From positions 2,353 to 66,352 of the forward strand of contig DATJPG010000072.1 of the NCBI GenBank assembly GCA_035506515.1: DNA of 64,000 bases, in the 5' to 3' direction. Each line of letters begins with the position of its first letter. Position 1 is the first letter of the stretch. Under the pieces are notes generated by a model. That model was not told the origin of the DNA, made no database searches, and was given only the letters and a program-made list of their open reading frames with translations. The translations under genes and the position numbers were made by a program. Shown in pieces: positions 1 to 64,000 of this stretch. The stretch comes from Acidobacteriota bacterium. Its GTDB lineage: Bacteria > Acidobacteriota > UBA6911.

Positions 1-478
1 CGATCCATTCAGCGCCCCCAAGAGCCTGACTTTGACGGACATTCTCAAAAAATTTGATAAGACGATGGGCGCAACAGGAAAGAGCTACGGGAAGGGATTG
101 GAAAGAAGGAAGGACCCGTGGAATTTCTTGTTTGTTGCAGGGATGTGGTTCCAGGATCTGTTTACGTACGATTTCCGCCGAACTGAAATGTGCATCATTC
201 CCTATGGCACGCAGGAAGGGGAAATTTCGTTCTGCGCCTACAATACCGGCATTGGCTGGCGAAGCATCGTGGAAAAAGTCCACATGAATGCCACGACTGC
301 CGACTGGTATAAAACGCACGGACGCCATGCGGTCTACGCCAATCATAAGCCGTTGCCGCTAGACAGCTACGCGCATGACCTGCGGGTGGATCCGGTCGCC
401 GCAAGTCGAGTGAAGCCGCGCAGCGCGAATGGACAAGAAGAAGAAGTAAAGGACGGGGAACTCGTACAGATAAATTAG
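1..478 (+). CDS. Radical SAM protein, C-terminal part (5'-truncated by the window); Tes/GDGT-MAS (MJ0619-like) tetraether lipid synthase homologue
   Basis: Frame is open from nt 2. GMWFQDLFTYDFRRTEMCIIPYGTQEGEISFCAYN matches the M-x-F-x-D...D-x2-R-x3-C-x-I-x-Y-x-T...I-x-FC-x-YN C-terminal pattern I recall for the MJ0619 family. The CxxxCxxC motif would lie outside the window. Confidence 0.65.
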   Translation, partial: DPFSAPKSLTLTDILKKFDKTMGATGKSYGKGLERRKDPWNFLFVAGMWFQDLFTYDFRRTEMCIIPYGTQEGEISFCAYNTGIGWRSIVEKVHMNATTADWYKTHGRHAVYANHKPLPLDSYAHDLRVDPVAASRVKPRSANGQEEEVKDGELVQIN

Positions 479-499
479 GCCGCGGTCGACAGAAAAGCA

Positions 500-534
500 G
501 GCTGGACCGGAATCGCCTCGATCCCGGTCCGGTC
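500..534. terminator. Hairpin between convergent genes, probable bidirectional terminator
   Basis: GGCTGGACCGGAATCG-cct-CGATCCCGGTCCGGTC, a 16-bp stem with one mismatch and two G.U pairs; AAAA upstream and TTTT downstream. Confidence 0.6.
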
Positions 535-559
535 AAATTTTCGCCTAAAGCTTCAGGTC

Positions 560-1534
560 CTATCCGAAAGATATCGGGACGGGAATAAAGGAAGCTATAA
601 ATATCAGCAGGGCAACCAAACCCACCGCTATTCGACCTTCGCCAAGCGGCTCCTCCTCAAACAGCGTGCGCGGATGGTCAAAGCGCGAGCGCCATCCAAA
701 GAACAGAAGCATCATGGCAAAAAGAAGATAGGATGGAGTAGGCCATTGCCAGAGGCTTAAGAGCACCATGAAGGCAATGCCGACTATCGTGAGCAGCTTC
801 TGTCGTGCGCGGCCCAGGATGGCATACGTGATGTGCCCGCCGTCAAGTTGCCATACCGGCAGCAGATTCAGACTTGTAGCCAGTAACCCTATCCACGCTG
901 CCATAGCAATCGGATGCGGAATCATATCCTGGCTGACCGGGGAATAACCCAGCAGAAGAGCTCCCACAAAACGAAAAATCAAAGGCTCGCCGAAGCTGAT
1001 GCCGCCCGGTGGAAATGTCCCCTTGGGAACGAGTTTGGACATGCCTATACCGATACAAAGAAACGGCACCGTCAAACAGAAACCGGCAAGCGGTCCGGAT
1101 ACCCCGACATCGAACAGAGCCCGCTTATTCAGAAACGCGGATTTGATTCGGATGAAAGCGCCGAGCGTCCCGGTGATTGGAATGGGCACGGGGATGAAAA
1201 ACGGCGGAGTGCAGCTCATTCCATAATACTTACAGGCGAAGTAGTGTCCCAGTTCGTGAGCCAGCAGTATGGAAATCAAAGGGATAGAGAATGCCAACCC
1301 ATACAGGATGATCCCGGGATCGCGCGCAAGCATCATAAGTGCGCGCGTAAAACCTATGTCTCCAAAGCTGTAGAACATTCCGGCAAAGGAAGTGCAGATC
1401 AGAGTAAGGCAAAAGAGTATGGCTGCGATAAGCCATTCTTTGAGTTGTGTGCTTTGAATACGAGGATCGGGAATATTCGCAGGCGCACCGGATGGTAGAG
1501 ACACATCTGCGAGTTCCGGAAGATTACTGCTCAC
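560..1534 (-). CDS. Site-2 protease family (M50) membrane zinc metalloprotease
   Basis: HELGH (HExxH) in a TM segment, NLLPVWQLDGGH motif, multiple TM helices; GTG start. Confidence 0.9.
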   Translation of the reverse strand: MSSNLPELADVSLPSGAPANIPDPRIQSTQLKEWLIAAILFCLTLICTSFAGMFYSFGDIGFTRALMMLARDPGIILYGLAFSIPLISILLAHELGHYFACKYYGMSCTPPFFIPVPIPITGTLGAFIRIKSAFLNKRALFDVGVSGPLAGFCLTVPFLCIGIGMSKLVPKGTFPPGGISFGEPLIFRFVGALLLGYSPVSQDMIPHPIAMAAWIGLLATSLNLLPVWQLDGGHITYAILGRARQKLLTIVGIAFMVLLSLWQWPTPSYLLFAMMLLFFGWRSRFDHPRTLFEEEPLGEGRIAVGLVALLIFIASFIPVPISFG

Positions 1535-1573
1535 AACAATATAAGGCTTTCTGTTGATGTTAGAGGAATGCCT

Positions 1574-1864
1574 TTACTGCAAAACGCTGCGAACGATTTT
1601 ATCCGCCCGTATTTCTTTGCCGGGCTTAAAACGTATGGTTTTTCCGGGAGGGATTGCCACTTCTTCTCCCGTGCGAGGATTTCTCCCTACGCCGCTTTTT
1701 CTCGGCTTGACAATAAATACTCCAAATCCCCGCAACTCGATTCTTTCGCCACGCTTTAGCGCATTCTTGAGCGAATTGAATACAGATTCCACCGCAATTT
1801 CCGCTTTTACCTTGGTGATGTTCAACTGCTCCGAAACACGGTTTACGATGTCCTGCTTTATCAC
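1574..1864 (-). CDS. HU/IHF-family DNA-binding protein
   Basis: MIKQDIV...IELRGFGVF...GRNPRTGE...FKPGK. GTG start chosen at 1864 (the ORF track extends to 1984). Confidence 0.93.
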   Translation of the reverse strand: MIKQDIVNRVSEQLNITKVKAEIAVESVFNSLKNALKRGERIELRGFGVFIVKPRKSGVGRNPRTGEEVAIPPGKTIRFKPGKEIRADKIVRSVLQ

Positions 1865-1891
1865 GCCGAGCCTCCCATAAGTTAGTGAAGG

Positions 1892-1921
1892 CATTTTACT
1901 TGTGGGTCTGTAAACTGTCAA
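1892..1921 (-). promoter_or_regulatory. Sigma70-type promoter for the HU gene
   Basis: TTGACA-18 nt-TAAAAT on the minus strand, upstream of the HU start. Confidence 0.6.
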
Positions 1922-1931
1922 GTCATTTCTA

Positions 1932-1960
1932 TTTACAGGTTCTGGCCCCGATGATAGACT
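1932..1960 (+). promoter_or_regulatory. Sigma70-type promoter for dcd-lptE-holA
   Basis: TTTACA-17 nt-TAGACT with an extended -10 TG. Confidence 0.55.
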
Positions 1961-2044
1961 CCCCAATCTCTCTGAGGAGAACAATAAAGATCCTCGAGTT
2001 TTCCAGCAGCAATCGAATTCAAGGCTTTGCTCAAGGAGTTAGTC

Positions 2045-2599
2045 ATGGCAGTTTTGCCCGATACCTGGATTAAACGGATGGCTAAAGATCATGGAATGAT
2101 TGAGCCGTTCGCGGATCAGCGGCAGCGGAAGGGAAAGATCTCTTTTGGCGCGTCTTCCTATGGATATGATTTCCGACTATTTAGCGAGTATAAAGTGCCG
2201 GAATTTACGGGCAGTGAAACTTTGGATCCGAAAAGAATCAATGCGGTTCGTTTCAGAGATTACTCTGGACGGACCTGCAAAATTCCCCCAAACTCTTTTA
2301 TTGTGGGTCGGTCGCTGGAATACTTTCGCATTCCCCGTGACGTTATCGTAACCTGTCAGGGGAAATCGACTTACGCGCGGTGCGGGGTAATCGTCAATGT
2401 GACGCCCCTGGAGCCGGAGTGGGAAGGGTATATCACGCTGGCACTGGTAAATGCATCCCCTGTCGCCGCGATTGTTTATTCCGGCGAAGGGATCGGCCAA
2501 CTGCTCTTCATCAGGGCAGAATCCGAGTGCCACACGTCCTATGCGGATCGCAAAGGCAAGTATCAGGCACAGAAGCAGATTCGCCTTTCGAAAGTATAG
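2045..2599 (+). CDS. dcd: dCTP deaminase
   Basis: IEPF...ISFGASSYGYD, GKSTYARCGVIVNVTPLEPEWEG, Y.DRKGKYQ. Confidence 0.93.
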   Translation: MAVLPDTWIKRMAKDHGMIEPFADQRQRKGKISFGASSYGYDFRLFSEYKVPEFTGSETLDPKRINAVRFRDYSGRTCKIPPNSFIVGRSLEYFRIPRDVIVTCQGKSTYARCGVIVNVTPLEPEWEGYITLALVNASPVAAIVYSGEGIGQLLFIRAESECHTSYADRKGKYQAQKQIRLSKV

Positions 2600-2644
2600 T
2601 AAGTGCGAATGCGGGGGGATTATTCTCAAATAATGGACCACGAC

Positions 2645-3217
2645 ATGAAGGTTAATAATGCGAATATCGGTAATAGGCGCCGCAGTTATGGATCGATGCT
2701 GCTGCTGAGCATTATTCTAACGTGCGGTGGTTGCGGATATAGGGTTCGCGGTTCGGTCGGTAAATTGCCCGATGGAATTCAATCTATTGGCATTCCAACA
2801 TTTCGAAATCTGACTGGCCAGTATCGGGTAGAACAGATCATCACGGGCGCCGTACTGAAGGAATTTTCCATTCGAACGAAAGCTCCGGTGAATTCCAGCG
2901 GCACGGGCGTCGACTCCGTGCTCATGGGGGACATTGTCAAACTTAGCGCCACGCCTGTGACCTTCGGTACGCAGAAAGTCGATTCGCAGACCTATGGCGC
3001 AACATTTATGATCTCGGTACAGATCAGTGCAAAGCTTGTGCGGCTTAAGGATTCGTCGATTCTGTGGCAGAACGACAACTTTCTTTTTCGAGAGCCCTAT
3101 GTGCTGAACGCGAACGTGCGGGATTTCTTTTCAGAGGAAAATCCTGCCCTGGAACGGCTTGCGCAGCATTTCGCGGCAAGCCTGGCAAGCATTGTATTAA
3201 GCCGGTCAAAGCCGTGA
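2645..3217 (+). CDS. lptE: LPS assembly lipoprotein LptE
   Basis: Lipobox-like ..GGCGY motif, FRNLT.QYRVEQ, position directly before holA; start uncertain. Confidence 0.75.
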   Translation: MKVNNANIGNRRRSYGSMLLLSIILTCGGCGYRVRGSVGKLPDGIQSIGIPTFRNLTGQYRVEQIITGAVLKEFSIRTKAPVNSSGTGVDSVLMGDIVKLSATPVTFGTQKVDSQTYGATFMISVQISAKLVRLKDSSILWQNDNFLFREPYVLNANVRDFFSEENPALERLAQHFAASLASIVLSRSKP

Positions 3218-4206
3218 AAATTCAAACGCTGGGAGAGTTGGAAGATATCCTGCGGAACGGTACATTGCGCGTCTGTCTGGTAGTGGGACCGGAACTGTAC
3301 TTGTGCCAGTTGGCGCTTGATCTCGTCAAACGCACGGTCGTGGCAGAGGATGCTTTTGCTTTCGATTTTTCGGAATTCCGTGCGGGTGAAGATTCCGTCG
3401 ATCACATTGTCGAAGCGGCAAATACTTTTCCGATGATGTCCGGCAAAAGACTGGTGCTCGTCAGGGATGCCGATGATCTCCCCGACTCCGATCTGGAGAC
3501 GCTCCTGGACGCGTTGAACAGTTTGCCTTCGCGAAGCCTGCTGGTGTTCTTCGCGGAAGAATTCGACCACCGCAAAAAATTCTACCGGACCATGCAGGAC
3601 AAATACTGCGTTGCGGAGTTTCCGAAACTGAAGGGCGCGGCGCTGGAACAATGGGCCGCAGCCTATATTCGGCGGCAGGGTTTCCGGCTATCCTCAACTG
3701 CAATCAAAACAATTGCGGGATTGGCAGGTTCGGATTTGCAGATGCTTGCTGCAGAACTGGAAAAGCTGCTGTTGTACGCGGGAAAAGAAAAAGATATACC
3801 GGACAGCGCCGTAAACAATCTAATCAGCAGTAGCCGGCAGCAGGGGATCTTTGAGCTGATAAACGCCGTTGCGCAGGGAAGGCGGAATGACGCGCTGCGA
3901 TCGCTGGCGAATTTACTGGGGATGGGGGAACACCCGCTGGTAGTGGTCACAATGATGGCGCGGTACTGCCGGCAAACGCTTATAGCAAAGGATTGCCTGG
4001 CCAGGGGCGTGCAAGCGCGCGAGATCGCGGCGGCGGCGCAAATTCCGCCGTTTATGCTGGATCAATTCCTTCGCGAGGCGCGCGCGGCAGATATCGGAAA
4101 AACTCAGGAAATGCACTTGCATCTTGCCGACATCGATCGAAAGCTTAAGTCCTCATCCGCGGACGGACGCATCCTGCTCGAAAAGCTCATCTGCTCGCTG
4201 GTGTAG
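3214..4206 (+). CDS. holA: DNA polymerase III delta subunit
   Basis: GPELYL, PMMSGKRLVLV, ELEKLLLY, DRKLKSS; GTGA overlap with the lptE stop. Confidence 0.88.
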   Translation: MKIQTLGELEDILRNGTLRVCLVVGPELYLCQLALDLVKRTVVAEDAFAFDFSEFRAGEDSVDHIVEAANTFPMMSGKRLVLVRDADDLPDSDLETLLDALNSLPSRSLLVFFAEEFDHRKKFYRTMQDKYCVAEFPKLKGAALEQWAAAYIRRQGFRLSSTAIKTIAGLAGSDLQMLAAELEKLLLYAGKEKDIPDSAVNNLISSSRQQGIFELINAVAQGRRNDALRSLANLLGMGEHPLVVVTMMARYCRQTLIAKDCLARGVQAREIAAAAQIPPFMLDQFLREARAADIGKTQEMHLHLADIDRKLKSSSADGRILLEKLICSLV

Positions 4207-4238
4207 TCGGGAAGCATGCTTGCGCCGGCGCGCCGGAA

Positions 4239-4272
4239 CCGGAATCCACAATAGCAATCCCCCGGATTCCGG
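4239..4272. terminator. Hairpin between convergent holA and rpsT
   Basis: CCGGAATCC-16 nt-GGATTCCGG, a perfect 9-bp stem; no clear U-tract. Confidence 0.4.
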
Positions 4273-4290
4273 ACATCGAGTAGTGCCTGC

Positions 4291-4572
4291 CTAGGCTTGT
4301 TTGGGTGCGGCCAGGGCTGCATTCAATCGTTTGGTGAGGCGGGACTTTTGCCTGCTTGCGGCGTTCTTGCTGATCGCCTTTTTCTTTTGCGATTTGTCGA
4401 CAGCGGCGTACAGTTCAGACAGGGAACTCTTTGCTTCCTCTGTCTTTCCTGATTCGAGCCGGTCGTTAAACTGTTTCAGGCTGCTTCGCAAACTGCTGCG
4501 ATTGCTTCGGTTTCTGCTGCGATGCTTCAGGTTCTGTCGGTGCGCCTTGAGGGCCGAGGCATGATTGGCCAT
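4291..4572 (-). CDS. rpsT: 30S ribosomal protein S20
   Basis: MANHASALKAHRQ...RNRSNRSSLRS...KNAASRQKSRL. Confidence 0.96.
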   Translation of the reverse strand: MANHASALKAHRQNLKHRSRNRSNRSSLRSSLKQFNDRLESGKTEEAKSSLSELYAAVDKSQKKKAISKNAASRQKSRLTKRLNAALAAPKQA

Positions 4573-4643
4573 CCTAATTAACTCCTTCAGGTTTATAATA
4601 CATACGCAAGACCGCGGGATGCCCGAGTCCTTTAAAACCCCTT

Positions 4644-4672
4644 ACTTTACAAGTATTTAAGATACATGTCAA
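4644..4672 (-). promoter_or_regulatory. Sigma70-type promoter for rpsT
   Basis: TTGACA-17 nt-TAAAGT on the minus strand. Confidence 0.6.
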
Positions 4673-4686
4673 ATTTTATTTTGTGA

Positions 4687-4715
4687 TTGACTTAAGTTCT
4701 GGTCGGACCTAAAAT
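4687..4715 (+). promoter_or_regulatory. Sigma70-type promoter for phoH-ddl, back-to-back with the rpsT promoter
   Basis: TTGACT-17 nt-TAAAAT. Confidence 0.65.
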
Positions 4716-4835
4716 TTGATTTCTGACATGCGTGTGCGATTGCCTATCAGCTTTATTCCTGTCCTTGCAGGTACCGGGTATTATTCGCCCTCTTCCGCAA
4801 TTTTTTCCCTACGTGAGGTCGGGCCAAATCCATAG

Positions 4836-5828
4836 ATGAGAAAAGTTCTGCTATCAGACCGGAGTCTACAGCTTCTGTTCGGGCCATTGGACGAAAACCT
4901 TAGATTTCTGGAAGATCTATTCAACGTAACGATTCAAACACGCGATTCGTCTTTGATCATCGACGGAGAGGAAGACGACGTCGCCTCGCTGGAAGCGATT
5001 CTTCTGGATTTCTCGGCGCTGGTCGACAAAGGCCATTCGATGGCTAATGGCGATCTCAAATCGGCGTTCAAGCAAATTGCCGCCGATGCCGCACTCTCGT
5101 TGCACGATTTTTTCCCGAAGATGCAATTGCTGACGACGGGCAAACGACAGGTTACGCCCAAGAGTGCCAATCAGCGGCGTTATATCGAGGCTATCCGAAA
5201 TAACGACATCGTATTCGGGATTGGCCCCGGAGGAACGGGCAAGACATTCCTGGCAGTGGCAATGGCGCTGACGCACTTGTTCGAGAAGAGCGTTTCTCGA
5301 ATCATTCTAACCAGGCCCGCGGTCGAAGCCGGAGAACGGCTCGGGTTTCTTCCCGGTGATATCGAGGAAAAAATAAATCCTTATCTCCGGCCGCTCTATG
5401 ATGCGCTGTACTACCTTTTGGACAGCGAAAAGATTCACGGCTATATGGAAGAGGGCACAATCGAAATCGCCCCACTTGCTTTCATGCGCGGGCGAACGCT
5501 GAACGACGCATTCATCATTCTGGATGAAGCCCAGAACACTACTTCCGAGCAAATGAAGATGTTTCTAACCCGAATCGGCATACGATCCAAGGCTGTCATC
5601 ACGGGAGACGTCACGCAGATTGATTTGCCGTTCGGACGAAGTTCAGGCCTCATCGAGGCTAAGAGCATTCTGGGCGACATTACAGGGCTTGCCTTTTGTT
5701 ACTTCAACGAGAATGATGTTGTGCGCCACCACCTGGTGCGCCTGATTATCAAGGCCTACCAGCGGCACGATGAGAACGGAACGAGATCCGAGGGAAACAG
5801 CAGGAATGGCAAAGGATCGAAAGATTAG
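4836..5828 (+). CDS. phoH: PhoH family ATPase (YbeZ-like)
   Basis: GPGGTGKT, RPAVEAGERLGFLPGD, RGRTL, DEAQN, GDVTQIDLP. Confidence 0.92.
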   Translation: MRKVLLSDRSLQLLFGPLDENLRFLEDLFNVTIQTRDSSLIIDGEEDDVASLEAILLDFSALVDKGHSMANGDLKSAFKQIAADAALSLHDFFPKMQLLTTGKRQVTPKSANQRRYIEAIRNNDIVFGIGPGGTGKTFLAVAMALTHLFEKSVSRIILTRPAVEAGERLGFLPGDIEEKINPYLRPLYDALYYLLDSEKIHGYMEEGTIEIAPLAFMRGRTLNDAFIILDEAQNTTSEQMKMFLTRIGIRSKAVITGDVTQIDLPFGRSSGLIEAKSILGDITGLAFCYFNENDVVRHHLVRLIIKAYQRHDENGTRSEGNSRNGKGSKD

Positions 5829-6915
5829 GCTTGGCATCATTTTTGGCGGGAGATCCGGGGAGCATGAAGTCTCCATTACGTCTGCCGCTTCTGTAATAAA
5901 AGCCCTGGACCCCCAGGAATTCGAGATTACCGCGATCGGTATCACCAAAACCGGGAAGCTTGCGAATACATCCGAAATGCGCGCCATGTTGCCCGAAGAC
6001 ATACAGCCCCGCGTTCTTCTGAGCCCCGCACTCGAGGGCGACGGCTCCAGCATGACGGTGGTGACCGATTTGCCGCAGGAGCGCCGCGATCCGAGAACAT
6101 TCCCACAAATCATCTTCCCATTGCTGCATGGCCCTTATGGCGAGGACGGTACCATTCAGGGGTTGCTTGAAATTGCCGGCCTGCCGTACATCGGATGCGG
6201 AGTTCTCGCATCCGCCGTGGGGATGGACAAGGATGTCATGAAGCGGTTGTTCCTGCAGGCTCAGCTTCCGGTTGCGCCGTACCGGGCTGTAATGGCGCGC
6301 GATCTCGATAAGAACATGGAATCTCTAAAGCAGCTGACAGCGCGGGAACTCGGATACCCCATGTTCTCAAAGCCGGCGAACCTGGGCTCGTCGGTGGGCA
6401 TATGCAAAATTCACAATGAAAGCGAATTTGAGATTGCGCTGCGGCACTCTGCACAATTTGATCGTAAGATTTTGATAGAGAAGGGCATCGATGCCCGAGA
6501 GATGGAATGCGCGATTCTTGGGAACGATGCTCCGCGGGCATCCCTGGTGGGGGAGGTATTTTCCGCGCATGAGTTTTACGACTATGATGCCAAATATCGC
6601 AATCCCGAGAGCCGGACTGAAATTCCGGCGCGGATAGAATCGTCTAAAGCGGAGGAGATCCGAGAACTGGCTTTGCGGTCGTTCAAAACCATCGACGGCG
6701 CGGGTCTCGCGCGCGTCGATTTCTTTCTCGAGCGGACGACCGGAAAGGTTTGGTTGAACGAAATCAATACCATGCCCGGATTCACGCCCATCAGCATGTA
6801 TACGAAGCTCTGGGACGCAAGCGGCGTGCCGTTTGAGCAACTCGTGCGAAGGCTCGTGGAATTGGGCGAGGAAAGATATCGCGAGAAAGCGGGACAGAAG
6901 ATATCTGTCGGGTAA
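5806..6915 (+). CDS. ddl: D-alanine--D-alanine ligase
   Basis: FGGRSGEHEVS, LHGPYGEDGTIQG, GSSVG, NEINTMPGFT. Confidence 0.95.
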   Translation: MAKDRKIRLGIIFGGRSGEHEVSITSAASVIKALDPQEFEITAIGITKTGKLANTSEMRAMLPEDIQPRVLLSPALEGDGSSMTVVTDLPQERRDPRTFPQIIFPLLHGPYGEDGTIQGLLEIAGLPYIGCGVLASAVGMDKDVMKRLFLQAQLPVAPYRAVMARDLDKNMESLKQLTARELGYPMFSKPANLGSSVGICKIHNESEFEIALRHSAQFDRKILIEKGIDAREMECAILGNDAPRASLVGEVFSAHEFYDYDAKYRNPESRTEIPARIESSKAEEIRELALRSFKTIDGAGLARVDFFLERTTGKVWLNEINTMPGFTPISMYTKLWDASGVPFEQLVRRLVELGEERYREKAGQKISVG

Positions 6916-7014
6916 TAAATTTTGAAACAGTTTTCGATGCTCTTTTGTATACAGCATTTTTAACCTAGAAGCCTGGTGAACCCAAGCTGTTGAGGCATGC
7001 AGGAGGAAAGGCTT

Positions 7015-7263
7015 ATGAGCTTGAATATTCGCGACGCAGAACTTCGAGAACAATTGTTAAAGGATAACGACGAATACCGGCGACTGGCAGCCGAGCATCA
7101 ATCTTACGACGATCAGTTGGAAGATCTGGCGAATAAGCATTTTTTAAGCGAAGAGGAAGAATTGCAGGAAAAAACGCTCAAGAAGAAAAAACTGATGCTG
7201 AAGGATCAAATGTATTCGATGGTGCAAAAGGTGCGCAAACAGATGGAATCGGGCTCCAAATAG
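7015..7263 (+). CDS. DUF465/YdcH-like small coiled-coil protein
   Basis: AGGAGG RBS; helical, EH..YD..LE...LKKKKL.LKDQM pattern. Confidence 0.75.
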   Translation: MSLNIRDAELREQLLKDNDEYRRLAAEHQSYDDQLEDLANKHFLSEEEELQEKTLKKKKLMLKDQMYSMVQKVRKQMESGSK

Positions 7264-7397
7264 GAGACCGCAACGCCCGTTCTCTTTGTGAAAGGATGCA
7301 GCGAAGAAGCGGATCGAGCAATAATCCAGGCAGAGGAGGAGCTTCCTCCCCGTTCGGAACTTGTACTCTGAAGGAATGAGCCGTCAAAGGAAAGCCC

Positions 7398-8000
7398 ATG
7401 GCCCGTGATGTCTATAAGTTTTGCATTCCAGTTTTTATCCTGTGCGTTCTGTTTTTCATTTTGAGCTGTCCTCTGTTGGCTGTGATCTGCCTTCTTCTGG
7501 CCTCCTTTATCTGCTATTTCTTCCGAAATCCGAAGCGCGAAATACCACCGGGGAACAACCTGGTCGTTTCTCCCGCCGACGGCAAGGTGGTCAAGATTCT
7601 GGAGTTGCCTGACGGGGCGACAACGATCAGTATTTTCCTCAACATATTCAACGTGCATGTGAATCGTTCGCCTATCTCGGGCCGGCTGGAACAGCTTGAA
7701 TATAAGCGCGGCAAGTTCAAGGTCGCTTTTGACGAAGAAGCCTCAAAAGTCAACGAGCAGAATATCCTCACCATCTCCGGCGAGAACTCAACCGTCGTGG
7801 TCCGGCAGATCGCTGGGTTGATCGCACGGCGTGTGATATGCTGGAAGAAGCCGGGAGACAGCCTGGATCGCGGCGAACTAATCGGTTTGATCCGTTTTGG
7901 GTCCCGAGTGGATGTTACAGTCCCGGAGCGTGTCAGAATTCAGGTCAAGATCGGTGACCGCGTGCGAGGTGGGAGCTCCATTCTTGGAGAATATGCATGA
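7398..8000 (+). CDS. psd: Phosphatidylserine decarboxylase proenzyme
   Basis: FFRNPKR, SPADGKV, HVNRSP, RFGSRVD self-cleavage site; adjacent to pssA. Confidence 0.92.
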   Translation: MARDVYKFCIPVFILCVLFFILSCPLLAVICLLLASFICYFFRNPKREIPPGNNLVVSPADGKVVKILELPDGATTISIFLNIFNVHVNRSPISGRLEQLEYKRGKFKVAFDEEASKVNEQNILTISGENSTVVVRQIAGLIARRVICWKKPGDSLDRGELIGLIRFGSRVDVTVPERVRIQVKIGDRVRGGSSILGEYA

Positions 8001-8794
8001 CAGAACCGATGAATGAAGAAAAAGAGCCCAGCGAGGCGGGTCCGCGACATCGGCGGCTGGGACGAAGTATTTTCGTGCTGCCAAGCCTGTTCACTGTGGG
8101 CAATATTTTTTGCGGATACTACGCCATTCTGGCGACGATGGGCGGCAATTACGCGCCCGCCGCCCACGCAATCGGAATTGCCATCATCCTCGACATGCTG
8201 GACGGGCGCATCGCTCGGGCAACGAACTCCAGCACGGGATTCGGCCTGCAGCTGGACTCCCTTGCGGACGTGATCTCTTTTGGCATCGCTCCGTCTGTGC
8301 TTGCTCTCGTTTGGGGACTGTCCCATGTCGATTACAGGCTTGCCTGGATCGCCGCTTTCACATTTACGATATGCGGCGCCATGCGTCTGGCGCGTTTCAA
8401 TGTCCAGGCCGGCAATTTGAAGCACTTTGTGGGCCTCCCGATTCCTGCCGGCGGAGGGGCCATCGCCGCGATCGTCCACTTTTTTTCGGATCCGGTCCGT
8501 GATCGGTTGGGATCCAACCTGATGGTGGCGACGGTGTTCATCCTGGCTTTCCTGATGATCAGCACCATCCGCTACAGCAGTCTGAAAAACCTCACTCTAG
8601 GGAAAAAATCTCACTTCACAATCCTCGTCATGGCTCTGCTGCTGGCATTGATTGTCTACCTTTCGAAGCCGACTCTGCTCGCACTGGCGATAGCGTACGT
8701 GATCTCAGGCCCGGTTGGCCGGCTGTATGGAATCATCCGCCGCAAAAAGACCGGCGAAGAAATGACCCTCGCCGATTCTGTCCAGCATCACTGA
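7997..8794 (+). CDS. pssA: CDP-diacylglycerol--serine O-phosphatidyltransferase
   Basis: DMLDGRIAR...G..LDSLAD CDP-alcohol phosphotransferase motif; RLARFN; FVGLPIP. Confidence 0.92.
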   Translation: MTEPMNEEKEPSEAGPRHRRLGRSIFVLPSLFTVGNIFCGYYAILATMGGNYAPAAHAIGIAIILDMLDGRIARATNSSTGFGLQLDSLADVISFGIAPSVLALVWGLSHVDYRLAWIAAFTFTICGAMRLARFNVQAGNLKHFVGLPIPAGGGAIAAIVHFFSDPVRDRLGSNLMVATVFILAFLMISTIRYSSLKNLTLGKKSHFTILVMALLLALIVYLSKPTLLALAIAYVISGPVGRLYGIIRRKKTGEEMTLADSVQHH

Positions 8795-8875
8795 TGCTCC
8801 AAAATGCAGGGTCCGGCATTTTGGATTGGGAGACCCACGGTATCTCATTGCGAACTGTCACATACGGTATCTGCC

Positions 8876-9628
8876 ATGCCCGTACACGAGGCTGAAGCCA
8901 TTGTTCTCCGCCAGTATGCCCTTTCCGATTCGGATCGCATCGTTGTTCTTATCACCAGGGAGTTTGGCAAAATACGTGCCGCAGCCAAGGGCGTCAAGAA
9001 ACCGCAAAGCCACTTCGCCGGTTGTCTCGAGCCACTGAGCCATGTCCGGATCGAGTTTTATGCGCGTGAAGGGCGGGATCTCAGCCAAATTCGCCGGGCA
9101 GAACTCATCCGCTCCTACCTGGGAATAAAGCCCACTTTAAAGCAGGTTTATGCGTACAGTTATTTCGCAGAAATTGCTAATGAAATTGTTCAAGATTATC
9201 AGGTTAACTATCCGTTATTCAGACTTTTATTGAGCTCGATGGAGGCTGGAGAGAAGAACGGCGTCAACGAGGCGCTGGTGCGGTATTTTGAGACCTGGTG
9301 TCTGAAATTGAGCGGATTATTTCCCAATTATGCCTATTGCTCAAGTTGTGGTAAATGTGTTAAAGATGATGTTTTTTTCGCATGGGTTGAAGTCGGTCAA
9401 GCCCGCTGCAATGCCTGCGCTCAAGGACGGGGACTAAGGATCGGAGCGCCTGCGGCCGTGGCTTTAACATTAATGGCAAAGCTTCCGCCGGAGCAGTTTG
9501 CGGCACGCCCTCTAGTGGAGGACGCGGCCAGGGAGATCGAGCGGTTGTCGCAGAGGCTCCTGGCGATGCATCTGGAAAAGCAGCTAAAATCCTATCGGAT
9601 TTTAAAAGAAGCTCTTCAAAGCCCGTAG
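8876..9628 (+). CDS. recO: DNA repair protein RecO
   Basis: EAIVLR...SDRIVVL.T.EFGKI..AKG; zinc motif CSSCG...CNAC; upstream of glyQ. Confidence 0.9.
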
Positions 9629-9632
9629 AGTA

Positions 9633-10541
9633 ATGATGGGACCGAAAAATGTGCAGCAAATCATCTTGACCCTGGAGCGGTTCTGGGACCGGCAGGGATG
9701 CGTATTGCAGCAACCATACGATGTGGAAGTCGGGGCCGGCACGATGGCTCCCGAAACATTCCTGCGAGTGCTGGGGCCGGAGCCTTATCGCGTTGCCTAT
9801 GTCATGCCTTCCAGGCGCCCGACGGACGGGCGCTATGGCGACAATCCCAACCGCGTTCAAAAGCATCACCAGTACCAGGTGATTCTGAAGCCTTCGCCGA
9901 AGAATGTTCAGGACCTTTATCTGCAGAGCCTTTCCGCTCTCGGCATCGATCTGAGAGAGCATGATCTCCGGTTTGAAGAGGACAATTGGGAATCTCCGAC
10001 TCTCGGAGCCTGGGGAATCGGGTGGCAGGTATTGCTGGATGGCCTCGAGATCACCCAATTCACCTATTTCCAGCAGGCCGGCGGGATCGATCTGGAACCC
10101 ATCAGCGCCGAAATCACCTACGGTCTGGAACGTATCGGCACCTTCATTGCGCAGGTCGACAGCATCTACGACCTGCAGTGGTCCGACACTGTCACGTATC
10201 GCGATATTCGACACCGCGAAGAAGTCGAGTTTTCCAAGTACAACTTTGAGGCAGCGAATGTGGACATGTTGTTCAAGCTTTTCTCTCTTTATGAAGAAGA
10301 GAGCAAGCGATCGTTGAACATGGACCTGGTGCTACCTGCCTACGATTATTGTTTAAAATGCTCGCACACGTTTAATCTGCTGGATTCTCGGGGAGCGATC
10401 AGCGTCACGGAGCGCGTGGGAATTATCGCCCGCGTGCGGCAACTCGCCTGCGAGGTGGCACGGCGTTATCTCGCAAGCCGGGAGAAGCAGGGATTTCCGC
10501 TGCTCGAATCGCGCAAAACGTCGCAACCCGAGCCGGCTTAG
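9633..10541 (+). CDS. glyQ: Glycine--tRNA ligase alpha subunit
   Basis: [36 protein letters not shown]. Confidence 0.97.
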
Positions 10542-10551
10542 TTTATCAGAT

Positions 10552-12630
10552 ATGGAAAAATCCGAACTCGTTGTGGAGCTTGGGGTCGAAGAGATCCCGG
10601 CTTCAATGATTGAAGATGCAGCACGCCAACTGGCAGAGATTCTGGTGGAGTCGCTCAAGACGCAGCGGCTGCCGGTCGGAACCGTCGATCGATTGTATAC
10701 CCCGCGCCGCATCATCGCCGCGATTCGGGATATTCCCGTATGCCAAGAAGACCTGGTGGAATCTATCGTGGGGCCGCCCAAGAGCGTCGCTTACGACTCC
10801 GCGGGAAATCCTACGCGGGCGGCGCTGGCGTTCGCGCAAAAAAACGGAGTGACGGCTTCGCAACTCAAATTCGTCCAGACCCCGAAAGGCGAATATCTCT
10901 CGATCGAGCGCAAAGTCCGGGGGATGAAGACTCACAAATTACTGGAAGCACTCCTGCCCTCGGCGATCGCGAAAATTCAGTTTCCCAAAACCATGCACTG
11001 GACCGCCGACAATTTCCGCTTTGTGCGCCCGCTGCGCTGGATTGTGGCGCTGTTCGGCGGGAAGTGCGTTCGTTTTAAAATAGCGGACATTGCATCGTCC
11101 AAGTTCACGGTGGGACACCGGTTCCTGGGCAAATCGAGGATTGCGGTCTCCTCCTACGATTCTTTGAAGAACGCCCTCCGCGAGAACTCCGTTCTGGTGG
11201 ATCCGCAGGAACGGCTGGTCCGCATCAACGCAGAGCTGCTGCGCGAAGCAGAAGCCTGCGGCGGTCGTCTGTTGGAAGATCCCGAGCTTCTGAAGACGGT
11301 GGTAAATTTGAACGAGATGCCTTCTGTCATACGGGGATCGTTTGAACAGCGTTTTTTGTCGCTGCCTTCGGAAATCCTCATCACCGTCATGCGCGAACAC
11401 CAGAAGTATTTCTGCGTCATGAACGGAAAGGGCGAATTGCTGCCGGTTTTTCTGGCGGTCGTAAATCTTCAGTCGGATGCGAAAGGACTCATCCGCGTCG
11501 GGCACGAAAGAGTGTTGCGCGCGCGGCTTGCGGACGCTGCTTTTTTCTGGGATACCGATCGGAAGACGCCGCTCGGGGATCGTGAACCGTCACTCAAAAG
11601 TGTGCTTTTCCAGGAAAAGCTCGGGTCCTATTTCGACAAGACGCAACGCCTGCTCGCTCTCCTTCCCAAAGTAACGCCGATTTTGGGCAAAGGGGATCTT
11701 CTGGCAGATCTGGAACGCGCAGCTCATTTGTGCAAATGCGATTTGATCACGGAAATGGTCAAGGAATTCACCGATCTGCAGGGCGTTGTCGGCGGATTGT
11801 ATGCGCGCGCCGAGGGATTTCCCGAGACGGTCTGGCGCGCGGTATATGAACAATACAGCCCGAAATCTTCGACCGCCGCTTCACCGACTTCGGATACAGG
11901 CGCTATTCTTGCGCTCCTCGATCGCCTGGATACGGTGTGCGGCTGTTTTTGTGTCGGCCTGATTCCCTCGGGATCCGGAGATCCTTTTGCGGTCCGTCGG
12001 CAAGGAAACGGCATTCTGAAGATTGTGTTCGATCACCGATTGAGCGTTTCGCTGGATTCTCTGATCGATTGGAGTCTGCAGACTTACGGGCGAGGCTCAG
12101 ATCAGACGGCCGGGGAATTGCGGGAATTCTTCGAAGGGCGCCTGCGTTTTCTGTTCGAAGAGATGGGATTTTCGTACGATTGCGTCAATGCGATTCTCGC
12201 GGCCGGCTTTGACGATCCGCTGGACGCGCTCGAGAGACTGCGCGCGCTGCAGGCCATGCGGGAAGCTCCCGATTTCCTGTCGCTCGCTTCCAATTTCAAG
12301 CGCATTGTCAATATCGTGAGCCAGGCTGCACAGGACGGGGGGGAACTTCAGGAAGCTTTGCTCCAGGAACCGGCGGAACGCGCCTTATGGCAGGGATATC
12401 TCCGGATTCTGCCGGAGGTGCAGGCTGCGCGAAAAAGCCATGATTATGGCGCCGCCTTGCGAGCACTCGCTTCGGTGCGGGTCGTGGTCGACGAGTTTTT
12501 TAAGGAAGTCATGGTCATGGCGGAAGACGCCGCGATCCGCAGGAACAGGGTCGCTTTGTTGACGCGCATTTCGCGGCTTTTCATCAGTGTCGCCGATATT
12601 TCAAGGATCGTGATTGAAAGAAGCGCCTGA
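10552..12630 (+). CDS. glyS: Glycine--tRNA ligase beta subunit
   Basis: ELGVEEIP, TPRR, RFVRPLRW, HERVLRARLADA.FF, GSGDPFAVRR. Confidence 0.95.
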   Translation: MEKSELVVELGVEEIPASMIEDAARQLAEILVESLKTQRLPVGTVDRLYTPRRIIAAIRDIPVCQEDLVESIVGPPKSVAYDSAGNPTRAALAFAQKNGVTASQLKFVQTPKGEYLSIERKVRGMKTHKLLEALLPSAIAKIQFPKTMHWTADNFRFVRPLRWIVALFGGKCVRFKIADIASSKFTVGHRFLGKSRIAVSSYDSLKNALRENSVLVDPQERLVRINAELLREAEACGGRLLEDPELLKTVVNLNEMPSVIRGSFEQRFLSLPSEILITVMREHQKYFCVMNGKGELLPVFLAVVNLQSDAKGLIRVGHERVLRARLADAAFFWDTDRKTPLGDREPSLKSVLFQEKLGSYFDKTQRLLALLPKVTPILGKGDLLADLERAAHLCKCDLITEMVKEFTDLQGVVGGLYARAEGFPETVWRAVYEQYSPKSSTAASPTSDTGAILALLDRLDTVCGCFCVGLIPSGSGDPFAVRRQGNGILKIVFDHRLSVSLDSLIDWSLQTYGRGSDQTAGELREFFEGRLRFLFEEMGFSYDCVNAILAAGFDDPLDALERLRALQAMREAPDFLSLASNFKRIVNIVSQAAQDGGELQEALLQEPAERALWQGYLRILPEVQAARKSHDYGAALRALASVRVVVDEFFKEVMVMAEDAAIRRNRVALLTRISRLFISVADISRIVIERSA

Positions 12631-12829
12631 TGCGTATTCCACGTCGGTTGTATAGTGGTTTGCTTTGATATTGTTCGAGTCTTCCGGCTTCGACGCCGGA
12701 GAGCTGCAATAATTTCAAAGCGATTGATTCAAACGGGGGAAAGGCGTTTGCAGAAGCGTTTTTCCCAGTGGTAGATTCATAACAATCCGGATGATGCCGG
12801 CCGGCGTTGTCCAATTTGAGGAATGAAAG

Positions 12830-14146
12830 ATGATCTCCAAAGGACAGAAAATCGAGCCTGCGCAGGGAAAGCTGGGCGTTGTGATTCCCGGGATGGGCGC
12901 TGTCACCTCGACGTTTATTGCAGGAGTGGAAGCTGTTAAGAAGGGCTATGCGAAGCCGATCGGATCGCTCACGCAAATGGGGACGATCCGCTTGGGCAAG
13001 CGGACAGACAACCGTATCCCCAAAATTAAGGACTTTATATCGCTTGCTTCACTCGACGACCTGGTATTTGGAGGATGGGACATATTCTCCGACAACATAT
13101 ACCAGGCCGCGGCCAATGCCGGAGTCCTGGAACGCAGTCTGATTGACAGCATCCGTCCCGAGTTGGAATCCATCAGCCCATGGCCTGCAGCGTTCGACAA
13201 AGCCTATGTCAGGCGGCTGGATGGAACCAACGTGAAAAAGGCTGCCAATAAAATGGAGCTCGCGGAGATGGTTCAGGAAGACATCAAGAATTTCCAGAAG
13301 AAGAACAACCTGTCCCGCACCGTGATGGTCTGGTGCGGCAGCACGGAAATTTTCCTGAAACCCGCCGCCGTGCATCAAACCGTTGAGAGCTTTGAGCAGG
13401 GTTTGGCGAAAAACGATCCCGACATCGCGCCCAGCATGGTCTATGCCTATAGTGCGATCAAATCCGGTATCCCTTACGCCAACGGGGCGCCCAATCTTTC
13501 GGGAGATATTCCCGCTCTCATGAAGCTCGCCAAAGAACGGAACGTTCCCATTTGCGGCAAGGATTTCAAGACCGGGCAGACCCTCATGAAAACCATTCTC
13601 GCGCCCGGGTTGAAAGCCAGGCTGATCGGGCTTAACGGCTGGTTTTCGACGAACATCCTGGGAAACCGTGACGGAGAGGTTCTGGACGATCCGGCATCAT
13701 TCAAGACCAAGGAAGAAAGCAAGCTTTCGGTCCTCGAGCACATTCTTCAGCCGAAGCTGTATCCGGATCTTTATTCCAACTATACGCACAAAGTCCGCAT
13801 CAACTACTATCCGCCAAGGGGGGACAACAAAGAGGGCTGGGATAACATAGACATTTTCGGTTGGCTCGGCTATCCCATGCAGATCAAAGTCGACTTCCTC
13901 TGCCGTGACTCGATTCTTGCGGCGCCCATCGTGCTGGATCTCATTCTGTTCCTCGATCTGGCCAAGCGGTGCGGAATGAGCGGCATTCAGGAATGGCTAT
14001 CCTTCTACTTTAAAAGCCCGATGTGCGCACCGGAACTCTATCCGGAGCACGACCTGTTCATCCAGCTGATGAAGCTTAAAAACACGCTGCGCTATTTAAA
14101 GGGGGAAGAGCTGATTACCCATCTGGGATTGGAATACTACGATTAA
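12830..14146 (+). CDS. ino1: myo-inositol-1-phosphate synthase
   Basis: GMGAVTST, FGGWD, GKDFKTGQT, ILGNRDG, GDNKEGWD, CRDSILAAP. Confidence 0.92.
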   Translation: MISKGQKIEPAQGKLGVVIPGMGAVTSTFIAGVEAVKKGYAKPIGSLTQMGTIRLGKRTDNRIPKIKDFISLASLDDLVFGGWDIFSDNIYQAAANAGVLERSLIDSIRPELESISPWPAAFDKAYVRRLDGTNVKKAANKMELAEMVQEDIKNFQKKNNLSRTVMVWCGSTEIFLKPAAVHQTVESFEQGLAKNDPDIAPSMVYAYSAIKSGIPYANGAPNLSGDIPALMKLAKERNVPICGKDFKTGQTLMKTILAPGLKARLIGLNGWFSTNILGNRDGEVLDDPASFKTKEESKLSVLEHILQPKLYPDLYSNYTHKVRINYYPPRGDNKEGWDNIDIFGWLGYPMQIKVDFLCRDSILAAPIVLDLILFLDLAKRCGMSGIQEWLSFYFKSPMCAPELYPEHDLFIQLMKLKNTLRYLKGEELITHLGLEYYD

Positions 14147-14157
14147 TCATGCAGGAT

Positions 14158-14209
14158 CGTCGATGGACCGCTGAGAACGCGGGAGTGTTCTTCAGCCGGT
14201 CCATCGACG
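14158..14209. terminator. Long hairpin between convergent ino1 and ppdK
   Basis: Perfect 13-bp arms CGTCGATGGACCG / CGGTCCATCGACG plus inner CTGA.GAAC/GTTC.TCAG pairing. Confidence 0.65.
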
Positions 14210-14216
14210 GATTGTA

Positions 14217-16991
14217 TTAAGCGGTGTGCGAGATTGTCTGCTCCGAACCCAGAGCCGCCTGCGCCGCAGCCAGCCGCGCAATGGGCACGCGGTACGGCGA
14301 GCAGGATACATAGTTGAGTCCGACGCTGTGGCAGAAGATGACGGAAGAGGGCTCTCCGCCGTGCTCGCCGCAGATTCCGACTTTCAGTTCCGGCCTGGTC
14401 TTTCTTCCACGTTCCGTCCCCATGCGCACGAGCTGGCCGACCCCTTCCTGATCCAAAACCTGAAATGGATCATCCTTGAAAATTTGGTGCTCGATATAGA
14501 AGGGAAGGAACTTGCCCGAATCATCGCGGGAAATTCCGTAGGTTGTCTGCGTCAGATCGTTCGTTCCGAACGAGAAGAATTCGGCGGTTTCCGCGATGCG
14601 GTCCGCGGTCAGCGCTGCGCGCGGCAATTCGATCATGGTTCCGACAAGAAATTCCACGCTTTGACCGCTCTTGGCGCAGACTTCGGCCGCGACTCTGCGC
14701 ACGGTTTCGCCCTGCAGCCTCAATTCCTTCACATCCGCAACCAGGGGAATCATAACCTCCGGCAGCACCTTGACTCCTTTTTTCTGCATGTTGACAGCGG
14801 CCTGGAAAATCGCCTGAGCCTGCATCTCCGTTATCTCGGGGAAAACGACTCCGAGGCGGCATCCCCGATGCCCTAGCATGGGATTGGCTTCATGGAGGGA
14901 CTGCACCGTGTTCCACAGGCTCTTGGCATTGACCTTCAGCTTGCGCGCAAGCTTGCGGGTTTCTTCTTCGCCGTGCGGCAGGAATTCATGGAGTGGCGGA
15001 TCCAGAGTCCTGATCGTGACCGGAAGCCCGTCCATGGCTTTGAATATGCCCTCGAAATCCTTTCGCTGGAGCTTGAGAAGCTCGCTGAGGCCGCCCTTGT
15101 ACAATCGTTTGGGTTCCTCCATCTCCTTTTTGAACTTCTTGCGGCTTTCCTGAAGCTCTTTGCGTTTCTTGGGAGATGCCGCGCGACTCAATTCAAGCTC
15201 CACGGCATTCAGTTCGCGCTCCAACCGCTTGAATTCCAGAGATCCGAGAATCATCTGGCGCACGTGGTCGATGCGGTCGCCGGCAAAGAACATATGTTCC
15301 GTTCGGCACAGGCCGATGCCCTCGGCGCCAAAAGACCGCGCCACGGCTGCGTCGCCGGGAGTATCCGCGTTGGTGCGAACTTTCAGCCTGCGCACTTTGT
15401 CGGCCCACTGCATTAGCTGGCGGAAATCGGCTCCCAATTCCGGGTCGATCAGCGGGGCCAGGCCGAGGGTCACATTTCCGCTGGTTCCGTCCACCGTAAT
15501 CCAGTCGCCGCGGGAAACGCGCACACCGTTAACGGTAAATTCATTCTTGGCGTAATTGATTGCGACTTCTCCTGCGCCCACGATGCAGGGTTTGCCCCAG
15601 CCGCGTGCAACGACAGCGGCATGGCTTGTTGGGCCTCCCGTAGAGGTGAGAATAGCCTGTGCCGCATCCATTCCGCGAACATCTTCCGGGGAAGTCTCGC
15701 GCCGCACGAGAATCACGCGTTCTCCTTTTTCCTTCCACAGCTCCGCTTCCTTTGGAGTGAACACGACACGGCCGGAAGCCGCACCGGGACTCGCATTGAT
15801 GCCTTTGGTGAGAACATTCAGCTTGGCCTTCGGATCGATCATTTTGTGTAGTAGCTGATCGAGGTCTCCTGCGGGAATTCGCATGATCGCCGTGCGTTCG
15901 TCGATCACTCCTTCCCGGACCATTTCGACTGCAATCCGGACTCCTGCCGGCCCCGTTCGCTTCCCGTTCCGGGTTTGCAGCATCCAAAGTTTCCCGCGCT
16001 CGACGGTAAATTCCAGATCCTGCATATCGCGATAGTGACGTTCGAGGCGTTCTGCCACCTGCACGAACTGCTCATAAATTTCCGGCATGTCCTGTTTGAG
16101 TTCGTCGATGTGTTTTGGCGTGCGAATGCCGGCGACCACGTCTTCCCCTTGAGCATTGGCTAAATAATCGCCAAACAGCTTTTTCTCTCCTGTCGCCGGG
16201 TTTCGCGTGAAGGCCACTCCCGTTCCGGAATCGTCGCCCATGTTGCCGAACACCATCGTGACGATGTTTACCGCGGTTCCGAGATTATCCGGGATCTTCT
16301 CGCGGCGCCGGTAGGCGATCGCGCGATCGCCGTTCCAGGAGCGAAAGACGGCCTTGATGGCTTCTTCCAGTTGCTGATAGGGATCCGAGGGGAACTCCGA
16401 GCCGGTTTCCGTTTTGACGATTTTCTTAAACTCATTGCATACGGCTGCAAGGTTTTCAGCGTTCAGGTCGGTATCGGCCTTTGCGCCGGCGCCCTTCTTG
16501 ATCTTATCGAGAGCGTGCTCGAACAATTCTCCGTCTACACCCAACACGATTTTTCCGAACATCTGGATGAACCTGCGATAGGCATCCAAGGCGAATCTTT
16601 CATTCGCGGTCAGGCTGGCGAGACCGCGGACCGTTTCTTCATTCAAACCCAGATTGAGAACCGTGTCCATCATGCCCGGCATCGAGAATTTGGCGCCGGA
16701 TCGCACGGAGACAAGCAGAGGATTCGATAAATTTCCAAATTCCTTCCCGGTGGAATTTTCGACTTTTTTAAGAGCGGATAGAACCTGGTTCCACATCCCA
16801 TCGGGGAATTGCGCTCCGCCGGAATAATACGAGTTACACGCTTCTGTGGTTATGGTGAAACCCGGAGGCACCGGAAGCCCTGCATTGGTCATCTCGGCGA
16901 GCCCTGCACCTTTTCCGCCGAGAAGATCTTTCATATTGCCGTTTCCGTCGGCTTTCCCATCAGCAAATAAATAGACATATTTTGTCGACAT
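14217..16991 (-). CDS. ppdK: Pyruvate, phosphate dikinase
   Basis: LLGGKGAGLAEM, SVRSGA..SMPGMM, GGPTSHAAVVARG (catalytic His), GLCRTEHMF, FSFGTNDLTQ, GICGEHGG. Confidence 0.97.
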   Translation of the reverse strand: MSTKYVYLFADGKADGNGNMKDLLGGKGAGLAEMTNAGLPVPPGFTITTEACNSYYSGGAQFPDGMWNQVLSALKKVENSTGKEFGNLSNPLLVSVRSGAKFSMPGMMDTVLNLGLNEETVRGLASLTANERFALDAYRRFIQMFGKIVLGVDGELFEHALDKIKKGAGAKADTDLNAENLAAVCNEFKKIVKTETGSEFPSDPYQQLEEAIKAVFRSWNGDRAIAYRRREKIPDNLGTAVNIVTMVFGNMGDDSGTGVAFTRNPATGEKKLFGDYLANAQGEDVVAGIRTPKHIDELKQDMPEIYEQFVQVAERLERHYRDMQDLEFTVERGKLWMLQTRNGKRTGPAGVRIAVEMVREGVIDERTAIMRIPAGDLDQLLHKMIDPKAKLNVLTKGINASPGAASGRVVFTPKEAELWKEKGERVILVRRETSPEDVRGMDAAQAILTSTGGPTSHAAVVARGWGKPCIVGAGEVAINYAKNEFTVNGVRVSRGDWITVDGTSGNVTLGLAPLIDPELGADFRQLMQWADKVRRLKVRTNADTPGDAAVARSFGAEGIGLCRTEHMFFAGDRIDHVRQMILGSLEFKRLERELNAVELELSRAASPKKRKELQESRKKFKKEMEEPKRLYKGGLSELLKLQRKDFEGIFKAMDGLPVTIRTLDPPLHEFLPHGEEETRKLARKLKVNAKSLWNTVQSLHEANPMLGHRGCRLGVVFPEITEMQAQAIFQAAVNMQKKGVKVLPEVMIPLVADVKELRLQGETVRRVAAEVCAKSGQSVEFLVGTMIELPRAALTADRIAETAEFFSFGTNDLTQTTYGISRDDSGKFLPFYIEHQIFKDDPFQVLDQEGVGQLVRMGTERGRKTRPELKVGICGEHGGEPSSVIFCHSVGLNYVSCSPYRVPIARLAAAQAALGSEQTISHTA

Positions 16992-17148
16992 GCATCATCT
17001 CCTGCATTAAACGTTCTCTGCCGTCATGAACACACAATTTTTTAATGATACATCAAAACGGCATGCCGATCATTATCTGAATGGCGTGATTCCGAAGGCT
17101 GGGTAATCGGATTTAGGCTTGTTTTGATCGGAGAGGAGGAATTTTCCC

Positions 17149-17200
17149 CAGCCTGGGTCCGCCCGCCCCGGCGAACCGGAGCGAATCGGGCCGCAGGCTG
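17149..17200. other. GC-rich ~52-nt imperfect hairpin between lpxD and ppdK
   Basis: CAGCCTG...CCGG-cgaa-CCGG...CAGGCTG nested pairing; UUCG loop on the transcribed (minus) strand. Confidence 0.45.
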
Positions 17201-17250
17201 AGTTTAGCTTCTCGAATAGCCTAACCCGCTTATCGGCAGGTCTGCGGCCT

Positions 17251-18297
17251 TTATTCAGATTTTTTTGACAGTTTTGGGCCGGCGTTTTCCTTGAGTCCCT
17301 GAACCTCGCGCTCAAGCTCGCGAATTCTTCGCATCAGATTCGGCAGTTTCGGAAATGCGACAACGGCGCGCAACCAGGCCGCATTTTCGAAAGCGGGAGA
17401 ACCGGACACCATGGCACCGGCAGGGACATCATGCGAAGTCCCGCTCTGAGCGGTGATGATCGCCTTGTCGCCAATTTCGGTATGCCCGGCAAATCCGACC
17501 TGTCCGCCCACCCAGACTCCGTTCCCGATGCGTGTGGATCCGGCGACGCCAACCTGGGCAGCCAGAACGGAGTGTTCGCCTACTTGCGAACCATGTCCGA
17601 TCTGCACCAGATTGTCGAGCTTCGCGCCGCGCCGAACGACCGTGTCGCCGACCGCGGCCCGATCGACCGTCGTGTTAGCGCCGATCTCCACATCATCCTC
17701 AATGACGACACAGCCGGTCTGGCAGATTTTATAAAACATCCCGTCCTTGGTCGGTGCAAACCCAAACCCATCGCTGCCGATCACGGCCCCGTTCTGCAGT
17801 ATGACGCGATTTCCGATCCGGCAAGATTCCCTGATCACGGCAAAGGAGTGCAGCACGGATCCAGCCCCGACCGTCACATCCGGATACAATACCACATGCG
17901 GATACAGCACTACGGCGTCGCCGACTTTGCATCCTTTGCCCACAACCGAATAGGCCCCGATGCATGCATCCCGGCCGATCTCCGCATCGTCGGCGATCAC
18001 GGCCGTCGGATGGATTCCGGGAGAAGGCGGCGCGGGAACGAAGAAGATCTCCAGGGCGCGCGCGAAAGCGAGATAGGGGTCGTCTGTGCGCAGGCTCGGC
18101 ATCGATACCGGCGGGATGTCCTCACCAAGAATAATTGCAGTCGCCTTCGTTTGGGGAATATGGCTGATATATTTTCGGTTTGAAACGAACGTAAGGTCTC
18201 CCGCGCGGGCTTCATCGATGCCCGCAACGCGAACAACCTCCACATCCTCTCCGGCCAGGCGGCAACCGATTTTTTGCGCGATCTGTGAGAGTTTCAT
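17251..18297 (-). CDS. lpxD: UDP-3-O-acylglucosamine N-acyltransferase
   Basis: N-terminal LTFVSN.KY, hexapeptide repeats, GSDGFGF, DDVEIGANTTVDR, KLDNLVQIGH. Confidence 0.95.
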   Translation of the reverse strand: MKLSQIAQKIGCRLAGEDVEVVRVAGIDEARAGDLTFVSNRKYISHIPQTKATAIILGEDIPPVSMPSLRTDDPYLAFARALEIFFVPAPPSPGIHPTAVIADDAEIGRDACIGAYSVVGKGCKVGDAVVLYPHVVLYPDVTVGAGSVLHSFAVIRESCRIGNRVILQNGAVIGSDGFGFAPTKDGMFYKICQTGCVVIEDDVEIGANTTVDRAAVGDTVVRRGAKLDNLVQIGHGSQVGEHSVLAAQVGVAGSTRIGNGVWVGGQVGFAGHTEIGDKAIITAQSGTSHDVPAGAMVSGSPAFENAAWLRAVVAFPKLPNLMRRIRELEREVQGLKENAGPKLSKKSE

Positions 18298-18510
18298 GGC
18301 AGCAGAGACCGACTCCTTGAACGACAGGTTATCCTGTCATTACCGGGCTTCCGGAAATCGGTATTTCCGGTTCCCTCATTTGTGCCGTAAATCCGGCAGT
18401 TCCGCAACATGCGACAATTCAAGATGTTGCCGCATAAAACAGCTATGGTAGTATTAGGCACCCGCAGGCGTCAAGGAGAGGCTGTTTTGGAATTCTCGCA
18501 GAATTCGGGC

Positions 18511-20118
18511 ATGCAAAAACAGGAAGAGCTTCGCGCGCCCGAAGGCGGCATAACGCGCGCCGCTTTCTCGATAGGAATTGCCGTATCGATCAGCCGCATC
18601 CTGGGCCTCGTTCGTGAAATGGTGGTGGCCCGGTATTTCGGAGCCGGGCTCCATACGGATGCGTTCAATGTAGCCTACAGAATCCCGAACCTGTTGCGCG
18701 ATCTTTTTGCGGAAGGCGCGCTGAGCTCTGCCTTTGTACCGACGTTCATCCGTCGCCTGACCCAGGATGGCAAGGAACAGGCCTGGTTGCTTGCCAATCG
18801 ACTATTGAACGGCCTCCTCGTCATTTTGGGCGCACTGACGCTGATCTTTTTTTTCGGTGCGAGGCTTTTTGTATATCTGCTGGCCTCCGGATATGCTTCG
18901 ATCCCCGAAAAATTCGAACTCACCGTGCAGATGACGCGAATCATGTCGCCATTTCTCCTGTGCGTTTCGTTCGCCGCGGTGGGCATGGGATTGCTCAATG
19001 CCTGCGGCCGGTTTTTCGTGCCGGCGATGGCTTCGTCGGCTTTTAATCTCTGCTGTATCCTCGCAGGGATTTTTTTATCCCCGCTGATGCCGCACTGGGG
19101 CGTGCCGCCCATCATTTCAATGGCGATCGGTGCCCTCGCGGGCGGGATGAGCCAGTTTCTGGTCATGATCCCATCCGCCCATGCCGCAGGTTTTCGCTAT
19201 CGCTTCGTCCTTGATTTTTCGGACCCGGGTCTTCGGCGCATTGCGCGCCTCATGCTTCCGGCCGTGATTGGCCTGTCCGCCACGCAGATAAACATCGTCG
19301 TCGATTCGCAGATTGCCTCCCTTTTTGGAAACGGCCCGGTCTCCTGGCTGAATTACGGATTTAGAATCATCCAATTTCCAATCGGCGTATTCGGAATCGC
19401 CATCGCCACGAGTACGTTGACGGCGGTTTCGCGCTACGCGGCAATGAATGCGAAAGAGAAGCTTGTTCAGGCCGTCGATTCCAGCCTCAAGCTCGCGGCC
19501 TGCCTGACATTTCCCGCATCGGTCGGTCTGATCATTTTCCGCCGCGAGATTGTGCAGCTGCTCTACGAGGGCGGATTGTTCCTGCCTGAGCATACTTTAA
19601 AAACCAGCCAGGTCGTATTGATGTACGCGCTCGGTTTATTCGCATACTCTGCCGTCAAAATACTGGTTCCGGTCTTCTACGCTCTGGATGACGCGCGCAC
19701 GCCGGTTCGTACGAGTCTGGTCAGCGTAGCTGCCAAAATTGCTCTCAATTTCGCATTTATCATTCCGCTCGGATTTCTAGGATTGCCCCTGGCAACGTCT
19801 GTGGCTTCCGTGCTCAATCTGGGACTTCTGCTGCGGCGATTCCGACAACACGCGGGCGGCTCTGCCATCCGAGGAGTTGCCGCTTCTTATTTTCGGATCG
19901 GCCTGGCTTCCGTCATGATGGGAGGATTGTCCTTGCTCGTTTTCCACGGGACCGGAGCGCTTTTCCCCGCATCGACTCATCTCGGCCAGCACCTGAGGCT
20001 TGGGTTGGCCATCCTGGTCGGCTTTGCATCGCTCTTCCCGCTGTTTCAAATGCTCCGAGTTCAGGAAGCGAAGGAAATGTATCGCATTGCAGGCCTGCTG
20101 CTGAGGAAGATCCGATGA
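18511..20118 (+). CDS. murJ: Lipid II flippase MurJ (MviN)
   Basis: [38 protein letters not shown]; about 14 TM segments. Confidence 0.95.
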
Positions 20119-21002
20119 GCCGCGACTATCTGGCGGAATTCGAGAATTTTTTGCGGATTGAAAAGGGGCACTCGGCAAATACCGTGACGGCATACTCTCA
20201 CGATCTGGAGAAACTCTTTGAATTCTGCAAGGTCGAAGGATTGGACATCACCCGGCTCGGCAGGGAAGATATTCTCAATTGGAGCAGGCAACTGCTCAGC
20301 CATGGATTATCAGCCCGGTCTACAAGCAGAGCGTTGAACGCAGCCCGCAGTTTTTTCAGATTTCTCCTGGGCGACCGCATCATTGCGGCAGATCCCACGG
20401 AACAACTCGAGACCCCGCGCTCCCTGAAACCGCTGCCGAGATTTTTGACCAAAGAGGAGGTAGAACGGCTGCTGGCTGCACCCGACACAGACACACCGCT
20501 GGGATCCAGGGATCGCGCGATGCTCGAAATTCTATATGCTTCGGGCCTTCGCGTCAGCGAGTTGATTCAGCTTACCCTGACTCAAGTCGATTTCAATCTG
20601 GGGATCCTCTCGTGCATGGGGAAAGGGAGCAAGGAAAGAATCGTTCCGGTCGGTGCGACGGCTCAATCCAGGCTGGAGGAATATGTCCGGAGGTACCGTT
20701 CCGCAATCCTCGACAAAAGGAAAAGCAATTATCTGTTTGTAACCGCCAGAAGCGCTCGGATGACCCGACAGGCGTTCTGGAAGCTAATCCGGCGTTACGG
20801 CATTAAGGCAAATATCAGGAAGTCCCTGACTCCCCACATGCTCCGGCACAGCTTTGCCACGCACCTGCTCGAGAATGGAGCCGACCTTCGATCCGTGCAG
20901 CTGATGCTGGGGCATTCCGATATATCCACAACGCAGATTTATACGCACATCACACGAGAGCGCCTGAAGCAGTTGTATAACAAATTTCACCCGAGAGCCT
21001 GA
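20115..21002 (+). CDS. xerD: Chromosomal tyrosine recombinase XerD
   Basis: [42 protein letters not shown]; translationally coupled to murJ. Confidence 0.85.
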
Positions 21003-21039
21003 GGCCTGTCGGATAAGAAATTAGACTCGCAGCCATCGC

Positions 21040-23388
21040 TCATGTTCGAATGGAAAACAGCAGGACAAATCCCGAAGCGCCGAACACGATATTGGGAGCC
21101 CAGGCAGCCAAAACCGGCACAAGATAGCCGTACGCTCCCAGGGCTTCAAACACACCGGAAATCCCCCAAAACGAAATCGCGATCGCGATGCTCATTGCAA
21201 TTCCATAAAATGCGCCTCTCTTGCCCATGAAAAAAGAGAACGGGATGCCCAGCAGAGCCATGATGAGGCAGCTTAGCGGAAACGCTATTTTTTTGTGAAG
21301 CTCGACCTGGAGTTCCGTAGCGTTGTACCCGGATTTCTTCAGATAGTCTATTTCGCTCTTTAATTCGAAATATTTCAGCTTCGAAGACTCCTTGGGCTGG
21401 AATATCTCCCTCTCGAAATAGCTCGCCTTTTCGGGGAGGTAGATCTCCTCCCGGTCGATTTTTTTGAAGCCGGATTGCGCCGAATGGTAATCCCGAATCC
21501 ATCCGTCCTCGATGACCCACAAACCGGTATTTTCGATATGCGCCCGCGAAGCGTACATCCACCTGCGAATTTGCACCGAAGCCAGGTTGGTGTCAAAAAC
21601 ATTGAGATTGACGAAGGAGTCCTGATTGCTGTCGAAATACTCATAGTTGAAAATACGGCCCGATTCCCCGAAGATCCACTTCCTTTGCATTCGGCTGGAT
21701 GTTTGCGGCGGACGCCCTTTGATGACGTTCCGTATGTTCTCCTGGCGGACATTTGCATAGGGAAGGATATAATCCTGCAACAGGAAAACGCTGCAGCAGA
21801 ATCCCGTAGCGATCAAAAAAATCGGCAGGGAAATACGGTACAGGCTCCACCCACCGGCTTTGATCGCCGTTATCTCCGAGTTCTTTTCCAAAATTCCGAA
21901 ATTGATCAGAATGGAGAGCAGAATCGAGACCGGAACGGTGATCATCAATATCTGCGGCGTCAGAAAGGTAAAATAGTCCAAAACACTGTAGGCCGAAATT
22001 CCATTTCGAATAATATCATCCAGCAGGTCAAATAGCGTGAGAAGAACAAATAACGTGCCGCAGGTGATCAGGGACCAGAAGAAATAAACGAAAAATCCTC
22101 TGGAAATATAAAAGTCGAAGACCTTCGGAAATCCAAAGCGCGCATACCGGCCGTTCGATGCGGAAACAGTCGCAGGGCCGGCGGCTGCAACCCGTTTAGA
22201 CAAGCGGGTAATTCCAAATTTTGTAATTATAGTATCCCATTTAAAATGCCACAGAACTCTCGATAAATAAGGAAGAAAATTGAATCCATGCTCCACCCTG
22301 GAAAACAGAATCAGGCCTACTGCGGATAGAAGAATATTGGCGCTCCAGGCACCCCAAAACGGGCTGATCTTTCCAACCTGAGCCAGACGAAATCCATTGA
22401 AAAACAACACATAAAAGACGATGACTGTCAGAAGACTAAGCGCAAATCCGGTGGTTCGGCTTCCTCTGGAAGGGCCTGCGGCCAAGGCAAGTCCGAGCAC
22501 GGCAAACGGGAAAACGGCAAACGGGAGCGCAATGCGCTTATTCAACTCCACAAGTTGAAGAATTCTCACGTTCTGGGGAGCCAGTCTGTAATTGCGCCAC
22601 AGATAACCGGTTTTCAGTTCCGAGATCTTTTTGGGCGTATGCTCGGCCTTTTTGGTCGTATCCGGGTTTTTCTTCTTAATCGGGATTTCCAAAGAGGAAA
22701 ACCGGATCATGCTGTCCTGGCTGAGATCCTTGGTATTGACGGCGTAGCTCGCACCGCCATCAAGATGCAGCTGAAGGCTTACCTTGGAATCGTCGCCGAC
22801 CCATTCGCCATTACGCGCAATGATGGCACGCGGCGATTTGGGATCGGAATTATCCGCCAAAAAAACTCTGGACAGGTGCTGTTTGTCGGAAGAAAGGTCG
22901 TCCACATAAAAGACGATGCCCGGAAATTCCTCATTAAACACGCGTGGCTGAATCATGGAGGTGGCCAGCGTAAGATTGGCGTCTTCCATCATTTTGCTGA
23001 CGAACGCGTTCGCCCTGGGCATGACCACGATGGAAAAAAAGGCCGTAATACAACCTACGCCGAGTCCAAAAAGGAGGATGAACCTGAGAAAGGATCGAAC
23101 TGGAATTCCGCATGCCCGAAGGGCGGTGATTTGGCTTTCGCCGGACAGACCGCTGCAGCCGATCAGAATGCCGATGAGGTAGGCCAGCGGAAGGGAAAAT
23201 ATAAGGATGCCGGGAAGAATTGCGGCACTCACACCGACGACGATATCGAAGGAAGTATTTTTGCTGAGAAGCAGTTCGGATCGGCTACCGATGAATTCGA
23301 AAAAGAGAACAAAAGTCAAAACGAGGAGGGCGATCAAAAAGGGCGGAATAATGGCGCGATATAAGAGCCGGCTAAGAGTGCGAATCAT
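21040..23388 (-). CDS. Fused LPS export permease LptF-LptG
   Basis: Two tandem YjgP/YjgQ domains (SGESQITALRACG; EKNSEITAIKAGG), each with TM3-periplasmic beta-TM3 layout. Confidence 0.88.
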   Translation of the reverse strand: MIRTLSRLLYRAIIPPFLIALLVLTFVLFFEFIGSRSELLLSKNTSFDIVVGVSAAILPGILIFSLPLAYLIGILIGCSGLSGESQITALRACGIPVRSFLRFILLFGLGVGCITAFFSIVVMPRANAFVSKMMEDANLTLATSMIQPRVFNEEFPGIVFYVDDLSSDKQHLSRVFLADNSDPKSPRAIIARNGEWVGDDSKVSLQLHLDGGASYAVNTKDLSQDSMIRFSSLEIPIKKKNPDTTKKAEHTPKKISELKTGYLWRNYRLAPQNVRILQLVELNKRIALPFAVFPFAVLGLALAAGPSRGSRTTGFALSLLTVIVFYVLFFNGFRLAQVGKISPFWGAWSANILLSAVGLILFSRVEHGFNFLPYLSRVLWHFKWDTIITKFGITRLSKRVAAAGPATVSASNGRYARFGFPKVFDFYISRGFFVYFFWSLITCGTLFVLLTLFDLLDDIIRNGISAYSVLDYFTFLTPQILMITVPVSILLSILINFGILEKNSEITAIKAGGWSLYRISLPIFLIATGFCCSVFLLQDYILPYANVRQENIRNVIKGRPPQTSSRMQRKWIFGESGRIFNYEYFDSNQDSFVNLNVFDTNLASVQIRRWMYASRAHIENTGLWVIEDGWIRDYHSAQSGFKKIDREEIYLPEKASYFEREIFQPKESSKLKYFELKSEIDYLKKSGYNATELQVELHKKIAFPLSCLIMALLGIPFSFFMGKRGAFYGIAMSIAIAISFWGISGVFEALGAYGYLVPVLAAWAPNIVFGASGFVLLFSIRT

Positions 23389-23624
23389 TTCAGGCAAAAG
23401 ACTAGCATAGCGCGGTAAATAATTGCAACCCATTGTAAACAAAGGTGATTTTTAAGAGGTCCGCGAGTCCCGCATTCCATGGATTTTCCGCAATCACAAC
23501 TTCTGATAAGATATCTTATGTAAACTCGCAGTTGTGCGGGATTTTCTCTGTAATACGGCTCTCCAGGCCGAACTGACCGTTTCTAAAGTTTAGCGGGTTA
23601 ACCCTGATGCTCTGCTCCGGAGGC

Positions 23625-24122
23625 TTACATCTTGTATTTGCCGAGGTCTTCCGGGTTGAGATTTTCAAGCCACTTCTTTATATCTTCAGGCGTACTGCGC
23701 TGGGCAGATAAATTATTTGTGGCGTTGCTGGCGGATTTTGCGAGAACTTCATCGGTGACAAAGATCGGAGAATCTGTGCGCAAGGCCAAAGCGATTGCAT
23801 CCGAAGGCCTTGAATCCACGGTCACGACCTTCCCACCGGCATTTAGAAATATGAGTGCATAAAAAGTATTATCTTTAAGCTCGGTAACCACAATCTTGGT
23901 CACTTTAACGTCCAGGTGATTTAAGAGCCCCTTGATGAGGTCGTGGGTCATTGGGCGCGGAGTATCTACCTTTTCTATCTGCAAGGCTATGGCATTGGCT
24001 TCGAAGATCCCGACCCAGATCGGCAGCAACGTGTCGCTGGAAGACTCCTGTAAAACAACGATGGGGGAATTTGTCAGCGGGTCCATCATCAGACCTTTAA
24101 TTTTGAACTCGATTTCCTTCAT
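23625..24122 (-). CDS. Bifunctional nuclease family protein (DUF151)
   Basis: LPIWVGIFEANAI, RPMTHDL, DSRPSDAIALA. Confidence 0.9.
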   Translation of the reverse strand: MKEIEFKIKGLMMDPLTNSPIVVLQESSSDTLLPIWVGIFEANAIALQIEKVDTPRPMTHDLIKGLLNHLDVKVTKIVVTELKDNTFYALIFLNAGGKVVTVDSRPSDAIALALRTDSPIFVTDEVLAKSASNATNNLSAQRSTPEDIKKWLENLNPEDLGKYKM

Positions 24123-24191
24123 GGCTTCTCCCTCGGTCTGCAATAAATCCCGTCAGAGTTGTGCGTTGGCCCCTTTTCAGGCTTCGTAAAA

Positions 24192-25565
24192 CTAATTATT
24201 TCCCGGGCGAATCATTGTGTTTTGCGGGCCTTCTTCAATCTTCATAAGCTGGCGCATCCAGGTGCCCTTGAGACTATTGGGACTGAATCCAGTAATCTCC
24301 ACCTGTTCAAAACGGCCTATGAGGGCATCCGGCCCGTCAAAATTGACGATTTTGTTGTTGCTGAGCCGTCCCATCAGCCGCAGCCGGCTGCGCGCATTCC
24401 CTTCAACGAGTACTTCAGCCTTTTGCCCCAAATAGCCCTCGTTGATCCGATTCTGAATCTGCTTCTGCTTGCGCTGAAGCGTATCGAGTCGCCTTCCCTT
24501 CTCCTCCTCCGGCACATCGTCCGGGAAATTCAGGGCCGCCGTAAAAGGTCGCGGCGAATATTTGAAGGAGAAAGCACTGTCGTATTGTACCGCATCGAGC
24601 AGACTGAGAGTATCCTGAAAATCCGATTCGGTTTCCCCTGGGAAGCCGACGATGATATCCGTGGATATCGCGATGGGTCGCGGCGCTGCGTGGATCTTGC
24701 CGATCATATCGAGATATCTTTCGCGTGTATATCCGCGGCGCATCGCCCGCAATACCTTGCTGGACCCGCTTTGAACAGGCAGATGAATTTGATTGCAGAC
24801 CGCGGGACAGGAGATCATCACTTCCAGGAGTTCGTCCGAGAAGTCGCTGGGATGCGGGGATGTAAACCGGATGCGGCGGATGCCCCTAACACCCGCGATG
24901 CGTCGCAGCAGCTCTGCGAAATTCACGACTTCGCCTGACCGGTCGCAATAGGAATTAACGGTTTGCCCGAGAAGAACGATTTCCACGTACCCTTTGGAAG
25001 CGAGCGTCCGGACTTCGCGGATAATTTCGGCGCTTTCGCGCACCCTTTCCTTTCCCCGTGTAAGAGGGACTACGCAGAATGCACATTGGCGGTTACAGCC
25101 TTCGCTGATGGTGATGTTCGCGCGCCACGCGCTGCCTCGCATAATGTATGGGGACTCGAGAGGGCTGGGCATTTCGTCGGTTCGTAGATCGACGACGGGT
25201 TCCGGCGACTTTGCGCTGAGTTCGACGAGCTGCCCCATGGCGTTTCCTTTTTGCGGACCCGCCACCAGATTCACGAACGGTGCTTTCTTCAGAATCCTGT
25301 CTTTTTCGAGTTGCGCCATGCATCCGACGACGCCCACGAGCAGATCCCTGCGCTTCGCCTTGTACTGTCTGATTTCTCCGAGCCTGGCGTAGACTTTTTG
25401 GACGGCTTTCTCACGGACGCTGCAGGTATTCAGAATGATGATATCCGCTTCGGAGGCATCCGAGACCGGCTCCATCCCTTCGTGGGAAAGGCTGCCGGCT
25501 ATTTTTTCGGAATCGAGATCGTTCATCTGGCAACCGAAGGTCTCGATAAAATAACGCTTTGACAT
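24192..25565 (-). CDS. miaB: tRNA-2-methylthio-N6-dimethylallyladenosine synthase
   Basis: TFGCQMN, NTCSVRE, radical SAM CNRQCAFC, DIIVGFPGET, C-terminal TRAM. Confidence 0.95.
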   Translation of the reverse strand: MSKRYFIETFGCQMNDLDSEKIAGSLSHEGMEPVSDASEADIIILNTCSVREKAVQKVYARLGEIRQYKAKRRDLLVGVVGCMAQLEKDRILKKAPFVNLVAGPQKGNAMGQLVELSAKSPEPVVDLRTDEMPSPLESPYIMRGSAWRANITISEGCNRQCAFCVVPLTRGKERVRESAEIIREVRTLASKGYVEIVLLGQTVNSYCDRSGEVVNFAELLRRIAGVRGIRRIRFTSPHPSDFSDELLEVMISCPAVCNQIHLPVQSGSSKVLRAMRRGYTRERYLDMIGKIHAAPRPIAISTDIIVGFPGETESDFQDTLSLLDAVQYDSAFSFKYSPRPFTAALNFPDDVPEEEKGRRLDTLQRKQKQIQNRINEGYLGQKAEVLVEGNARSRLRLMGRLSNNKIVNFDGPDALIGRFEQVEITGFSPNSLKGTWMRQLMKIEEGPQNTMIRPGNN

Positions 25566-25574
25566 ACTCTGTTG

Positions 25575-27287
25575 CTATCTTTTCTTTCTTTCGCCCATGG
25601 CGTATTCCAGCATCTCCTGCGCATGATCGCGTGCCGTCTGGGTAATGGTTTCGCCTCCCAGCATCCTGGAAAGCTCCTGGATTCGTTCCGAAGCGCTCAG
25701 AGACTTTACGATCGTTTCGGTCCGGCCGCCGATTTCCACTTTCCGCACGCTGAAATGGCAGCGGGCGAACGCCGCGATCTGCGGCAGGTGCGTCACGCAC
25801 AGGACCTGGTTGTCCTCGGCGATGCTCCGCAGGCGTCTTCCCACCGCTTCCGCCACGCGCCCGCCGATGCCCGCATCCACCTCGTCGAAAACAAATGTCT
25901 TATCCGCCTCTTCATTCCGGCAGAGCGACTTGATGCCGAGCATCAGGCGCGACAATTCTCCGCCCGACGCGATTTTGGCAAGGGGCCGTATCTCCTCGCC
26001 CTTGTTCGGAGCGAGTAAGAACTCTACACGGTCGATGCCATGGAGTCCATAGGAAGCCGGAAGCACGCCCGTACCCTTGTTCTCTGAATACGCGCCGAAT
26101 TGAACGTGTATCTGCATGCGCTCCATGGCCAGCGCTTTGAATTCCTCTTCAATTTCGTCCTGGAACTTTGCCGCATCCTTGCGGCGCTTTTCCGAGAGCT
26201 TTTGCGCGCTCCTGCGATACGCATCCAACTCGGATTCGAACTGCCGGGAAAGGTTTTCCGAACGGTCGGCATAGGCCAGGATCTGATCCAGTTCGCTTTG
26301 GCAGCTGTCCAGGAACTGAAGAATCTCTCCGCAGGATGCTCCATATTTTTTCGTCAATTTTTCCAACGCATACAACCGCTGGTGGACTTGCTCGAGGCGC
26401 TCGGGGCTGAAATCGCTCCCCGCCGCATAATCCCGTGCCATGTACGCAATATCCTGGAGCTTGTACTTGGAATCCTGCAGCGCCTCCTGCTGCATCCCCC
26501 AGTTCTTGTCGAAAGGGCTCAGTTCCTCAAGAATCTTTTCAACGCGGTTTATCTGCCTGAGTATGGAAACCTCCCCCTCATACAGAATCCCGAATGCTTC
26601 GGTCGCCAGGGCCAGAATTTTTTCGCGATTGGTTAGGATATTGCGCTCATTTTCAAGTTCTTCTTTTTCATCCGGTCCCGGGTTGATGCCTCGAATTTCC
26701 TCTATCTGATATTGAAGGACGTCCATGCGCCGCAGCCGTTCCTGTTCGCTCGATGCCATGGACTCGATCTGGCGCGCTGTCGCACTTAGCTTCCCGAAGG
26801 CTTCCTGAACCTCCTTAAGGAGAGCTCCATTGTTTCCAAAGTAATCAAGCCATTCCCGGTGCGTGGATAAATCCAACAGGGATCTCTGATCCTGCTGGCC
26901 GTGAATGTCCGCCAGCTTGTCCCCCAGGGATTTCAAAAGTGACAAAGTTGCCAGGTGGTTATTGATGAAGATCCTGTTGCGCCCGGACGAAGCTATTTCC
27001 CTTCGGATGAGCAGCGTATCGTCCTCGCCCTCGAAACCCGCATCCGCGAGCGATCGGGAAACGCTTCCTTTTGCCTCAATCTCGAAGAGTCCTTCCAGCA
27101 TCGCTGCGTCACAATCGGATCGGATTATTTCCTGGGATGATCGGGCCCCTAGCAATAGACCCAGCGCGTCCACTAAAATGGACTTTCCTGAGCCGGTTTC
27201 TCCGGTCAGCAGATTCAAGCCGCGATCAAACTCGATTTCCAGGTCGCGTATCAGCGCCAGGTTGCGAATCCGTAGAACACGAAGCAT
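25575..27287 (-). CDS. recN: DNA repair protein RecN
   Basis: TGETGSGKS, DIHGQ, coiled coil, ASGGELSR, FDEVDAG, VTHLPQIA. Confidence 0.96.
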   Translation of the reverse strand: MLRVLRIRNLALIRDLEIEFDRGLNLLTGETGSGKSILVDALGLLLGARSSQEIIRSDCDAAMLEGLFEIEAKGSVSRSLADAGFEGEDDTLLIRREIASSGRNRIFINNHLATLSLLKSLGDKLADIHGQQDQRSLLDLSTHREWLDYFGNNGALLKEVQEAFGKLSATARQIESMASSEQERLRRMDVLQYQIEEIRGINPGPDEKEELENERNILTNREKILALATEAFGILYEGEVSILRQINRVEKILEELSPFDKNWGMQQEALQDSKYKLQDIAYMARDYAAGSDFSPERLEQVHQRLYALEKLTKKYGASCGEILQFLDSCQSELDQILAYADRSENLSRQFESELDAYRRSAQKLSEKRRKDAAKFQDEIEEEFKALAMERMQIHVQFGAYSENKGTGVLPASYGLHGIDRVEFLLAPNKGEEIRPLAKIASGGELSRLMLGIKSLCRNEEADKTFVFDEVDAGIGGRVAEAVGRRLRSIAEDNQVLCVTHLPQIAAFARCHFSVRKVEIGGRTETIVKSLSASERIQELSRMLGGETITQTARDHAQEMLEYAMGERKKR

Positions 27288-27457
27288 TTAGTGACCCTTG
27301 CAGAGCGGATAATACACAATTTTGAGTCTAACATAGGAAGGTTTGGCAAGGACAGTACCAAAGGGAATTGCCGCAGCCCGGCGGCGCCATCTCTTTATTT
27401 AGAGCTCGATTCACCGCAGGAAGAAATTCCTAAATCGATTGACTTGAATTGTAGCCT

Positions 27458-28231
27458 GTGATACTTCTGCGTTTTAAGCACATTTTCACGGGAGGAACCG
27501 TTATCATCGCACCGAACCCAATATTGCTGGAAACCGTTGACACTGCGCCCTTTGGAGGGACAATCTTCGGGCTTTTTGCCCATGTCAGCGTGTTTGCATG
27601 GATCATCCTGATTCTCTTGCTTTTCTTTTCGCTGCTTTCATGGTCGATCATTTTCCGGAAATGGACGACCTTCAAGCTGATTGAGCAAAAGAGTCATGCT
27701 TTTGTGGACCTCTTTCGGACAAGCTCACGGCTGAGTGAAGTCGCCTCGGCTTGCGCATCCTACCGGGGCTCTCCCTTGTCGGGTATTTTCACCGCCGGGT
27801 ACCAGGAACTCAATACGGCGATCCAGACCTTGAATGCCAAAAATCCCGACCACCCGGTTTTAAACGACCGTCATTTCGTTGCCATCCAGCGGTCGCTTTT
27901 GAGGGCCAGCGCCGCGGAGCTATCGCTGATTGAAAAAGGCATGAGCTGGCTTGCGACGACTGGCTCTGTGACGCCGTTCGTCGGACTCCTCGGCACCGTC
28001 GTCGGGATCATCAATGCTTTCACGAGCCTCGGATTTGAAAAGACCGCTTCTATCCAGGCGGTAGCCCCCGGAATTGCCGAGGCGCTGTTCACGACGGCGG
28101 CGGGATTGTTTGCCGCAATTCCAGCCGTTATCGCCTACAACCAATTCGTTGCCAGAATGAAGAATATTGCAGCCGAAATGGATGATTTTTCGTCGGAGTT
28201 CATAAATCTCGTCGAACGGAGCTTCAGCTGA
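27458..28231 (+). CDS. tolQ: TolQ / MotA-ExbB family proton channel
   Basis: PFVGLLGTV.GI..AF, VAPGIAEAL..TAAGL..AIPA; start uncertain. Confidence 0.88.
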   Translation: MILLRFKHIFTGGTVIIAPNPILLETVDTAPFGGTIFGLFAHVSVFAWIILILLLFFSLLSWSIIFRKWTTFKLIEQKSHAFVDLFRTSSRLSEVASACASYRGSPLSGIFTAGYQELNTAIQTLNAKNPDHPVLNDRHFVAIQRSLLRASAAELSLIEKGMSWLATTGSVTPFVGLLGTVVGIINAFTSLGFEKTASIQAVAPGIAEALFTTAAGLFAAIPAVIAYNQFVARMKNIAAEMDDFSSEFINLVERSFS

Positions 28232-28653
28232 TGGCTTTCACCACGCCACAGGGCCGAACGGCCACTTCTCTTTCCGAAATCAACGTCACGCCGCTGGTGG
28301 ACGTGATGCTTGTGTTGCTCATCATTTTCATGGTGACGGCGCCGATGCTGCAGACCGGAATAGATGTGGAACTTCCGGAGACAAAAAACGTAAAAGATGT
28401 GAACCCGGAAGAAAGGATCATTATTTCCATCAGCCGTGAAGAGTTCATTTATTACGGCTCGGAGGCCATCAACCTTTTTGCCATTCCGGACCGACTAAAG
28501 AAGGATGCTAAAGGGCCGAAGGATTCCATTTTTTTAAGAGCGGATAAGGACGTCAAATGGAAGGATATTGTATCGGTGATTGACGCGATTCGCGGCGCCG
28601 GTTTCACCGAGATAAAACTTGTGACAAGGCCTTTCAAGGAATCCCGAAAGTAA
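28231..28653 (+). CDS. tolR: TolR / ExbD family protein
   Basis: EINVTPLVDVMLVLLIIFMVTAP; LRADK. Confidence 0.9.
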   Translation: MAFTTPQGRTATSLSEINVTPLVDVMLVLLIIFMVTAPMLQTGIDVELPETKNVKDVNPEERIIISISREEFIYYGSEAINLFAIPDRLKKDAKGPKDSIFLRADKDVKWKDIVSVIDAIRGAGFTEIKLVTRPFKESRK

Positions 28654-28682
28654 GAGAACGCGATAACGCCAAACCGGTCATC

Positions 28683-29474
28683 ATGAACAGCCGCCCTGCA
28701 ACGATTCTGGACATTCCACTTATTGAAGAAAAACTTACGCCGTCTGTTCTCGCGTCAGTTCTGGCGCATGTCGCCATGCTCCTGATCCTGGTCTTTGCAG
28801 GCTATATGCTCCCTACCAAGGTGATTCAAATCGGCAGCGGTGCCGGCGGTGGAACCGGCGGGGATGTGTCCACGGTGGGAGTTGTCGATGATCTTTCGGG
28901 CGGCGCGGGGATGATCAAGCCATCCCTTGTTCCGAAACCGCCCGCGCTTCTGGAAGAAACACCCAGCGATCCATCGAAGGCAATACCGCTGCCACAGACG
29001 CTGGAGCCACAAAAGAAAAAGCCTGAGAAGACCGATTCGAAGACGGCCGCCAAGATAAGCCCCAAATCCAACATCATCCCCGTCGCACCAGAGCCCGGCT
29101 CCGGAGGAGTCGGCGGACGCAGCGGAGGGTCCGGCGGCGGAATCGGTGGCGGCAACGGAATCTCCATAGGCTCGGGATCCGGAGGATTCGGAGATTCCTG
29201 GTATGCGCGCGCTGTTGAGACGCGGATCGGCGAGTACTGGACGCGGCCCCCGCGAGGCGTCCATGTGGAAATTATTTACAGCTTTTTCATTGCAGGCGAC
29301 GGTACGGTGAATGGTATTAAGCAGGAAAAATCATCCGGGAATGCGGCATTGGACTTAGATGCGGAGAGTGCTATTCGCGCGCTGCAGACAAACCCTTTAC
29401 CGCCGCCGCCGCAGGAATTCCGCGGAAGGCGGATTCAATTCATCGCCCAGTTCGTTTATCCGCCAAACCCATGA
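28683..29474 (+). CDS. TolA-like / TonB C-terminal domain protein
   Basis: One TM helix with S-x3-H, Pro/Lys- and Gly-rich linker, C-terminal SSGNAALD..A..AI motif; between tolR and tolB. Confidence 0.78.
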   Translation: MNSRPATILDIPLIEEKLTPSVLASVLAHVAMLLILVFAGYMLPTKVIQIGSGAGGGTGGDVSTVGVVDDLSGGAGMIKPSLVPKPPALLEETPSDPSKAIPLPQTLEPQKKKPEKTDSKTAAKISPKSNIIPVAPEPGSGGVGGRSGGSGGGIGGGNGISIGSGSGGFGDSWYARAVETRIGEYWTRPPRGVHVEIIYSFFIAGDGTVNGIKQEKSSGNAALDLDAESAIRALQTNPLPPPPQEFRGRRIQFIAQFVYPPNP

Positions 29475-29496
29475 TCGCTTCCGACAGAGGGATACG

Positions 29497-30843
29497 ATGA
29501 CCGCTAAGGGATCACTGTTTGTTTTATTGCTTCTCTTCTGTACTCTTCCCGTTCTCCATACGCAGGAACCCGCAATCATGATTCATCCGCGGGCGTCGGA
29601 AGAAATCATCCTGGCAGTGGTCGATGCGCAACCGGCCGCTTCGCAGAAATCCGCCGAGCTCACCGAGGCCGTGAAGACCTTCAATCAGGTTCTTTGGGAT
29701 GATCTGGACTTTTCCGGATTTTTCACGTTGGCCGGCAAGAGTTATTACCCACCGCAGCCCATTGTCCGCCCGGAAGACATCAATTATGAAACATGGAATA
29801 CGCTTCCTTTCAAAGTCAGTTTCCTAACAATGGCGACGCTGGATCTTCGCGACGGCGTGCTGCACGCCGAGGTGCGCATTATAGATATGAAGCAGAGATC
29901 CGTGAGCTTCGGAACGGACTTCCAGGGAAATGCGGATCAGGTGCGCGGCATAGCACACCGTTGGGCCGATGAAATTGTCTATAAGCTTTCTGCCGGCGCC
30001 TCCCGGGGGATTGCATCCACCAAGGTCGCCTATGTCGTGCGCAAGGGGAACGCGAAAGAAATCTACTTGATGGACTATGACGGCTACAATCAGACCGTGT
30101 TTACGCAAAACGGCGCGCTCAATCTGTTCCCGAGCTGGGCTCCGGATAATTCCAAAATCGCTTTTACGAGCAACCGAACCCGCATTTGGGAAATCAATAT
30201 TTATTCCTATACGGATGGCTCGCGGCTTCCCTTCCCGATTTTTAATTCATTTGCTTCCACGCCGGCGATCTCTCCCGATGGCACACAAATCGCATATGCC
30301 CTGAGGACGCCCAGGGGAGACACCGACATTTTTGTTTCCCGGCTGAACGGTTCCGATCGCCGGGATATTACAAACAACCCCGCGGTGGATACCTCCCCAA
30401 CATGGTCGCCTTCCGGCAAGCAGATTGCGTATGCGTCGGGGAGCGAAGGCGTGGGAAGCCAGATATACATTTGCGATGCCGACGGCGCCAACGTTCGCAA
30501 AATAACCAAAGAAGGAGGGGATTCGGATTCCCCTGCGTGGTCTCCGGACGGGAAATGGATCGCCTTTCACTGGAAACCCCACATGAGCACAAAGTATGAC
30601 CTTTTTATCGCCGATGCAAGCAGCGGAAAAATCCGCCAATTGACAAGCGGCAACGGGAGCAACGAAAACCCGTCCTGGGCGCCGGACAGCAGGCATCTCG
30701 TGTTTCAATCGAACCGCAATGGGAGCACGCAGATATACATCATGCTGCTACAGGATGATTCAGAACCGCGCATGATTACGCGGCAGGGGACGAATACGTG
30801 CCCTGCCTGGAGCGGCTATTTCCGCAGGGAGACCAAGAACTAG
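29497..30843 (+). CDS. tolB: Tol-Pal beta-propeller protein TolB
   Basis: Signal peptide, DLDFSGFF, repeated PD40 motifs (PSWAPD, PAISPDG, PTWSPSG, PAWSPDG). Confidence 0.93.
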   Translation: MTAKGSLFVLLLLFCTLPVLHTQEPAIMIHPRASEEIILAVVDAQPAASQKSAELTEAVKTFNQVLWDDLDFSGFFTLAGKSYYPPQPIVRPEDINYETWNTLPFKVSFLTMATLDLRDGVLHAEVRIIDMKQRSVSFGTDFQGNADQVRGIAHRWADEIVYKLSAGASRGIASTKVAYVVRKGNAKEIYLMDYDGYNQTVFTQNGALNLFPSWAPDNSKIAFTSNRTRIWEINIYSYTDGSRLPFPIFNSFASTPAISPDGTQIAYALRTPRGDTDIFVSRLNGSDRRDITNNPAVDTSPTWSPSGKQIAYASGSEGVGSQIYICDADGANVRKITKEGGDSDSPAWSPDGKWIAFHWKPHMSTKYDLFIADASSGKIRQLTSGNGSNENPSWAPDSRHLVFQSNRNGSTQIYIMLLQDDSEPRMITRQGTNTCPAWSGYFRRETKN

Positions 30844-30979
30844 GATTTGGAGACAGGACGTATTTGTTCGCGTCCGTCTGCATGCTATACTTCACAAACG
30901 GAATGCATTCAGATGCACACGTGCTGCAATTTATAGAAGATTTCAAACAACGCGGATGTATGAGAAGGAGATGCCCCAA

Positions 30980-31750
30980 ATGAAACGATCACTCTATCTA
31001 CGGAACACAATGGCCCTTGTCGTTTTGGCATTGCTCATCCTGGGAACCGGCTGCGCAAAAAAAACGCCGGCGCCGCAACCCGAAGTGAAAGCGGAACCGG
31101 AAAAGCCTCCGGCGCCTCCGGCGCCCGCACCCGCACCCACGATCACTCTGCGTGTTTCCCCGCCTGCGATTGAAATGGGCCAATCCTCCGTGCTTTCGTG
31201 GACCTCGTCCAACGCCGTCAGCGTTACGATCGATAACGGCGTTGGCACCGTTGAAACTTCCGGCAGCAGAGACGTGCGTCCTTCGACTTCCACAACGTAC
31301 CAGGTGAAAGCCACAGGCCCCGGCGGCACCGCAGTTGCCGAAGCCAGAGTTACCGTAACGGCGCCGCCCGCTGTGACACCGCCGCCTCCGCCCTCCATCA
31401 CGGACTCGGAGTTCTTCTCTACGAATATCAAAGACGCATTCTTCGATTACGATCAGTACAGCATCCGGGAAGATGCGCGCGCCAGCCTGCAAGCGGATGC
31501 CCGGGCCCTCAAGCAGCGGCCGTCGATTCGCATCACGATCGAGGGGCACGCGGACGAACGCGGTTCGGAAAAGTATAATCTCGCATTGGGAGACCGGCGC
31601 GCCACCGCCGCAAAGGACTTCCTCGTCGGCCAGGGAATCGATGCCAGCCGCTTAGAAACGATCAGCTATGGCAAGGAGCAAAACTTTTGCGAAGAGCATA
31701 ACGAGGCATGCTGGCAGTCGAACCGTCGCGCGCACCTCGTGATGCGGTAG
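30980..31750 (+). CDS. pal: Peptidoglycan-associated lipoprotein with an inserted beta-rich domain
   Basis: Lipobox GTGC, Pro-rich linkers, OmpA domain FFDYD...EGHADERGSEKYNLALG.RRA...SYGKE...NRR. Confidence 0.92.
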   Translation: MKRSLYLRNTMALVVLALLILGTGCAKKTPAPQPEVKAEPEKPPAPPAPAPAPTITLRVSPPAIEMGQSSVLSWTSSNAVSVTIDNGVGTVETSGSRDVRPSTSTTYQVKATGPGGTAVAEARVTVTAPPAVTPPPPPSITDSEFFSTNIKDAFFDYDQYSIREDARASLQADARALKQRPSIRITIEGHADERGSEKYNLALGDRRATAAKDFLVGQGIDASRLETISYGKEQNFCEEHNEACWQSNRRAHLVMR

Positions 31751-31928
31751 CTGATCTGTTAAACCAACGGCGCCGGCCGCACGGTGAAACTGTTTGTTCC
31801 ATTTCTATACCAAATGGAAACGGCAAGCCTACCAAGTTCCGTGTGTCGCTCACTCCCGGGCCTGTCTTTCGTTGAAGCTCGCAGGTGGCTGTGAAATAAT
31901 ACTGTACATTTCGGATAGGAGAGAATCC

Positions 31929-32768
31929 ATGAAGCTGAAGACCGGCATTTTCCTCCTGAGTATAGTTTGGGCTGTAATGCCTTCGGCGCAGGCCGGCACT
32001 AAGGAAGAGGTGGTGCGCCTGCAAAATGACGTTCTTGCCCTGCAAAATCAGATTCGCGAACTCGATAAGAGCTTCAACGAAAAACTGGATGGACTCAAGA
32101 GCCTGATTGTCCAGCTGAACGACCAGGTTGCAAAATCGGATGTGACGCTTGACAAGATCGCGGCCGCGCTGGACACCCAGGTTTCCGGCAAACGGACTTC
32201 CGATCAAACCCTGCTGCAGGAAATCCGGGCTCTCGCCGGCAAATTGGACGAAACTTCGACGCGAATTTCCGCTCTGGCGCAACAGGTTGCCGAATTGAAG
32301 CTACTCTCCAAACCGCTGCCGCAACCGAGCACACCGAGCAGCGACTTGTCTCCCGAAGGAATCTACGACCGGGCGTCCGGGGATCTTGTTCGGGGCAATT
32401 ATGACCTGGCCGTTCAGGGTTTCGCCGCCTACCTCAACAGCACGCCCGGCGGAGCCAAGGCTGCCAATGCACAATACGGCATTGGCGAAGCGTATTATTA
32501 CCAGGGCAAAATGCAGCAGGCGATAACCGCATACACCAGAATTCTGACGGATTACCCCGATTCGGACCTCTGCGCCAGTGCCTTATATAAAAGGGCAAAA
32601 GCCGAATTGGCCAATAAGGAAAGTGAGAATGCGATCGCGGATCTGAAGGAAATCCTCGAGCGCTACCCTTCATCGTCCGAGGCGAATCTGGCCAAAACAG
32701 AATTGCAATCTCTCGGCGTTAAATTGATTAAGCCGCCGGCAAAGGACACGCGCAAAAAAGCGCGATAA
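31929..32768 (+). CDS. cpoB: Tol-Pal system protein CpoB (YbgF)
   Basis: Signal peptide, coiled coil, TPR repeats (A.YGIGE.YY, ALYKRA); follows pal. Confidence 0.85.
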   Translation: MKLKTGIFLLSIVWAVMPSAQAGTKEEVVRLQNDVLALQNQIRELDKSFNEKLDGLKSLIVQLNDQVAKSDVTLDKIAAALDTQVSGKRTSDQTLLQEIRALAGKLDETSTRISALAQQVAELKLLSKPLPQPSTPSSDLSPEGIYDRASGDLVRGNYDLAVQGFAAYLNSTPGGAKAANAQYGIGEAYYYQGKMQQAITAYTRILTDYPDSDLCASALYKRAKAELANKESENAIADLKEILERYPSSSEANLAKTELQSLGVKLIKPPAKDTRKKAR

Positions 32769-32791
32769 ATTGCACATAAAAGGAAAATGCC

Positions 32792-33235
32792 ATGAGTTCA
32801 CTGAATAAGATATTGCTCATTGGAAACCTGGGAAGAGATCCCGAAATCCGCTACACCCCCGAAGGCACTCAAGTGGCGACTTTCAGCCTTGCAACGAGCG
32901 AGAACTGGACGGACAAGAGCGGAACGCGCCAGGAACGCACCGACTGGCACAACATTACTGCATGGGGCCGGCTGGCCGATTTATGCAAAAGGTTTCTGGC
33001 CAAGGGACGCCAGGTGTATGTCGAAGGTCGAATCCACTACCGTGAGTTTACCGATCGCGATGGGAACAAGCGTTCGAGGCCTGAAATTACGGCCACGCAG
33101 ATCGTACTTCTGGGCAGCCGCGCTCAGAGCGCAGAATCCGGCGCTCAACCCATGGAGCCGATCGGGAATGTCCCCTCGGAACCGGATCAGCCTTTTGGCG
33201 ACGCCGGCATCACGGACAGCGATATCCCCTTTTAA
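32792..33235 (+). CDS. ssb: Single-stranded DNA-binding protein
   Basis: LNKILLIGNLGRDPE, TDWH, VYVEGR, acidic DSDIPF tail. Confidence 0.96.
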   Translation: MSSLNKILLIGNLGRDPEIRYTPEGTQVATFSLATSENWTDKSGTRQERTDWHNITAWGRLADLCKRFLAKGRQVYVEGRIHYREFTDRDGNKRSRPEITATQIVLLGSRAQSAESGAQPMEPIGNVPSEPDQPFGDAGITDSDIPF

Positions 33236-33258
33236 GCCTGTTGGCAGGATCGAATATT

Positions 33259-34311
33259 GTGCCGCGAAATACCAAACGACGAAGGTTGACGGAATTCAGC
33301 AGTTCTGCCGGTTGAGCGAGCAAAATGAGTCCGGCGGTGCTGGATCGGATTTTGTCAAAACTCCCGCGCCAGGAAGACGATCGTCTGCTTGTCGGGTTCA
33401 GGAATAAGGATGATGCCGGAGTCTACCTGCTTCACGAAGGCTTGGCCCTGGTTCAAACGACGGATTTCTTCACGCCGATTATCGACGACCCCTATCAGTT
33501 CGGACAGATCGCCGCCGCCAATACCCTTTCGGATGTATATGCAATGGGCGGCCGCCCCTTGACGGCTCTCTCCATCGTCTGCTATCCGGAAAATGGCGAT
33601 TTGGAAGCACTGGAACGGATTTTGATTGGCGGCCTGGACAAGATGATTGAAGCGCAGTGTACCGTTGTAGGCGGCCACATGGTACGCGACGAGGAGATCA
33701 AATTCGGTTACGCTGTGACCGGAACAATCGACCCCGCTTCCATCTGGGCTAATGCAGGCGCGCAACCGGGGGATGCACTCCTTCTGACCAAACCATTGGG
33801 CACCGGCGTTATTTCAACCGCCATACGCGCCGGCAAGGCGAAGCCTGAATGGGCCGATATGGCCGCACGCACCATGAGCCGTCTCAACAAAGATGCGGCG
33901 GTGGCGCTGATGTCCCTCGGCAGTGCGGTTCACTCCGTCACCGATATCACCGGATTCGGATTCCTGGGGCACGCCTGGGAAATGGCGAGTGCGAGCTGCG
34001 TCAGCCTCCGGTTGGACAGTCGTGCTTTTGAACCGCTCGATGGCGCCATGGAATGCATACGCAACGGCTTTCTAGCCGGTGGGTTGAAAAAGAACCGGGA
34101 ATTCGTCGGAGACTGTGCCGTTTTCGCGCAAGGCATCTCGTTAGAAATGCAGCAACTCCTATTTGATCCTCAAACATCCGGAGGGTTGCTGGCAGCAATC
34201 CAGCCGGACTCGGCCCAGCGCGCCCGGGAGTTGCTGATTCAGGCAGGTTGCCGTGCCATGCAGGTCGGCGAAGTCGTAGGCAAAACATCCCCACTCATCT
34301 CCGTTCGCTAG
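33259..34311 (+). CDS. selD: Selenide, water dikinase; selenocysteine-containing (Sec19, TGA 33313-33315), 350 aa
   Basis: Reading through the TGA gives MPRNTKRRRLTEFSSSAG-U-ASKMSPAVL, matching the RLT...G-[C/U]-x2-K active-site loop. Also DDAGV, TTDFF, SDVYAMGG, GGH, DITGFG, DPQTSGGLL. GTG start with a GCAGGA RBS. Confidence 0.92.
33329..33345 (+). promoter_or_regulatory. Candidate bacterial SECIS stem-loop
   Basis: GTCCGGC-GGT-GCTGGAT stem; the G-containing apical loop starts 21 nt after the UGA. Confidence 0.55.
34264..34309 (+). repeat. selD 3'-end repeat copy A (the functional gene end)
   Basis: 37/46 nt identical to 34910-34955. Confidence 0.85.
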
Positions 34312-34330
34312 TACCTGACTTGACCAAATT

Positions 34331-34369
34331 AGTAACCACATTTTTTGCCGGATACTCCGATCAGCCCCG
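34331..34369 (+). repeat. 39-bp perfect direct repeat, copy 1
   Basis: AGTAACCACATTTTTTGCCGGATACTCCGATCAGCCCCG, identical at 34808-34846; weaker similarity extends about 18 nt to the left. Confidence 0.95.
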
Positions 34370-34427
34370 CAATTTCTTCCCTGTCCAGCACACGATCTAA
34401 TTGCTCGGCGGCTAAATGAGCCAAAAT

Positions 34428-34505
34428 TTCTTCGCGGTCTTTGCGGTCTTCGCGGTTTATTTCTTTCCAAAATTGAACCGCGAAGACCTCGAAGACCGCA
34501 AAGAA
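34428..34505. repeat. 30-bp imperfect inverted repeat built from 9-nt units
   Basis: Arms 34428-34457 and 34476-34505 pair at 27/30; unit CCGC(G/A)AAGA x3; 18-nt spacer. Confidence 0.9.
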
Positions 34506-34512
34506 GACATTT

Positions 34513-34790
34513 TTATGGGCTTCGTACTTGTCGTTCACGCCAGATTATGCGCTGGATTCCATCCCTGATGCGCGGGACCTTCCAGCTAATCAGGAAGTCG
34601 ATGGAACGCCCGCTCAGCTTGAGATAGGTAAGCAACTGGGCTCGATGGACAGGATGGATCGCATCGACAGTTTTGTTTTCGACGAGTATGCATTCATCAA
34701 CCAGGAAATCGGCCCGATATCCACAATCGAGCACGACCTCTTTGTAGCGGATAGGAACAGGATATTCCGTGTAGACATCCAGCGATAGAA
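34513..34790 (-). pseudogene. GxxExxY family (PD-(D/E)XK-like) protein, N-terminal third missing
   Basis: YPVPIRYKEVVLDCGYRADFLVDECILVENKTVDAIHPVHRAQLLTYLKLSG...RIRDGIQRI matches the family C-terminal part. The GxxExxY motif itself is absent, and the ORF-track N-terminus comes from the repeat. Confidence 0.78.
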
Positions 34791-34908
34791 CCTGATTTGA
34801 CTGAACAAGTAACCACATTTTTTGCCGGATACTCCGATCAGCCCCGGCCATTTATCAGCAATTTGTGAATTAATACCGAGATTTCCCCAAAAATCCGGTC
34901 AAGTCAGG
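34791..34908. mobile_element. 118-bp MITE/REP-like unit
   Basis: Left end CCTGATTTGACT (10/12 match to the TIR), right end GGTCAAGTCAGG; contains direct-repeat copy 2 (34808-34846). Confidence 0.5.
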
Positions 34909-34909
34909 G

Positions 34910-34955
34910 GTTGGTGAAGTCGTGGGCAAAGGCTCCCCGGTCATTTCCGTTCGCT
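34910..34955 (+). repeat. selD 3'-end repeat copy B (displaced gene fragment)
   Basis: Encodes VGEVVGKGSPVISVR versus VGEVVGKTSPLISVR in selD. Confidence 0.85.
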
Positions 34956-34977
34956 CGTATAGTGCGTCATTGATCCC

Positions 34978-35005
34978 TTGACATTTAGTCGGTGTGAATT
35001 AGATT
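34978..35005 (+). promoter_or_regulatory. Orphan sigma70-like promoter overlapped by a palindrome
   Basis: TTGACA-16 nt-TAGATT; GTGAAT-tag-ATTCAC (34994-35008) overlaps the -10. No + strand gene follows. Confidence 0.35.
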
Positions 35006-35080
35006 CACTCAAAGGCCTCAAAGACAAAAATATCCACAGATTTCACAGATTGAGGCATGGGGGCGGCGCCTGGAGTTGCC

Positions 35081-35806
35081 TCAATATCGGAAGGTGGCCT
35101 TTTTGATCTCTTTGCGGAAATCCAGGCCGCGAATTTCCACTTCCCTGCACATTTCATACAGGCGCGAACGCAAGCGCGTGCCGATGCGGTCTGTCAGAGA
35201 TTCCTCTCCCTGTTTCGAAGGAGTATCCAGGTAGTTGGACGTGAAGATCGTCAGCTTCTTATCGTTGTAGCGGCAGTTAATGATGTGGGCGATCGTGTCC
35301 CGTACCCATTCCGTCGGCTTGTTGGCACCGAGCTCGTCAAGGACCAGGACCCGCGCTTCCAGAACGGGCCTCAAAACTTCCAACTCGGACGTCTGCGAAA
35401 CGGAATTCCAGCTCGCCTGTATTTCCCTCAAGAGATCGCGGAAATCATAGAAAAGGCCTCCGTCTCCTTTTTCCATGACCACCTGTTTCAGCAGCGCAAC
35501 AGCCAGGTGCGTTTTTCCGACACCACAGTTGCCGAGGAACAGCAAGCCGACATCAATCTGCGGATACTTGTCCAGAAAGCGCTGGACGTAAATTTTGGCA
35601 TTCTTCTGCGACTCATGATTCGGCAGATAGGAGTCCAGATCACAGTGCTCATACCGTTTGGGAATTCTGGCTTCGGAAAGGAGCCGTTCCACTCGTGCCG
35701 ATCCAATACAGCTGCAGCGGCGCACTTTCGCGCCATTTTCCGCCGGCTCCCAGCCGGATCCGCTGCATTTGGGGCATATCTCCGGGATTGACGATTGCGT
35801 GCTCAT
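35081..35806 (-). CDS. DnaC/DnaI/IstB-family AAA+ ATPase with an N-terminal Cys cluster
   Basis: CPKC...CSC, Walker A GNCGVGKT, Walker B LVLDELG, FTSN, RLRSRL. Confidence 0.85.
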
Positions 35807-35903
35807 GGGAAGATCAGATTAGCACAAGATGGGAAATTCCAAAGGCCATTTCTTAATCGCGCGCGAAAACGCGCATCGTTGCCTCAACCCAATGCTATTA
35901 GCC

Positions 35904-36953
35904 TCAAGGTTGACGCGGTCCAGCCTTGGTGGCGTCTTCCGGAGGAGGCGACTCAAGCTGCTTCGCCTTCAGTTCCGCATACATTTTTTGCACATTCGAC
36001 GGGAAAAAGTTCTGGAACTGGTAGGAGGCATATTTTGCAGGGATCTGAAGATCCCGCGTGGCTAGCTCTACGTTGTCGCCGCGGTCAACGGCCGGCTGGA
36101 CCAGGGCTTTCAGATCCTCGAGGTATTGCAAAAACGCTTCCACATCTTTCTTCGATCCGACCGCACCATGTCCGGGCACGAATTTGTCTGCGTCCAGTTT
36201 GACAAGCGCGCTCACAGTTCCGATCCAGGCCAGAATATTTGCATCCTGCACATTCGGGATCGCGTTGTTAAAAAACAAGTCTCCCGCAAACACGACCTTC
36301 TGCGCAGGAAGATACAGAACGATATCTCCGTCCGTATGGCCTTTGCCCAGAAACAAAATTCGGACTTCCTGCTTTCCATCTTTGATCGAAAAACTCTCGT
36401 CTGCGGTAACGACCGGAATCGTGATCTTAAGTCGCGCCATGGTTTGCAGGTAATCCTCACGGCTCTTGATTTGTTCGCGCAAGCTCTGACGCAGCGTGGA
36501 ATCCGTTTCCTTGAGCGCATCCTTTCGCAGTTTTTCGATCTGCGCCTGGCTGATCTTGATCGTCCGGTTCCATGAGGGCAGATCGAGTTGCAGCATGTCG
36601 CGCCGGGCGTTCGAGCTGCTGATCACCTGTGCCCCTGCAAACACCTGGTTTCCGTGTGTGTGGTCGGAATGCCAGTGGCTGTTCACGACATAGCGCACCG
36701 GTTTTGGCGTGACGGCCCGGATTGCTGAAAGCAGGGATTCTCCACCTTCCGGCGTGAAGTGTGTGTCGAATACCAGCACTCCCTGGTCTAGAATGGCCAC
36801 ACCGACGTTCGCGACTGCCTCTCCGTCAGCGCTCACGACTCTCGCATACACACCATCTGCAAGCTTCGTAAGTTCGGTAGTGTCCCTGGCTGCAGAGACG
36901 GCGCAAATCAAACAAGTGATTGCCAGTAGTGAAAAGACAGTTCGGATTATCAT
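35904..36953 (-). CDS. Secreted metallo-beta-lactamase-fold hydrolase (cyclase-like)
   Basis: Signal peptide, SHWHSDH, GHTDGD, FAGDLFF, VPGHG. Confidence 0.88.
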   Translation of the reverse strand: MIIRTVFSLLAITCLICAVSAARDTTELTKLADGVYARVVSADGEAVANVGVAILDQGVLVFDTHFTPEGGESLLSAIRAVTPKPVRYVVNSHWHSDHTHGNQVFAGAQVISSSNARRDMLQLDLPSWNRTIKISQAQIEKLRKDALKETDSTLRQSLREQIKSREDYLQTMARLKITIPVVTADESFSIKDGKQEVRILFLGKGHTDGDIVLYLPAQKVVFAGDLFFNNAIPNVQDANILAWIGTVSALVKLDADKFVPGHGAVGSKKDVEAFLQYLEDLKALVQPAVDRGDNVELATRDLQIPAKYASYQFQNFFPSNVQKMYAELKAKQLESPPPEDATKAGPRQP

Positions 36954-36988
36954 CTTGATGGCAGGCGGAATCGCAAACCCCTCGGCGC

Positions 36989-38161
36989 CTAAAAACTCAA
37001 TGCGCGCTGCCGTGGCGCTTCCACCAAAAGAACCGATTTTTGAACTTTGGAGCGGCCTCTGTACAGGGTGATATTCACCGTGCTGCCGGGACGCTTCGCT
37101 TCCAGCATCAATCGCAGCTCTTCAAGTGAGGCGACGGGCTTCCCATCGATTTCGGTAATGATATCGCCCCCGACCAGGAAGCGTTGATTATAAAGAACCG
37201 CAATCTCATTCGCCCCCTGAATTCCCGCCCCGTCCGCCGAGCTCCCGCGATAGACGCGCGCAACCAGGATCCCGTGCTTCACCGGCAGATTGAGCCCATC
37301 CGCAAGATCCTCGCTCAACGAATACCCCTCGACGCCGAACCACGGACGCACGACACGCTTTTCGCGGATCAGTTCCGATGCCACGCGCCGGATCGCGTTG
37401 ACCGGAATCGCGAAACCGATCCCGATGTTTCCGCCTCCTCGAATGGAGAAAATTAAAGTGTTGATCCCGATCATTTCGCCCGCCGTGTTCAACAGCGGGC
37501 CTCCGGAATTGCCAGGATTGATTGCCGCATCCGTTTGAATGACGTTGTCGATAAGGTCGCCGTTTTCGGTTTTTATTCTCCTGCCCAGAGAACTCACGAT
37601 CCCGGTGGTAAGCGTGTTTTGAAGTCCCAGGGGATTTCCGATTGCCAGTACTTTTTGCCCGACGTTCAACGCGTTGGAATCCCCAAGGGCAATCGGGTGC
37701 AGCCGCTCCTTGGGAGCTCCTGAAATACTGATGACGGCCAGGTCGTTTTGTCGATCGTACCCGACCACTTTGGCGTGATACTTCGTCTGATCCGGAAGCG
37801 TTACCTCCAGGCTGTCCGCGGATTGAATCACGTGGTAATTGGTAAGGATATTACCATCCGTATCGAGGACGCATCCGCTGCCCGTGCTTCCCTCGGTCGC
37901 GTAGGGTTGAAAAAAATAGTCGTATTCAACGACTGTCGAGGTGATATTTACGACCCCGGGGCTGACCAACTTGTAAACGCGGACATTAGTCTCTTCATCG
38001 GCACTCAATGCAGGCTGCCCGGCCGGCGCTGAAGCGAACGCCGGCTCGGGCACTTCTTTCCTGCTGAGACCCGGAACCACATCCCAGCGCAGAGCAACAA
38101 CGGTTGCAGCGATCGACAGCAGTACAGCTATCATCAAAATACGTACGGGATGCCTCTGCAT
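36989..38161 (-). CDS. HtrA/DegP-like serine protease with one PDZ domain
   Basis: TNYHVI (His), NDLAV (Asp), INPGNSGGP (Ser), C-terminal PDZ; N-terminal TM/signal. Confidence 0.92.
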   Translation of the reverse strand: MQRHPVRILMIAVLLSIAATVVALRWDVVPGLSRKEVPEPAFASAPAGQPALSADEETNVRVYKLVSPGVVNITSTVVEYDYFFQPYATEGSTGSGCVLDTDGNILTNYHVIQSADSLEVTLPDQTKYHAKVVGYDRQNDLAVISISGAPKERLHPIALGDSNALNVGQKVLAIGNPLGLQNTLTTGIVSSLGRRIKTENGDLIDNVIQTDAAINPGNSGGPLLNTAGEMIGINTLIFSIRGGGNIGIGFAIPVNAIRRVASELIREKRVVRPWFGVEGYSLSEDLADGLNLPVKHGILVARVYRGSSADGAGIQGANEIAVLYNQRFLVGGDIITEIDGKPVASLEELRLMLEAKRPGSTVNITLYRGRSKVQKSVLLVEAPRQRALSF

Positions 38162-38209
38162 CGTTGCTTCACTCCCTCTCTGCGTACATGCCCGCAAAAG
38201 CGGCGCTTG

Positions 38210-39388
38210 CTACTTTAGCGTGATGGATATACCGCCTGTAGAAACTTTCATATCCATTGCCAGAGCGCTCTTCGAAAGATCCGGAACCTTCACGGTCGTC
38301 ACCATTTTGAAGATGCTCATGTTCAGCCTGTATTCTCCGGGAGGCACCGGCTGCGTGAACTTGCAGTTGCCCCTGTTGCCATCCGTCAGGATAGGCGTGG
38401 ATTGGTATTTCCCTTGAGGACTATCGAGCACCAGCACAAATCCATCCAGGCGATCCATGCTGAACGCGCCGCTGATTTTCTGGATGCTGACGCTAATGGC
38501 TTTCGGAGCCTTTTTGAGTCGTTCCTCTTCAACATCCTTTTCGCGCTGCCCCTGAGCTTCTTTTCGAACGTTGCCGAACCACGTCTCTTCGTATTTTTTA
38601 AATTCGCCGGCCGCTTGCAGACGGGCGATGGTGGCATTGATCTTTGCCAGAAGCTCCGGTTCGCTGCTGCGCACAACCACGGCATACTTGAATTTGTTGA
38701 TCAGAATCGGCAGGGTGGTCGTGTTGGAGTAGCTCTTATAGCTGCTGTAGGTGATGAATGGCTCATCGCCGACCACCGCGCCGATTTCCGCACGGTTCAA
38801 AGCCCCCAGCGCGTCGTCCATGGTGGGATATTTCTTGATCGTAACATTCTTCGCCGTTTTTTGTTGAGCCATAAAGGTGTCGCCCGGACGTCCCGTGGCA
38901 ACGCCGACCTTTTTCCCCGAGAGGCTGGCGAGATCTTTTATATCAAATGTGCTGCGCTGAAGGGCGATGGCATCGCCGCTTTGGTAATAGGGGGTCGAGA
39001 AGGAGAAATCCTTTGATTTCGCCGGATCCTCTGCAATCGCCGATATGATCATTTCGGCTTCCCCGCCCTTCAGCAATTCAAACAAATGATCGTAGCCGGT
39101 CGCCTTGACCCATTTCGGTTCGATGCCGAGATCCTTGGCAATTTCATTCCCGAGATCCACATCGTATCCCTGAACGCCCGTTCCCGATCCGAATTCGAAC
39201 GGAGCGTTTACAGCATCGGTCACAATACGCACAACCTTGTTTTTTTCCATGCTTTCAGCGGCGGTCTTGATTTCCTTTTTCTTCTCGCCGCATCCGGCCA
39301 ATGTCAGTAATACGCCGACCATCAACAGAAAATATTTTGCAGCTCTCAAATCGAACCTCCTTGGAGGAAAACATGAACTTAAATACAT
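38210..39388 (-). CDS. Amino-acid-type ABC substrate-binding lipoprotein (SBP family 3) with an extra C-terminal domain
   Basis: Lipobox LAGC, NAPFEF...GYDVDL, FSTPYY, KKVGV..G; start uncertain. Confidence 0.82.
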   Translation of the reverse strand: MYLSSCFPPRRFDLRAAKYFLLMVGVLLTLAGCGEKKKEIKTAAESMEKNKVVRIVTDAVNAPFEFGSGTGVQGYDVDLGNEIAKDLGIEPKWVKATGYDHLFELLKGGEAEMIISAIAEDPAKSKDFSFSTPYYQSGDAIALQRSTFDIKDLASLSGKKVGVATGRPGDTFMAQQKTAKNVTIKKYPTMDDALGALNRAEIGAVVGDEPFITYSSYKSYSNTTTLPILINKFKYAVVVRSSEPELLAKINATIARLQAAGEFKKYEETWFGNVRKEAQGQREKDVEEERLKKAPKAISVSIQKISGAFSMDRLDGFVLVLDSPQGKYQSTPILTDGNRGNCKFTQPVPPGEYRLNMSIFKMVTTVKVPDLSKSALAMDMKVSTGGISITLK

Positions 39389-39482
39389 ATATATCAGAGC
39401 ATTGTGTATTTTAGCCAAATTACAACCGCCGCCAAAGCTTTTTTCCATTTTCCCGGTCATTCGCCGAGCCGGCGGCGTTCCG

Positions 39483-40670
39483 TTACAAGTGGCGCTCTTT
39501 ATATGTGCAAAGCATGCTGACGGCAGCCAGTACCCCAGATGCGGCACTGAGCATGCAAACTGCCCTGTATCCGGATGCTTCAAAGAGAATTCCCGAGAGC
39601 ATGGTTGCCACGCCGATACCAAGCTGCGAAAACGAGTTCTTCAGGGCAACAAAGGTCCCCCGGGAGGCCGAACCCACGATTTCGGTAAGCACGGCTTCCA
39701 TGGGGCCCTGCCTGAAAGCGGCCGAGAGGCTGATGGCACCGAGCACGACGAACAGCGAAGCGCCCCATGACAATCGGGGCAGGATAATAAGAAACACGGC
39801 CAGTGAAAGGCTGCTCAAAAGGAACTGCAGGCGTTTGCCAATCCTGTCCGCGATGGACCCCGCCAGGGGTGAAGCCAGAACGGCAGCGGAGCCCGCCGCT
39901 ATAAATACAAGGCTGATTTTACTGATCGAAATTCCATACGCATCGTGAAGCCACAATACCAGGTATGCCAGGAATCCCATCATGCTGGCAGAAGCGAAGA
40001 AGGAACAAAACAGACCGGCGAGAGAGCTTTGCGACCGCAAAAAAACGGCATATTGCCGGATATATTCCAGTATCGGCTTGCGCACGATTTCCCCGTCCTT
40101 CCTTCGGCCCGCGGGGATCAGGTAGCAGCTTAGAATCAACAGACAAAGCGATCCGGTGCCGATCACGCCAAAAACCATCCTCCAACCGAAGGCATCCCCC
40201 AGCCAGGCGCCGAGAGGCACGCCCAATATTAATGCGGCGAAATAGGAAGACATGATAGAGCCCATGGCCCATCCGCGATTTTCGTAGGGGAAAAAGTCTG
40301 CGGCGTAAGCAATCGCATTGAGGCTGAGCATGCTTGCGCCCATGCCGGCGACGATCCGGCCCGCAAGAAGAATCGAAAATCCTTTGGAAGTAAAAGCGAC
40401 AAATGAACCGGCGGCAAACACCATCAATCCGCAGATTAACCCCTGCTTGCGGCCAAAAGCATCCGAGAGCGGTCCCCAGATGAGAACCGACAGCCCCGCA
40501 CAAAACGAGTAGCCCATAAAAAGATAGCCCATGTCGGAGGGTGATTTCGCAAACTGATCGCGGATGGCAGGAAGGAGAGGGCTGAGGATCTGGTTGTCGG
40601 CAACGCCCAGAAAAAGCACCAGAAAGAGGCAGGCGACGACTCGTATTTCTTCCCTGGATCTTGATTGCAT
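39483..40670 (-). CDS. MFS transporter
   Basis: About 12 TM helices; GPLSDAFGRK and GSIADRIGKR loop motifs. Confidence 0.9.
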   Translation of the reverse strand: MQSRSREEIRVVACLFLVLFLGVADNQILSPLLPAIRDQFAKSPSDMGYLFMGYSFCAGLSVLIWGPLSDAFGRKQGLICGLMVFAAGSFVAFTSKGFSILLAGRIVAGMGASMLSLNAIAYAADFFPYENRGWAMGSIMSSYFAALILGVPLGAWLGDAFGWRMVFGVIGTGSLCLLILSCYLIPAGRRKDGEIVRKPILEYIRQYAVFLRSQSSLAGLFCSFFASASMMGFLAYLVLWLHDAYGISISKISLVFIAAGSAAVLASPLAGSIADRIGKRLQFLLSSLSLAVFLIILPRLSWGASLFVVLGAISLSAAFRQGPMEAVLTEIVGSASRGTFVALKNSFSQLGIGVATMLSGILFEASGYRAVCMLSAASGVLAAVSMLCTYKERHL

Positions 40671-40677
40671 CCGAGCG

Positions 40678-41037
40678 TTACTCGAAGTGCTTGATTTGAA
40701 GATGCTCCGCCGCGATATCGGTCTGATCAACAACGGATGCGGCGGCTACCCCCATGGCAATGGCAATCGCTTCGCTGATTTCCTCGGGCGTCGCACCGAA
40801 TTTTTTGGCTTTTTTGAGATGCCCGTTCAGACAACCCTGGCACTTGAATCCCAGGGAAGCTGCAATCGCGATAAGCTCCTTGGTTTTTCGATCAATCTTT
40901 GATTTTTTATATGTCTCCTGGTAGAAGTCGAAGTAAATCTTCTTCATTCGTTCTTCCACCATAGTATAGGACGGCCACCCGGCCTGGGGCTCCGGTGTTA
41001 CCGTGCTTTCGCTTGGGGCATCGTGTTCATCTTTCAT
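40678..41037 (-). CDS. Carboxymuconolactone decarboxylase / AhpD-like protein
   Basis: IDRKTKELIAIA...KCQGCL..H...GATPEEI.EAI. Confidence 0.87.
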   Translation of the reverse strand: MKDEHDAPSESTVTPEPQAGWPSYTMVEERMKKIYFDFYQETYKKSKIDRKTKELIAIAASLGFKCQGCLNGHLKKAKKFGATPEEISEAIAIAMGVAAASVVDQTDIAAEHLQIKHFE

Positions 41038-41142
41038 ATCACAGCACTCCTTTGGGGATCGCGTCCCGCGCAAAAACAGCGCGATACTATCACTCATTCA
41101 TACGATTCACAATTGGCGTTTGTTTTGAACTGCTTTGCGGCG

Positions 41143-41610
41143 TCAGGAGAGAGCTCTTTCCATGATCCATGCATCCTCGATGGGATCCGTGTAGTAGTTG
41201 AGCCTTGTTCCGGCAATCCGAAAATTGTGGCTGTAGTAAAACTGAATCGCGCTCTGATTGGACTTGCGGACTTCCAGAAAGCAGCGGCTGCAGCCGCGGC
41301 GAATTCCTTCGGCGTACGCATGCTCCATCAGATGGCTGCCGATTCCCCTTCGCTGGCAGTCCGGCATGACTCCAATCTTCAGGATTTCCAGATTTTCGTA
41401 GATAGACCGCGCCAAAAAAAATCCCGCGAATGTCTCTTTCCCCAAATCCGTGATCATGACGGCCTTGCAGCCGAAGTACTCCTGCAACTCTCCGAGAAAC
41501 CGCTGATAATTCTCAACGCCCCAGAAAGACAGCTGTACCTTCTCCTCCAATGGTTGGAGTAACGCGGCATCCTCCGCCGTAAGTCGTGCGAGATAGCAGT
41601 TAGAATCCAT
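41143..41610 (-). CDS. rimI: Ribosomal protein S18 N-acetyltransferase (GNAT)
   Basis: QRRGIGS, FLEVRKSNQSAI.FY...R.NYY; directly after tsaB. Confidence 0.88.
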   Translation of the reverse strand: MDSNCYLARLTAEDAALLQPLEEKVQLSFWGVENYQRFLGELQEYFGCKAVMITDLGKETFAGFFLARSIYENLEILKIGVMPDCQRRGIGSHLMEHAYAEGIRRGCSRCFLEVRKSNQSAIQFYYSHNFRIAGTRLNYYTDPIEDAWIMERALS

Positions 41611-41617
41611 AAGAACG

Positions 41618-42343
41618 TCACTGAGTCTTTTTTTTGAGAGCATCCGGAGGCCTGATATACATGGGTTCGGCGGCGATGGATTCGCCGGACCGCCATTTTC
41701 GCCTGGAAATAAACGCCAGTTTTCCGATTTCCACAGCCAGGAACAGGTCCACGGCAACCTGACGCGGCCACATCAAAGACGTCGCGGGCGATCCCACCGA
41801 TTCGCAAATATCCGGATCCCCTACTAAATATAAATGCCTGCCCCGGAGATGATGTTCAAGAGAAGAAATGTCCAGAAGCACCGGTTTCTGTGTCTGCCGA
41901 ATTCGCCCGTTTTTCGCCTCATATTCCCCATAGAACGCCTGGGACCGGTGTGCGTCCATAACGGCACCGATGCGGCCGTCCAAATGGCAAACCTTGTGCG
42001 CCAGGGCATCCAATCCGGAGATTTCCACGAACGGGATGCTAAGCGAGTGTGCAATTCCCAAAGCGGTGGCGATGCCGATTCGAATGCCGGTGAACGAGCC
42101 GGGACCGTTTCCAACAGACACGAGGTTCACATCACCGAGATTCCACCCGATTCGACCGAGCAGGAAATCGACCGAATTCAGGAGTTGCCTCGAATGCGTC
42201 TGAACGGACTGCAGGCGGAATTCGGCCTGCATTTTACTGCCTTCCAGCAAAGCGACACTGCCGCGCACGGTTGAGGTGTCGAAAGCAAGAATTCTGGGAG
42301 CAAAACTTAATGGCATCATCATTGACAATAGCAGGAAACGCAT
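41618..42343 (-). CDS. tsaB: tRNA t6A biosynthesis protein TsaB
   Basis: ILAFDTS, HSRQL, GPGSFTGIRIG, DAHR, P.YIR; start uncertain. Confidence 0.92.
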   Translation of the reverse strand: MRFLLLSMMMPLSFAPRILAFDTSTVRGSVALLEGSKMQAEFRLQSVQTHSRQLLNSVDFLLGRIGWNLGDVNLVSVGNGPGSFTGIRIGIATALGIAHSLSIPFVEISGLDALAHKVCHLDGRIGAVMDAHRSQAFYGEYEAKNGRIRQTQKPVLLDISSLEHHLRGRHLYLVGDPDICESVGSPATSLMWPRQVAVDLFLAVEIGKLAFISRRKWRSGESIAAEPMYIRPPDALKKKTQ

Positions 42344-42522
42344 TATATATTGCAGCTTCTTTATATACAAGGACTTATGCCCGGGCGCCACCTGGGAAGA
42401 AGTGATCGGTGGGTTCCGGTTTCAACCGTTTGACGTTGGATCATCTCCCTCGAATTTGATCTGGTCGCAAAGGCTGCTTGCAATAGCCCTCGGCATGTGC
42501 ACGAAGAAGTAGAAAGAGCGCG

Positions 42523-45024
42523 ATGGAAGATCTCACCCCAATGATGAAGCAGTACCACGAAGTCAAGCGCCGCTTTCCCGGCAAGCTCGTGTTCTTTCGA
42601 TTGGGTGATTTTTACGAGATGTTTTATGAAGATGCCGTCCTTGCTTCCCGGGAGCTCGAGATCACTCTCACTTCGCGACACAAAGACAAAACCGGCGTCC
42701 CAATTCCCATGTGCGGTGTCCCCTACCACTCGGTGGACGGCTATATCGCCCGCCTCATGAAGAAGGGATTCAAAATTGCCATCTGCGAGCAGGTCGAGGA
42801 TCCACGCACGACAAAAAACCTGGTACGCCGCGAAGTCACCAGGATTCTGACCCCGGGCACTGTCGTCGAAGAAATGCTGCTCGAGCCGAAGGATCACAAT
42901 TATCTCGGCTGCCTTTGTTTCACGGATCAGGGCACCGGCCTGGCCTTCATGGATCTTTCGACAGCGGATTTCATGGCTACACAGTTCCTCGGGGAGAACT
43001 CCTGGCAAAAAACCGTCGACGAATTGACGCGGTTCTCTCCCAGAGAGATCGTGCTTCAGGAGGAATCCTGCTCGGCCTGGCGCCCTAAAATCGTGCAGGA
43101 TTGGTCGGAAGAATGGGTCGCAAGTCCCGTGGATGACTGGGCCTTCAATATCGACTATGCCCAGCGGATGCTTCTAGATCACTTTGGCCTGGCGAGCCTC
43201 GACGGCCTTGGGGCTACGAGTCAGTCCCTTTCCGTCTGCGCTGCCGGCGCGCTTATCCACTATTTACGCGATTCTCAGCTCACCTCGCTCGGCAAAGTGG
43301 CAACGCTGCGCTTTTTTGAGCCATCCGACTTCATGAAGCTGGACGCGTCCACGATTGCCAACCTCGAGCTTGTGCGCACGCTGGATGGCTCTCCGAAAGG
43401 ATCGTTGCTTTCTTTTCTCGACCAGACACGAACCGGCATGGGGGCGCGCCTGTTGAAATCCTGGCTCCTGCTCCCGCTATTAGATCTTCAGGAACTCGAA
43501 AAGCGTCAGAGCGCAGTCCATACTCTTACTATGAACGTGCAGACGCACGGTCGCCTTGGCTCGAGGCTGGCAGAAATACACGACCTGGAGCGGCTGATCA
43601 GCCGCGTCACGGTAGCGGTTGCCGGGCCGCGCGAACTTCTCGCCCTGCGCGACTCCCTGCGCGTCGTTCCGGCCATCCGGCTTCTCCTGCAAGAGCTTCC
43701 AGCTGCCCGCATCTCTGAAATCCGCGGGCAGCTGGATGACCTCGAGGATGTCGTGGGTTTGATCGAGACGTCTATCGCGGACGATCCCCCGGCCTCGGCC
43801 GGTGATCCCGGAATCATCCGTCCGGGCTATTCGCCGGAACTGGATGAATTGCGCGCCATCCGGCATAGCGGGAAAGGATTCATTGCCTCCCTGGAGGCTC
43901 GCGAGCGCCAGAAAACGGGCATTTCCTCGCTGAAGGTCAAATTCAACCAGGTGTTCGGATATTTTATCGAGGTTACGAATTCGAACTTGCATCTCGTTCC
44001 CGCGAATTATGTCCGCAAGCAGACCCTGGTGAACTGCGAGCGCTTCGTTACGGAAGAACTGCAGCAATACGAAGAGAAGGTGCTTGGGGCGGAAGAACGC
44101 ATTGCGGTGATGGAAAAAGAACTGTACGCACAAATCCGCAAGGCAGTCGGAGCTCAGGGACTGCGCGTGCAGACGACAGCCCGGCTTCTGGGAGAGTTGG
44201 ACGCATTTGTGTCGCTGGCCGAGGTCGCCGCCAAAAATAACTATGTTCGTCCCGTTCTTACCGACAGCGATGAAATCTATATCCGGCAAGGAAGGCATCC
44301 GGTCGTCGAATTACAGAGCCAGCCGTTTATTCCCAATGACCTGTTTTTGAACAATACGACCGACCAGCTCACGATTCTGACGGGTCCGAATATGGGCGGC
44401 AAATCCACATATTTGAGGCAGACCGCGCTGATTGTCATTCTGGCGCAGATGGGCTCGTTTGTGCCCGCGAAGGAAGCCCGCCTCGGATGCGTCGACCGCA
44501 TCTATACCAGGGTAGGCGCCTCCGATAATCTGGCCCGCGGAAGATCGACTTTTATGGTCGAGATGATTGAAACGGCCAACATTCTGAACACGGCTACGGA
44601 CCGGAGCCTGATCCTGCTGGATGAAGTGGGCCGCGGCACGGCCACGTTTGACGGCCTTTCCCTGGCCTGGGCGATTGCCGAATACCTGGTGCAAAACCCT
44701 TTCCCGCACGCAAAGACCCTTTTCGCCACGCACTATCACGAATTGACCAAAATGGCCAAGCTGCATGCGGGGGTCAAAAACTACTGTATGGCGATCCAGG
44801 AGGCAGGCAAGGAAATCATATTTTTGCGTAAGGTAACGCCGGGCGTCGCCGACAAAAGCTATGGGATCGAGGTGGCCCGGCTGGCGGGAATGCCACGAGA
44901 AGTGCTGCAGAGGGCTAATGAAATATTGGAGCGATTGGAACGGAAAGAGATAGATCTCACAGGCCACGCGCGCAGACGATCGACGGACGAAGTTCTCGAA
45001 GAAATGCAAAAATCGCTTTTTTAG
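42523..45024 (+). CDS. mutS: DNA mismatch repair protein MutS
   Basis: TPMMKQY, GDFYEMF, TGPNMGGKST, STFMVEM, DEVGRGT, SYGIEVARLAG. Confidence 0.97.
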   Translation: MEDLTPMMKQYHEVKRRFPGKLVFFRLGDFYEMFYEDAVLASRELEITLTSRHKDKTGVPIPMCGVPYHSVDGYIARLMKKGFKIAICEQVEDPRTTKNLVRREVTRILTPGTVVEEMLLEPKDHNYLGCLCFTDQGTGLAFMDLSTADFMATQFLGENSWQKTVDELTRFSPREIVLQEESCSAWRPKIVQDWSEEWVASPVDDWAFNIDYAQRMLLDHFGLASLDGLGATSQSLSVCAAGALIHYLRDSQLTSLGKVATLRFFEPSDFMKLDASTIANLELVRTLDGSPKGSLLSFLDQTRTGMGARLLKSWLLLPLLDLQELEKRQSAVHTLTMNVQTHGRLGSRLAEIHDLERLISRVTVAVAGPRELLALRDSLRVVPAIRLLLQELPAARISEIRGQLDDLEDVVGLIETSIADDPPASAGDPGIIRPGYSPELDELRAIRHSGKGFIASLEARERQKTGISSLKVKFNQVFGYFIEVTNSNLHLVPANYVRKQTLVNCERFVTEELQQYEEKVLGAEERIAVMEKELYAQIRKAVGAQGLRVQTTARLLGELDAFVSLAEVAAKNNYVRPVLTDSDEIYIRQGRHPVVELQSQPFIPNDLFLNNTTDQLTILTGPNMGGKSTYLRQTALIVILAQMGSFVPAKEARLGCVDRIYTRVGASDNLARGRSTFMVEMIETANILNTATDRSLILLDEVGRGTATFDGLSLAWAIAEYLVQNPFPHAKTLFATHYHELTKMAKLHAGVKNYCMAIQEAGKEIIFLRKVTPGVADKSYGIEVARLAGMPREVLQRANEILERLERKEIDLTGHARRRSTDEVLEEMQKSLF

Positions 45025-45053
45025 CGCAATCGCCGGCGCATTCGGGATTTTAC

Positions 45054-46769
45054 ATGCGACTTCAGATTCCATGGATGCACGCCTTTCTCCTCCTGGCGAT
45101 TTCACTGCCGTACTTCGTCAATCTCGGCACGTCTTCCCTCTGGGATGCCAGTGAGGCGTTTTACGCGGAGACACCCCGGGAGATGCTGGCTTCAGGCGAC
45201 TACGTGGCGCCTCATTTTAATTTCGCGCCGCGCGTGCAGAAACCGCCGCTCGCCTATTGGATCATCGCCCTGTCCTATCAGCTGTTCGGCATCGGCGAAT
45301 TTGCCGTCCGCCTCCCGGGAGCGCTGGCCGGAATCGGGGTCATTCTTTTTACTTACGGCATCGCCCGGCTGCTGTATAGTCCGCGCGCCGCTTTGATGGC
45401 TGCGGCGATGACTGCTACCACGGCCCGCATTTTTATTCTGGCGCGACGACTTCCGATCGACATCTTCCTCCTGTTTTTTCTGATCGGAACGCTGTTCTTC
45501 CTGGTCCATGCGATTCGCCTGCAAAAAACACACTGGTGGATCGCGGCGTACTTCTTCGCGGCGCTCGGGTTTTTAACGAAAGGGCCTGTCGCGGTGATTA
45601 TTCCCGCGGTCGCTGTGATTGCCTGGGCATTCATCGGACGCAGGCTAAAGGCTGCCGATTTCCGTTTTTTGCCGGGAGCGGCCGTGTTCGCCGCGGTAGT
45701 GCTTCCGTGGTATCTGCTTGTCTATTACAGGCACGGTTGGACCTATATCGCTCCTTTCTTTCTCAGAGACAACCTGGGGCGTTTTGCATCGGAGGATTTC
45801 GGGCCTTCCCGCGGCTTGCTTTATTATTTCGGCGTCGGCATTTCCGATTTCTTCCCATGGTCCATTCTCGCCCTATGTGCATGCGGCGTTCTCTGGCGCT
45901 GCAGGAAAACCGAGCACCCGTTCAGGAGCCTGGAATACGGATTGCCTATCCTCTGGTGCGCTTTTACTTTTCTGCTTTTTTCTCTCTCGAAAAACAAACA
46001 GGAATACTATATCGCTCCGATCTATCCGGTTGCAGCCGTCCTGATGGCAGGTGTTCTGGATAAGATGATTGAAAGGCAGACCGCCAAATCCGGCACCGCG
46101 CCCCGTACTTTCCAGCAGGCGCCGCTGTCCTGGTGCTTCTGGGGCCTCGGCTTGCAGGCCCTGCTTCTTTCCGTATTCTCGCTTTCGACTTTTTATATCT
46201 TTCGATTTTTCATGCCTGAGATTGCCCCCTTATATCACAATATCGCGTCTCTGGTCCTTGTGGCAGGATGCGGCGCTTTTGTCTGGAGCATCGCGCGCAG
46301 ACGGCTTGCGCCTTCCCTGATAATCCTGACCGCGCTGCTCTGGATCATGTACTTGATGTGTGTGACGGTTTACTTGCCCGGTCTGGAGCGGTATCGGCCC
46401 GTTAAAGGATTGTGCCGACTGATCGAAGCGCAGCGGGACGCAGACGCAGAAGCGGGATATTTTCGTACGGCAGTGCCGAGTATGGCATTTTACCTGCGCC
46501 GCCCGATTTTCGAGGAAAGCAATGCGATCGAAATGCGCCGCAGGCTTCGCTCCGGAAAGCGCGTATTCTGCATCTTGTCGCGGAAATCCTATGATAGTCT
46601 TATTTCGGATAGTCCAGATGGAATCTATATCCTCGCGCGTCAACCACGGTTTTCGATGCGCATGGATGCATTTTTGAATACGCGGTATGCACAGGAAGAA
46701 GAGCTTCTCTTAATATCGAACCGGCCGGCCGAACTCATCGGATCTGCCGGAGATCGTGCGACTTCATGA
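45054..46769 (+). CDS. ArnT/PMT-like (GT-C fold) integral membrane glycosyltransferase
   Basis: LWDASEAFYAE..REM, QKPPLAYW, LTKGP, many TM helices, YIAPIYP. Confidence 0.85.
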   Translation: MRLQIPWMHAFLLLAISLPYFVNLGTSSLWDASEAFYAETPREMLASGDYVAPHFNFAPRVQKPPLAYWIIALSYQLFGIGEFAVRLPGALAGIGVILFTYGIARLLYSPRAALMAAAMTATTARIFILARRLPIDIFLLFFLIGTLFFLVHAIRLQKTHWWIAAYFFAALGFLTKGPVAVIIPAVAVIAWAFIGRRLKAADFRFLPGAAVFAAVVLPWYLLVYYRHGWTYIAPFFLRDNLGRFASEDFGPSRGLLYYFGVGISDFFPWSILALCACGVLWRCRKTEHPFRSLEYGLPILWCAFTFLLFSLSKNKQEYYIAPIYPVAAVLMAGVLDKMIERQTAKSGTAPRTFQQAPLSWCFWGLGLQALLLSVFSLSTFYIFRFFMPEIAPLYHNIASLVLVAGCGAFVWSIARRRLAPSLIILTALLWIMYLMCVTVYLPGLERYRPVKGLCRLIEAQRDADAEAGYFRTAVPSMAFYLRRPIFEESNAIEMRRRLRSGKRVFCILSRKSYDSLISDSPDGIYILARQPRFSMRMDAFLNTRYAQEEELLLISNRPAELIGSAGDRATS

Positions 46770-47746
46770 AAGCCAAATTATTCGCCTTTGCCAAGATAGC
46801 CATCACTGCCCTTTTGTTCTTATATGTTTTTAGGGGCATTGACTACCATCAATTCGGCGCCACCTTGAAAAACGCCCGGATGGACATATTGATTTACGGT
46901 TTCCTGGTGCTTTGGATAGGGCATTTTGTCTGTATTTATCGATGGCGGATGCTGATGCGGCCGCTCATGCCGGTTCTCTCCATCGCACGGCTGCTGGGCA
47001 TCTATTGCATCGGGCTTTTTTTCAACCTGACCTTTCCCACGGTCATTGGCGGGGACGTGGTCAAGATGTATTACGCCGGCCGGCCATTCAAAGCGTATGC
47101 CCAAAGTTTCGCGGCCACCTTTCTCGACCGGGACGCCGGAATGTTGGCGATGTTGATTATTGCCTGCATCGCTATTTTGGTGCACCCGGTTGCCGTTCCC
47201 GGTATCCCGGTGTCCCTGATCATCTGGGGCGTGCTTGCCCTTTTTGTGGCGGGAAATATTGCCATCTTTGCTCCCTATTTTCACCGCAAACTGATCCATC
47301 TCCTGCATCGCTTGCACATGGCCAAAATCGCGGCCAAGATCGACCTGATTTCCGGTGCCTTTCAGGTCATGGGAAAGCACCGTATTCTTCTCCTGGCGGC
47401 ATTTCTGATATCTTTCGTGAACCAGCTGCTGGTCATTGCGGTCACATGGGTCATGGCGCTTGGGCTTCGAATCCAGTTGTCCCTGGTCTGGTTTCTGATT
47501 TTCGTCCCGGTCATCACGCTGATCTCGATGATTCCGATCAGTTTGAACGGAATGGGTTTGAGGGAGTATTCCTTTATGAGCCTATTCGGTGCGATCGGCA
47601 TTGCGCCCGAATCCTGCATTGCCCTGGGGCTGATTTCCTCTCTTGTCATCATTCTCTCTTCCCTTCCCGGCGGGATTGTGTACATTTTTTTGCGCAACAG
47701 CAATGATCTGCAGCAGCTCGCTGCCATCGAGACCGAACTCTCATGA
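46766..47746 (+). CDS. UPF0104 / lysylphosphatidylglycerol-synthase TM-like flippase
   Basis: RWRML, IGGDVVK, LDRDAG, PISLNGMGLRE. Confidence 0.82.
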   Translation: MKAKLFAFAKIAITALLFLYVFRGIDYHQFGATLKNARMDILIYGFLVLWIGHFVCIYRWRMLMRPLMPVLSIARLLGIYCIGLFFNLTFPTVIGGDVVKMYYAGRPFKAYAQSFAATFLDRDAGMLAMLIIACIAILVHPVAVPGIPVSLIIWGVLALFVAGNIAIFAPYFHRKLIHLLHRLHMAKIAAKIDLISGAFQVMGKHRILLLAAFLISFVNQLLVIAVTWVMALGLRIQLSLVWFLIFVPVITLISMIPISLNGMGLREYSFMSLFGAIGIAPESCIALGLISSLVIILSSLPGGIVYIFLRNSNDLQQLAAIETELS

Positions 47747-48738
47747 AAGAGAAAATATCCATCATTGCCCCGGTGTATAACGAGCGCGAGAACCTGGAAT
47801 TCTTCGTGAAATCGATCTGCCAGGCGCTCGATCCGACGGGCGAGGAGTACGAGGTGATTCTGATCGACGACGGCAGCACCGATGGCAGCGACGCGATATT
47901 GAGTGCTCTTCCCGGGCGCGATCCGAGAATCAAAGTGATTCAGTTTCGCAGAAACTTCGGACAAACGGCGGCCATGGCCGCCGGATTCGATTATGCGAGC
48001 GGCGACATTTTTGTGCCGATGGATGCGGACCTGCAAAATGATCCTCAGGATATCCCGCAGGTCCTGGCGAAACTTCGCGAGGGATACGATGTCGTCAGCT
48101 GCTGGAGGCAGAAGCGCAAAGACCCGTGGCTGACGCGACGATTCCCCTCCCAGCTGGCCAATACTCTCATTTCCTATATCAGCGGAGTGCACCTGCACGA
48201 CTATGGATGCACATTGAAAGGGTATCGCCGGGAGGTAGTCAAACACATACGGCTCTATGGTGAAATGCACCGCTTTATCCCGGTCTATGCCTCATGGGCA
48301 GGGGCAAAAGTCGCCGAAATTCCAGTGCGCCACCATGCCAGGCGTGCCGGATCCAGCAAATACGGTTTGGGCCGCACATTCAAGGTGATCCTCGATCTCA
48401 TTACGGTGAAAATGCTCGGGAGCTATTCCACCAAACCGATGTATTTCTTCGGCGGAGTCGGCCTCCTGGCATGCGCCGTTGGATTTATTTTCGGCTTATG
48501 GACCCTGTACGACAAATTCGTCGACGGCGTGAAGGCGCACAACAACCCATTCCTCCTGCTCGCCGTTTTTCTGTTCCTACTGGGAGTGCAGTTTGTCCTG
48601 ATGGGTCTCGTCGCTGAACTGGTGATACGCACGTATTTTGAATCACAGGGCAAAGTTCCCTACATCGTTCGTCAAATCCTTACAGCCGAGAAGAGCATCC
48701 CCGATTCGCCACCGTCGGCCGGCTCGATTCACAACTGA
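47743..48738 (+). CDS. GT2 polyprenol-phosphate glycosyltransferase (ArnC-like)
   Basis: PVYNE, DDGSTDG, RNFGQTAA, DADLQNDP, two C-terminal TM helices. Confidence 0.9.
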   Translation: MKEKISIIAPVYNERENLEFFVKSICQALDPTGEEYEVILIDDGSTDGSDAILSALPGRDPRIKVIQFRRNFGQTAAMAAGFDYASGDIFVPMDADLQNDPQDIPQVLAKLREGYDVVSCWRQKRKDPWLTRRFPSQLANTLISYISGVHLHDYGCTLKGYRREVVKHIRLYGEMHRFIPVYASWAGAKVAEIPVRHHARRAGSSKYGLGRTFKVILDLITVKMLGSYSTKPMYFFGGVGLLACAVGFIFGLWTLYDKFVDGVKAHNNPFLLLAVFLFLLGVQFVLMGLVAELVIRTYFESQGKVPYIVRQILTAEKSIPDSPPSAGSIHN

Positions 48739-48748
48739 GGGACCTCTC

Positions 48749-49519
48749 ATGTTCATGGAGCAGTTCGCATTCGATCCGCACGCAATCGCCAATTTTGTGG
48801 GCGGCGGAGGCAAAACCGTGCTGATCCATAGGCTGATGCAGGAATATTCGGCGCATGGGCATGCCTTCTGCACCACAACCACGCGGGTTCATCCGCCGGA
48901 TCCCCGGGAAGGCTTCGCAGTTATTTCCGGGGACAATCTCGACCTTTTGCGGCAAATGACGGAAAGCGTCGTGCGCAACTGTTCCGATCATCCTTTCAAA
49001 CTGATGGTGACCCGGCCGTACATAAGCCCGACGCTCCTGCGCGGTGTTCCTCCCGATTTTGACAACGCTCTGGACCGCGAACTCTTCCCTATTTTCCTGA
49101 ATGAGGCAGATGGGGCAGCAAGCTTCTCGCTGAAAATGCCGAAAGCCAGCGAACCGGTGCTGATGGAACACGCGGAGTATCTCGTTCCCGTGATCGGATT
49201 GGACTGCCTTCATGGGCCGATCGATTCGGGGACGATTTTTCGATGGGAACAATTTGTCGAGAATTTCCCCGGCTATGAAATGGGCCGCATCACGCCTCAA
49301 TTGGCAGCGGACATTCTGATGCATGCCCAAGGCGTATGCAAAGGCTGGAAGCCTGGAATGAAAATCGTTCCATTTATCAATAAGGTCGATGATCCCGGAC
49401 AGGATGCGGCTGCGATGGATTTGGCGCACAGGATTCTGCACAACGCCAATTTCCCGGTCGAGCGCGTCTTATTCGGAAGCGTGCTTCACGATAGAGTGGA
49501 ATCCATACGCGCCTGTTAA
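48749..49519 (+). CDS. YqeC-like putative selenium-dependent hydroxylase accessory protein
   Basis: FVGGGGKT, TTTTRV, NEADGA...LK.P...EPV, PVIGLD, INKVD pattern. Confidence 0.72.
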   Translation: MFMEQFAFDPHAIANFVGGGGKTVLIHRLMQEYSAHGHAFCTTTTRVHPPDPREGFAVISGDNLDLLRQMTESVVRNCSDHPFKLMVTRPYISPTLLRGVPPDFDNALDRELFPIFLNEADGAASFSLKMPKASEPVLMEHAEYLVPVIGLDCLHGPIDSGTIFRWEQFVENFPGYEMGRITPQLAADILMHAQGVCKGWKPGMKIVPFINKVDDPGQDAAAMDLAHRILHNANFPVERVLFGSVLHDRVESIRAC

Positions 49520-49523
49520 GCCC

Positions 49524-50336
49524 ATGGCCATTTCGCGACTGACAAGCAAAGACAATCCGCTGCTGAAAAGGATCCGATTGATTGCCTCGGGGTCCCGCCG
49601 TGCCCCGTCGGGATTCGCGGTTGCCGAAGGAATGCGTGTGCTGGCAGAACTGGATCCCGATACATTCCGGATTGAAGCCGTGCTCGCTTCCGAAAGCTTC
49701 GGGGCTTCCGGAAAAGAAAATGCGTTGCTGCAGCGATGGCTGGCAAACGATGTTCGCATCTGCAAAGTAGACGAAAACCTCTTCCGTTCCGTTTCCGATG
49801 TTCGAGCGCCGCAGGGAGCCATTGCTCTGGTACGTTTTCCGGAACGGACGCTGGATGCCGTGGAACCCGGGCGGAACGCGCTGGTTCTGTTTGCCTGCGG
49901 TATCCGGGATCCCGGGAATCTGGGTACCGTCATTCGCGCTGCCACTGCAGCAGGAGCTTCTTTCGTATGCACCGGAAAAGAAACGGTCTCGGCGCGAAAT
50001 CCCAAGGCAATCCGTGCAAGTGCCGGCGCTGTTTTCCGCATTCCTATTGTTGAAAGCATCGGAACGGTTGATTTTCTGGCCTATTGCCGCCGCCACTCGA
50101 TTCGGGCGTACCGAACGGACGTGATCGAGGGCTCTCCGCACACGCGCGTCGATCTGAGCGCGCCTTGCGCGATCGTGCTCGGAAACGAAGGCAGCGGTGT
50201 TCCGCAGCATGAATGGTCGGCGCTCCCCGCTATTCGCATTCCGATGGCGGCAGGGGTGGAATCACTGAATGTGGCGATTGCAGGCGCGGTCATCCTTTTC
50301 GAGGCATTGCGTCAGCGCATGAGCAACAGTCCTTAG
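49524..50336 (+). CDS. TrmH/SpoU family RNA methyltransferase
   Basis: SKDNP, EG.R, DPGNLGT..R, GNEGSG, ESLNVA. Confidence 0.92.
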   Translation: MAISRLTSKDNPLLKRIRLIASGSRRAPSGFAVAEGMRVLAELDPDTFRIEAVLASESFGASGKENALLQRWLANDVRICKVDENLFRSVSDVRAPQGAIALVRFPERTLDAVEPGRNALVLFACGIRDPGNLGTVIRAATAAGASFVCTGKETVSARNPKAIRASAGAVFRIPIVESIGTVDFLAYCRRHSIRAYRTDVIEGSPHTRVDLSAPCAIVLGNEGSGVPQHEWSALPAIRIPMAAGVESLNVAIAGAVILFEALRQRMSNSP

Positions 50337-50370
50337 CACAAAACACAAGAATGCAATTCCGGAAGTACGT

Positions 50371-51723
50371 ATGACGAAATCACTTTTTCCCGAACCGGCA
50401 GATCTTCCCGTAACCTCCGCCTCTCCGCTCGCCGAGCGCCTGCGCCCCCGCTCTCTCGACGAGATCGTCGGTCAGGAGCATCTGATCGGGCCCGGCAAGG
50501 TTTTGCGCATGATGGTCGAGCAGGATCAATTGACTTCCATCATTCTCTGGGGACCGCCGGGAACCGGGAAAACCACGCTCGCGCGCATCATGGCCAAACA
50601 GACCCGCTCCCCTTTCGTCTCCTACAGCGCCGTCCTGTCCGGCATCAAAGAAATCAAAACGGTGATGGCCGAGGCGGAATCCTATTTTAAGAAAGTCCAT
50701 GGACGCATGGTGGTGTTCGTCGACGAAATCCACCGGTTTAACAAGGCCCAGCAGGACGCTTTTCTTCCCTATGTTGAGTCGGGTGTAATCGTCCTGATCG
50801 GTGCGACGACCGAAAACCCTTCTTTCGAAGTCATCGGGCCGCTGCTTTCGCGATGCAAAGTGTATGTGCTCAATCCTCTTCGGCCTCCGGAAATACAGGA
50901 AATCCTGCGGCGCGCTCTCGGCGATAAGGAACGCGGCTTGGGGAATATCGAGGTCACAGTGCCCGATGAGGTCCTGCAGCAGCTCGCTGTCTATGCCAAC
51001 GGAGATGCCCGCATTGCCCTCAACATCTTCGAGCTGGCCATTTCGCTTGTGCTGCGGAAGAAATCGGATGCCGCGCCCGCATTGACGACGGGCGACCTGG
51101 AATCCGCGCTGCAGAAGAAGATCCTGCAGTATGACAAGGCAGGCGAAGAGCATTACAACCTGATCTCCGCCCTTCACAAATCCCTGCGCAACAGTGATCC
51201 GGACGCCTCGCTCTATTGGCTCGGGCGCATGCTCGAAAGCGGCGAGGATCCAGTGTATATCGCGCGCCGCATGGTGCGCTTCGCTTCGGAAGATGTCGGA
51301 CTCGCAGATGTCCGCGCTTTAAGTGTCGCGTTGAACGCCGTGGAGGCCGTGCGCCTTGTCGGCATGCCTGAATGCAACCTGGCGCTTGCGCAGGCCGCCG
51401 TGTACCTTTCGCTTGCGCCGAAATCCAACGCGCTGTATACGGCCTACTCCGAAGTGGCCTCCGACGTCCAGCGCACCTACAACGAACCGCCCCCATTGCA
51501 CATCCGGAACGCCCCCACAAGCCTGATGAAGGATCTTGGATATGGGGAGGGGTACCAATACGCACATAACCAGAAAGAAAAGATTGCGGACATGGAATGC
51601 CTGCCGGCATCCCTGCTGGGCCGGCAATACTACCATCCTACGGATCAAGGCATGGAACGCCGGATCCAGGAGATCCTGGCGGAAATAAAACAGCGGAAAA
51701 AGCGCAGCTCGACAAAATCCTGA
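50371..51723 (+). CDS. rarA: Replication-associated recombination protein A (RarA/MgsA)
   Basis: PLAERLRP, GPPGTGKTT, DEIHRFNKAQQD, ISALHKS.R.SD, KSN. Confidence 0.95.
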   Translation: MTKSLFPEPADLPVTSASPLAERLRPRSLDEIVGQEHLIGPGKVLRMMVEQDQLTSIILWGPPGTGKTTLARIMAKQTRSPFVSYSAVLSGIKEIKTVMAEAESYFKKVHGRMVVFVDEIHRFNKAQQDAFLPYVESGVIVLIGATTENPSFEVIGPLLSRCKVYVLNPLRPPEIQEILRRALGDKERGLGNIEVTVPDEVLQQLAVYANGDARIALNIFELAISLVLRKKSDAAPALTTGDLESALQKKILQYDKAGEEHYNLISALHKSLRNSDPDASLYWLGRMLESGEDPVYIARRMVRFASEDVGLADVRALSVALNAVEAVRLVGMPECNLALAQAAVYLSLAPKSNALYTAYSEVASDVQRTYNEPPPLHIRNAPTSLMKDLGYGEGYQYAHNQKEKIADMECLPASLLGRQYYHPTDQGMERRIQEILAEIKQRKKRSSTKS

Positions 51724-51725
51724 AT

Positions 51726-52559
51726 CTAGCTGAATTTCACGTAGTAAATCAACACGACGCCGGCCAGCAAGATGCGATAGACCACGAAAGGCACAAAGCT
51801 CTTCGTCTGAAGATAGCGCAGGAAAAACCGGATACAGAAAAAACCGGAAACTGCGGAGAACACAAATCCCACACCCATTGCATTCCAATGCACCGCTTCC
51901 ATACCCGGAACTGGATGCAATACCGCCTTAGCCAGATGATACATATGCAGCAGGCCGGCGCCGGCGATCACCGGGGTCGAGAGCAAAAAAGAAAATCGCG
52001 CCGCATCGGTGCGGGTGCTGTTTCGAAACATCGCGACGGTCATCGTAATTCCACTCCGCGATACACCCGGAATCAGAGCAATCGCCTGGCCGAAGCCGAT
52101 GCAAAGGGAGTCGGCCCAGGTGTATTGATCCAGGGTGCGATCCTGCCGGCTTCTCTTCTCCGCCCAAAAAAGAAAAAGCGCAAGAATAGCCAGCGTAAAT
52201 ACGATGATCAGGGGAGATCGCAGTTTTTGTTCGAAGAGGTCTTCAAACGCAAGACCGGCCACCAGGGCCGGCAGCGTGCCTACGATCAGATACCATGCAA
52301 GGCGACGGTCCGGATTTGCGAAAGGCTTTCCTTCCTTGATTCCGAGTAGCAATTCCCGAGCCAGACGGATCCAATCTTTCCAGAAAAACGCGATCACTGC
52401 CATCGCGGTACCGACATGAAGAGCAACATCAAACGCAATTCCTTCAGGCTTCCAACCAAGGAACCAGGGCACAAGAATCAAGTGCGCCGAACTGCTGACC
52501 GGAAGGAACTCCGTAAGACCTTGCACTATGCCCAGAATCGCCGCCGCCAAAATTTCCAT
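51726..52559 (-). CDS. uppP: Undecaprenyl-diphosphate phosphatase
   Basis: QGLTEFLPVSSSAH, PGVSRSG.T, ARFSFLLS, FVVYR. Confidence 0.95.
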   Translation of the reverse strand: MEILAAAILGIVQGLTEFLPVSSSAHLILVPWFLGWKPEGIAFDVALHVGTAMAVIAFFWKDWIRLARELLLGIKEGKPFANPDRRLAWYLIVGTLPALVAGLAFEDLFEQKLRSPLIIVFTLAILALFLFWAEKRSRQDRTLDQYTWADSLCIGFGQAIALIPGVSRSGITMTVAMFRNSTRTDAARFSFLLSTPVIAGAGLLHMYHLAKAVLHPVPGMEAVHWNAMGVGFVFSAVSGFFCIRFFLRYLQTKSFVPFVVYRILLAGVVLIYYVKFS

Positions 52560-52787
52560 TGAGCCTCCGCATCGCTGCCGATTCGTTCCTGTACAATCGG
52601 TTTTCGTAAACAGCAGCATACACGGAAAATGGGGGAATTAGAAATTCCGTTTATGCGGTTCCACATGCATGTATCTCCGGCTTGGCCGTGTTTCCCCTGC
52701 TAAATCCGATGGAAATCTGAACGCGCAGGTATTATCCTTTGCGCTTCATATGGTTTGGCCGCACTTTTAATGACGCGAGGAGAGGTC

Positions 52788-53672
52788 ATGTCGAGCCCTA
52801 AAAAGATATTGAAGCTGGGGTTGCCCAAAGGAAGCCTCCAGGAATCTACCGTGGAGTTGTTCCGCAAGGCCGGAATCCGCATCAATTCCAGCGACCGTTC
52901 CTATTTCCCCTATTGCGACGACGACGAAATCGAGGTCATGCTGATCCGTTCTCAGGAAATGGGTAAATATGTGCAGGACGGCCTTTTTGACGCGGGCATT
53001 ACCGGCCAGGATTGGATCCTGGAAACCGGCGTTCATGTAAAGCAGATTTGCGAACTCGTGTATGGAAAGTCGGGATTCAAGCCCGTACGCTGGGTTCTGG
53101 CCGTTCCCGAAGCCTCAAAAATACAGTCCGTGAAAGGCCTGCAGGGAAAAACCGTCGCCACAGAACTTGTCAACTATGTCAAGAAATACCTCGCGAAGCG
53201 GGGAGTCAAAGCCAAAGTGGAATATTCCTGGGGCGCAACCGAGGCTAAGGCGGGCATCCTTGTGGATGCCATCGTCGAGCTTACCGAAACGGGCCGATCT
53301 CTCAAGGCAAACCAGCTCCGCATCGTGGAGGATGTTCTCTCGTCGACAACACGGTTCATCGCCAACAAAAATTCCTGGAACGATTCCTGGAAGCGCCAAA
53401 AAATGGAAAACATCGCCATTCTCCTCAAAGGAGCACTTGCGGCCGAAGGGATGGTCGGGCTCAAGATGAACTTGAAGGAAGTCGACATGCCCAAAATCAT
53501 GAACATCCTTCCCTCGCTGAAGCAGCCGACGATCAGCCCCTTGACGGTTCCGGGGTGGATGGCGCTCGAAGTCGTGGTGGAGGAGAAGGTGGTGAAACGG
53601 ATGATTCCCGACCTGAAAAGAGCGGGAGCCCAGGGAATCATCGAATACCCGCTGAATAAATTGATCCTCTGA
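52788..53672 (+). CDS. hisG: ATP phosphoribosyltransferase, long form
   Basis: [30 protein letters not shown]-terminal ACT-like PSL..PTI...GA.GI. Confidence 0.93.
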
Positions 53673-53698
53673 GCACCCTGGGATTGCCTGCCCGCATG

Positions 53699-53974
53699 TC
53701 AGCTGATTGCGACCGCCCAGGGACGGATTTCCCATTTTTCGACCAGGCCATTTTGCACGTATGGATCTCTCTGAATAAACGCTTCGATGATCCCGGGACC
53801 TTCGCATCGAAATACGAGAACGGCCTTGTCGACCGGGTCCGCCAATGCTCCGCCGAGGACCAGCTCACCGCGGTCGCGGGCTTCCTGCGCTAGCCGAAGG
53901 TGGACGTCCCGAAAGGGTGCTCTCCGGCTTACATAGTCCTCCACCACATGATAAATCAGAAGATAGTACGGCAT
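53699..53974 (-). CDS. YciI-like protein
   Basis: R..H L...RGELVLGGAL...DPYV.NGLV pattern. Confidence 0.8.
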   Translation of the reverse strand: MPYYLLIYHVVEDYVSRRAPFRDVHLRLAQEARDRGELVLGGALADPVDKAVLVFRCEGPGIIEAFIQRDPYVQNGLVEKWEIRPWAVAIS

Positions 53975-54137
53975 CGTGCATCCTCTCTTTCTTTATCAAA
54001 GACAGCGAAACTTCGCATCACGCACACCCGGTCTTTATTTGTAGATTGTGTTGTCGGGGGGCGGTTTTTCGTTCGGTTTCCGTTGAATTTGGCTAATGCG
54101 TGCGATACTTTAAGACGTCCGCAAATTACAACCATTT

Positions 54138-55694
54138 TTGACCTGGAGCAAGCCCATTTACCGCGAAAACATCCTGATACTTGATTTTGGCTCCCAATAT
54201 ACCCAGCTGATCGGACGTCGCGTCCGAGAGCTGTCCGTATACTGCGAGATCGTGCCATTTTACGCAGCCATGGATAAGATCCAGGCCTCCCACCCTTGCG
54301 GCATCATCCTGTCGGGCAGCCCCGACTCTGTTTGCCGTCAGGGCAGCCCCGGTCTTCCTCCCGAGTTTTTCAATCTCGGTCTGCCTACGCTCGGAATTTG
54401 CTACGGCCTGCAATTGATCTCACACAGCCTTGGCGGCCGTGTGATCCCCGGCGGAGATCGACGAGAGTTTGGCAAGGCGCAGGTGAATGTCCTGATGCCG
54501 GACATGCTTTGGGATGCAGTCCCGGCGCAATTCCAGGGGTGGATGAGTCACGGCGACCGGGTGGATGCGCTTCCGCAGGGATTCAAGGTTTTGGCCCAGT
54601 CCGGCACCATGATTGCCGCCGCCGCCGATCCGGCGAGAATGATCTGGGGATTGCAGTTTCACCCCGAGGTCGTGCATACCCATCACGGGACCAAAATCAT
54701 CGAAAACTTCCTAACCTACGCCTGTCACTGCAAGCGCGACTGGACCATGTCCGCATTTATCGAATCCACCGTGCAGGCGATCGCCGCCCAGGTTGGGAAT
54801 GAGCGTGCCATCTGCGGGCTCAGCGGGGGCGTGGACTCCACCGTCGCCGCGCTTCTGGTGCACAAGGCGATCGGGGACCGTCTCACATGCGTTTTCGTGG
54901 ACAACGGGCTATTGCGCAAAAATGAATTCCAATCAGTACTGACCAATTTCCTTGGCCGCCTGCATCTCAAAGTGATCGGGGTCGATGCCCGCCAGCGCTT
55001 TCTCTCGCGATTGCGCGACGTCGAAGATCCGGAGCAAAAGCGCAAGATCATCGGGGAGGAATTCATCCGGGTATTTGAAGAACAGGCGCGCCAGCTGGGG
55101 AATCCGTCGTTTCTCGTTCAGGGAACGCTGTATCCGGATGTCATCGAATCCACGTCGGTCCGCGGTCCGTCGGCCGTCATCAAGTCACACCACAACGTGG
55201 GTGGGCTGCCGGAAGATATGAAGCTGAGCCTGGTCGAGCCGCTGCGCGAGCTCTTTAAAGACGAGGTGCGCAAGGTTGGCGAAGAGCTCGGAGTGGAACC
55301 GCAATTTGTCTATCGCCAACCCTTCCCCGGACCCGGGCTCGCGGTCCGAATTCTCGGAGCCATCACGGAAGAGCGCCTGGCGCTACTCCGGGAAGCCGAC
55401 GCGATCGTCCAGGAGGAAATCGACAACGCAAATCTGATCCGCGAGGTGTGGCAGGCTTTTGTCGTCCTGCTTCCCATCCGCAGTGTGGGAGTCATGGGGG
55501 ACGATCGGACCTATGAAAATGTTGCCGCCCTGAGAATCGTCACCAGCATGGACGGCATGACCGCCGATTGGGCCAAAATCCCATACGCGGTTCTCGAAAA
55601 AATTTCGACGCGCATCGTCAATGAGGTGCGCGGCATCAACCGGGTGGTTTACGATATCACGTCCAAGCCCCCCGGAACGATCGAGTGGGAGTGA
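54138..55694 (+). CDS. guaA: GMP synthase (glutamine-hydrolysing)
   Basis: [51 protein letters not shown]. Confidence 0.97.
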
Positions 55695-55697
55695 TCC

Positions 55698-58600
55698 GTG
55701 CCGGAAAAATTGCCTTTCGTTCACCTGCACAACCATTCCGACTACAGCCTCCTCGACGGCGCTTCCAAAATTGAAAGCCTTGTGGACACGGCCTTAGCCA
55801 TGGGGATGCCGTCCCTTGCACTGACGGATCATGGAAACCTTTTTGGCGCCATCCAGTTTTACAATATCGCTCGCAAAAAAGGGCTGAAGCCCATCATCGG
55901 CTGCGAGATTTATGTGGCCAAGGAAAGCCGCCATAAAAAGACCGGCGGCGGAGACCAATCGAATCACCTGGTCCTGCTCGCCGAAAACTTGGATGGGTAT
56001 CACAATCTCAGCCGTCTCGTGTCCTACGGGTATCTGGAGGGTTTTTATTACAAACCGCGCATCGACAAGGAGCTTCTGTCACAGTACAGCAAAGGCCTGA
56101 TCGCGCTTTCGGCATGCCTGAAGGGTGCGGTGCCCCAAAAGCTGGCCATGGAGCAGCCGGACGCGGCACTGGCGGAAGCCCAGGAGCTTCGGGATATTTT
56201 CGGCCCCGAGAACTTTTATCTCGAACTGCAGGACCACAATCTACAGGCACAGAAGCGCATCAATCCGGCCATCATTGAGATGGCCCGAAAAACAGGCATC
56301 TCGCTGGTCTGCACGAACGACTCGCATTACCTTCGCCGTGAGGACAGCGTTGCCCACGACGTCCTGTTGTGCATCGGCACGGGAAAAGTGGTCGCACAAC
56401 CGGACCGCATGCGGTATGAAACGGACCAGTTTTATTTTAAGTCCCCGGAAGAGATGCAGCAGCTCTGGGGGCCGATTCCCGAATCGATGCAGAATACGGT
56501 TCTCATTGCCGAACGATGCAATCTACAAATCGAGACGACACAGCCGTTGCCGCCGTTTGAGGTTCCTCCCGGATTCACGGCGGACAGCTATTTCGAGAAG
56601 ACCGTGCGTTCCGGATTCGAGGAAAGGCGCATCCACCTTCAGGCTCTTTATGACTCCGGGCAGCTGAAATACCCGCTGTCTGCCTATGACGAGCGCCTGT
56701 CGTTCGAAATCGCGATGATTCAGCGCATGCATTTTTCGAGCTATTTCCTGATTGTCTGGGACCTGATCAAGCATGCCAGAGACCTTTCGATCCCGGTCGG
56801 TCCGGGCCGGGGATCCGTCGTAGGAAGCCTGGTCGCCTACAGCATGCGTATCACCGATATCGATCCTCTGCAGTATGAGCTCTTTTTCGAGCGCTTCCTG
56901 AATCCCGAACGCATCGCCCCGCCCGATATCGACATGGATTTCTGCATGAATCGGCGTGCGGAAGTCATCGAGTATGTCGCCAGGAAATACGGGAGAGACA
57001 ATGTCTGCCAGATCATCACATTCGGAACGATGGCGGCCCGAGGAGTAATCCGCGACGTGGGCAGGAGCCTCGACATTCCTTATGGCGACGTCGATCGCAT
57101 CGCCAAACTCATCCCGGAAGAGCTGAACGCAACCATCAGCAAAGCCCTGGACCAGGAGCCTCGTCTCACCGAGGAAATGAAAAATCCCCAGGTCGCCAAT
57201 CTGATCGAGATCGCCCGGAGGCTCGAAGGTCTCTCGCGCCACTCCTCGACGCATGCGGCCGGAGTCGTGATCGCGCCCAAACCGCTCGTCGAGCTTGTCC
57301 CGCTGCAGAAGACGAACAAGGAAGAAATCACCACCCAGTACAGTATGAAGGATCTTGAGGCGATCGGCCTTCTCAAGATGGATTTCCTTGCGCTGACGAC
57401 GCTCACGGTGATCGACAGTGCAGTGCGTCGCATTCGCGAAGAAATGCAGATTGACCTCGACCTGTCGGCGATTCCTCTCACGGATCCGCAGGTGTTCGAA
57501 CTTTTTTCGGAAGGCAAGACGAACGGGATATTCCAGTTTGAAAGCGGCGGCATGAAAGCCGAGCTGCGTCGATTGAAGCCGGAACGGTTCGAGGACCTGA
57601 TCGCCTTGAACGCACTGTACCGCCCCGGCCCCATGGACATGATCCCGGATTTCATCAAGCGCAAGCAGGGCAGCATCGAAGTGCGCTACCCGCATCCCGT
57701 CCTCGAGGAGATACTCAAAGAAACCTACGGCGTCATCGTGTATCAGGAACAGGTGATGCAGATCGCCAGCAAAATGGCCGGATTCTCCCTTGGAGAGGCG
57801 GACATTCTGCGCAAGGCGATGGGCAAGAAGCAGGCCTCCGTGATGCTTTCCATGCGCGACAAATTTATCGAGGGGGCGCGCAAAAATAAAATCGCCGACA
57901 AGGCGGCGATGCAGGTCTTCGACCTCATGGAGCAGTTCGCGCAGTACGGGTTCAACAAATCCCACAGCACGGCCTATGCCCTGCTCGCCTATCAGACGGC
58001 ATACCTGAAAGTCCATTACCCGGTCCAGTTCATGGCGGCCCTGCTGTCGAGCGAAATCGGCAATACGGAAAAAATCGTGATGTATATTGCCGAATGCAAG
58101 GACATGGGAATTCCCGTGCTGCCTCCCGATATCAACGAGAGCATGCTCCATTTCCACTCTGTCGGAGGCAGCATTCGTTTCGGCATGCTGGCGATCCGGA
58201 ACGTCGGGGAAGGCGCCATTCAATCCATCCTGCAGTTCCGCAATCAACAGGGGCGTTTTCGAACTCTGTTTCAGTTCTGCGAGGAAGTGGAATCCAGGAC
58301 GCTCAACAAACGCGTGCTGGAAAGCCTGGTGAAGAGCGGCGCGCTCGATTCGCTCGGCTGGAGACGATCGCAGTGTATGGCAATGATCGATGTGGCCATA
58401 GAGTACGGGCAAAAAGCCCGGCGAGATCGCGAGAGCGGCCAGAGGGGGCTCTTTGCGAGCTTTTCGGCGGGACAGGCAGCCATCCCTGAGCCCCCGCCTC
58501 CCGATCTGCCCGAATGGCCTCTCGAAGAGCGCCTGGCGCTCGAGAAAGAAACGCTGGGCTTTTACGTTTCGGGGCATCCACTGGACCGGTTCGCCGCCGA

Positions 58601-59159
58601 GGTTTCCCGCTTCAGCAAAAAGAGCATCGCGGAACTGATCGGTGACTCCAAAACGGTCGACTGCAAAGTCGCCGGCATTATTACCGACCTTCGCCAGCGG
58701 CGAACAAAAAAGGGAGATTTGATGGCTGTCTTTTCTTTGGAAGATCTTTCGGGAGCCGTTGAAACCGTAGTCTTCCCCAACTCGTACCCCAAATTTGAAC
58801 CTTTCATGACGGCTGACTTCCCCATTCTGGTTTCGGGAAGACTCGAAGCCGAAAACGAGAAAAGCTGTAAGATCATCGCCGCCGAATTTCAGCCGCTATC
58901 GGGCATTGCGGAGCGAAGCGCAAAAACATTGCGCATCCGTGCCTGCATTTCCAGCCTTTCTCCCGAATCCGCCCTCTCGCTCCACCGGCTCCTGGATGGC
59001 AATCGTGGAGAAACCGGAGTGGATCTGGAGCTGTATGATCCATCCGTATTCCGTGTTAACATCCAATCGTCTGATTTTGTGAAGGTGAAGTCGAGCACTG
59101 AGCTAATCCGGCAGATCGAGAGCATTTGCGGCCCCGGATCCGTTCAGGTCGTCAATTAG
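55698..59159 (+). CDS. dnaE: DNA polymerase III alpha subunit
   Basis: PHP HLHNHSDYSLLDG, GPGRGS, PDIDMD, KMDFL, YGFNKSH, OB domain; normal length, no intein seen. Confidence 0.97.
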   Translation: MPEKLPFVHLHNHSDYSLLDGASKIESLVDTALAMGMPSLALTDHGNLFGAIQFYNIARKKGLKPIIGCEIYVAKESRHKKTGGGDQSNHLVLLAENLDGYHNLSRLVSYGYLEGFYYKPRIDKELLSQYSKGLIALSACLKGAVPQKLAMEQPDAALAEAQELRDIFGPENFYLELQDHNLQAQKRINPAIIEMARKTGISLVCTNDSHYLRREDSVAHDVLLCIGTGKVVAQPDRMRYETDQFYFKSPEEMQQLWGPIPESMQNTVLIAERCNLQIETTQPLPPFEVPPGFTADSYFEKTVRSGFEERRIHLQALYDSGQLKYPLSAYDERLSFEIAMIQRMHFSSYFLIVWDLIKHARDLSIPVGPGRGSVVGSLVAYSMRITDIDPLQYELFFERFLNPERIAPPDIDMDFCMNRRAEVIEYVARKYGRDNVCQIITFGTMAARGVIRDVGRSLDIPYGDVDRIAKLIPEELNATISKALDQEPRLTEEMKNPQVANLIEIARRLEGLSRHSSTHAAGVVIAPKPLVELVPLQKTNKEEITTQYSMKDLEAIGLLKMDFLALTTLTVIDSAVRRIREEMQIDLDLSAIPLTDPQVFELFSEGKTNGIFQFESGGMKAELRRLKPERFEDLIALNALYRPGPMDMIPDFIKRKQGSIEVRYPHPVLEEILKETYGVIVYQEQVMQIASKMAGFSLGEADILRKAMGKKQASVMLSMRDKFIEGARKNKIADKAAMQVFDLMEQFAQYGFNKSHSTAYALLAYQTAYLKVHYPVQFMAALLSSEIGNTEKIVMYIAECKDMGIPVLPPDINESMLHFHSVGGSIRFGMLAIRNVGEGAIQSILQFRNQQGRFRTLFQFCEEVESRTLNKRVLESLVKSGALDSLGWRRSQCMAMIDVAIEYGQKARRDRESGQRGLFASFSAGQAAIPEPPPPDLPEWPLEERLALEKETLGFYVSGHPLDRFAAEVSRFSKKSIAELIGDSKTVDCKVAGIITDLRQRRTKKGDLMAVFSLEDLSGAVETVVFPNSYPKFEPFMTADFPILVSGRLEAENEKSCKIIAAEFQPLSGIAERSAKTLRIRACISSLSPESALSLHRLLDGNRGETGVDLELYDPSVFRVNIQSSDFVKVKSSTELIRQIESICGPGSVQVVN

Positions 59160-59236
59160 ACACCGTCGCCGAGCGTGCGCTGGCCCGGAAGCGACGAAAC
59201 GTGCTCGCCTTGAGGATCACCGTGGAGGACAGGGGT

Positions 59237-60142
59237 ATGGCGCCCACCGAATTGACGGAAGACGAAATCGAGCAGTTGCGGGCGGAAATAGAACAGCTTC
59301 GCAAGGATAATGCGAGTCTCGCCTACAAGAGAACGCTCATGGCGCGCCACGATGCGCGCCCCTACACGCTGGATTATGTGCAGCGGCTCTTCCAGGATTT
59401 CTCAGAAATTCACGGCGATCGCCGTTTTGGCGACGATCCGGCCATCGTCACAGGGATGGCGGTTTATCACGGCACTCCCGTCATGGTCGTGGGACACCAG
59501 AAAGGCCGAGATCTGAAACAGAGGCAGATCAGAAATTTCGGGTGCGCGCAGCCCGAGGGGTATCGGAAAGCGATGCGTGCCATGAAACTCGCGGATAAAT
59601 TCTCGCGTCCGATCATTTGCTTTGTGGACACGCCGGGCGCCTATCCGGGAGTCGGCGCCGAAGAGCGCGGACAGGCGGAGGCGATTGCCTTCAATCTACG
59701 CGAAATGGCCAAACTAGAGGTTCCGGTGGTAGTGTGCGTTATCGGCGAAGGCGGCAGCGGCGGAGCTCTCGGCATTGCCGTCGGAAACGCTATTCTGATG
59801 CAGGAAAATGCAATCTACACGGTCATCACACCGGAAGGCTGCTCCGCCATCCTGTGGAAAGACCAGTCGCATGTCGAAGTAGCAGCAACCGCCTTGAAAA
59901 TCACGGCAGCCGATCTCAAAAAGCTCGGGGTCATCGACGAAATCGTGCCCGAGCCCGCAGGAGGGGCGCACCTGGACCACGATGCGGCGGCGGATCTGCT
60001 GGACAAACAGCTGAGACCCTGCCTGGAATCCCTGTTGCATATATCGCCGCCCGAGTTGCGCCGGCAGCGGTATCAGAAATTCCGGCAATTGGGGGCCATT
60101 GCGCTCAGTCGTGAAGGCTCTGAAGCTGGGTCCGATAGATAA
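59237..60142 (+). CDS. accA: Acetyl-CoA carboxylase carboxyltransferase alpha
   Basis: HGDRRFGDD, GHQKGRD, PEGYRKA.R, DTPGAYPG, GEGGSGGA. Confidence 0.96.
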   Translation: MAPTELTEDEIEQLRAEIEQLRKDNASLAYKRTLMARHDARPYTLDYVQRLFQDFSEIHGDRRFGDDPAIVTGMAVYHGTPVMVVGHQKGRDLKQRQIRNFGCAQPEGYRKAMRAMKLADKFSRPIICFVDTPGAYPGVGAEERGQAEAIAFNLREMAKLEVPVVVCVIGEGGSGGALGIAVGNAILMQENAIYTVITPEGCSAILWKDQSHVEVAATALKITAADLKKLGVIDEIVPEPAGGAHLDHDAAADLLDKQLRPCLESLLHISPPELRRQRYQKFRQLGAIALSREGSEAGSDR

Positions 60143-60818
60143 AACGGACAATCCGGGCACGTTCCCCTTCGCTGAGGGCGAGGTATCGCAGACCCGTGCG
60201 ATACAGCTTCTGGTGTTCCGCGACAAATTCCGAATAAATGACACTGCAGGGGATACTGATCGCAGGCTTGTTGTCCGGAAGCGATAGCTTGAGATTCAGC
60301 TGCGTCCCCAGGGGAATTCGCCTGGCGTAGCGAAAAGATACGCCTCCGGCGCTGATATCGCTTGTGATGGTCCGGATTAAGATCAGCGACGGGGACGTTC
60401 CATCGGCCTCATCCTCGCGCACCGTGCCGGCAATTTCCAGCGGCAAAAGACACTTGGATCGATAGTATTGCCGTCTCTGTATCTGCTGAGCGGGACCGTC
60501 TACGATAACGGTAATTTGTGGTGGCGGTTCCGTTTCCGTCTTTTCCACGACACCGCTAAAACTGTGCGGTATGCCGTCACGCATAAAAAAAACGTCCAGC
60601 ACGTTGCCGGGGCGTGTGATTAACCGGATGCCGCGATCGGTCGGCCAGGAAATGACCATGACGCCATTGGATATGCTTACGACCCTGCTGTAGTAAGTAG
60701 TGGGATCGGAACCATCCGGTATCCGGATCTGCAAGGCATCGTCGGGCGCAGCATAGAATTTGGGATCCATGCTGTCTTTGGAATGGTCATCCGTTACTTG
60801 CTCATTTGCAGGCATCAC
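60105..60818 (-). CDS. PilZ-domain c-di-GMP receptor (YcgR-like)
   Basis: QRRQYYR (RxxxR) and DISAGG (DxSxxG), plus an N-terminal YcgR-like beta domain. Confidence 0.83.
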   Translation of the reverse strand: MMPANEQVTDDHSKDSMDPKFYAAPDDALQIRIPDGSDPTTYYSRVVSISNGVMVISWPTDRGIRLITRPGNVLDVFFMRDGIPHSFSGVVEKTETEPPPQITVIVDGPAQQIQRRQYYRSKCLLPLEIAGTVREDEADGTSPSLILIRTITSDISAGGVSFRYARRIPLGTQLNLKLSLPDNKPAISIPCSVIYSEFVAEHQKLYRTGLRYLALSEGERARIVRFIYRTQLQSLHD

Positions 60819-60913
60819 AAAACTCTACCCACGAGGCATACAACACCTCAAAATACCGCTTCCCTTGACTTATATATCGGCAATTTGACGGGATCTGATA
60901 GCAATAAATGGAT

Positions 60914-62767
60914 TTAGATGCGGCCGAAATTTCTTTCGATCTCATAGGTCGTGAAGCGGAGCAGAATGGGTCGGCCATGCGGGCAGTTGGTGGGAATCCG
61001 CGTGCGGGCCAACTCGTCGAGCAGCCACTGCATTTTTTCGACGGCAAGAGGCATGTTGACCTTGATCGCGGCGCGACACGCCGTACCAACGGCAATCCTG
61101 TCCCTTATTCTGTCGACATCCAGAGTTCTTTCATCCGCTTCGATGCCCTCGAGGATCTCGGATAAAAGCTTGCAGACATCCGAATCTCCGGCAATCGCGG
61201 GAGCAGACCGGATCAGGACCGATCTGCCGCCGAAGGGCTCTATCTGAAAGCCATTCCGGTTCAATTCGGGCATCACCTGTTCGAGCAGCGCCGCCTGGTG
61301 AGGGGATAGTTCAAGGGAAAGCGGAACGAGCAGCCCTTGAGTCTCAACCGAGCTTCCCTGCATCGCCTTTGCCATCTTCTCATAAAGAATTCGTTCATGC
61401 GCGACATGCTGGTCGATGATCAGCAAACCCTGGCTGTCGCACGCGATGATATAGCTGTCCTGCAGCTGGCCCAGGATGCGCACGGCGGAAGGTTGAAACG
61501 CACTCCTGCTCTCAGCGGTGGCGTCAAACAGCATCTCGGGTAATACGCGCAGCGATAAATGATCTGCCGGCGCACCGGAAATCCCGGGCGCCAACTCCCG
61601 GAACGGGTAATTGAGTGCGCGCTGGAAGGGATTCGGGGAAGCCGCGGGAGGTGTCAGATCGAACACATCCTCTCGTCTTGGAAATCCCATATCGGGTCGT
61701 AGTTCTGGGGGCGCCTCCGGCGCTCTATATGGGGCGAACGGTGCCGGAATGTGCGAATAAACCGGAATCGAGTTGCTTTGAACCAGCGCCTTTTCGATGG
61801 TCTCGAGCACCAGCTTGTGAACGGCGTTCTGCTCCCGGAAACGGATCTCGGTTTTGGCCGGGTGGGCATTGACGTCCACTTCGTCGTACGGCAACTCTAC
61901 AAAAAGGATCACAACGGGGTACGCAGAAGACGGCATGCAATTGCGATAAGCCTGACGAAGGGCGCTTGTGAGCACCTTGTCGCGCACCATCCGCCGGTTG
62001 ACATAGAAGAACTGCGAATAGGAATTGGTTCTTTGTTCATGCGGACGCGAGGCGAAGCCGTGAACACTGGCTGAACCCGACTGTCCCGAAAGCTCGACGA
62101 GATTCTCGAGAAATCCGTCCCCGAAGATCTGATACACGCGCTCCCTGAGACCGGCGACGGCAGGCGCATCGACGAGAGCGCGCCCTTCGCTTTCGAGCGT
62201 GAAGCGAATTTCCGGATGCGCCAAAGCATAATGCGTCACCAGCCTCGCGATATGGCCCAATTCCGTGTCGTTGGATCGGAGAAACTTTCTCCGCGCCGGG
62301 ACATTGAAAAACAGGTCGCGCACCGTGATCTCCGTTCCTGCATCCCACGATGCGGGCTTGACCGTGCGCATCACACCGCCCTGAATCTCGATTTCGGTTC
62401 CGGAAATGGAATCGGAATCCGAAGCGCGCGTCTTTAAAGTCAATCGCGAAACCGAGGCGATTGACGGGAGCGCTTCCCCCCTGAATCCCAGAGTAGCGAT
62501 AGAACCGAGGTCCTCCGCCGTCTGGAGCTTGCTGGTAGCATGATGCTCGAAAGCCAGAATGGCGTCATCCTGGCTCATTCCCTCGCCATCGTCGCGCACC
62601 TGGATGGATCGCTTCCCTCCCGAAAGAACGCCGATATAGAGCGCGCGGCATTGGGCGTCGATGGAATTTTCAAGCAGTTCCTTTACGACCGAAGCCGGCC
62701 GTTCCACAATTTCTCCTGCCGCGATTTTGTTGGCGAGAATCTCGGGCAGTACGCGGATTTTGCTCAT
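60914..62767 (-). CDS. mutL: DNA mismatch repair protein MutL
   Basis: NKIAAGEIVERP, TSK, LGFRGEAL, DQHVAHERILYE, ACRAAIK, CPHGRP. Confidence 0.97.
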   Translation of the reverse strand: MSKIRVLPEILANKIAAGEIVERPASVVKELLENSIDAQCRALYIGVLSGGKRSIQVRDDGEGMSQDDAILAFEHHATSKLQTAEDLGSIATLGFRGEALPSIASVSRLTLKTRASDSDSISGTEIEIQGGVMRTVKPASWDAGTEITVRDLFFNVPARRKFLRSNDTELGHIARLVTHYALAHPEIRFTLESEGRALVDAPAVAGLRERVYQIFGDGFLENLVELSGQSGSASVHGFASRPHEQRTNSYSQFFYVNRRMVRDKVLTSALRQAYRNCMPSSAYPVVILFVELPYDEVDVNAHPAKTEIRFREQNAVHKLVLETIEKALVQSNSIPVYSHIPAPFAPYRAPEAPPELRPDMGFPRREDVFDLTPPAASPNPFQRALNYPFRELAPGISGAPADHLSLRVLPEMLFDATAESRSAFQPSAVRILGQLQDSYIIACDSQGLLIIDQHVAHERILYEKMAKAMQGSSVETQGLLVPLSLELSPHQAALLEQVMPELNRNGFQIEPFGGRSVLIRSAPAIAGDSDVCKLLSEILEGIEADERTLDVDRIRDRIAVGTACRAAIKVNMPLAVEKMQWLLDELARTRIPTNCPHGRPILLRFTTYEIERNFGRI

Positions 62768-64000
62768 GCCGTCCGATCCTGAATGTGAGATTTGAGAAAT
62801 CCGGCGATCTCCGGGATCGCAATTTCCTGCTGGCTTGAATCCTGCAGATTCTTCATGGAGGCCACGCCGCGCGCCAGTTCGTCTTCTCCAAGGATCAGAA
62901 CGAATTTGGCCCCGAGCCTATTGGCCTGGCGCATCTGACTCTTCAGGGTTCCCGAGAAAAAATCGAGGCAGCAAGACAGGCCCCGATGGCGGAGATCGCG
63001 CACAATCTCAGTAGCTTTTTTAAATGCGGCTTCGCCCAGGTGGGCGAGAAACAAATCCGGCCCCGCCTGCTCCTTTGAGTTCGAGTCTTCCGGTAAAATC
63101 ATCACCAGGCGATCCAGTCCCAGCGCGAATCCGAGAGCATGCACCGGAGGGCCGCCCAGCGCTTCCGACAGCCCGTCGTAGCGTCCACCACCGGCAATCG
63201 CGTTCTGTGAGCCCAGTTCCCCGCTCACAATTTCGAAAGCGGTCCGGATATAGTAATCGAGTCCCCGCACCAACCTGGGAACGATGGTATAGACGATGCC
63301 GGCTTCATCGAGAAAGGACTTCACCTTCTCAAAATGTTCGGCGCATTCGGGACACAGGTGATCGGTGATGAACGGCAATTGATCGATGTACGGCTGGCAG
63401 GATTCGACTTTGCAGTCGAATACCCTCAGACTGTTTGTCGCAGCGCGTCTCCGACAATCCTCGCACAAGTTGTCCACGCATTTGCCGAGTTCCGACTGAA
63501 GCAGCGAAACATAGCGGGGCCTGCAATTGCGGCATCCTACGGAATTGAGAAGCAGTTTCGCCTCCACATTCAGAGATTGGAGGAACCACAGAGCCATATC
63601 AATCATCTCGGCGTCGACTGCAGGATGATCCGATCCCAGAGCTTCCGCGCCGATCTGGTAAAACTGCCGCCAGCGCCCTTTCTGTTTCTTCTCGTGACGA
63701 AACATCGGCCCCAGGTAGTAAAGCTTCGTGAGTCCGCCGCCGCGATACATGGCATTCTGCAGATAGGCGCGAACGACAGACGCCGTGGCTTCGGGACGGA
63801 GAGTCACGGATCGCTTGCTCCGGTCGACGAAGGTATACATTTCCTTGCCGACGATGTCGGTGTCCGTTCCGATGCCGCGCGCAAACAGTTCCGTTGGCTC
63901 GATAAGCGAGGTGCGAATTTCCGCAAACCCATACCTGGCAAAAACCCGCCGGGCATGCTCCTCTACCCGCTGCCAGCGCCCGATTTCTTCCGGCAGCAAA
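62764..64000 (-). CDS. hisS: Histidine--tRNA ligase (5' end just outside the window)
   Basis: KEMY, LRPEATAS, GRWRQFYQ.G.E, LVRGLDYY, GGGRYD, G.DR. Confidence 0.96.
   Translation of the reverse strand, partial: LLPEEIGRWQRVEEHARRVFARYGFAEIRTSLIEPTELFARGIGTDTDIVGKEMYTFVDRSKRSVTLRPEATASVVRAYLQNAMYRGGGLTKLYYLGPMFRHEKKQKGRWRQFYQIGAEALGSDHPAVDAEMIDMALWFLQSLNVEAKLLLNSVGCRNCRPRYVSLLQSELGKCVDNLCEDCRRRAATNSLRVFDCKVESCQPYIDQLPFITDHLCPECAEHFEKVKSFLDEAGIVYTIVPRLVRGLDYYIRTAFEIVSGELGSQNAIAGGGRYDGLSEALGGPPVHALGFALGLDRLVMILPEDSNSKEQAGPDLFLAHLGEAAFKKATEIVRDLRHRGLSCCLDFFSGTLKSQMRQANRLGAKFVLILGEDELARGVASMKNLQDSSQQEIAIPEIAGFLKSHIQDRTA

Follow-up and report, generated by a model that had tools for sequence, protein, structure and literature searches.

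A selD 3' end duplicated around debris of a GxxExxY cassette in an Acidobacteriota genome

INTRODUCTION

The classical att signature consists of imperfect direct repeats located where a conserved gene has its 3' end. In PMC5704250 and PMC7563491, "cis-mobilizable element" (CIME) is the term for att-flanked remnants. The locus described here, within a 64,000-nt stretch of Acidobacteriota DNA (the window), resembles such remnants and gene-3'-end islands in that imperfect direct repeats of ~50 nt, containing the 3' end of selD, surround foreign DNA and leave the gene intact. It differs in that the insert has neither a recombinase nor island cargo, none of 80 relatives is occupied, and both repeats are native.

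MITE-like and other non-autonomous elements with terminal inverted repeats offer a second comparison. Here too, inverted termini lie exactly at the boundaries of the insert, which belongs to a multi-copy family, is decaying, sits between convergent genes and has no working enzyme. The target duplication, however, reaches 51 bp, against 2-15 bp for such elements, and does not recur at the one other complete copy available, the cassette gene encodes a PD-(D/E)XK-fold GxxExxY protein, and the 119-nt end module lacks a long-hairpin fold. To our knowledge, the GxxExxY cassette has no described DDE or other transposase, and a 51-bp target duplication far exceeds those of known transposases. With REP/REPIN-RAYT systems and ORF-bearing 23S rRNA intervening sequences the locus shares short repeats accompanied by one small gene, gene-less or decayed copies, and an extragenic position; it differs from them in having no HUH/Y1 transposase and no rRNA context. 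We know of no target duplication made by REPINs.

Finally, microhomology-mediated templated insertions (MMBIR/FoSTeS) are described mainly from eukaryotes, as in PMC5120786. Like them, the insert is a mosaic of donor pieces with a flanking target duplication and microhomology of 4-6 nt at the joins; unlike them, it has its donor breakpoints at the canonical ends of a repeat family, and its host is bacterial. The family in question, GxxExxY, is a PD-(D/E)XK-fold family (TIGR04256 / PF13366 PDDEXK_3). It is very large, and we know of no function for it and of almost no literature.

RESULTS

The selD 3' end is duplicated. The gene for selenide-water dikinase (selenophosphate synthetase), selD, lies at 33259-34311 on the plus strand (TIGR00476, 358.9 bits). 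Its immediate neighbor in relatives is a convergent dnaC/IstB-like gene, and the corresponding AAA+ gene occupies 35081-35806 on the minus strand of the window (PF01695 and NF005992 matches; synteny in L001, L082 and L083). Between the two, the sequence at 34263-34313 (copy A), made up of the last 15 selD codons, the TAG and a following TA, occurs again at 34909-34959 on the same strand (copy A') with a spacing of 646. The two copies are identical at 41/51 positions (80%). Searched with blastn against the window as a whole, the region returned the duplication at E 1.6e-7, and its Smith-Waterman score of 52 was reached in 0/500 shuffles. At the protein level (tblastn, E 2.9e-4), 13 of the last 15 residues are identical: copy A, the working gene end, reads VGEVVGKTSPLISVR* and copy A' reads VGEVVGKGSPVISVRS..., so the recurrence of the gene end 646 nt downstream, with these peptides, holds as first reported in the original prediction. 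The repeat extends 5 nt beyond the last codon, as TAGTA in A and TCGTA in A'; the stop codon has therefore been lost from the downstream copy (TAG to TCG), a displaced and decaying selD end.

Beyond A' lies a sequence resembling the native spacer (34960-34975, plus strand), although the likeness is weak: TAGTGCGTCATTGA matches the selD-dnaC spacer of L083, AAAAGCGATCATTCA, at ~13/20 positions. It is followed by a further insert of ~100 nt (34976-35077) that is absent in L082, L083 and L001 and holds what looks like a decayed inverted-leader-like remnant at ~35007-35034; compared with the 3' end of L088, another Acidobacteria locus, this remnant scores 23, a marginal value reached in 3/500 shuffles. 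A simple tandem duplication was considered for the selD end and rejected, as the sequence following A' is unlike that following A.

Relatives carry an empty site. The selD stop codon is 7-13 nt from the dnaC-like stop codon in L001, L082 and L083, whose SelD proteins are 73%, 87% and 85% identical in amino acids to that of the window. Because relatives at 73-87% SelD identity carry this empty site, which the original prediction had expected them to do, the structure is an insertion. The corresponding empty-site allele for this locus would be the selD end directly joined to TAGTGCGTCATT. The closest relative is L081; a search for the dnaC side of its lineage through dnaC-like homologues returned none above 88% identity. 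A second copy of the gene's own 3' end was found in 0/80 other selD loci (blastn scoring), in a scan that recovered its positive controls, the window and L087, at E 1e-9.

Both selD ends are native. We polarized the substitutions in A and A' against L081, L082 and L083. Three lineage-specific codons, GTC, GGC and CGC, are common to A and A' and differ from L081. Copy A has 2-3 derived changes, all silent, and A' has 7-8, of which ~3 are silent and two alter the amino acid, with the stop loss included; at 7-8 of 10 polarized sites, A is the copy nearer the relatives. These shared lineage-specific states, together with the 2-3 versus 7-8 derived changes, show a duplication of the native target: both copies are of native descent, in the pattern expected if A' decayed neutrally after the duplication, and neither is a foreign replacement. 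The CGC shared by A and A' dates the duplication later than the split from L081. The change in A', ~0.16 per site, is slightly above the per-lineage dS of ~0.12 since L081, both resting on small numbers.

The insert is bounded by inverted repeats. The first base of the insert, 34314, is 2 nt past the selD TAG, so that selD was never interrupted. The two limits of the insert (34314-34908) coincide with the arms of a 12-nt inverted repeat without mismatch, CCTGACTTGACC at 34314-34325 and GGTCAAGTCAGG at 34897-34908 (12/12, or 15/17 when extended). A second direct repeat pairs 34306-34369 with 34783-34846, over 64 nt and at 89% identity, the last 38 nt being identical. Both the 64-nt direct repeat and the 12-nt junction inverted repeat had been missed when the locus was first described.

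Read from the selD side, the insert opens with B1 (34314-34369, minus strand), the 3' 56 nt of a cassette end module, which has both direct and inverted repeat partners, is 86% identical to its homologue at L088 611-659, and terminates in GGTCAAGTCAGG (34325 to 34314, minus strand) against the selD stop +2. The complete 119-nt module (34790-34908, minus strand) includes B2, the other copy of the repeat; its inverted termini read CCTGACTTGACC (34908 to 34897) and AGTCAAATCAGG (34801 to 34790). Differences between B1 and B2 are uneven, at 7/26 nt and then 0/38. We also ruled out the GxxExxY motif being encoded by B in a different frame, since intact relatives and the L088 DNA show B to be a flanking module. 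The module has no long-hairpin fold (z -0.7 to -1.8), and attC-like or REPIN-like folding was ruled out on these values (z -1.8 and -0.7), there being no Y1 transposase or IntI gene at the locus. An Rfam search gave chance matches to generic hairpins only, below threshold.

The interior of the insert consists of pieces of a GxxExxY gene. An N-terminal fragment (34368-34460, minus strand) comprises the charged leader NREDRKDREE followed by ILAHLAAEQLDRVLDREEIA and corresponds to residues 6-37 of P0124 (81% identity, E 3e-11, tblastn; L088 93-184 at 82%). It overlaps a hairpin at 34428-34505, formed by 35-nt arms of the leader and its inverted copy (86% complementary, with 9-nt-periodic words). 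The hairpin has a DNA fold of -31.1 kcal/mol (z -7.3) and the greatest depth among the repeats in Logan contigs, and it marks the tail-to-head junction of cassette ends. Next is a truncated ORF (34513-34851, minus strand) whose true homology is C-terminal, 34782 to 34531 corresponding to P0124 residues 73-156 (tblastn). This ORF matches PF13366 (E 8e-18, profile positions 39-117) and TIGR04256 (72.8 bits, profile positions 38-116), so that HMM cut-offs are passed (72.8 bits versus 35 and 65.4 versus 22) on profile positions 38-116 only. The N and C parts thus stand in permuted order, the C part before the N part, and P0124 residues 38-72 (RHIVDSAVAIHIALGPGLLESVYRRCLMYELRLRG), 35 central codons with the GPGLLESVY motif, have no counterpart in the insert. 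The gene is a dead, circularly permuted pseudogene.

Moreover, no recombinase- or integrase-like ORF and no transposase was found in the insert or its neighbors: the insert ORFs give only PF13366/TIGR04256, and the neighboring genes are dnaC-like, MBL-fold and HtrA. The original prediction was right that no integrase remains. Its wider picture, the scar of an element at selD, stands as far as the insertion, the empty sites in relatives and the displaced, decaying A' are concerned; the integrase-type island it pictured does not, the cargo being GxxExxY cassette debris within the family's own inverted ends.

The cassette belongs to a multi-copy family. We compared the cassette ends in the DNA of two other Acidobacteria loci. 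The L088 cassette ends ...GGTCAAGTCAGG at 648-659, the same terminus as the insert, and L089 has family termini CCCGACTTGACCGG at 2808 and GGTCAAGTCAG at 3277. These termini thus close cassettes, intact or decayed, at other loci. The ends of the 119-nt module recur with unchanged spacing at L089 2808-2925, where the 3' 32 nt give an alignment score that 0/500 shuffles reached. The GxxExxY fragments of the insert are 81-88% identical to the intact proteins P0124 and P0127 (139-160 aa), and many internally deleted cassette relatives were found. Logan contig depth is 125-326 across 34340-34700 versus 7.5-14 in the flanks, and L086 is a cassette copy 9% diverged; depth and L086 together show that the cassette is multi-copy in metagenomes. 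At L089, the sole other complete copy with both flanks, we found no flank duplication (score 18, reached in 59/500 shuffles).

DISCUSSION

We favor, at roughly an even chance, the explanation that a GxxExxY cassette was inserted just past selD with duplication of 51 nt of host target. A DNA cassette that is non-autonomous and belongs to a multi-copy family of Acidobacteria would have landed 2 nt past the selD stop codon, where the convergent selD and dnaC-like genes leave only a very short spacer. Such a cassette would comprise a GxxExxY PD-(D/E)XK nuclease gene, a charged-leader word array, its inverted copy, and end modules of ~120 nt with CCTGACTTGACC-type inverted termini. Host DNA would have been copied across the insert, as happens when two nicks ~51 nt apart are filled in; the upstream copy would have stayed on selD, held by purifying selection, and the downstream one would have drifted until its stop was gone. 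Intact paralogues would have mobilized the insert in trans, if it moved as an element; it is inert now, because the cassette gene is permuted and without its motif codons. Duplication and insertion would then be the same event, and an element-specific activity may recognize the cassette ends. Either staggered insertion or microhomology-mediated template switching is a candidate mechanism. As the interior is scrambled and the B1/B2 difference uneven, more than one event, or gene conversion, is needed in addition. Also counting against this explanation are the length of the duplication, its absence at L089, the lack of a transposase or recombinase in the insert, and the slight excess of change in A' over the per-lineage dS in a duplication dated after the split from L081.

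What is unusual is that a 51-bp duplication of the target directly adjoins the ends of the cassette itself. The locus offers a clean comparison of occupied with empty site, in which family termini stand exactly at the boundaries and are flanked by a long duplication of the native target. We doubt, but consider worth stating, that GxxExxY cassettes are genuine mobile elements that leave a staggered target duplication of ~50 nt beside CCTGACTTGACC-type ends. Were this so, their footprint would be readable here as a rare case, with one copy frozen by selection on selD, and the locus would give a first mechanistic handle on how the large GxxExxY nuclease family moves. If the duplication recurs at other copies, the element ends are defined and the insertion mechanism is constrained; otherwise, this is a further case of repeat-mediated scrambling between convergent genes.

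An accident of repair or replication is the strongest rival, unlikely in our estimate yet deserving of weight. A fork broken or stalled at the selD end would have undergone several microhomology template switches into cassette copies elsewhere and returned 51 nt upstream (MMBIR/FoSTeS-like, or end-joining capture with fill-in). Both junctions have microhomologies of 4-6 nt (GCAGG/TCAGG and CGCTAGTA/CGATAGAA). At the two outer junctions, native ...GCAGG|TCGG compares with the insert end ...TCAGG|GG, and native CGCTAGTA compares with cassette CGATAGAA (B2) or TAGTAGC (L088). These matches suit an untargeted accident as well as a targeted event, and a 4-nt microhomology is weak. The interior mosaic of non-contiguous pieces (module, C part, hairpin, N part, partial module) fits repeated switching, but could equally predate or postdate the insertion. 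The absence of a recombinase from the locus and of a flank duplication from L089, and the fact that selD is not a recurrent target, also favor an accident. Both donor breakpoints, however, fall exactly on the family's canonical termini, which is unexpected for random switches.

It is improbable that cassettes occupied the spacer beforehand and that the selD end was copied later, by a local rearrangement unrelated to the insertion (cassette repeats recombining unequally, or a tandem duplication with later deletion). The spacer does hold at least two, possibly three, cassette-derived pieces (those of 34314-34908 and the remnant at ~35007-35034), and the 38 nt identical between B1 and B2 show that the locus recently underwent internal recombination or conversion. 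Nevertheless, the difference between the sequences after A' and after A speaks against a simple tandem duplication, and the boundaries of the duplication coincide with cassette termini.

We regard as very improbable the view that the locus is a decayed site-specific integrative element, that is, a cis-mobilizable remnant flanked by attL and attR that brought a selD 3' end in its attP, leaving an element-derived gene end and a recombinase lost or acting in trans. Such an element would leave imperfect direct repeats at a conserved gene's 3' end, as in the 51-nt pair here, and would place A' beside native-like spacer. Against it, there is no integrase-like ORF in or beside the insert, where the cargo is GxxExxY debris only, and 0/80 related selD loci are occupied or duplicated. 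Moreover, the lineage-specific states shared by A and A', with A nearer the relatives at 7-8/10 sites, require no foreign donor, and the insert begins past the stop codon. The same evidence bears on the original prediction, which had proposed selD as an attachment site with an element-derived replacement end, repaired by the element, and had envisaged occupied sites with recombinase islands in relatives. None of the 80 other selD loci is occupied, the replacement end is contradicted by the shared codons, and an insert starting 2 nt past the stop leaves nothing needing repair. Thus selD is intact, and is here neither an attachment site nor the host of a selD-repairing element; for selD itself, the outcome is mundane.

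An assembly artefact or a two-strain chimera has a negligible chance: the insert does contain repeats that fragment assemblies (contigs end at 34360, 34499 and 34817, and L086 departs at 34438 to another locus), but the whole structure is present in L087, an ENA assembly (k141) from another sample, and both outer junctions are crossed by L085 and by Logan unitigs at 100% identity. The L087 sequence has 12 mismatches in 12306 nt, one of them within the insert; the JGI contig L085 runs over the selD end and 186 nt beyond it; the unitigs span 34098-34360 and 34817-35900. Three assemblies in all carry the junctions, and the chimera that the original prediction had named as a risk is not borne out. 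An exact 22-mer of the B repeat was found in metagenome contigs only from the same organism (L085) and as a chance match in an unrelated high-GC gene (L084).

One further observation concerns selD itself. The gene has a GTG start at 33259 and an in-frame UGA at 33313-33315, read through in a translation with TGA=U, which makes it a Sec-type gene. This character had been overlooked in the first description of the locus, and the UGA is kept in six relatives.

A duplicated selD end encloses an insert with inverted termini

selD (TIGR00476, 359 bits) starts on the plus strand at a GTG at 33259, 66 nt upstream of the ATG chosen by ORF callers, and is a predicted selenoprotein gene: within the motif SSSAG-U-ASK, codon 33313-33315 is an in-frame UGA (Sec). 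The UGA is kept in six relatives (L081, L082, L083, L001, L002 and L003). The original prediction that the selD 3' end recurs 646 nt downstream proved correct. In a repeat search of the window, the working end at 34263-34313 (A) and its copy at 34909-34959 (A') are identical at 41 of 51 nt, with E 1.6e-7 by blastn across the whole 64 kb. By tblastn, 13 of the 15 residues encoded by the last 15 selD codons are identical, and aligning the two flanks locally gave a score, 52, that was reached by 0 of 500 shuffles. The match runs 5 nt beyond the final codon, TAGTA against TCGTA, so that A' has no stop.

Two further repeats had been overlooked. One is an inverted repeat, perfect over 12 nt, whose arms CCTGACTTGACC (34314-34325) and GGTCAAGTCAGG (34897-34908) are placed exactly between A and the insert (34314-34908) and between the insert and A'. 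A 64-nt direct repeat with 89% identity, 34306-34369 versus 34783-34846, comprises copies of an end module, B. All 7 differences lie in its first 26 nt, nearest the terminal repeat, and the other 38 nt have none; decay at an even rate does not account for such a pattern, for which gene conversion is one possible cause and descent from different source copies another.

The insert is a dead GxxExxY cassette

The minus-strand ORF at 34513-34851 matches the GxxExxY/PDDEXK_3 profile at positions 38-116 only; intact relatives in the protein collection have 139-160 aa, for example P0124 (MVFCILNREDREDREEKILAHLAAEQLDSVMDREEVARHIVDSAVAIHIALGPGLLESVYRRCLMYELRLRGLDVYAEYP...). By tblastn, P0124 residues 73-156 lie at 34782->34531 (88%) and residues 6-37 at 34460->34368 (81%), and residues 38-72, which bear the GxxExxY motif, have no counterpart in the insert. 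The C-terminal part is therefore the first of the two on the coding strand, and a strong hairpin (34428-34505; -31 kcal/mol, z -7.3) separates it from the N-terminal part; one arm is the "leader" (NREDRKDREE), built with a 9-nt period, and the other is an inverted copy of that leader. The cassette gene in the insert is dead.

Two cassette copies besides that of the window were compared as DNA, on the Acidobacteria contigs L088 and L089. The intact L088 cassette runs in the order short B-like repeat, leader, gene, stop, inverted leader and a B module ending GGTCAAGTCAGG. In L089, a 118-nt module with ends CCCGACTTGACCGG ... CCGGTCAAATCAGG precedes the leader, and the cassette is closed by GGTCAAGTCAG. 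The inverted leader copy sits directly past the stop codon, so that the gene is enclosed by inverted word arrays. Read on the minus strand, the insert consists of a full end module (34908->34790), the C part, a stop and the inverted leader, then a loop, the leader with the N part and, last, part of an end module (34369->34314). On both outer sides it is bounded by the cassette family's own inverted termini. The leader words (NREDREDRE) and their inverted copies lie at 34428-34505 in the window, at 90-122 and 566-587 in L088 and at 2961-2994 and 3229-3253 in L089; the window has its two arrays tail-to-head and in direct contact, as at a tandem or circle junction.

Empty sites and assembly support

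The source is an uncultured Acidobacteriota (Terriglobia) from wetland metagenomes. The window and the relatives L001, L082 and L083 (SelD identity 73%, 87% and 85%) share the order pal-ybgF-ssb-selD, with a dnaC/IstB-like gene next, in convergent orientation. As expected of empty sites, these three have only 7-13 nt from the selD stop to the dnaC-like stop, versus 769 nt in the window, which implies that some 750 nt were inserted in the window lineage. Past A', a stretch with weak likeness to the native spacer is followed by about 100 nt of further inserted DNA with a marginal cassette remnant, and then by the dnaC-like stop. An MBL-fold hydrolase gene (35904-36953), between the dnaC-like and htrA-like genes, occurs in L082 and L083, not L001. 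The closest relative, L081 (SelD 94% aa identity, dS 0.23), is uninformative on the insertion; its contig stops 83 nt past selD in unrelated sequence (4019-4101) with neither dnaC-like gene nor cassette. A convergent ORF there, with the C-terminus ...GQERGPFYYSDRLL*, extends over the selD stop; this clade may have a variable selD-dnaC junction.

That the structure is an assembly artefact, such as a chimera of two strains, is scarcely credible given other assemblies: L087 (ENA k141, another sample) has the same structure with 12 mismatches in 12,306 nt, L085 (JGI) is identical over the end of selD and a further 186 nt, and both outer junctions lie within Logan unitigs of two wetland runs (34098-34360 and 34817-35900, 100% identity). 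Contigs break inside the insert, where Logan depth is 125-326 versus 7.5-14 in the flanks; the interior thus comes from a multi-copy family.

The present selD end is native

We polarised the differences by aligning A, A', L081, L082 and L083. A' is derived at 7-8 sites: three silent third positions, Thr -> Gly, Leu -> Val and TAG -> TCG. About 3/8 of its changes are silent, which fits neutrality. A is derived at 2-3 sites, all silent (CCG -> CCA, ATT -> ATC). The two share a state against L081 at three sites (GTC, GGC, CGC), and the terminal codon is TAT in L082 and L083, TGC in L081 and CGC in both A and A', which dates the duplication to after L081 had split off. The derived changes follow the pattern predicted for a native duplication with one copy under selection and the other drifting, and a foreign donor of the selD end is not needed; the proposal that the present end is element-derived is not supported by these same sites. 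The "mostly synonymous" divergence follows simply because A can take silent changes only.

Nor does selD behave as an attachment site. Among 82 selD loci, searched 4 kb either side with the last 60 nt + 5 of selD, a second copy of the end (E 1e-9) came up only in L087, the window's twin, and in the window itself; at the remaining 80 there was no second 3' end, just chance matches of 16-27 nt. The gene tables examined show no locus with a recombinase or an island after selD. Moreover, the insert begins 2 nt past the stop codon, so that selD was never interrupted and the supposed repair of the gene by an element was not needed.

Mechanism

The reading we favour, and hold with even confidence, is a cassette-end-specific insertion just past the selD stop, in which two nicks spaced by about 51 nt, once filled in, would have yielded a 51-nt target duplication. 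It is favoured because both boundaries coincide exactly with family termini. Against it, a 51-bp duplication is beyond the known transposase range, the L089 flanks show no duplication, and both junctions have 4-6-nt microhomology with native sequence (GCAGG/TCAGG; CGCTAGTA versus cassette CGATAGAA or TAGTAGC). That microhomology, and the mosaic interior of the insert, fit a microhomology-mediated template switch or capture accident, which we regard as rather unlikely. A later local rearrangement of the locus seems improbable. An integrative element, as first proposed, was right in that DNA was inserted; the cargo is GxxExxY cassette debris, and the model, failing on recombinase, recurrence and foreign origin, is very improbable.

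Compared with known systems, the insert resembles a MITE-like non-autonomous element in its terminal inverted repeats, multi-copy state and decay, but not in the short target duplication. The long direct repeats, imperfect and located at the end of a gene, recall an att-flanked integrative remnant, from which the insert differs in recombinase, recurrence and foreign origin. Its fold is unlike REPIN or attC. In the literature searched, three papers mention the GxxExxY family; the text consulted does so in passing, with nothing on its mobility. The feature is real, and its explanation, repeat-cassette insertion with duplication of a native target, is mostly ordinary; the oddity left is a 51-bp duplication abutting canonical cassette ends.

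The cassette family

The GxxExxY cassettes are a decaying, selfish-looking family, and many relatives in the protein collection have assorted internal deletions. P0162, P0163, P0168, P0170, P0177, P0180, P0184, P0185, P0213 and P0219 carry differing internal in-frame deletions or fusions, several of them having lost the same central motif region as the window copy. On L086, an ENA contig with flanks 99.9% identical to the window, a cassette copy 9% diverged over 34442-34707 connects with another locus through the hairpin: at 6300-6838 (window equivalent 34438 leftwards) the contig departs there, and a TAT-signal 4Fe-4S ferredoxin-like gene follows. Either the assembler linked in a paralogous copy, or the hairpin was the site of a genuine rearrangement. 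In gene tables, the neighbours of cassette genes are convergent in 6 of the 7 contexts seen, the window included, a placement that fits passive survival where insertions are least harmful; the cassette genes are often within about 60 nt of their neighbours' stops.

Follow-up and report, generated by a model that had tools for sequence, protein, structure and literature searches.

A defunct IS1634-family mobile insertion cassette with a GxxExxY passenger as the probable source of a duplicated selD end in an acidobacterial genome

Introduction

In an Acidobacteriota/Terriglobia MAG (G000; 97.65% complete), the selenophosphate synthetase gene selD is followed by a 595-bp insert and then by a second copy of its own 3' end. 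How the end of this gene came to stand twice, and what lies between the two copies, is the question raised by the locus. It is contained in a 64,000-nucleotide stretch, positions 2353 to 66352 of contig C72, which was analyzed as a whole and is referred to here as the window; coordinates given without a contig name are positions in the window. An initial annotation, made from these nucleotides alone, had proposed that a recent, non-autonomous MITE/REP-like element defined the breakpoints, either by insertion or by recombination between two copies. We compared the locus with the rest of its genome, with 30 genomes of the genus, and with 107 other genomes of the class. With a probability of roughly 0.85, we conclude that the insert is a defunct mobile insertion cassette of the IS1634 family, in which a MITE is combined with a GxxExxY passenger gene, and that it is flanked behind selD by a 51-bp target-site duplication (TSD).

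Results

Intact selD with a duplicated 3' end

On the basis of sequence, open reading frames (ORFs), and domains, selD was assigned to the plus strand at 33259 to 34311, with a GTG start at 33259, an in-frame TGA (Sec) codon at 33313 to 33315, and a stop at 34309 to 34311. This gene is the insertion target and was left intact. A domain search retrieves both AIRS and AIRS_C from its product once the TGA is read through, and orthologues are found in 28 of the 30 congeners. The product is a selenoprotein in which U lies in the context ...SSAG-U-ASK...; an ORF that starts from the ATG at 33325 leaves out the N-terminal segment that includes the U (Sec) codon.

Two nucleotides (TA) separate the selD stop from the 12-mer CCTGACTTGACC at 34314 to 34325. 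The perfect reverse complement of CCTGACTTGACC occupies 34897 to 34908, and the second selD 3' copy starts at the next base, 34909. The inverted repeat is thus present as initially annotated, with one arm 2 nt past the selD stop and the other abutting the displaced copy. A repeat finder aligned the two copies of the selD end over 51 nt at 80% identity, with 10 of 51 positions differing. The left copy of the TSD (34263 to 34313) comprises the final 49 nt of selD, stop codon included, and the TA that follows. The right copy (34909 to 34959, likewise 51 bp) does not code for protein and has drifted, so that TCG stands in place of the stop TAG. Both insert junctions are spanned by Logan contigs from three wetland metagenome runs; the joint of an empty selD site was not found in the contigs of these runs, and contigs cannot show its absence.

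A second, unrelated repeat family is represented at 34955 to 35060, starting in the last bases of the right selD duplicate. This repeat is ∼95 to 100 nt long, is present in at least 10 copies in the genome (82 to 88% identity), and holds a promoter-like pair, TTGACA-N16-TAGATT. It is not found at this site in the genomes carrying the closest selD relatives (G017 and G042), and it gave no Rfam match.

Composition of the 595-bp insert

The insert (34314 to 34908, minus strand) was classified as a non-autonomous IS1634-derived element, or mobile insertion cassette, from its genome-wide relatives, its flanking duplications, and its ends, which are those of a parent insertion sequence (IS) described below. 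The minus strand is the reading direction both for its passenger gene and for the transposase of the parent. Neither the ORF list nor the domain search revealed a transposase gene within the 595 bp, the only gene being a truncated member of PF13366.

At the selD-proximal side lies a terminal 56-nt end segment (34314 to 34369, minus strand), which corresponds to the right-end side of the parent IS and holds the 12-nt terminal inverted repeat at 34314 to 34325. It is followed by segment A' (34368 to 34457, minus strand), a duplicate of the leader and first ∼25 codons of the GxxExxY gene; in intact copies of the element, positions 55 to 144 occur twice. Segment A' is most simply read as the 5' fragment of a second, tandem copy of the gene. 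The repeat finder also retrieved a hairpin at 34428 to 34505, with 35-nt arms that are 86% complementary and 9-nt periodic. Each arm is made up of three 9-nt repeats (CGCGAAGAC-like), and one arm is the leader/start region of the GxxExxY gene. An Rfam scan of 33100 to 35200 at E ≤ 1 gave only sub-threshold matches of the hairpin to miRNA models, which we judged to be chance.

The passenger gene is a pseudogene remnant of the GxxExxY/PD-(D/E)XK family (34516 to 34785, minus strand). The minus-strand ORF at 34513 to 34851 matches PF13366 only over profile positions 39 to 117; this copy has lost the spacer, the leader, and the first ∼38 codons, and it lacks the GxxExxY motif of the N terminus. 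Beyond it lies a 118-bp unit (34791 to 34908, minus strand), which is identified below as a MITE derived from an IS by internal deletion. This unit begins with a degenerate internal end copy, CCTGATTTGACT at 34791 to 34802, which matches CCTGACTTGACC at 10 of 12 positions, and it ends with the perfect terminal inverted repeat at 34897 to 34908. Nuclease homology stops at ∼34785, some 5 nt short of the internal end copy, and hence almost where the initial annotation had placed the junction between the two.

Longer repeats surround these short ends. According to the repeat finder, the terminal inverted repeat extends over 17 nt (34314 to 34330 and 34892 to 34908), and a direct repeat of 64 nt (89%) runs in register between 34306 to 34369 and 34783 to 34846. 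Within it lies the previously noted 56-nt repeat (34314 to 34369 and 34791 to 34846), whose core of 38 to 39 nt is identical in both copies; no such match is expected by chance. Taken alone, the 12-mer CCTGACTTGACC carries no significance, since chance predicts 3.55 matches at ≤2 mismatches and 3 were found. The significance of the ends therefore derives from the longer repeats and the genome-wide copies.

A family of composite elements in the genome

A BLAST search with the 118-bp unit, which had been suggested as a check on the initial annotation, showed it to be multicopy in its genome, with 8 full-length matches (83 to 86% identity) and ∼10 partial ones. About a dozen loci, many of them at contig ends, share the architecture of 34314 to 34908. 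These element loci contain 22 of the 23 matches to the 13-nt end at ≤1 mismatch and all 13 PF13366 matches of the genome.

Read in gene orientation (the minus strand of the window), a full copy starts with an outer inverted repeat and ∼50 nt of sequence. In copies that we term type II, such as that of the window, the other end is then present as an internal copy and completes the 118-bp unit. A spacer, a leader of three 9-nt repeats, the GxxExxY gene, and the inverted leader motif (which forms the hairpin) come next, and the copy closes with the ∼90-nt repeat of the gene 5' end and the 56-nt end segment with the other inverted repeat. The internal end copy is absent from a 762-bp type I element with an intact gene, which is obtained by joining contigs C39 and C161 across their exact 141-nt overlap. 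A type I copy thus amounts to a MITE with a GxxExxY cassette at position ∼62, and in a type II copy a MITE precedes a type I that lacks its 5' part. Most other copies in the genome carry internal deletions and most of the genes are broken, while the end structure is unchanged.

The composite recurs with identical internal junctions at six or more further loci, each with its own flanking duplication. Because the same composite is found elsewhere, it must be older than the selD insertion and have moved as a unit. The initial proposal of an inserted element was in this respect correct in kind and too narrow in extent: the 118-bp unit is not the insert, and the entity that moved is the whole 595-bp composite.

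A further arrangement was observed at C185:4300-5400 and at locus L143 of the congener G011, where a 3' gene fragment, a hairpin, a full gene, and another hairpin follow one another. This order suggests tandem GxxExxY gene cassettes separated by hairpins.

Flanking duplications and empty sites

Seven end pairs in the genome have their own imperfect flanking duplication of 29 to 54 bp, so that the search for target duplications bore out the proposed insertion. Duplications that abut the ends exactly measure 51 bp (window), 44 bp (C75), 37 bp (C161a), ∼52 bp (C39/C161b), and 33 bp (C178/C153), and a further one, of 29 bp, lies to the left of the C133 copy and to the right of the C130 copy. The remaining match, of 52 bp, links the left flank of C130 to the right flank of C5 at an offset of 23 nt from the end. 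Three duplication pairs join ends that are located on different contigs. In the offset match, the C130 left flank recurs nearly identically 23 nt past the C5 right end; the flank matches among C130, C133, and C5 suggest that element copies have exchanged sequence or that the MAG contains strain variants.

The genomes with the closest selD relatives, G017 and G042 (selD 83 to 84% identical), contain the 51-bp segment only once and hence have an empty site, and in both a convergent dnaC-like gene ends within ∼10 to 20 nt of the selD stop. The two flanks of the C75 copy are likewise adjacent in both genomes. Among 15 congeners (closest selD match, 64 to 84%), ten of whose sites were inspected directly, no solo MITE was found at selD. 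Because the local duplicates abut the inverted repeats and the sites of relatives are empty, the second, diverged selD end is a long TSD that has drifted and not a replacement end carried by the element. Together with the congeners G011 and G021 discussed below, about 20 junction pairs with variable duplications of 29 to 121 bp were found.

Two insertion sites, at C75:45570-45610 and in the C178/C153 flanks, adjoin a REP-like motif, GCAGTCGGCAGTCGGTAGTA. Matches to this motif are scattered over several congeneric genomes.

The parent insertion sequence and derivation of the MITE

An autonomous IS with the same two inverted ends is present in the complete genome of the congener G011 (OY761556.1, positions 6057793 to 6059434; 1,642 bp). 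Its termini are CCTGACTTGACCG... and ...GTGGTTACTAATTCGGTCAAGTCAGG; the ends CCTGACTTGACCG and CGGTCAAGTCAGG match those of the window element, and the last 26 to 29 nt of the IS are common to the IS and the unit. The sole ORF (490 amino acids [aa]) matches NF033559, the model for IS1634-family transposases, at 325.8 bits over profile positions 6 to 479 of 483 (curated cutoff, 100 bits), and it also matches PF01609 (DDE_Tnp_1). IS1634-family members are 1,500 to 2,000 bp long, have the terminal consensus C-----YT, and usually generate AT-rich duplications of 5 to 6 bp (De Palmenaer et al. 2008, PMC2266710). The parent fits this family in its length, in its termini (CCTGACTT), and in its score above the NF033559 cutoff. 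A transposase flanked by the same ends, which the initial annotation had named as a further check, therefore exists in a congener and is a DDE enzyme. Of the two affiliations in the original label, MITE is retained and REP-like is not, the parent being a DDE IS of the IS1634 family.

A 13-nt sequence, ATGTGGTTACTAA, occurs twice in the parent, ∼90 nt from the left end and 29 nt from the right end. Removal of the interior between the two copies leaves 117 bp that are collinear end to end with the 117- to 118-bp units (92/119 and 87/122 positions identical). Because of this end-to-end alignment, we identify the 118-bp unit as an internal-deletion derivative, i.e., a MITE. Outside the ends, unit and parent are only 71 to 77% identical. 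The parent is present as a single copy in 1 of the 30 congeners and has no recognizable target duplication there. The gene immediately upstream of this autonomous copy (G011 L192:365-1744) is that of an IS701-like transposase and may be the reason why the duplication is missing.

Distribution among congeners and beyond

The 26-nt end is found in 8 of the 30 genomes of the genus, with 24 ends in G011 alone, and in none of the 107 other genomes of the class. When the genome collection was scanned for exact matches, only G011, one Acidobacteria MAG contig (one match), and one MAG labeled Bacillota were retrieved. In the last (L210; JAEXTV010000016.1), a solitary 28-nt IS end, CCTGACTTGACCGAATTAGTAACCACAT, was observed at 286 to 313; neither a transposase gene nor a GxxExxY gene lies less than 8 kb from it. 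This copy may represent horizontal transfer or a mis-binned contig.

The GxxExxY gene is patchy in the genus (12/30 genomes). G021 contains an element of type II layout with an intact gene and a 52-bp flanking duplication, and solo units are found both in G011 and in G018, where the GxxExxY gene is absent. In an alignment of units from four lineages, including G018, G021, and G011, the terminal repeats pair and the interior is not convincingly conserved.

Flanking duplications in G011 measure 48 to 121 bp at ten loci. At several loci of this genome (L186 to L191 and L194), we observed tandem arrays of element plus flanking duplicate, with 2 to 4 repeats and periods of ∼175 to 405 bp, which would most simply be products of unequal crossing-over between the long duplicates. 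Other observations in G011 concern elements with a constant IS right end and no IS left end (L186, L187, L188, L189, L195, L196, and L197). Their 5' boundary is variable, yet each has its own duplication of 50 to 121 bp. A simple two-ended DDE model fails to explain these left-end-less elements with long duplications.

Cognate transposase and age of the insertion

No cognate transposase was found in the window genome: a tblastn search with the G011 transposase gave nothing at E ≤ 1e-40 and a best match of 24% identity, and an unassembled copy may exist in a MAG that is 97.65% complete. These best matches came from two other IS1634-family transposase genes (∼570 to 590 aa; 24% identical to the parent), which were observed on C186 (∼22 to 24 kb) and C85 (∼0.5 to 2.3 kb), and their products score 346 and 303 bits, respectively, against NF033559. 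Because no cognate enzyme was found, any mobilization in trans in this genome would be historical or would have relied on an unassembled copy.

The event at selD had initially been called recent because of the identical core of the 56-nt repeat. Our results point the other way. The insertion is probably old, since the family copies are 83 to 88% identical to one another, the selD duplicate differs at 10 of 51 positions, the passenger is truncated, and no cognate transposase was found. In the window copy and in the C178/C153 copy, the terminal and internal 56-nt copies share private substitutions that are missing from other elements. Judging from these substitutions, gene conversion within each element, and not youth, would be the simplest explanation of their similarity.

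Discussion

Taken together, the data are best accommodated by the following scenario. An IS1634-family IS of ∼1.64 kb would have lost its interior, including the transposase gene, between the two 13-nt direct repeats ATGTGGTTACTAA, giving rise to the MITE. On the minus strand of the window, the 595-bp cassette would then combine this MITE with a 5'-less GxxExxY gene, the 9-nt-periodic hairpin of that gene, the stub of a second gene, and a second IS right end. Acting in trans on the two outer inverted repeats, a cognate DDE transposase would have placed the cassette 2 nt past the selD stop. We infer that the target strands were attacked 51 bp apart, in which case the final 49 nt of selD and the 2 nt beyond them would have been duplicated during repair. 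Because repair would have duplicated the target, the 3' end of selD could stay intact while the second copy drifted beyond the element.

Recombination offers another route to such a scar. In this account, which the initial annotation had left as an option, two MITE copies that were already present underwent homologous recombination or unequal crossing-over, which joined the GxxExxY fragment to the second selD end. The two copies of the 56-nt segment are indeed in direct orientation, 477 bp apart; exchange between elements seems to have occurred elsewhere (the C133 left flank pairs with the C130 right flank), and G011 contains tandem arrays of element plus duplication. However, one composite with an unchanged set of internal junctions recurs at six or more loci, where every copy has a duplication of its own, and it is seen again in G021; we therefore consider recombination most improbable as the origin of the selD locus. 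The duplicated gene end might also recall a site-specific integrative element that targets the selD 3' end and brings a replacement, in the manner of tRNA- or gene-end-targeting islands, which bring their own replacement gene end. In line with this account, the two selD ends are only 80% identical, and it is the functional one that has retained the protein sequence. However, the ORF list shows no integrase in or beside the 595 bp, the other copies lie at unrelated sites with their own local duplicates and no shared attachment core, and, as in TSDs, nothing separates the duplicates from the terminal inverted repeats; such an element is barely credible here. Two further candidates were rejected. 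A diversity-generating retroelement acting on the selD duplicate was discarded, as the differences are not adenine specific and the ORF list shows no reverse-transcriptase-like ORF around the insert. A target-primed, LINE-like insertion, prompted by the constant 3' end and the variable 5' boundaries and duplications in G011, was dropped given a DDE parent with the same ends.

The passenger itself could instead be the agent of movement. The GxxExxY PD-(D/E)XK nuclease would then recognize the CCTGACTTGACC ends and introduce staggered nicks, leading to long duplications by a homing-endonuclease-like or cassette-type action. Its gene is the sole protein gene inside the elements, all PF13366 matches of the window genome lie there, and no cognate transposase was found in that genome. 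The gene is also bracketed by 9-nt-periodic inverted repeats and patchy (12/30 genomes), and the position of the type I cassette inside the MITE, at ∼62, indicates that the cassette may have moved alone at least once. Nonetheless, we regard the nuclease as a highly unlikely mover of the element, and neither the ends nor the duplications call for it. The element ends also bound an IS1634-family transposase; G018, which lacks a GxxExxY gene, contains a solo unit with such ends; and the genes are broken in most copies of the window genome while the end structure remains the same. Moreover, IS1634 and IS1549 make long, variable duplications without such a nuclease (PMC2266710).

We therefore return to an IS1634-derived cassette and to how it compares with known systems. 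Long, variable direct repeats of 8 to 514 bp have been described for IS1634 and IS1549 (PMC2266710); according to the literature, there is no mechanistic model of long duplications in this family. The duplications reported here, at 29 to 121 bp, belong to this atypical long class of the family and not to the 5- to 6-bp class; since most members make 5- to 6-bp duplications (PMC2266710), long ones are not a family-wide trait. IS1634 (Mycoplasma mycoides) and IS1549 (Mycobacterium smegmatis) resemble the parent in transposase family, length, termini, and long variable duplications. In contrast, the host here is an acidobacterium (Terriglobia), and the window element lacks a transposase and carries a GxxExxY passenger.

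In ISfinder nomenclature, MITEs and mobile insertion cassettes are transposase-less IS derivatives that are activated in trans by a cognate transposase (PMC3129680). The elements described here share with them the IS ends, the lack of a transposase, the multicopy state, and the target duplications, and their 595- to 762-bp forms enclose a passenger gene; they presumably need a cognate transposase in trans as well. One example of this kind is IS231 and MIC231 of Bacillus cereus, a MITE/mobile insertion cassette system with duplications of about 10 bp. Unlike MIC231-type cassettes, the present elements have an extra internal copy of an IS end and duplications of tens of base pairs, and their passenger is a suspected selfish nuclease gene with inverted repeats of its own. 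The 118-bp unit also resembles REPs and BIMEs in being short, multicopy, hairpin capable, and intergenic at gene ends. REP/BIME sequences are tied to IS200/IS605-like Y1 (RAYT) enzymes and, to our knowledge, REPs do not have a structure of terminal inverted repeats plus target duplication. Here, by contrast, the ends belong to a DDE IS, whose transposase is the only enzyme found flanked by them, and insertion is accompanied by target duplications.

A more layered reading of the family may be entertained tentatively, although we hold it to be doubtful. The elements could be nested selfish layers, in which an acidobacterial clade of IS1634-type elements that generate long TSDs (29 to 121 bp) in almost all of their insertions took up an independently mobile GxxExxY cassette at MITE position ∼62. 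This nuclease cassette, bounded by its 9-nt-periodic inverted repeats, would now be hitchhiking on the IS ends. If so, the family would offer natural material well suited to studying a duplication mechanism for which there is so far no model, and the left-end-less copies of G011 would point to a non-canonical, possibly one-ended, mode of insertion.

With the IS1634-derived cassette as the preferred explanation, the apparent scar behind selD is an ordinary transposon insertion, and the second selD end is not a repair or targeting device. The literature holds essentially nothing on the function of GxxExxY/PF13366 proteins. For the annotation of this widespread, uncharacterized family, it is relevant that all matches in the window genome lie inside non-autonomous IS1634 derivatives. 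The ∼20 junction pairs with duplications of 29 to 121 bp add to a phenomenon that the 2008 review documented only for IS1634 and IS1549. Otherwise, the element is a fossil mobile element of an uncultured acidobacterium, and it shows how GxxExxY genes travel within the genus.

Follow-up and report, generated by a model that had tools for sequence, protein, structure and literature searches.

Decayed GxxExxY nuclease cassettes meeting tail to head at a 9-nt-periodic hairpin, apparently members of a widespread undescribed gene-plus-hairpin family

The feature studied here, at 34428-34790 of the 64-kb stretch of DNA analysed (the window), is apparently a decayed member of a widespread and undescribed family of gene-plus-hairpin cassettes. 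As far as the sequence tells, its hairpin is a tail-to-head junction, in which the right arm of one GxxExxY cassette (copy 1) faces the left arm of another (copy 2) across 18 nt. We are highly confident of this local anatomy (Table 1). The family mechanism, by which the arms would be putative sites for the element's own nuclease and the whole unit selfish, is offered as tentative, and the complete account, joining dead tandem cassettes at this locus to a selfish nuclease-arm family, we regard as evenly poised.

Two arrays make up the hairpin, at 34429-34456 and 34477-34504, each of period 9 with 3.1 copies in Tandem Repeats Finder. Read on the gene strand, which is the minus strand (the ORF at 34513-34851 has its stop TAA at 34515-34513), the right-arm units are TCTTTGCGG / TCTTCGAGG / TCTTCGCGG (plus coordinates 34478-34504), standing 5-8 nt past the stop. 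GCGGTT closes this side and the 18-nt spacer follows, and then the left-arm units at 34429-34457, which agree with the family grammar given below as AAAC-CGCGAAG-AC-CGCAAAG-AC-CGCGAAG with period 9. In the repeat search the hairpin arms are 35 nt long and 86% complementary, and the 27-nt word core forms 24 pairs and one G-U. Folded as RNA, the hairpin reaches -51.6 kcal/mol against -23.7 ± 3.2 for shuffled sequences (z -8.8), and none of 200 shuffles is as good. The 18-mer arm word has four matches in the window against 0.1 expected, all inside the hairpin, and no second inverted repeat of at least 20 nt with comparable pairing was found elsewhere in the 64 kb. The original prediction had placed periodic inverted arrays past the GxxExxY stop and had read the outward arm as open in the frame N-R-E-D-R-K-D-R-E-E; the arrays are real, both with period 9 and in a strongly folded hairpin, and the open frame is found within a 69-aa ORF at 34329-34538. 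T-runs of 4-5 T lie ~3 nt beyond the long stem on both strands, and the hairpin was not among the calls of the consensus terminator scan. In addition, an Rfam search of the hairpin gave no family, with sub-threshold matches only, to generic microRNA-precursor hairpins; inspection revealed no attC core sites (RYYYAAC ... GTTRRRY) in or beside the arms, and no integrase-like ORF was found in 31-38 kb of the window.

Table 1. Features around the hairpin in the window (. = no strand assigned)
Feature	Position	Strand	Remarks
selD (selenide, water dikinase), intact, 328 aa	33325..34311	+	TIGR00476 at 1.2e-100; relatives also 328 aa
Present selD 3' end, copy a of the 51-nt direct repeat D2	34263..34313	+	80% identical to 34909-34959
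Terminal inverted repeat CCTGACTTGACC and D1 copy 1	34314..34369	.	Right end of the composite (gene strand)
Copy 2 5' fragment, leader and ~20 codons (ILAHLAAEQLDRVLDREEIA), broken at D1	34370..34426	-	82% nucleotide identity to L002 gene 1-57
L arm, left end of copy 2	34427..34457	-	AA CCGCGAAGA CCGCAAAGA CCGCGAAGA A; three CRCNRAG words after NAC
18-nt spacer between the abutted ends	34458..34475	.	Partial pairing, 5-nt loop; also in L001 and L073
R arm, right end of copy 1	34476..34507	-	Periodic array, repeat search
GxxExxY gene copy 1, 3' two-thirds	34513..34785	-	From 'LDVYTEYP' to stop; pseudogene
118-nt module with terminal inverted repeats CCTGATTTGACT ... GGTCAAGTCAGG	34791..34908	.	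Left end of the composite (gene strand); D1 copy 2 at 34783-34846
Original selD 3' end, displaced (copy a'; stop now TCG)	34909..34972	+	D2 repeat; native 13-nt spacer follows
Further ~107-nt insert	34973..35080	.	CTCAAAG x2, CACAGATT x2, small hairpin; missing from L204-L209
Convergent DnaC/IstB-like AAA+ ATPase gene	35081..35806	-	PF01695; NF005992

The gene next to the hairpin had been taken for a GxxExxY gene, and this is right in so far as the ORF passes the cut-offs of TIGR04256 (72.8 bits, cut-off 35) and of PF13366, PDDEXK_3 (65.4 bits, cut-off 22); it is, however, a truncated pseudogene, and the motif that gives the family its name is missing. The two matches cover only profile positions 38-116 of 116 and 39-117 of 117, respectively, so the GxxExxY motif with its N-terminal catalytic Glu is absent. 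Copy 1 retains D, ExK and QxxxY in the form of YRADFLV, LVENK and AQLLTYL, and compared with the proteins P0003-P0020 it has neither a start codon nor ~35 conserved codons (RHIV...GPGLLESVY...GLRG). The first 22 codons of the ORF come from an unrelated 64-nt repeat, D1, with 89% identity between its copies and an identical 38-nt core; D1 shows no sequence similarity to the GxxExxY gene, and on this ground its origin as a diverged piece of that gene was rejected. The homology search returned two truncated, near-identical proteins and dozens of full-length relatives. Among them, P0003-P0020 are 80-89% identical to copy 1 over 76% of the query, and the full-length relatives read ...LNREDREDREEKILAHLAAEQLDSVMDREEVARHIVDSAVAIHTALGPGLLESVYRRCLMYELGLRGLDVYAEYPIPIRYKEVV... 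Past the second arm, 58 nt encode a leader and N-terminus as in P0003 (...LNREDREDREEKILAHLAAEQLDSVMDREEVARHIV...), with protein matches to P0003, P0006 and P0011. Because the second arm is thus followed by a gene 5' fragment, we take the hairpin for the junction of two elements. A single gene enclosed by its own two arms is not what stands here, as copy 1 has only a right arm and copy 2 only a left one. The original prediction had seen, on the gene strand, one unit closing with its right end and a second opening with its left, and this reading proves correct, with the leader and N-terminus of the relatives found in the 58 nt downstream. Both cassette copies are evidently dead, copy 1 being without its leader, its left arm and its first ~55 codons, while copy 2 ends after ~20.

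The two copies lie in a composite of 595 bp (34314-34908) with 12-13-bp terminal inverted repeats, CCTGACTTGACC being found at 34314 on the plus strand and at 34897-34908 on the minus strand. Altogether the gap between selD and the dnaC-like gene is 769 nt in the window, and comprises the composite, a displaced selD tail with its native spacer, and the further insert of ~107 nt. In five relatives (L204, L205/L206, L207 and L208/L209) the same junction is empty; their SelD is 83-87% identical to that of the window, and the selD stop stands 13-14 nt from the convergent IstB/DnaC-like stop. The comparison shows an insertion confined to this lineage, at a site that the relatives keep tight. The predicted insertion polymorphism therefore exists, with a filled site in the window and empty sites in five relatives, but the arms, which had been expected to bound the insert, do not do so here: it ends at the CCTGACTTGACC 12-13-bp terminal repeat and a 51-nt duplication of selD. 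No short target-site duplication was found around the terminal-repeat element, either in the window or in the related locus L073; instead, the end of selD stands twice in the window as a 51-nt direct repeat, 80% identical. The two copies sit directly outside both composite terminal repeats, and six of their ten differences are at third codon positions. Since the downstream copy retains the native 13-nt spacer, it is read as the displaced original selD end; the spacer, TATAGTGCGTCAT, matches TAAAAGCGATCAT at the L204 empty site. The working selD end would then either have come in with the insertion or have resulted from it. A distant donor for the displaced tail was considered and rejected, as both copies end in ...ISVR, which is absent from 30 relatives among the matches listed. 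In L203, which has the closest SelD (94% identical), a third and unrelated sequence follows the selD stop (3988-4070), and because this locus differs yet again, the selD 3' flank appears to be a variable hot spot in the clade. The ~107-nt insert has periodic words of its own, CTCAAAGGC CTCAAAGAC and then CCACAGATT TCACAGATT, and a hairpin with 16-nt arms at 35042-35092 overlaps the stop of the dnaC-like gene.

Metagenome contigs were scanned for the arm word, giving at least 120 loci, several of which belong to the same cassette subfamily and allow the local history to be ordered. L073 has a leader, a left arm, the gene with an internal deletion, a right arm, the spacer, a left arm and a 5' fragment broken at D1. 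It is bounded by the same 12-13-bp terminal inverted repeats, CCTGACTTGACCG ... CGGTCAAGTCAGG, its flanking DNA differs from that of the window, and the succession of 5' fragment, D1 and terminal repeat is common to both. As L073 has this right half beside a nearly complete first copy, the right half should predate the 5' loss of copy 1. In L028 and L070 the 118-nt module with its terminal repeats is followed by a leader and a left arm; because TTCTAT runs into the leader in these two loci, the left break of copy 1 in the window is best explained as a plain deletion. The 118-nt module itself is found again, 83-89% identical, next to cassettes of this subfamily in L028, L070 and L089 and is split around a cassette in L073, and its contexts in L028, L070, L073, L089 and L108 have different flanks. 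On the whole, the window is read as a tandem cassette dimer within a terminal-repeat element, probably reduced by two deletions. Derived junctions are shared in different contexts, a sign that cassettes already defective were copied elsewhere and so propagated. The unit shared between contexts ends at the CCTGACTTGACC repeats, and for this reason the arms may not be the mobility ends in this Acidobacterial subfamily; what actually moves here may be the outer vehicle bounded by the terminal repeats.

Several further observations concern these loci. The module with CCTGACTTGACCG ends is MITE-like and lies at 34791-34908 in the window, at 2634-2750 in L028, at 441-560 in L070 and at 89-209 in L089; its D1 half looks like a separate insertion of ~72 nt flanked by ATAAATG when L028 and L070 are compared with L073 and L108. 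The same internal deletion junction of ~141 nt (..GGTGCCTGATG|CATGTGATCC..) is present in L028 at ~2968 and, as reverse complement, in L073 at ~908, with different left flanks. L001, an independent assembly of a close relative, is identical to the window from the dnaC-like gene via the 3' fragment, the right arm and the spacer to the left arm. Within 5414-5838 of L001 the match ends precisely where the left arm has its inner edge, and in place of the selD side there follow the region upstream of a gene for a Tat-signal 4Fe-4S protein and the beginning of that gene; either a rearrangement through the arm or a chimeric assembly would account for this.

Beyond this locus, the arms were studied around 80 GxxExxY genes taken from genome assemblies that represent many phyla of Bacteria and two lineages of Archaea, 30 diverse relatives being aligned. 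For each gene, the 200 nt before it were compared with the 200 nt after it and the best inverted repeat was scored, and 2488 same-spaced positions in the same loci served as controls. A score of at least 12 is reached by 92% of the GxxExxY genes versus 2.5% of the control positions, and one of at least 16 by 72% versus 0.28%. The statement of the original prediction that periodic triplet arms bracket GxxExxY genes thus holds in this independent sample of 80 genomes; the arms are not special to the anaerobes that it had named. From Acidobacteriota to Methanosarcinales, 64 of 79 arms have three words, and the spacing is 8-9 nt in 128 of 149 intervals. The words have the form CRCNRAG (CGCAAAG, CACAGAG, CGCAGAG and others), the outermost following TNAC, and the purine-rich array is upstream in 45 cassettes, downstream in 6 and mixed in 15. 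The arm word of a cassette's own genome recurs 30 times in the flanks versus 3.5 for words of other genomes (~9-fold), and these recurrences are gene-less hairpins of both topologies. Junction-type hairpins, with right arm, spacer and left arm, adjoin the intact gene downstream in 9 and upstream in 5 of 66 cassettes. No direct repeat of at least 6 nt was found outside the arms in the 66 cassettes, that is, no target-site duplication, and a further inverted repeat outside the arms is present in 4 of 65, three of them being additional periodic arms.

Among the 120 arm-word loci, all eight GxxExxY matches are bracketed by arms, short hairpins (~38) outnumber gene-bearing loci (~9), and a deletion series of 300, 190 and 107 nt leads towards the gene-less hairpins. 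Of the elements with 60-240 nt between the arms, only L070, L073 and L108 have a GxxExxY remnant, and most have none. L049, L050, L067, L104, L111 and L122 have the same arm words with ~100 nt between them and no detected GxxExxY remnant, and may be a separate non-coding family. Same-family hairpins flank an ordinary epimerase gene in L022. In L091 (5.3 kb), at least six of them separate a nucleotidyltransferase/HEPN pair, a Uma2-family endonuclease gene and a GxxExxY remnant, a layout that resembles a cassette array. As L022 and L091 show, the hairpins can also stand where there is no nuclease gene. In wetland metagenome contigs, the summed word depth is 130-360 in the arm region versus 4-14 in the unique flanks, which fits many copies in the community. 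These Logan contigs of public runs break at repeats, where depth is readable and joints of excision or circles are not informative; joints that 'go back 79' turned out to be other copies of left arm, loop and right arm. For further pairs of filled and empty sites, a megablast of a Nostoc cassette versus the PLSDB plasmids gave no match.

The AlphaFold model of GxxExxY has a pLDDT of 96, and its best folds in the PDB are Cas4 (SSO0001, 4ic1; Pcal_0546, 4r5q) and lambda-type exonucleases (3sz4), with TM 0.45-0.57; at the sequence level no PDB match was found for the protein. The columns E, D, ExK and QxxxY are invariant in the alignment of the 30 relatives, and they fit a predicted active RecB/Cas4-like nuclease core. 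We propose that the intact unit would be a selfish element consisting of a gene for a ~125-aa Cas4/RecB-like PD-(D/E)XK nuclease between inverted ends, each end having three 7-nt words (CRCNRAG) about one helical turn apart. The words may serve as tandem DNA binding sites for the nuclease of the element, much like the multi-site ends of Mu and Tn7 in miniature. New copies would insert beside existing ends and so give tail-to-head junctions such as the hairpin of the window, spreading possibly via a circular or tandem-dimer intermediate, and internal deletion would remove the gene, with the copies persisting as gene-less hairpins. That the nuclease drives the mobility of the cassette, one of the two roles offered for it in the original prediction, is something we infer. 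The general form of the proposal, namely that GxxExxY proteins are trans-acting nucleases of pan-prokaryotic miniature elements that multiply beside ends and decay to gene-less periodic hairpins, is to our mind somewhat short of an even chance. The relic in the window would today be at most a structural or terminator-like hairpin between convergent genes.

Other explanations have to be weighed against this one. The arms might be repeats of the REP/REPIN or MITE type moved by an unrelated transposase (a RAYT, or one acting on the CCTGACTTGACC ends), with GxxExxY as a passenger or homing gene. The terminal repeats that locally bound the shared unit would suit such an origin, as would the excess of gene-less loci, and the arms could provide the homology for homing-type copying into empty hairpins. 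We nevertheless consider it unlikely. Conservation across many phyla extends to the gene and its arm grammar but stops short of the outer terminal repeat; no arm is a palindrome by itself or has the GTAG signature of REP; and GxxExxY is the only protein consistently associated. It is less likely still that a circular intermediate, with its ends joined via the 18-nt spacer, was opened within the gene and integrated at D1, duplicating D1. Both fragments do abut a D1 copy, they are non-overlapping with 105 nt missing between them, the abutted outer ends have the geometry of an insertion-sequence circle junction, and the hairpins of right arm, spacer and left arm beside intact genes occur in other phyla. 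But L073 has a nearly complete first copy together with the same right arm, spacer, left arm and 5' fragment at D1, and with the left break after TTCTAT a plain deletion, two deletions in a tandem dimer suffice.

Two readings keep the hairpin at the level of RNA or transcription, and to each we give a low probability. Hairpins of the REP kind are known to terminate transcription or to stabilise mRNA, and the hairpin of the window could be an ordinary intrinsic bidirectional terminator that has no relation to mobility, located as it is between convergent transcription units with an A-run and short T-runs flanking the stem. Several points speak against this: the consensus scan makes no call, its 35-nt arms of three 9-nt units are the sole such arms in 64 kb, the same arm word is found in at least 120 metagenome loci, the gene 5' fragment past the second arm speaks for a two-element junction, and in the relatives a spacer of 13 nt suffices, with no hairpin in it. 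The arms might otherwise pair over a long range in the transcript, with the mRNA inside the stem as in the ORF-bearing intervening sequences of 23S rRNA, and serve processing by RNase III or the control of translation; the cassettes would then have spread only by recombination. They are indeed close to the ORF (medians ~24 nt upstream of the match and ~20 nt downstream), the left arm is often read within annotated N-termini, and a metatranscriptome contig covers a related copy. The mismatches between arms on the coding strand, however, are 78 G-U versus 92 A-C (p = 0.32), and with no excess of G-U they argue against a selected RNA stem and favour a role at the DNA level. Moreover, gene-less hairpins in both topologies stand on either side of unrelated genes, a stem would not require the conserved grammar of three words at helical spacing, and no Rfam family matches.

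The matter is of interest because very many proteins belong to PF13366/TIGR04256, for whose function the superfamily survey of 2012 enters no more than 'unknown' (PMC3424549). The periodic arms are not described in the literature that we found mentioning GxxExxY or PDDEXK_3. If the arms are the cis sites of the nuclease, a whole class of periodic intergenic hairpins of bacteria and archaea would be explained, a transposase-free, nuclease-based movement of DNA would be added to the known ways, and a compact sequence-specific DNA-binding nuclease module would become available. To this the present locus contributes a conserved end-to-end junction, a clean filled/empty pair, and defective copies that were evidently copied to new sites.

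Among known systems, REP/REPIN-RAYT (PMC3116915) is alike in having a small gene between inverted, genome-specific repeats and many intergenic gene-less hairpins, which cluster past stop codons. Unlike there, the gene of the cassette encodes a ~125-aa PD-(D/E)XK (Cas4/RecB-like) protein and not a Y1 HUH transposase, the arm consists of three tandem 7-nt words whereas REP is one imperfect palindrome with GTAG, and the grammar of the cassette is conserved across phyla. The ends of Mu (L1-L3/R1-R3) and of Tn7 contain several directly repeated protein-binding sites that are inverted between the ends, TnsA of Tn7 is a PD-(D/E)XK nuclease, so that such a nuclease can belong to a transposition machine, and in the circle or tandem-dimer junctions of IS911 and IS30 the outer ends are abutted with a short spacer. 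The cassettes share with these the multi-site inverted ends and, in the hairpin of the window, the abutted ends with a short spacer; they differ in having words of 7 nt at 8-9-nt spacing in an element of ~0.5 kb, without DDE transposase, ATPase or target-site duplication. Integron cassettes are also small promoter-less genes, each with an imperfect hairpin (attC) that lies where two cassette ends meet, and the array of L091, with hairpins between toxin-antitoxin-type genes, is similar in this respect; here, however, RYYYAAC/GTTRRRY cores and a nearby IntI are missing, each arm is a periodic array of words, and the gene that keeps recurring is that of the nuclease itself. In the ORF-bearing intervening sequences of 23S rRNA genes (Leptospira, Coxiella), a small ORF likewise lies within a long inverted repeat, but the element of the window is between selD and the dnaC-like gene, not in an rRNA gene, the cassette arms have no wobble signature, and gene-less copies are dispersed. 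Finally, GxxExxY comprises the minimal core only, with no Fe-S cluster domain and no CRISPR context, and in this it is unlike Cas4 and the lambda exonucleases, which nevertheless are its best structural matches and have E, D, ExK and QxxxY in common with it.
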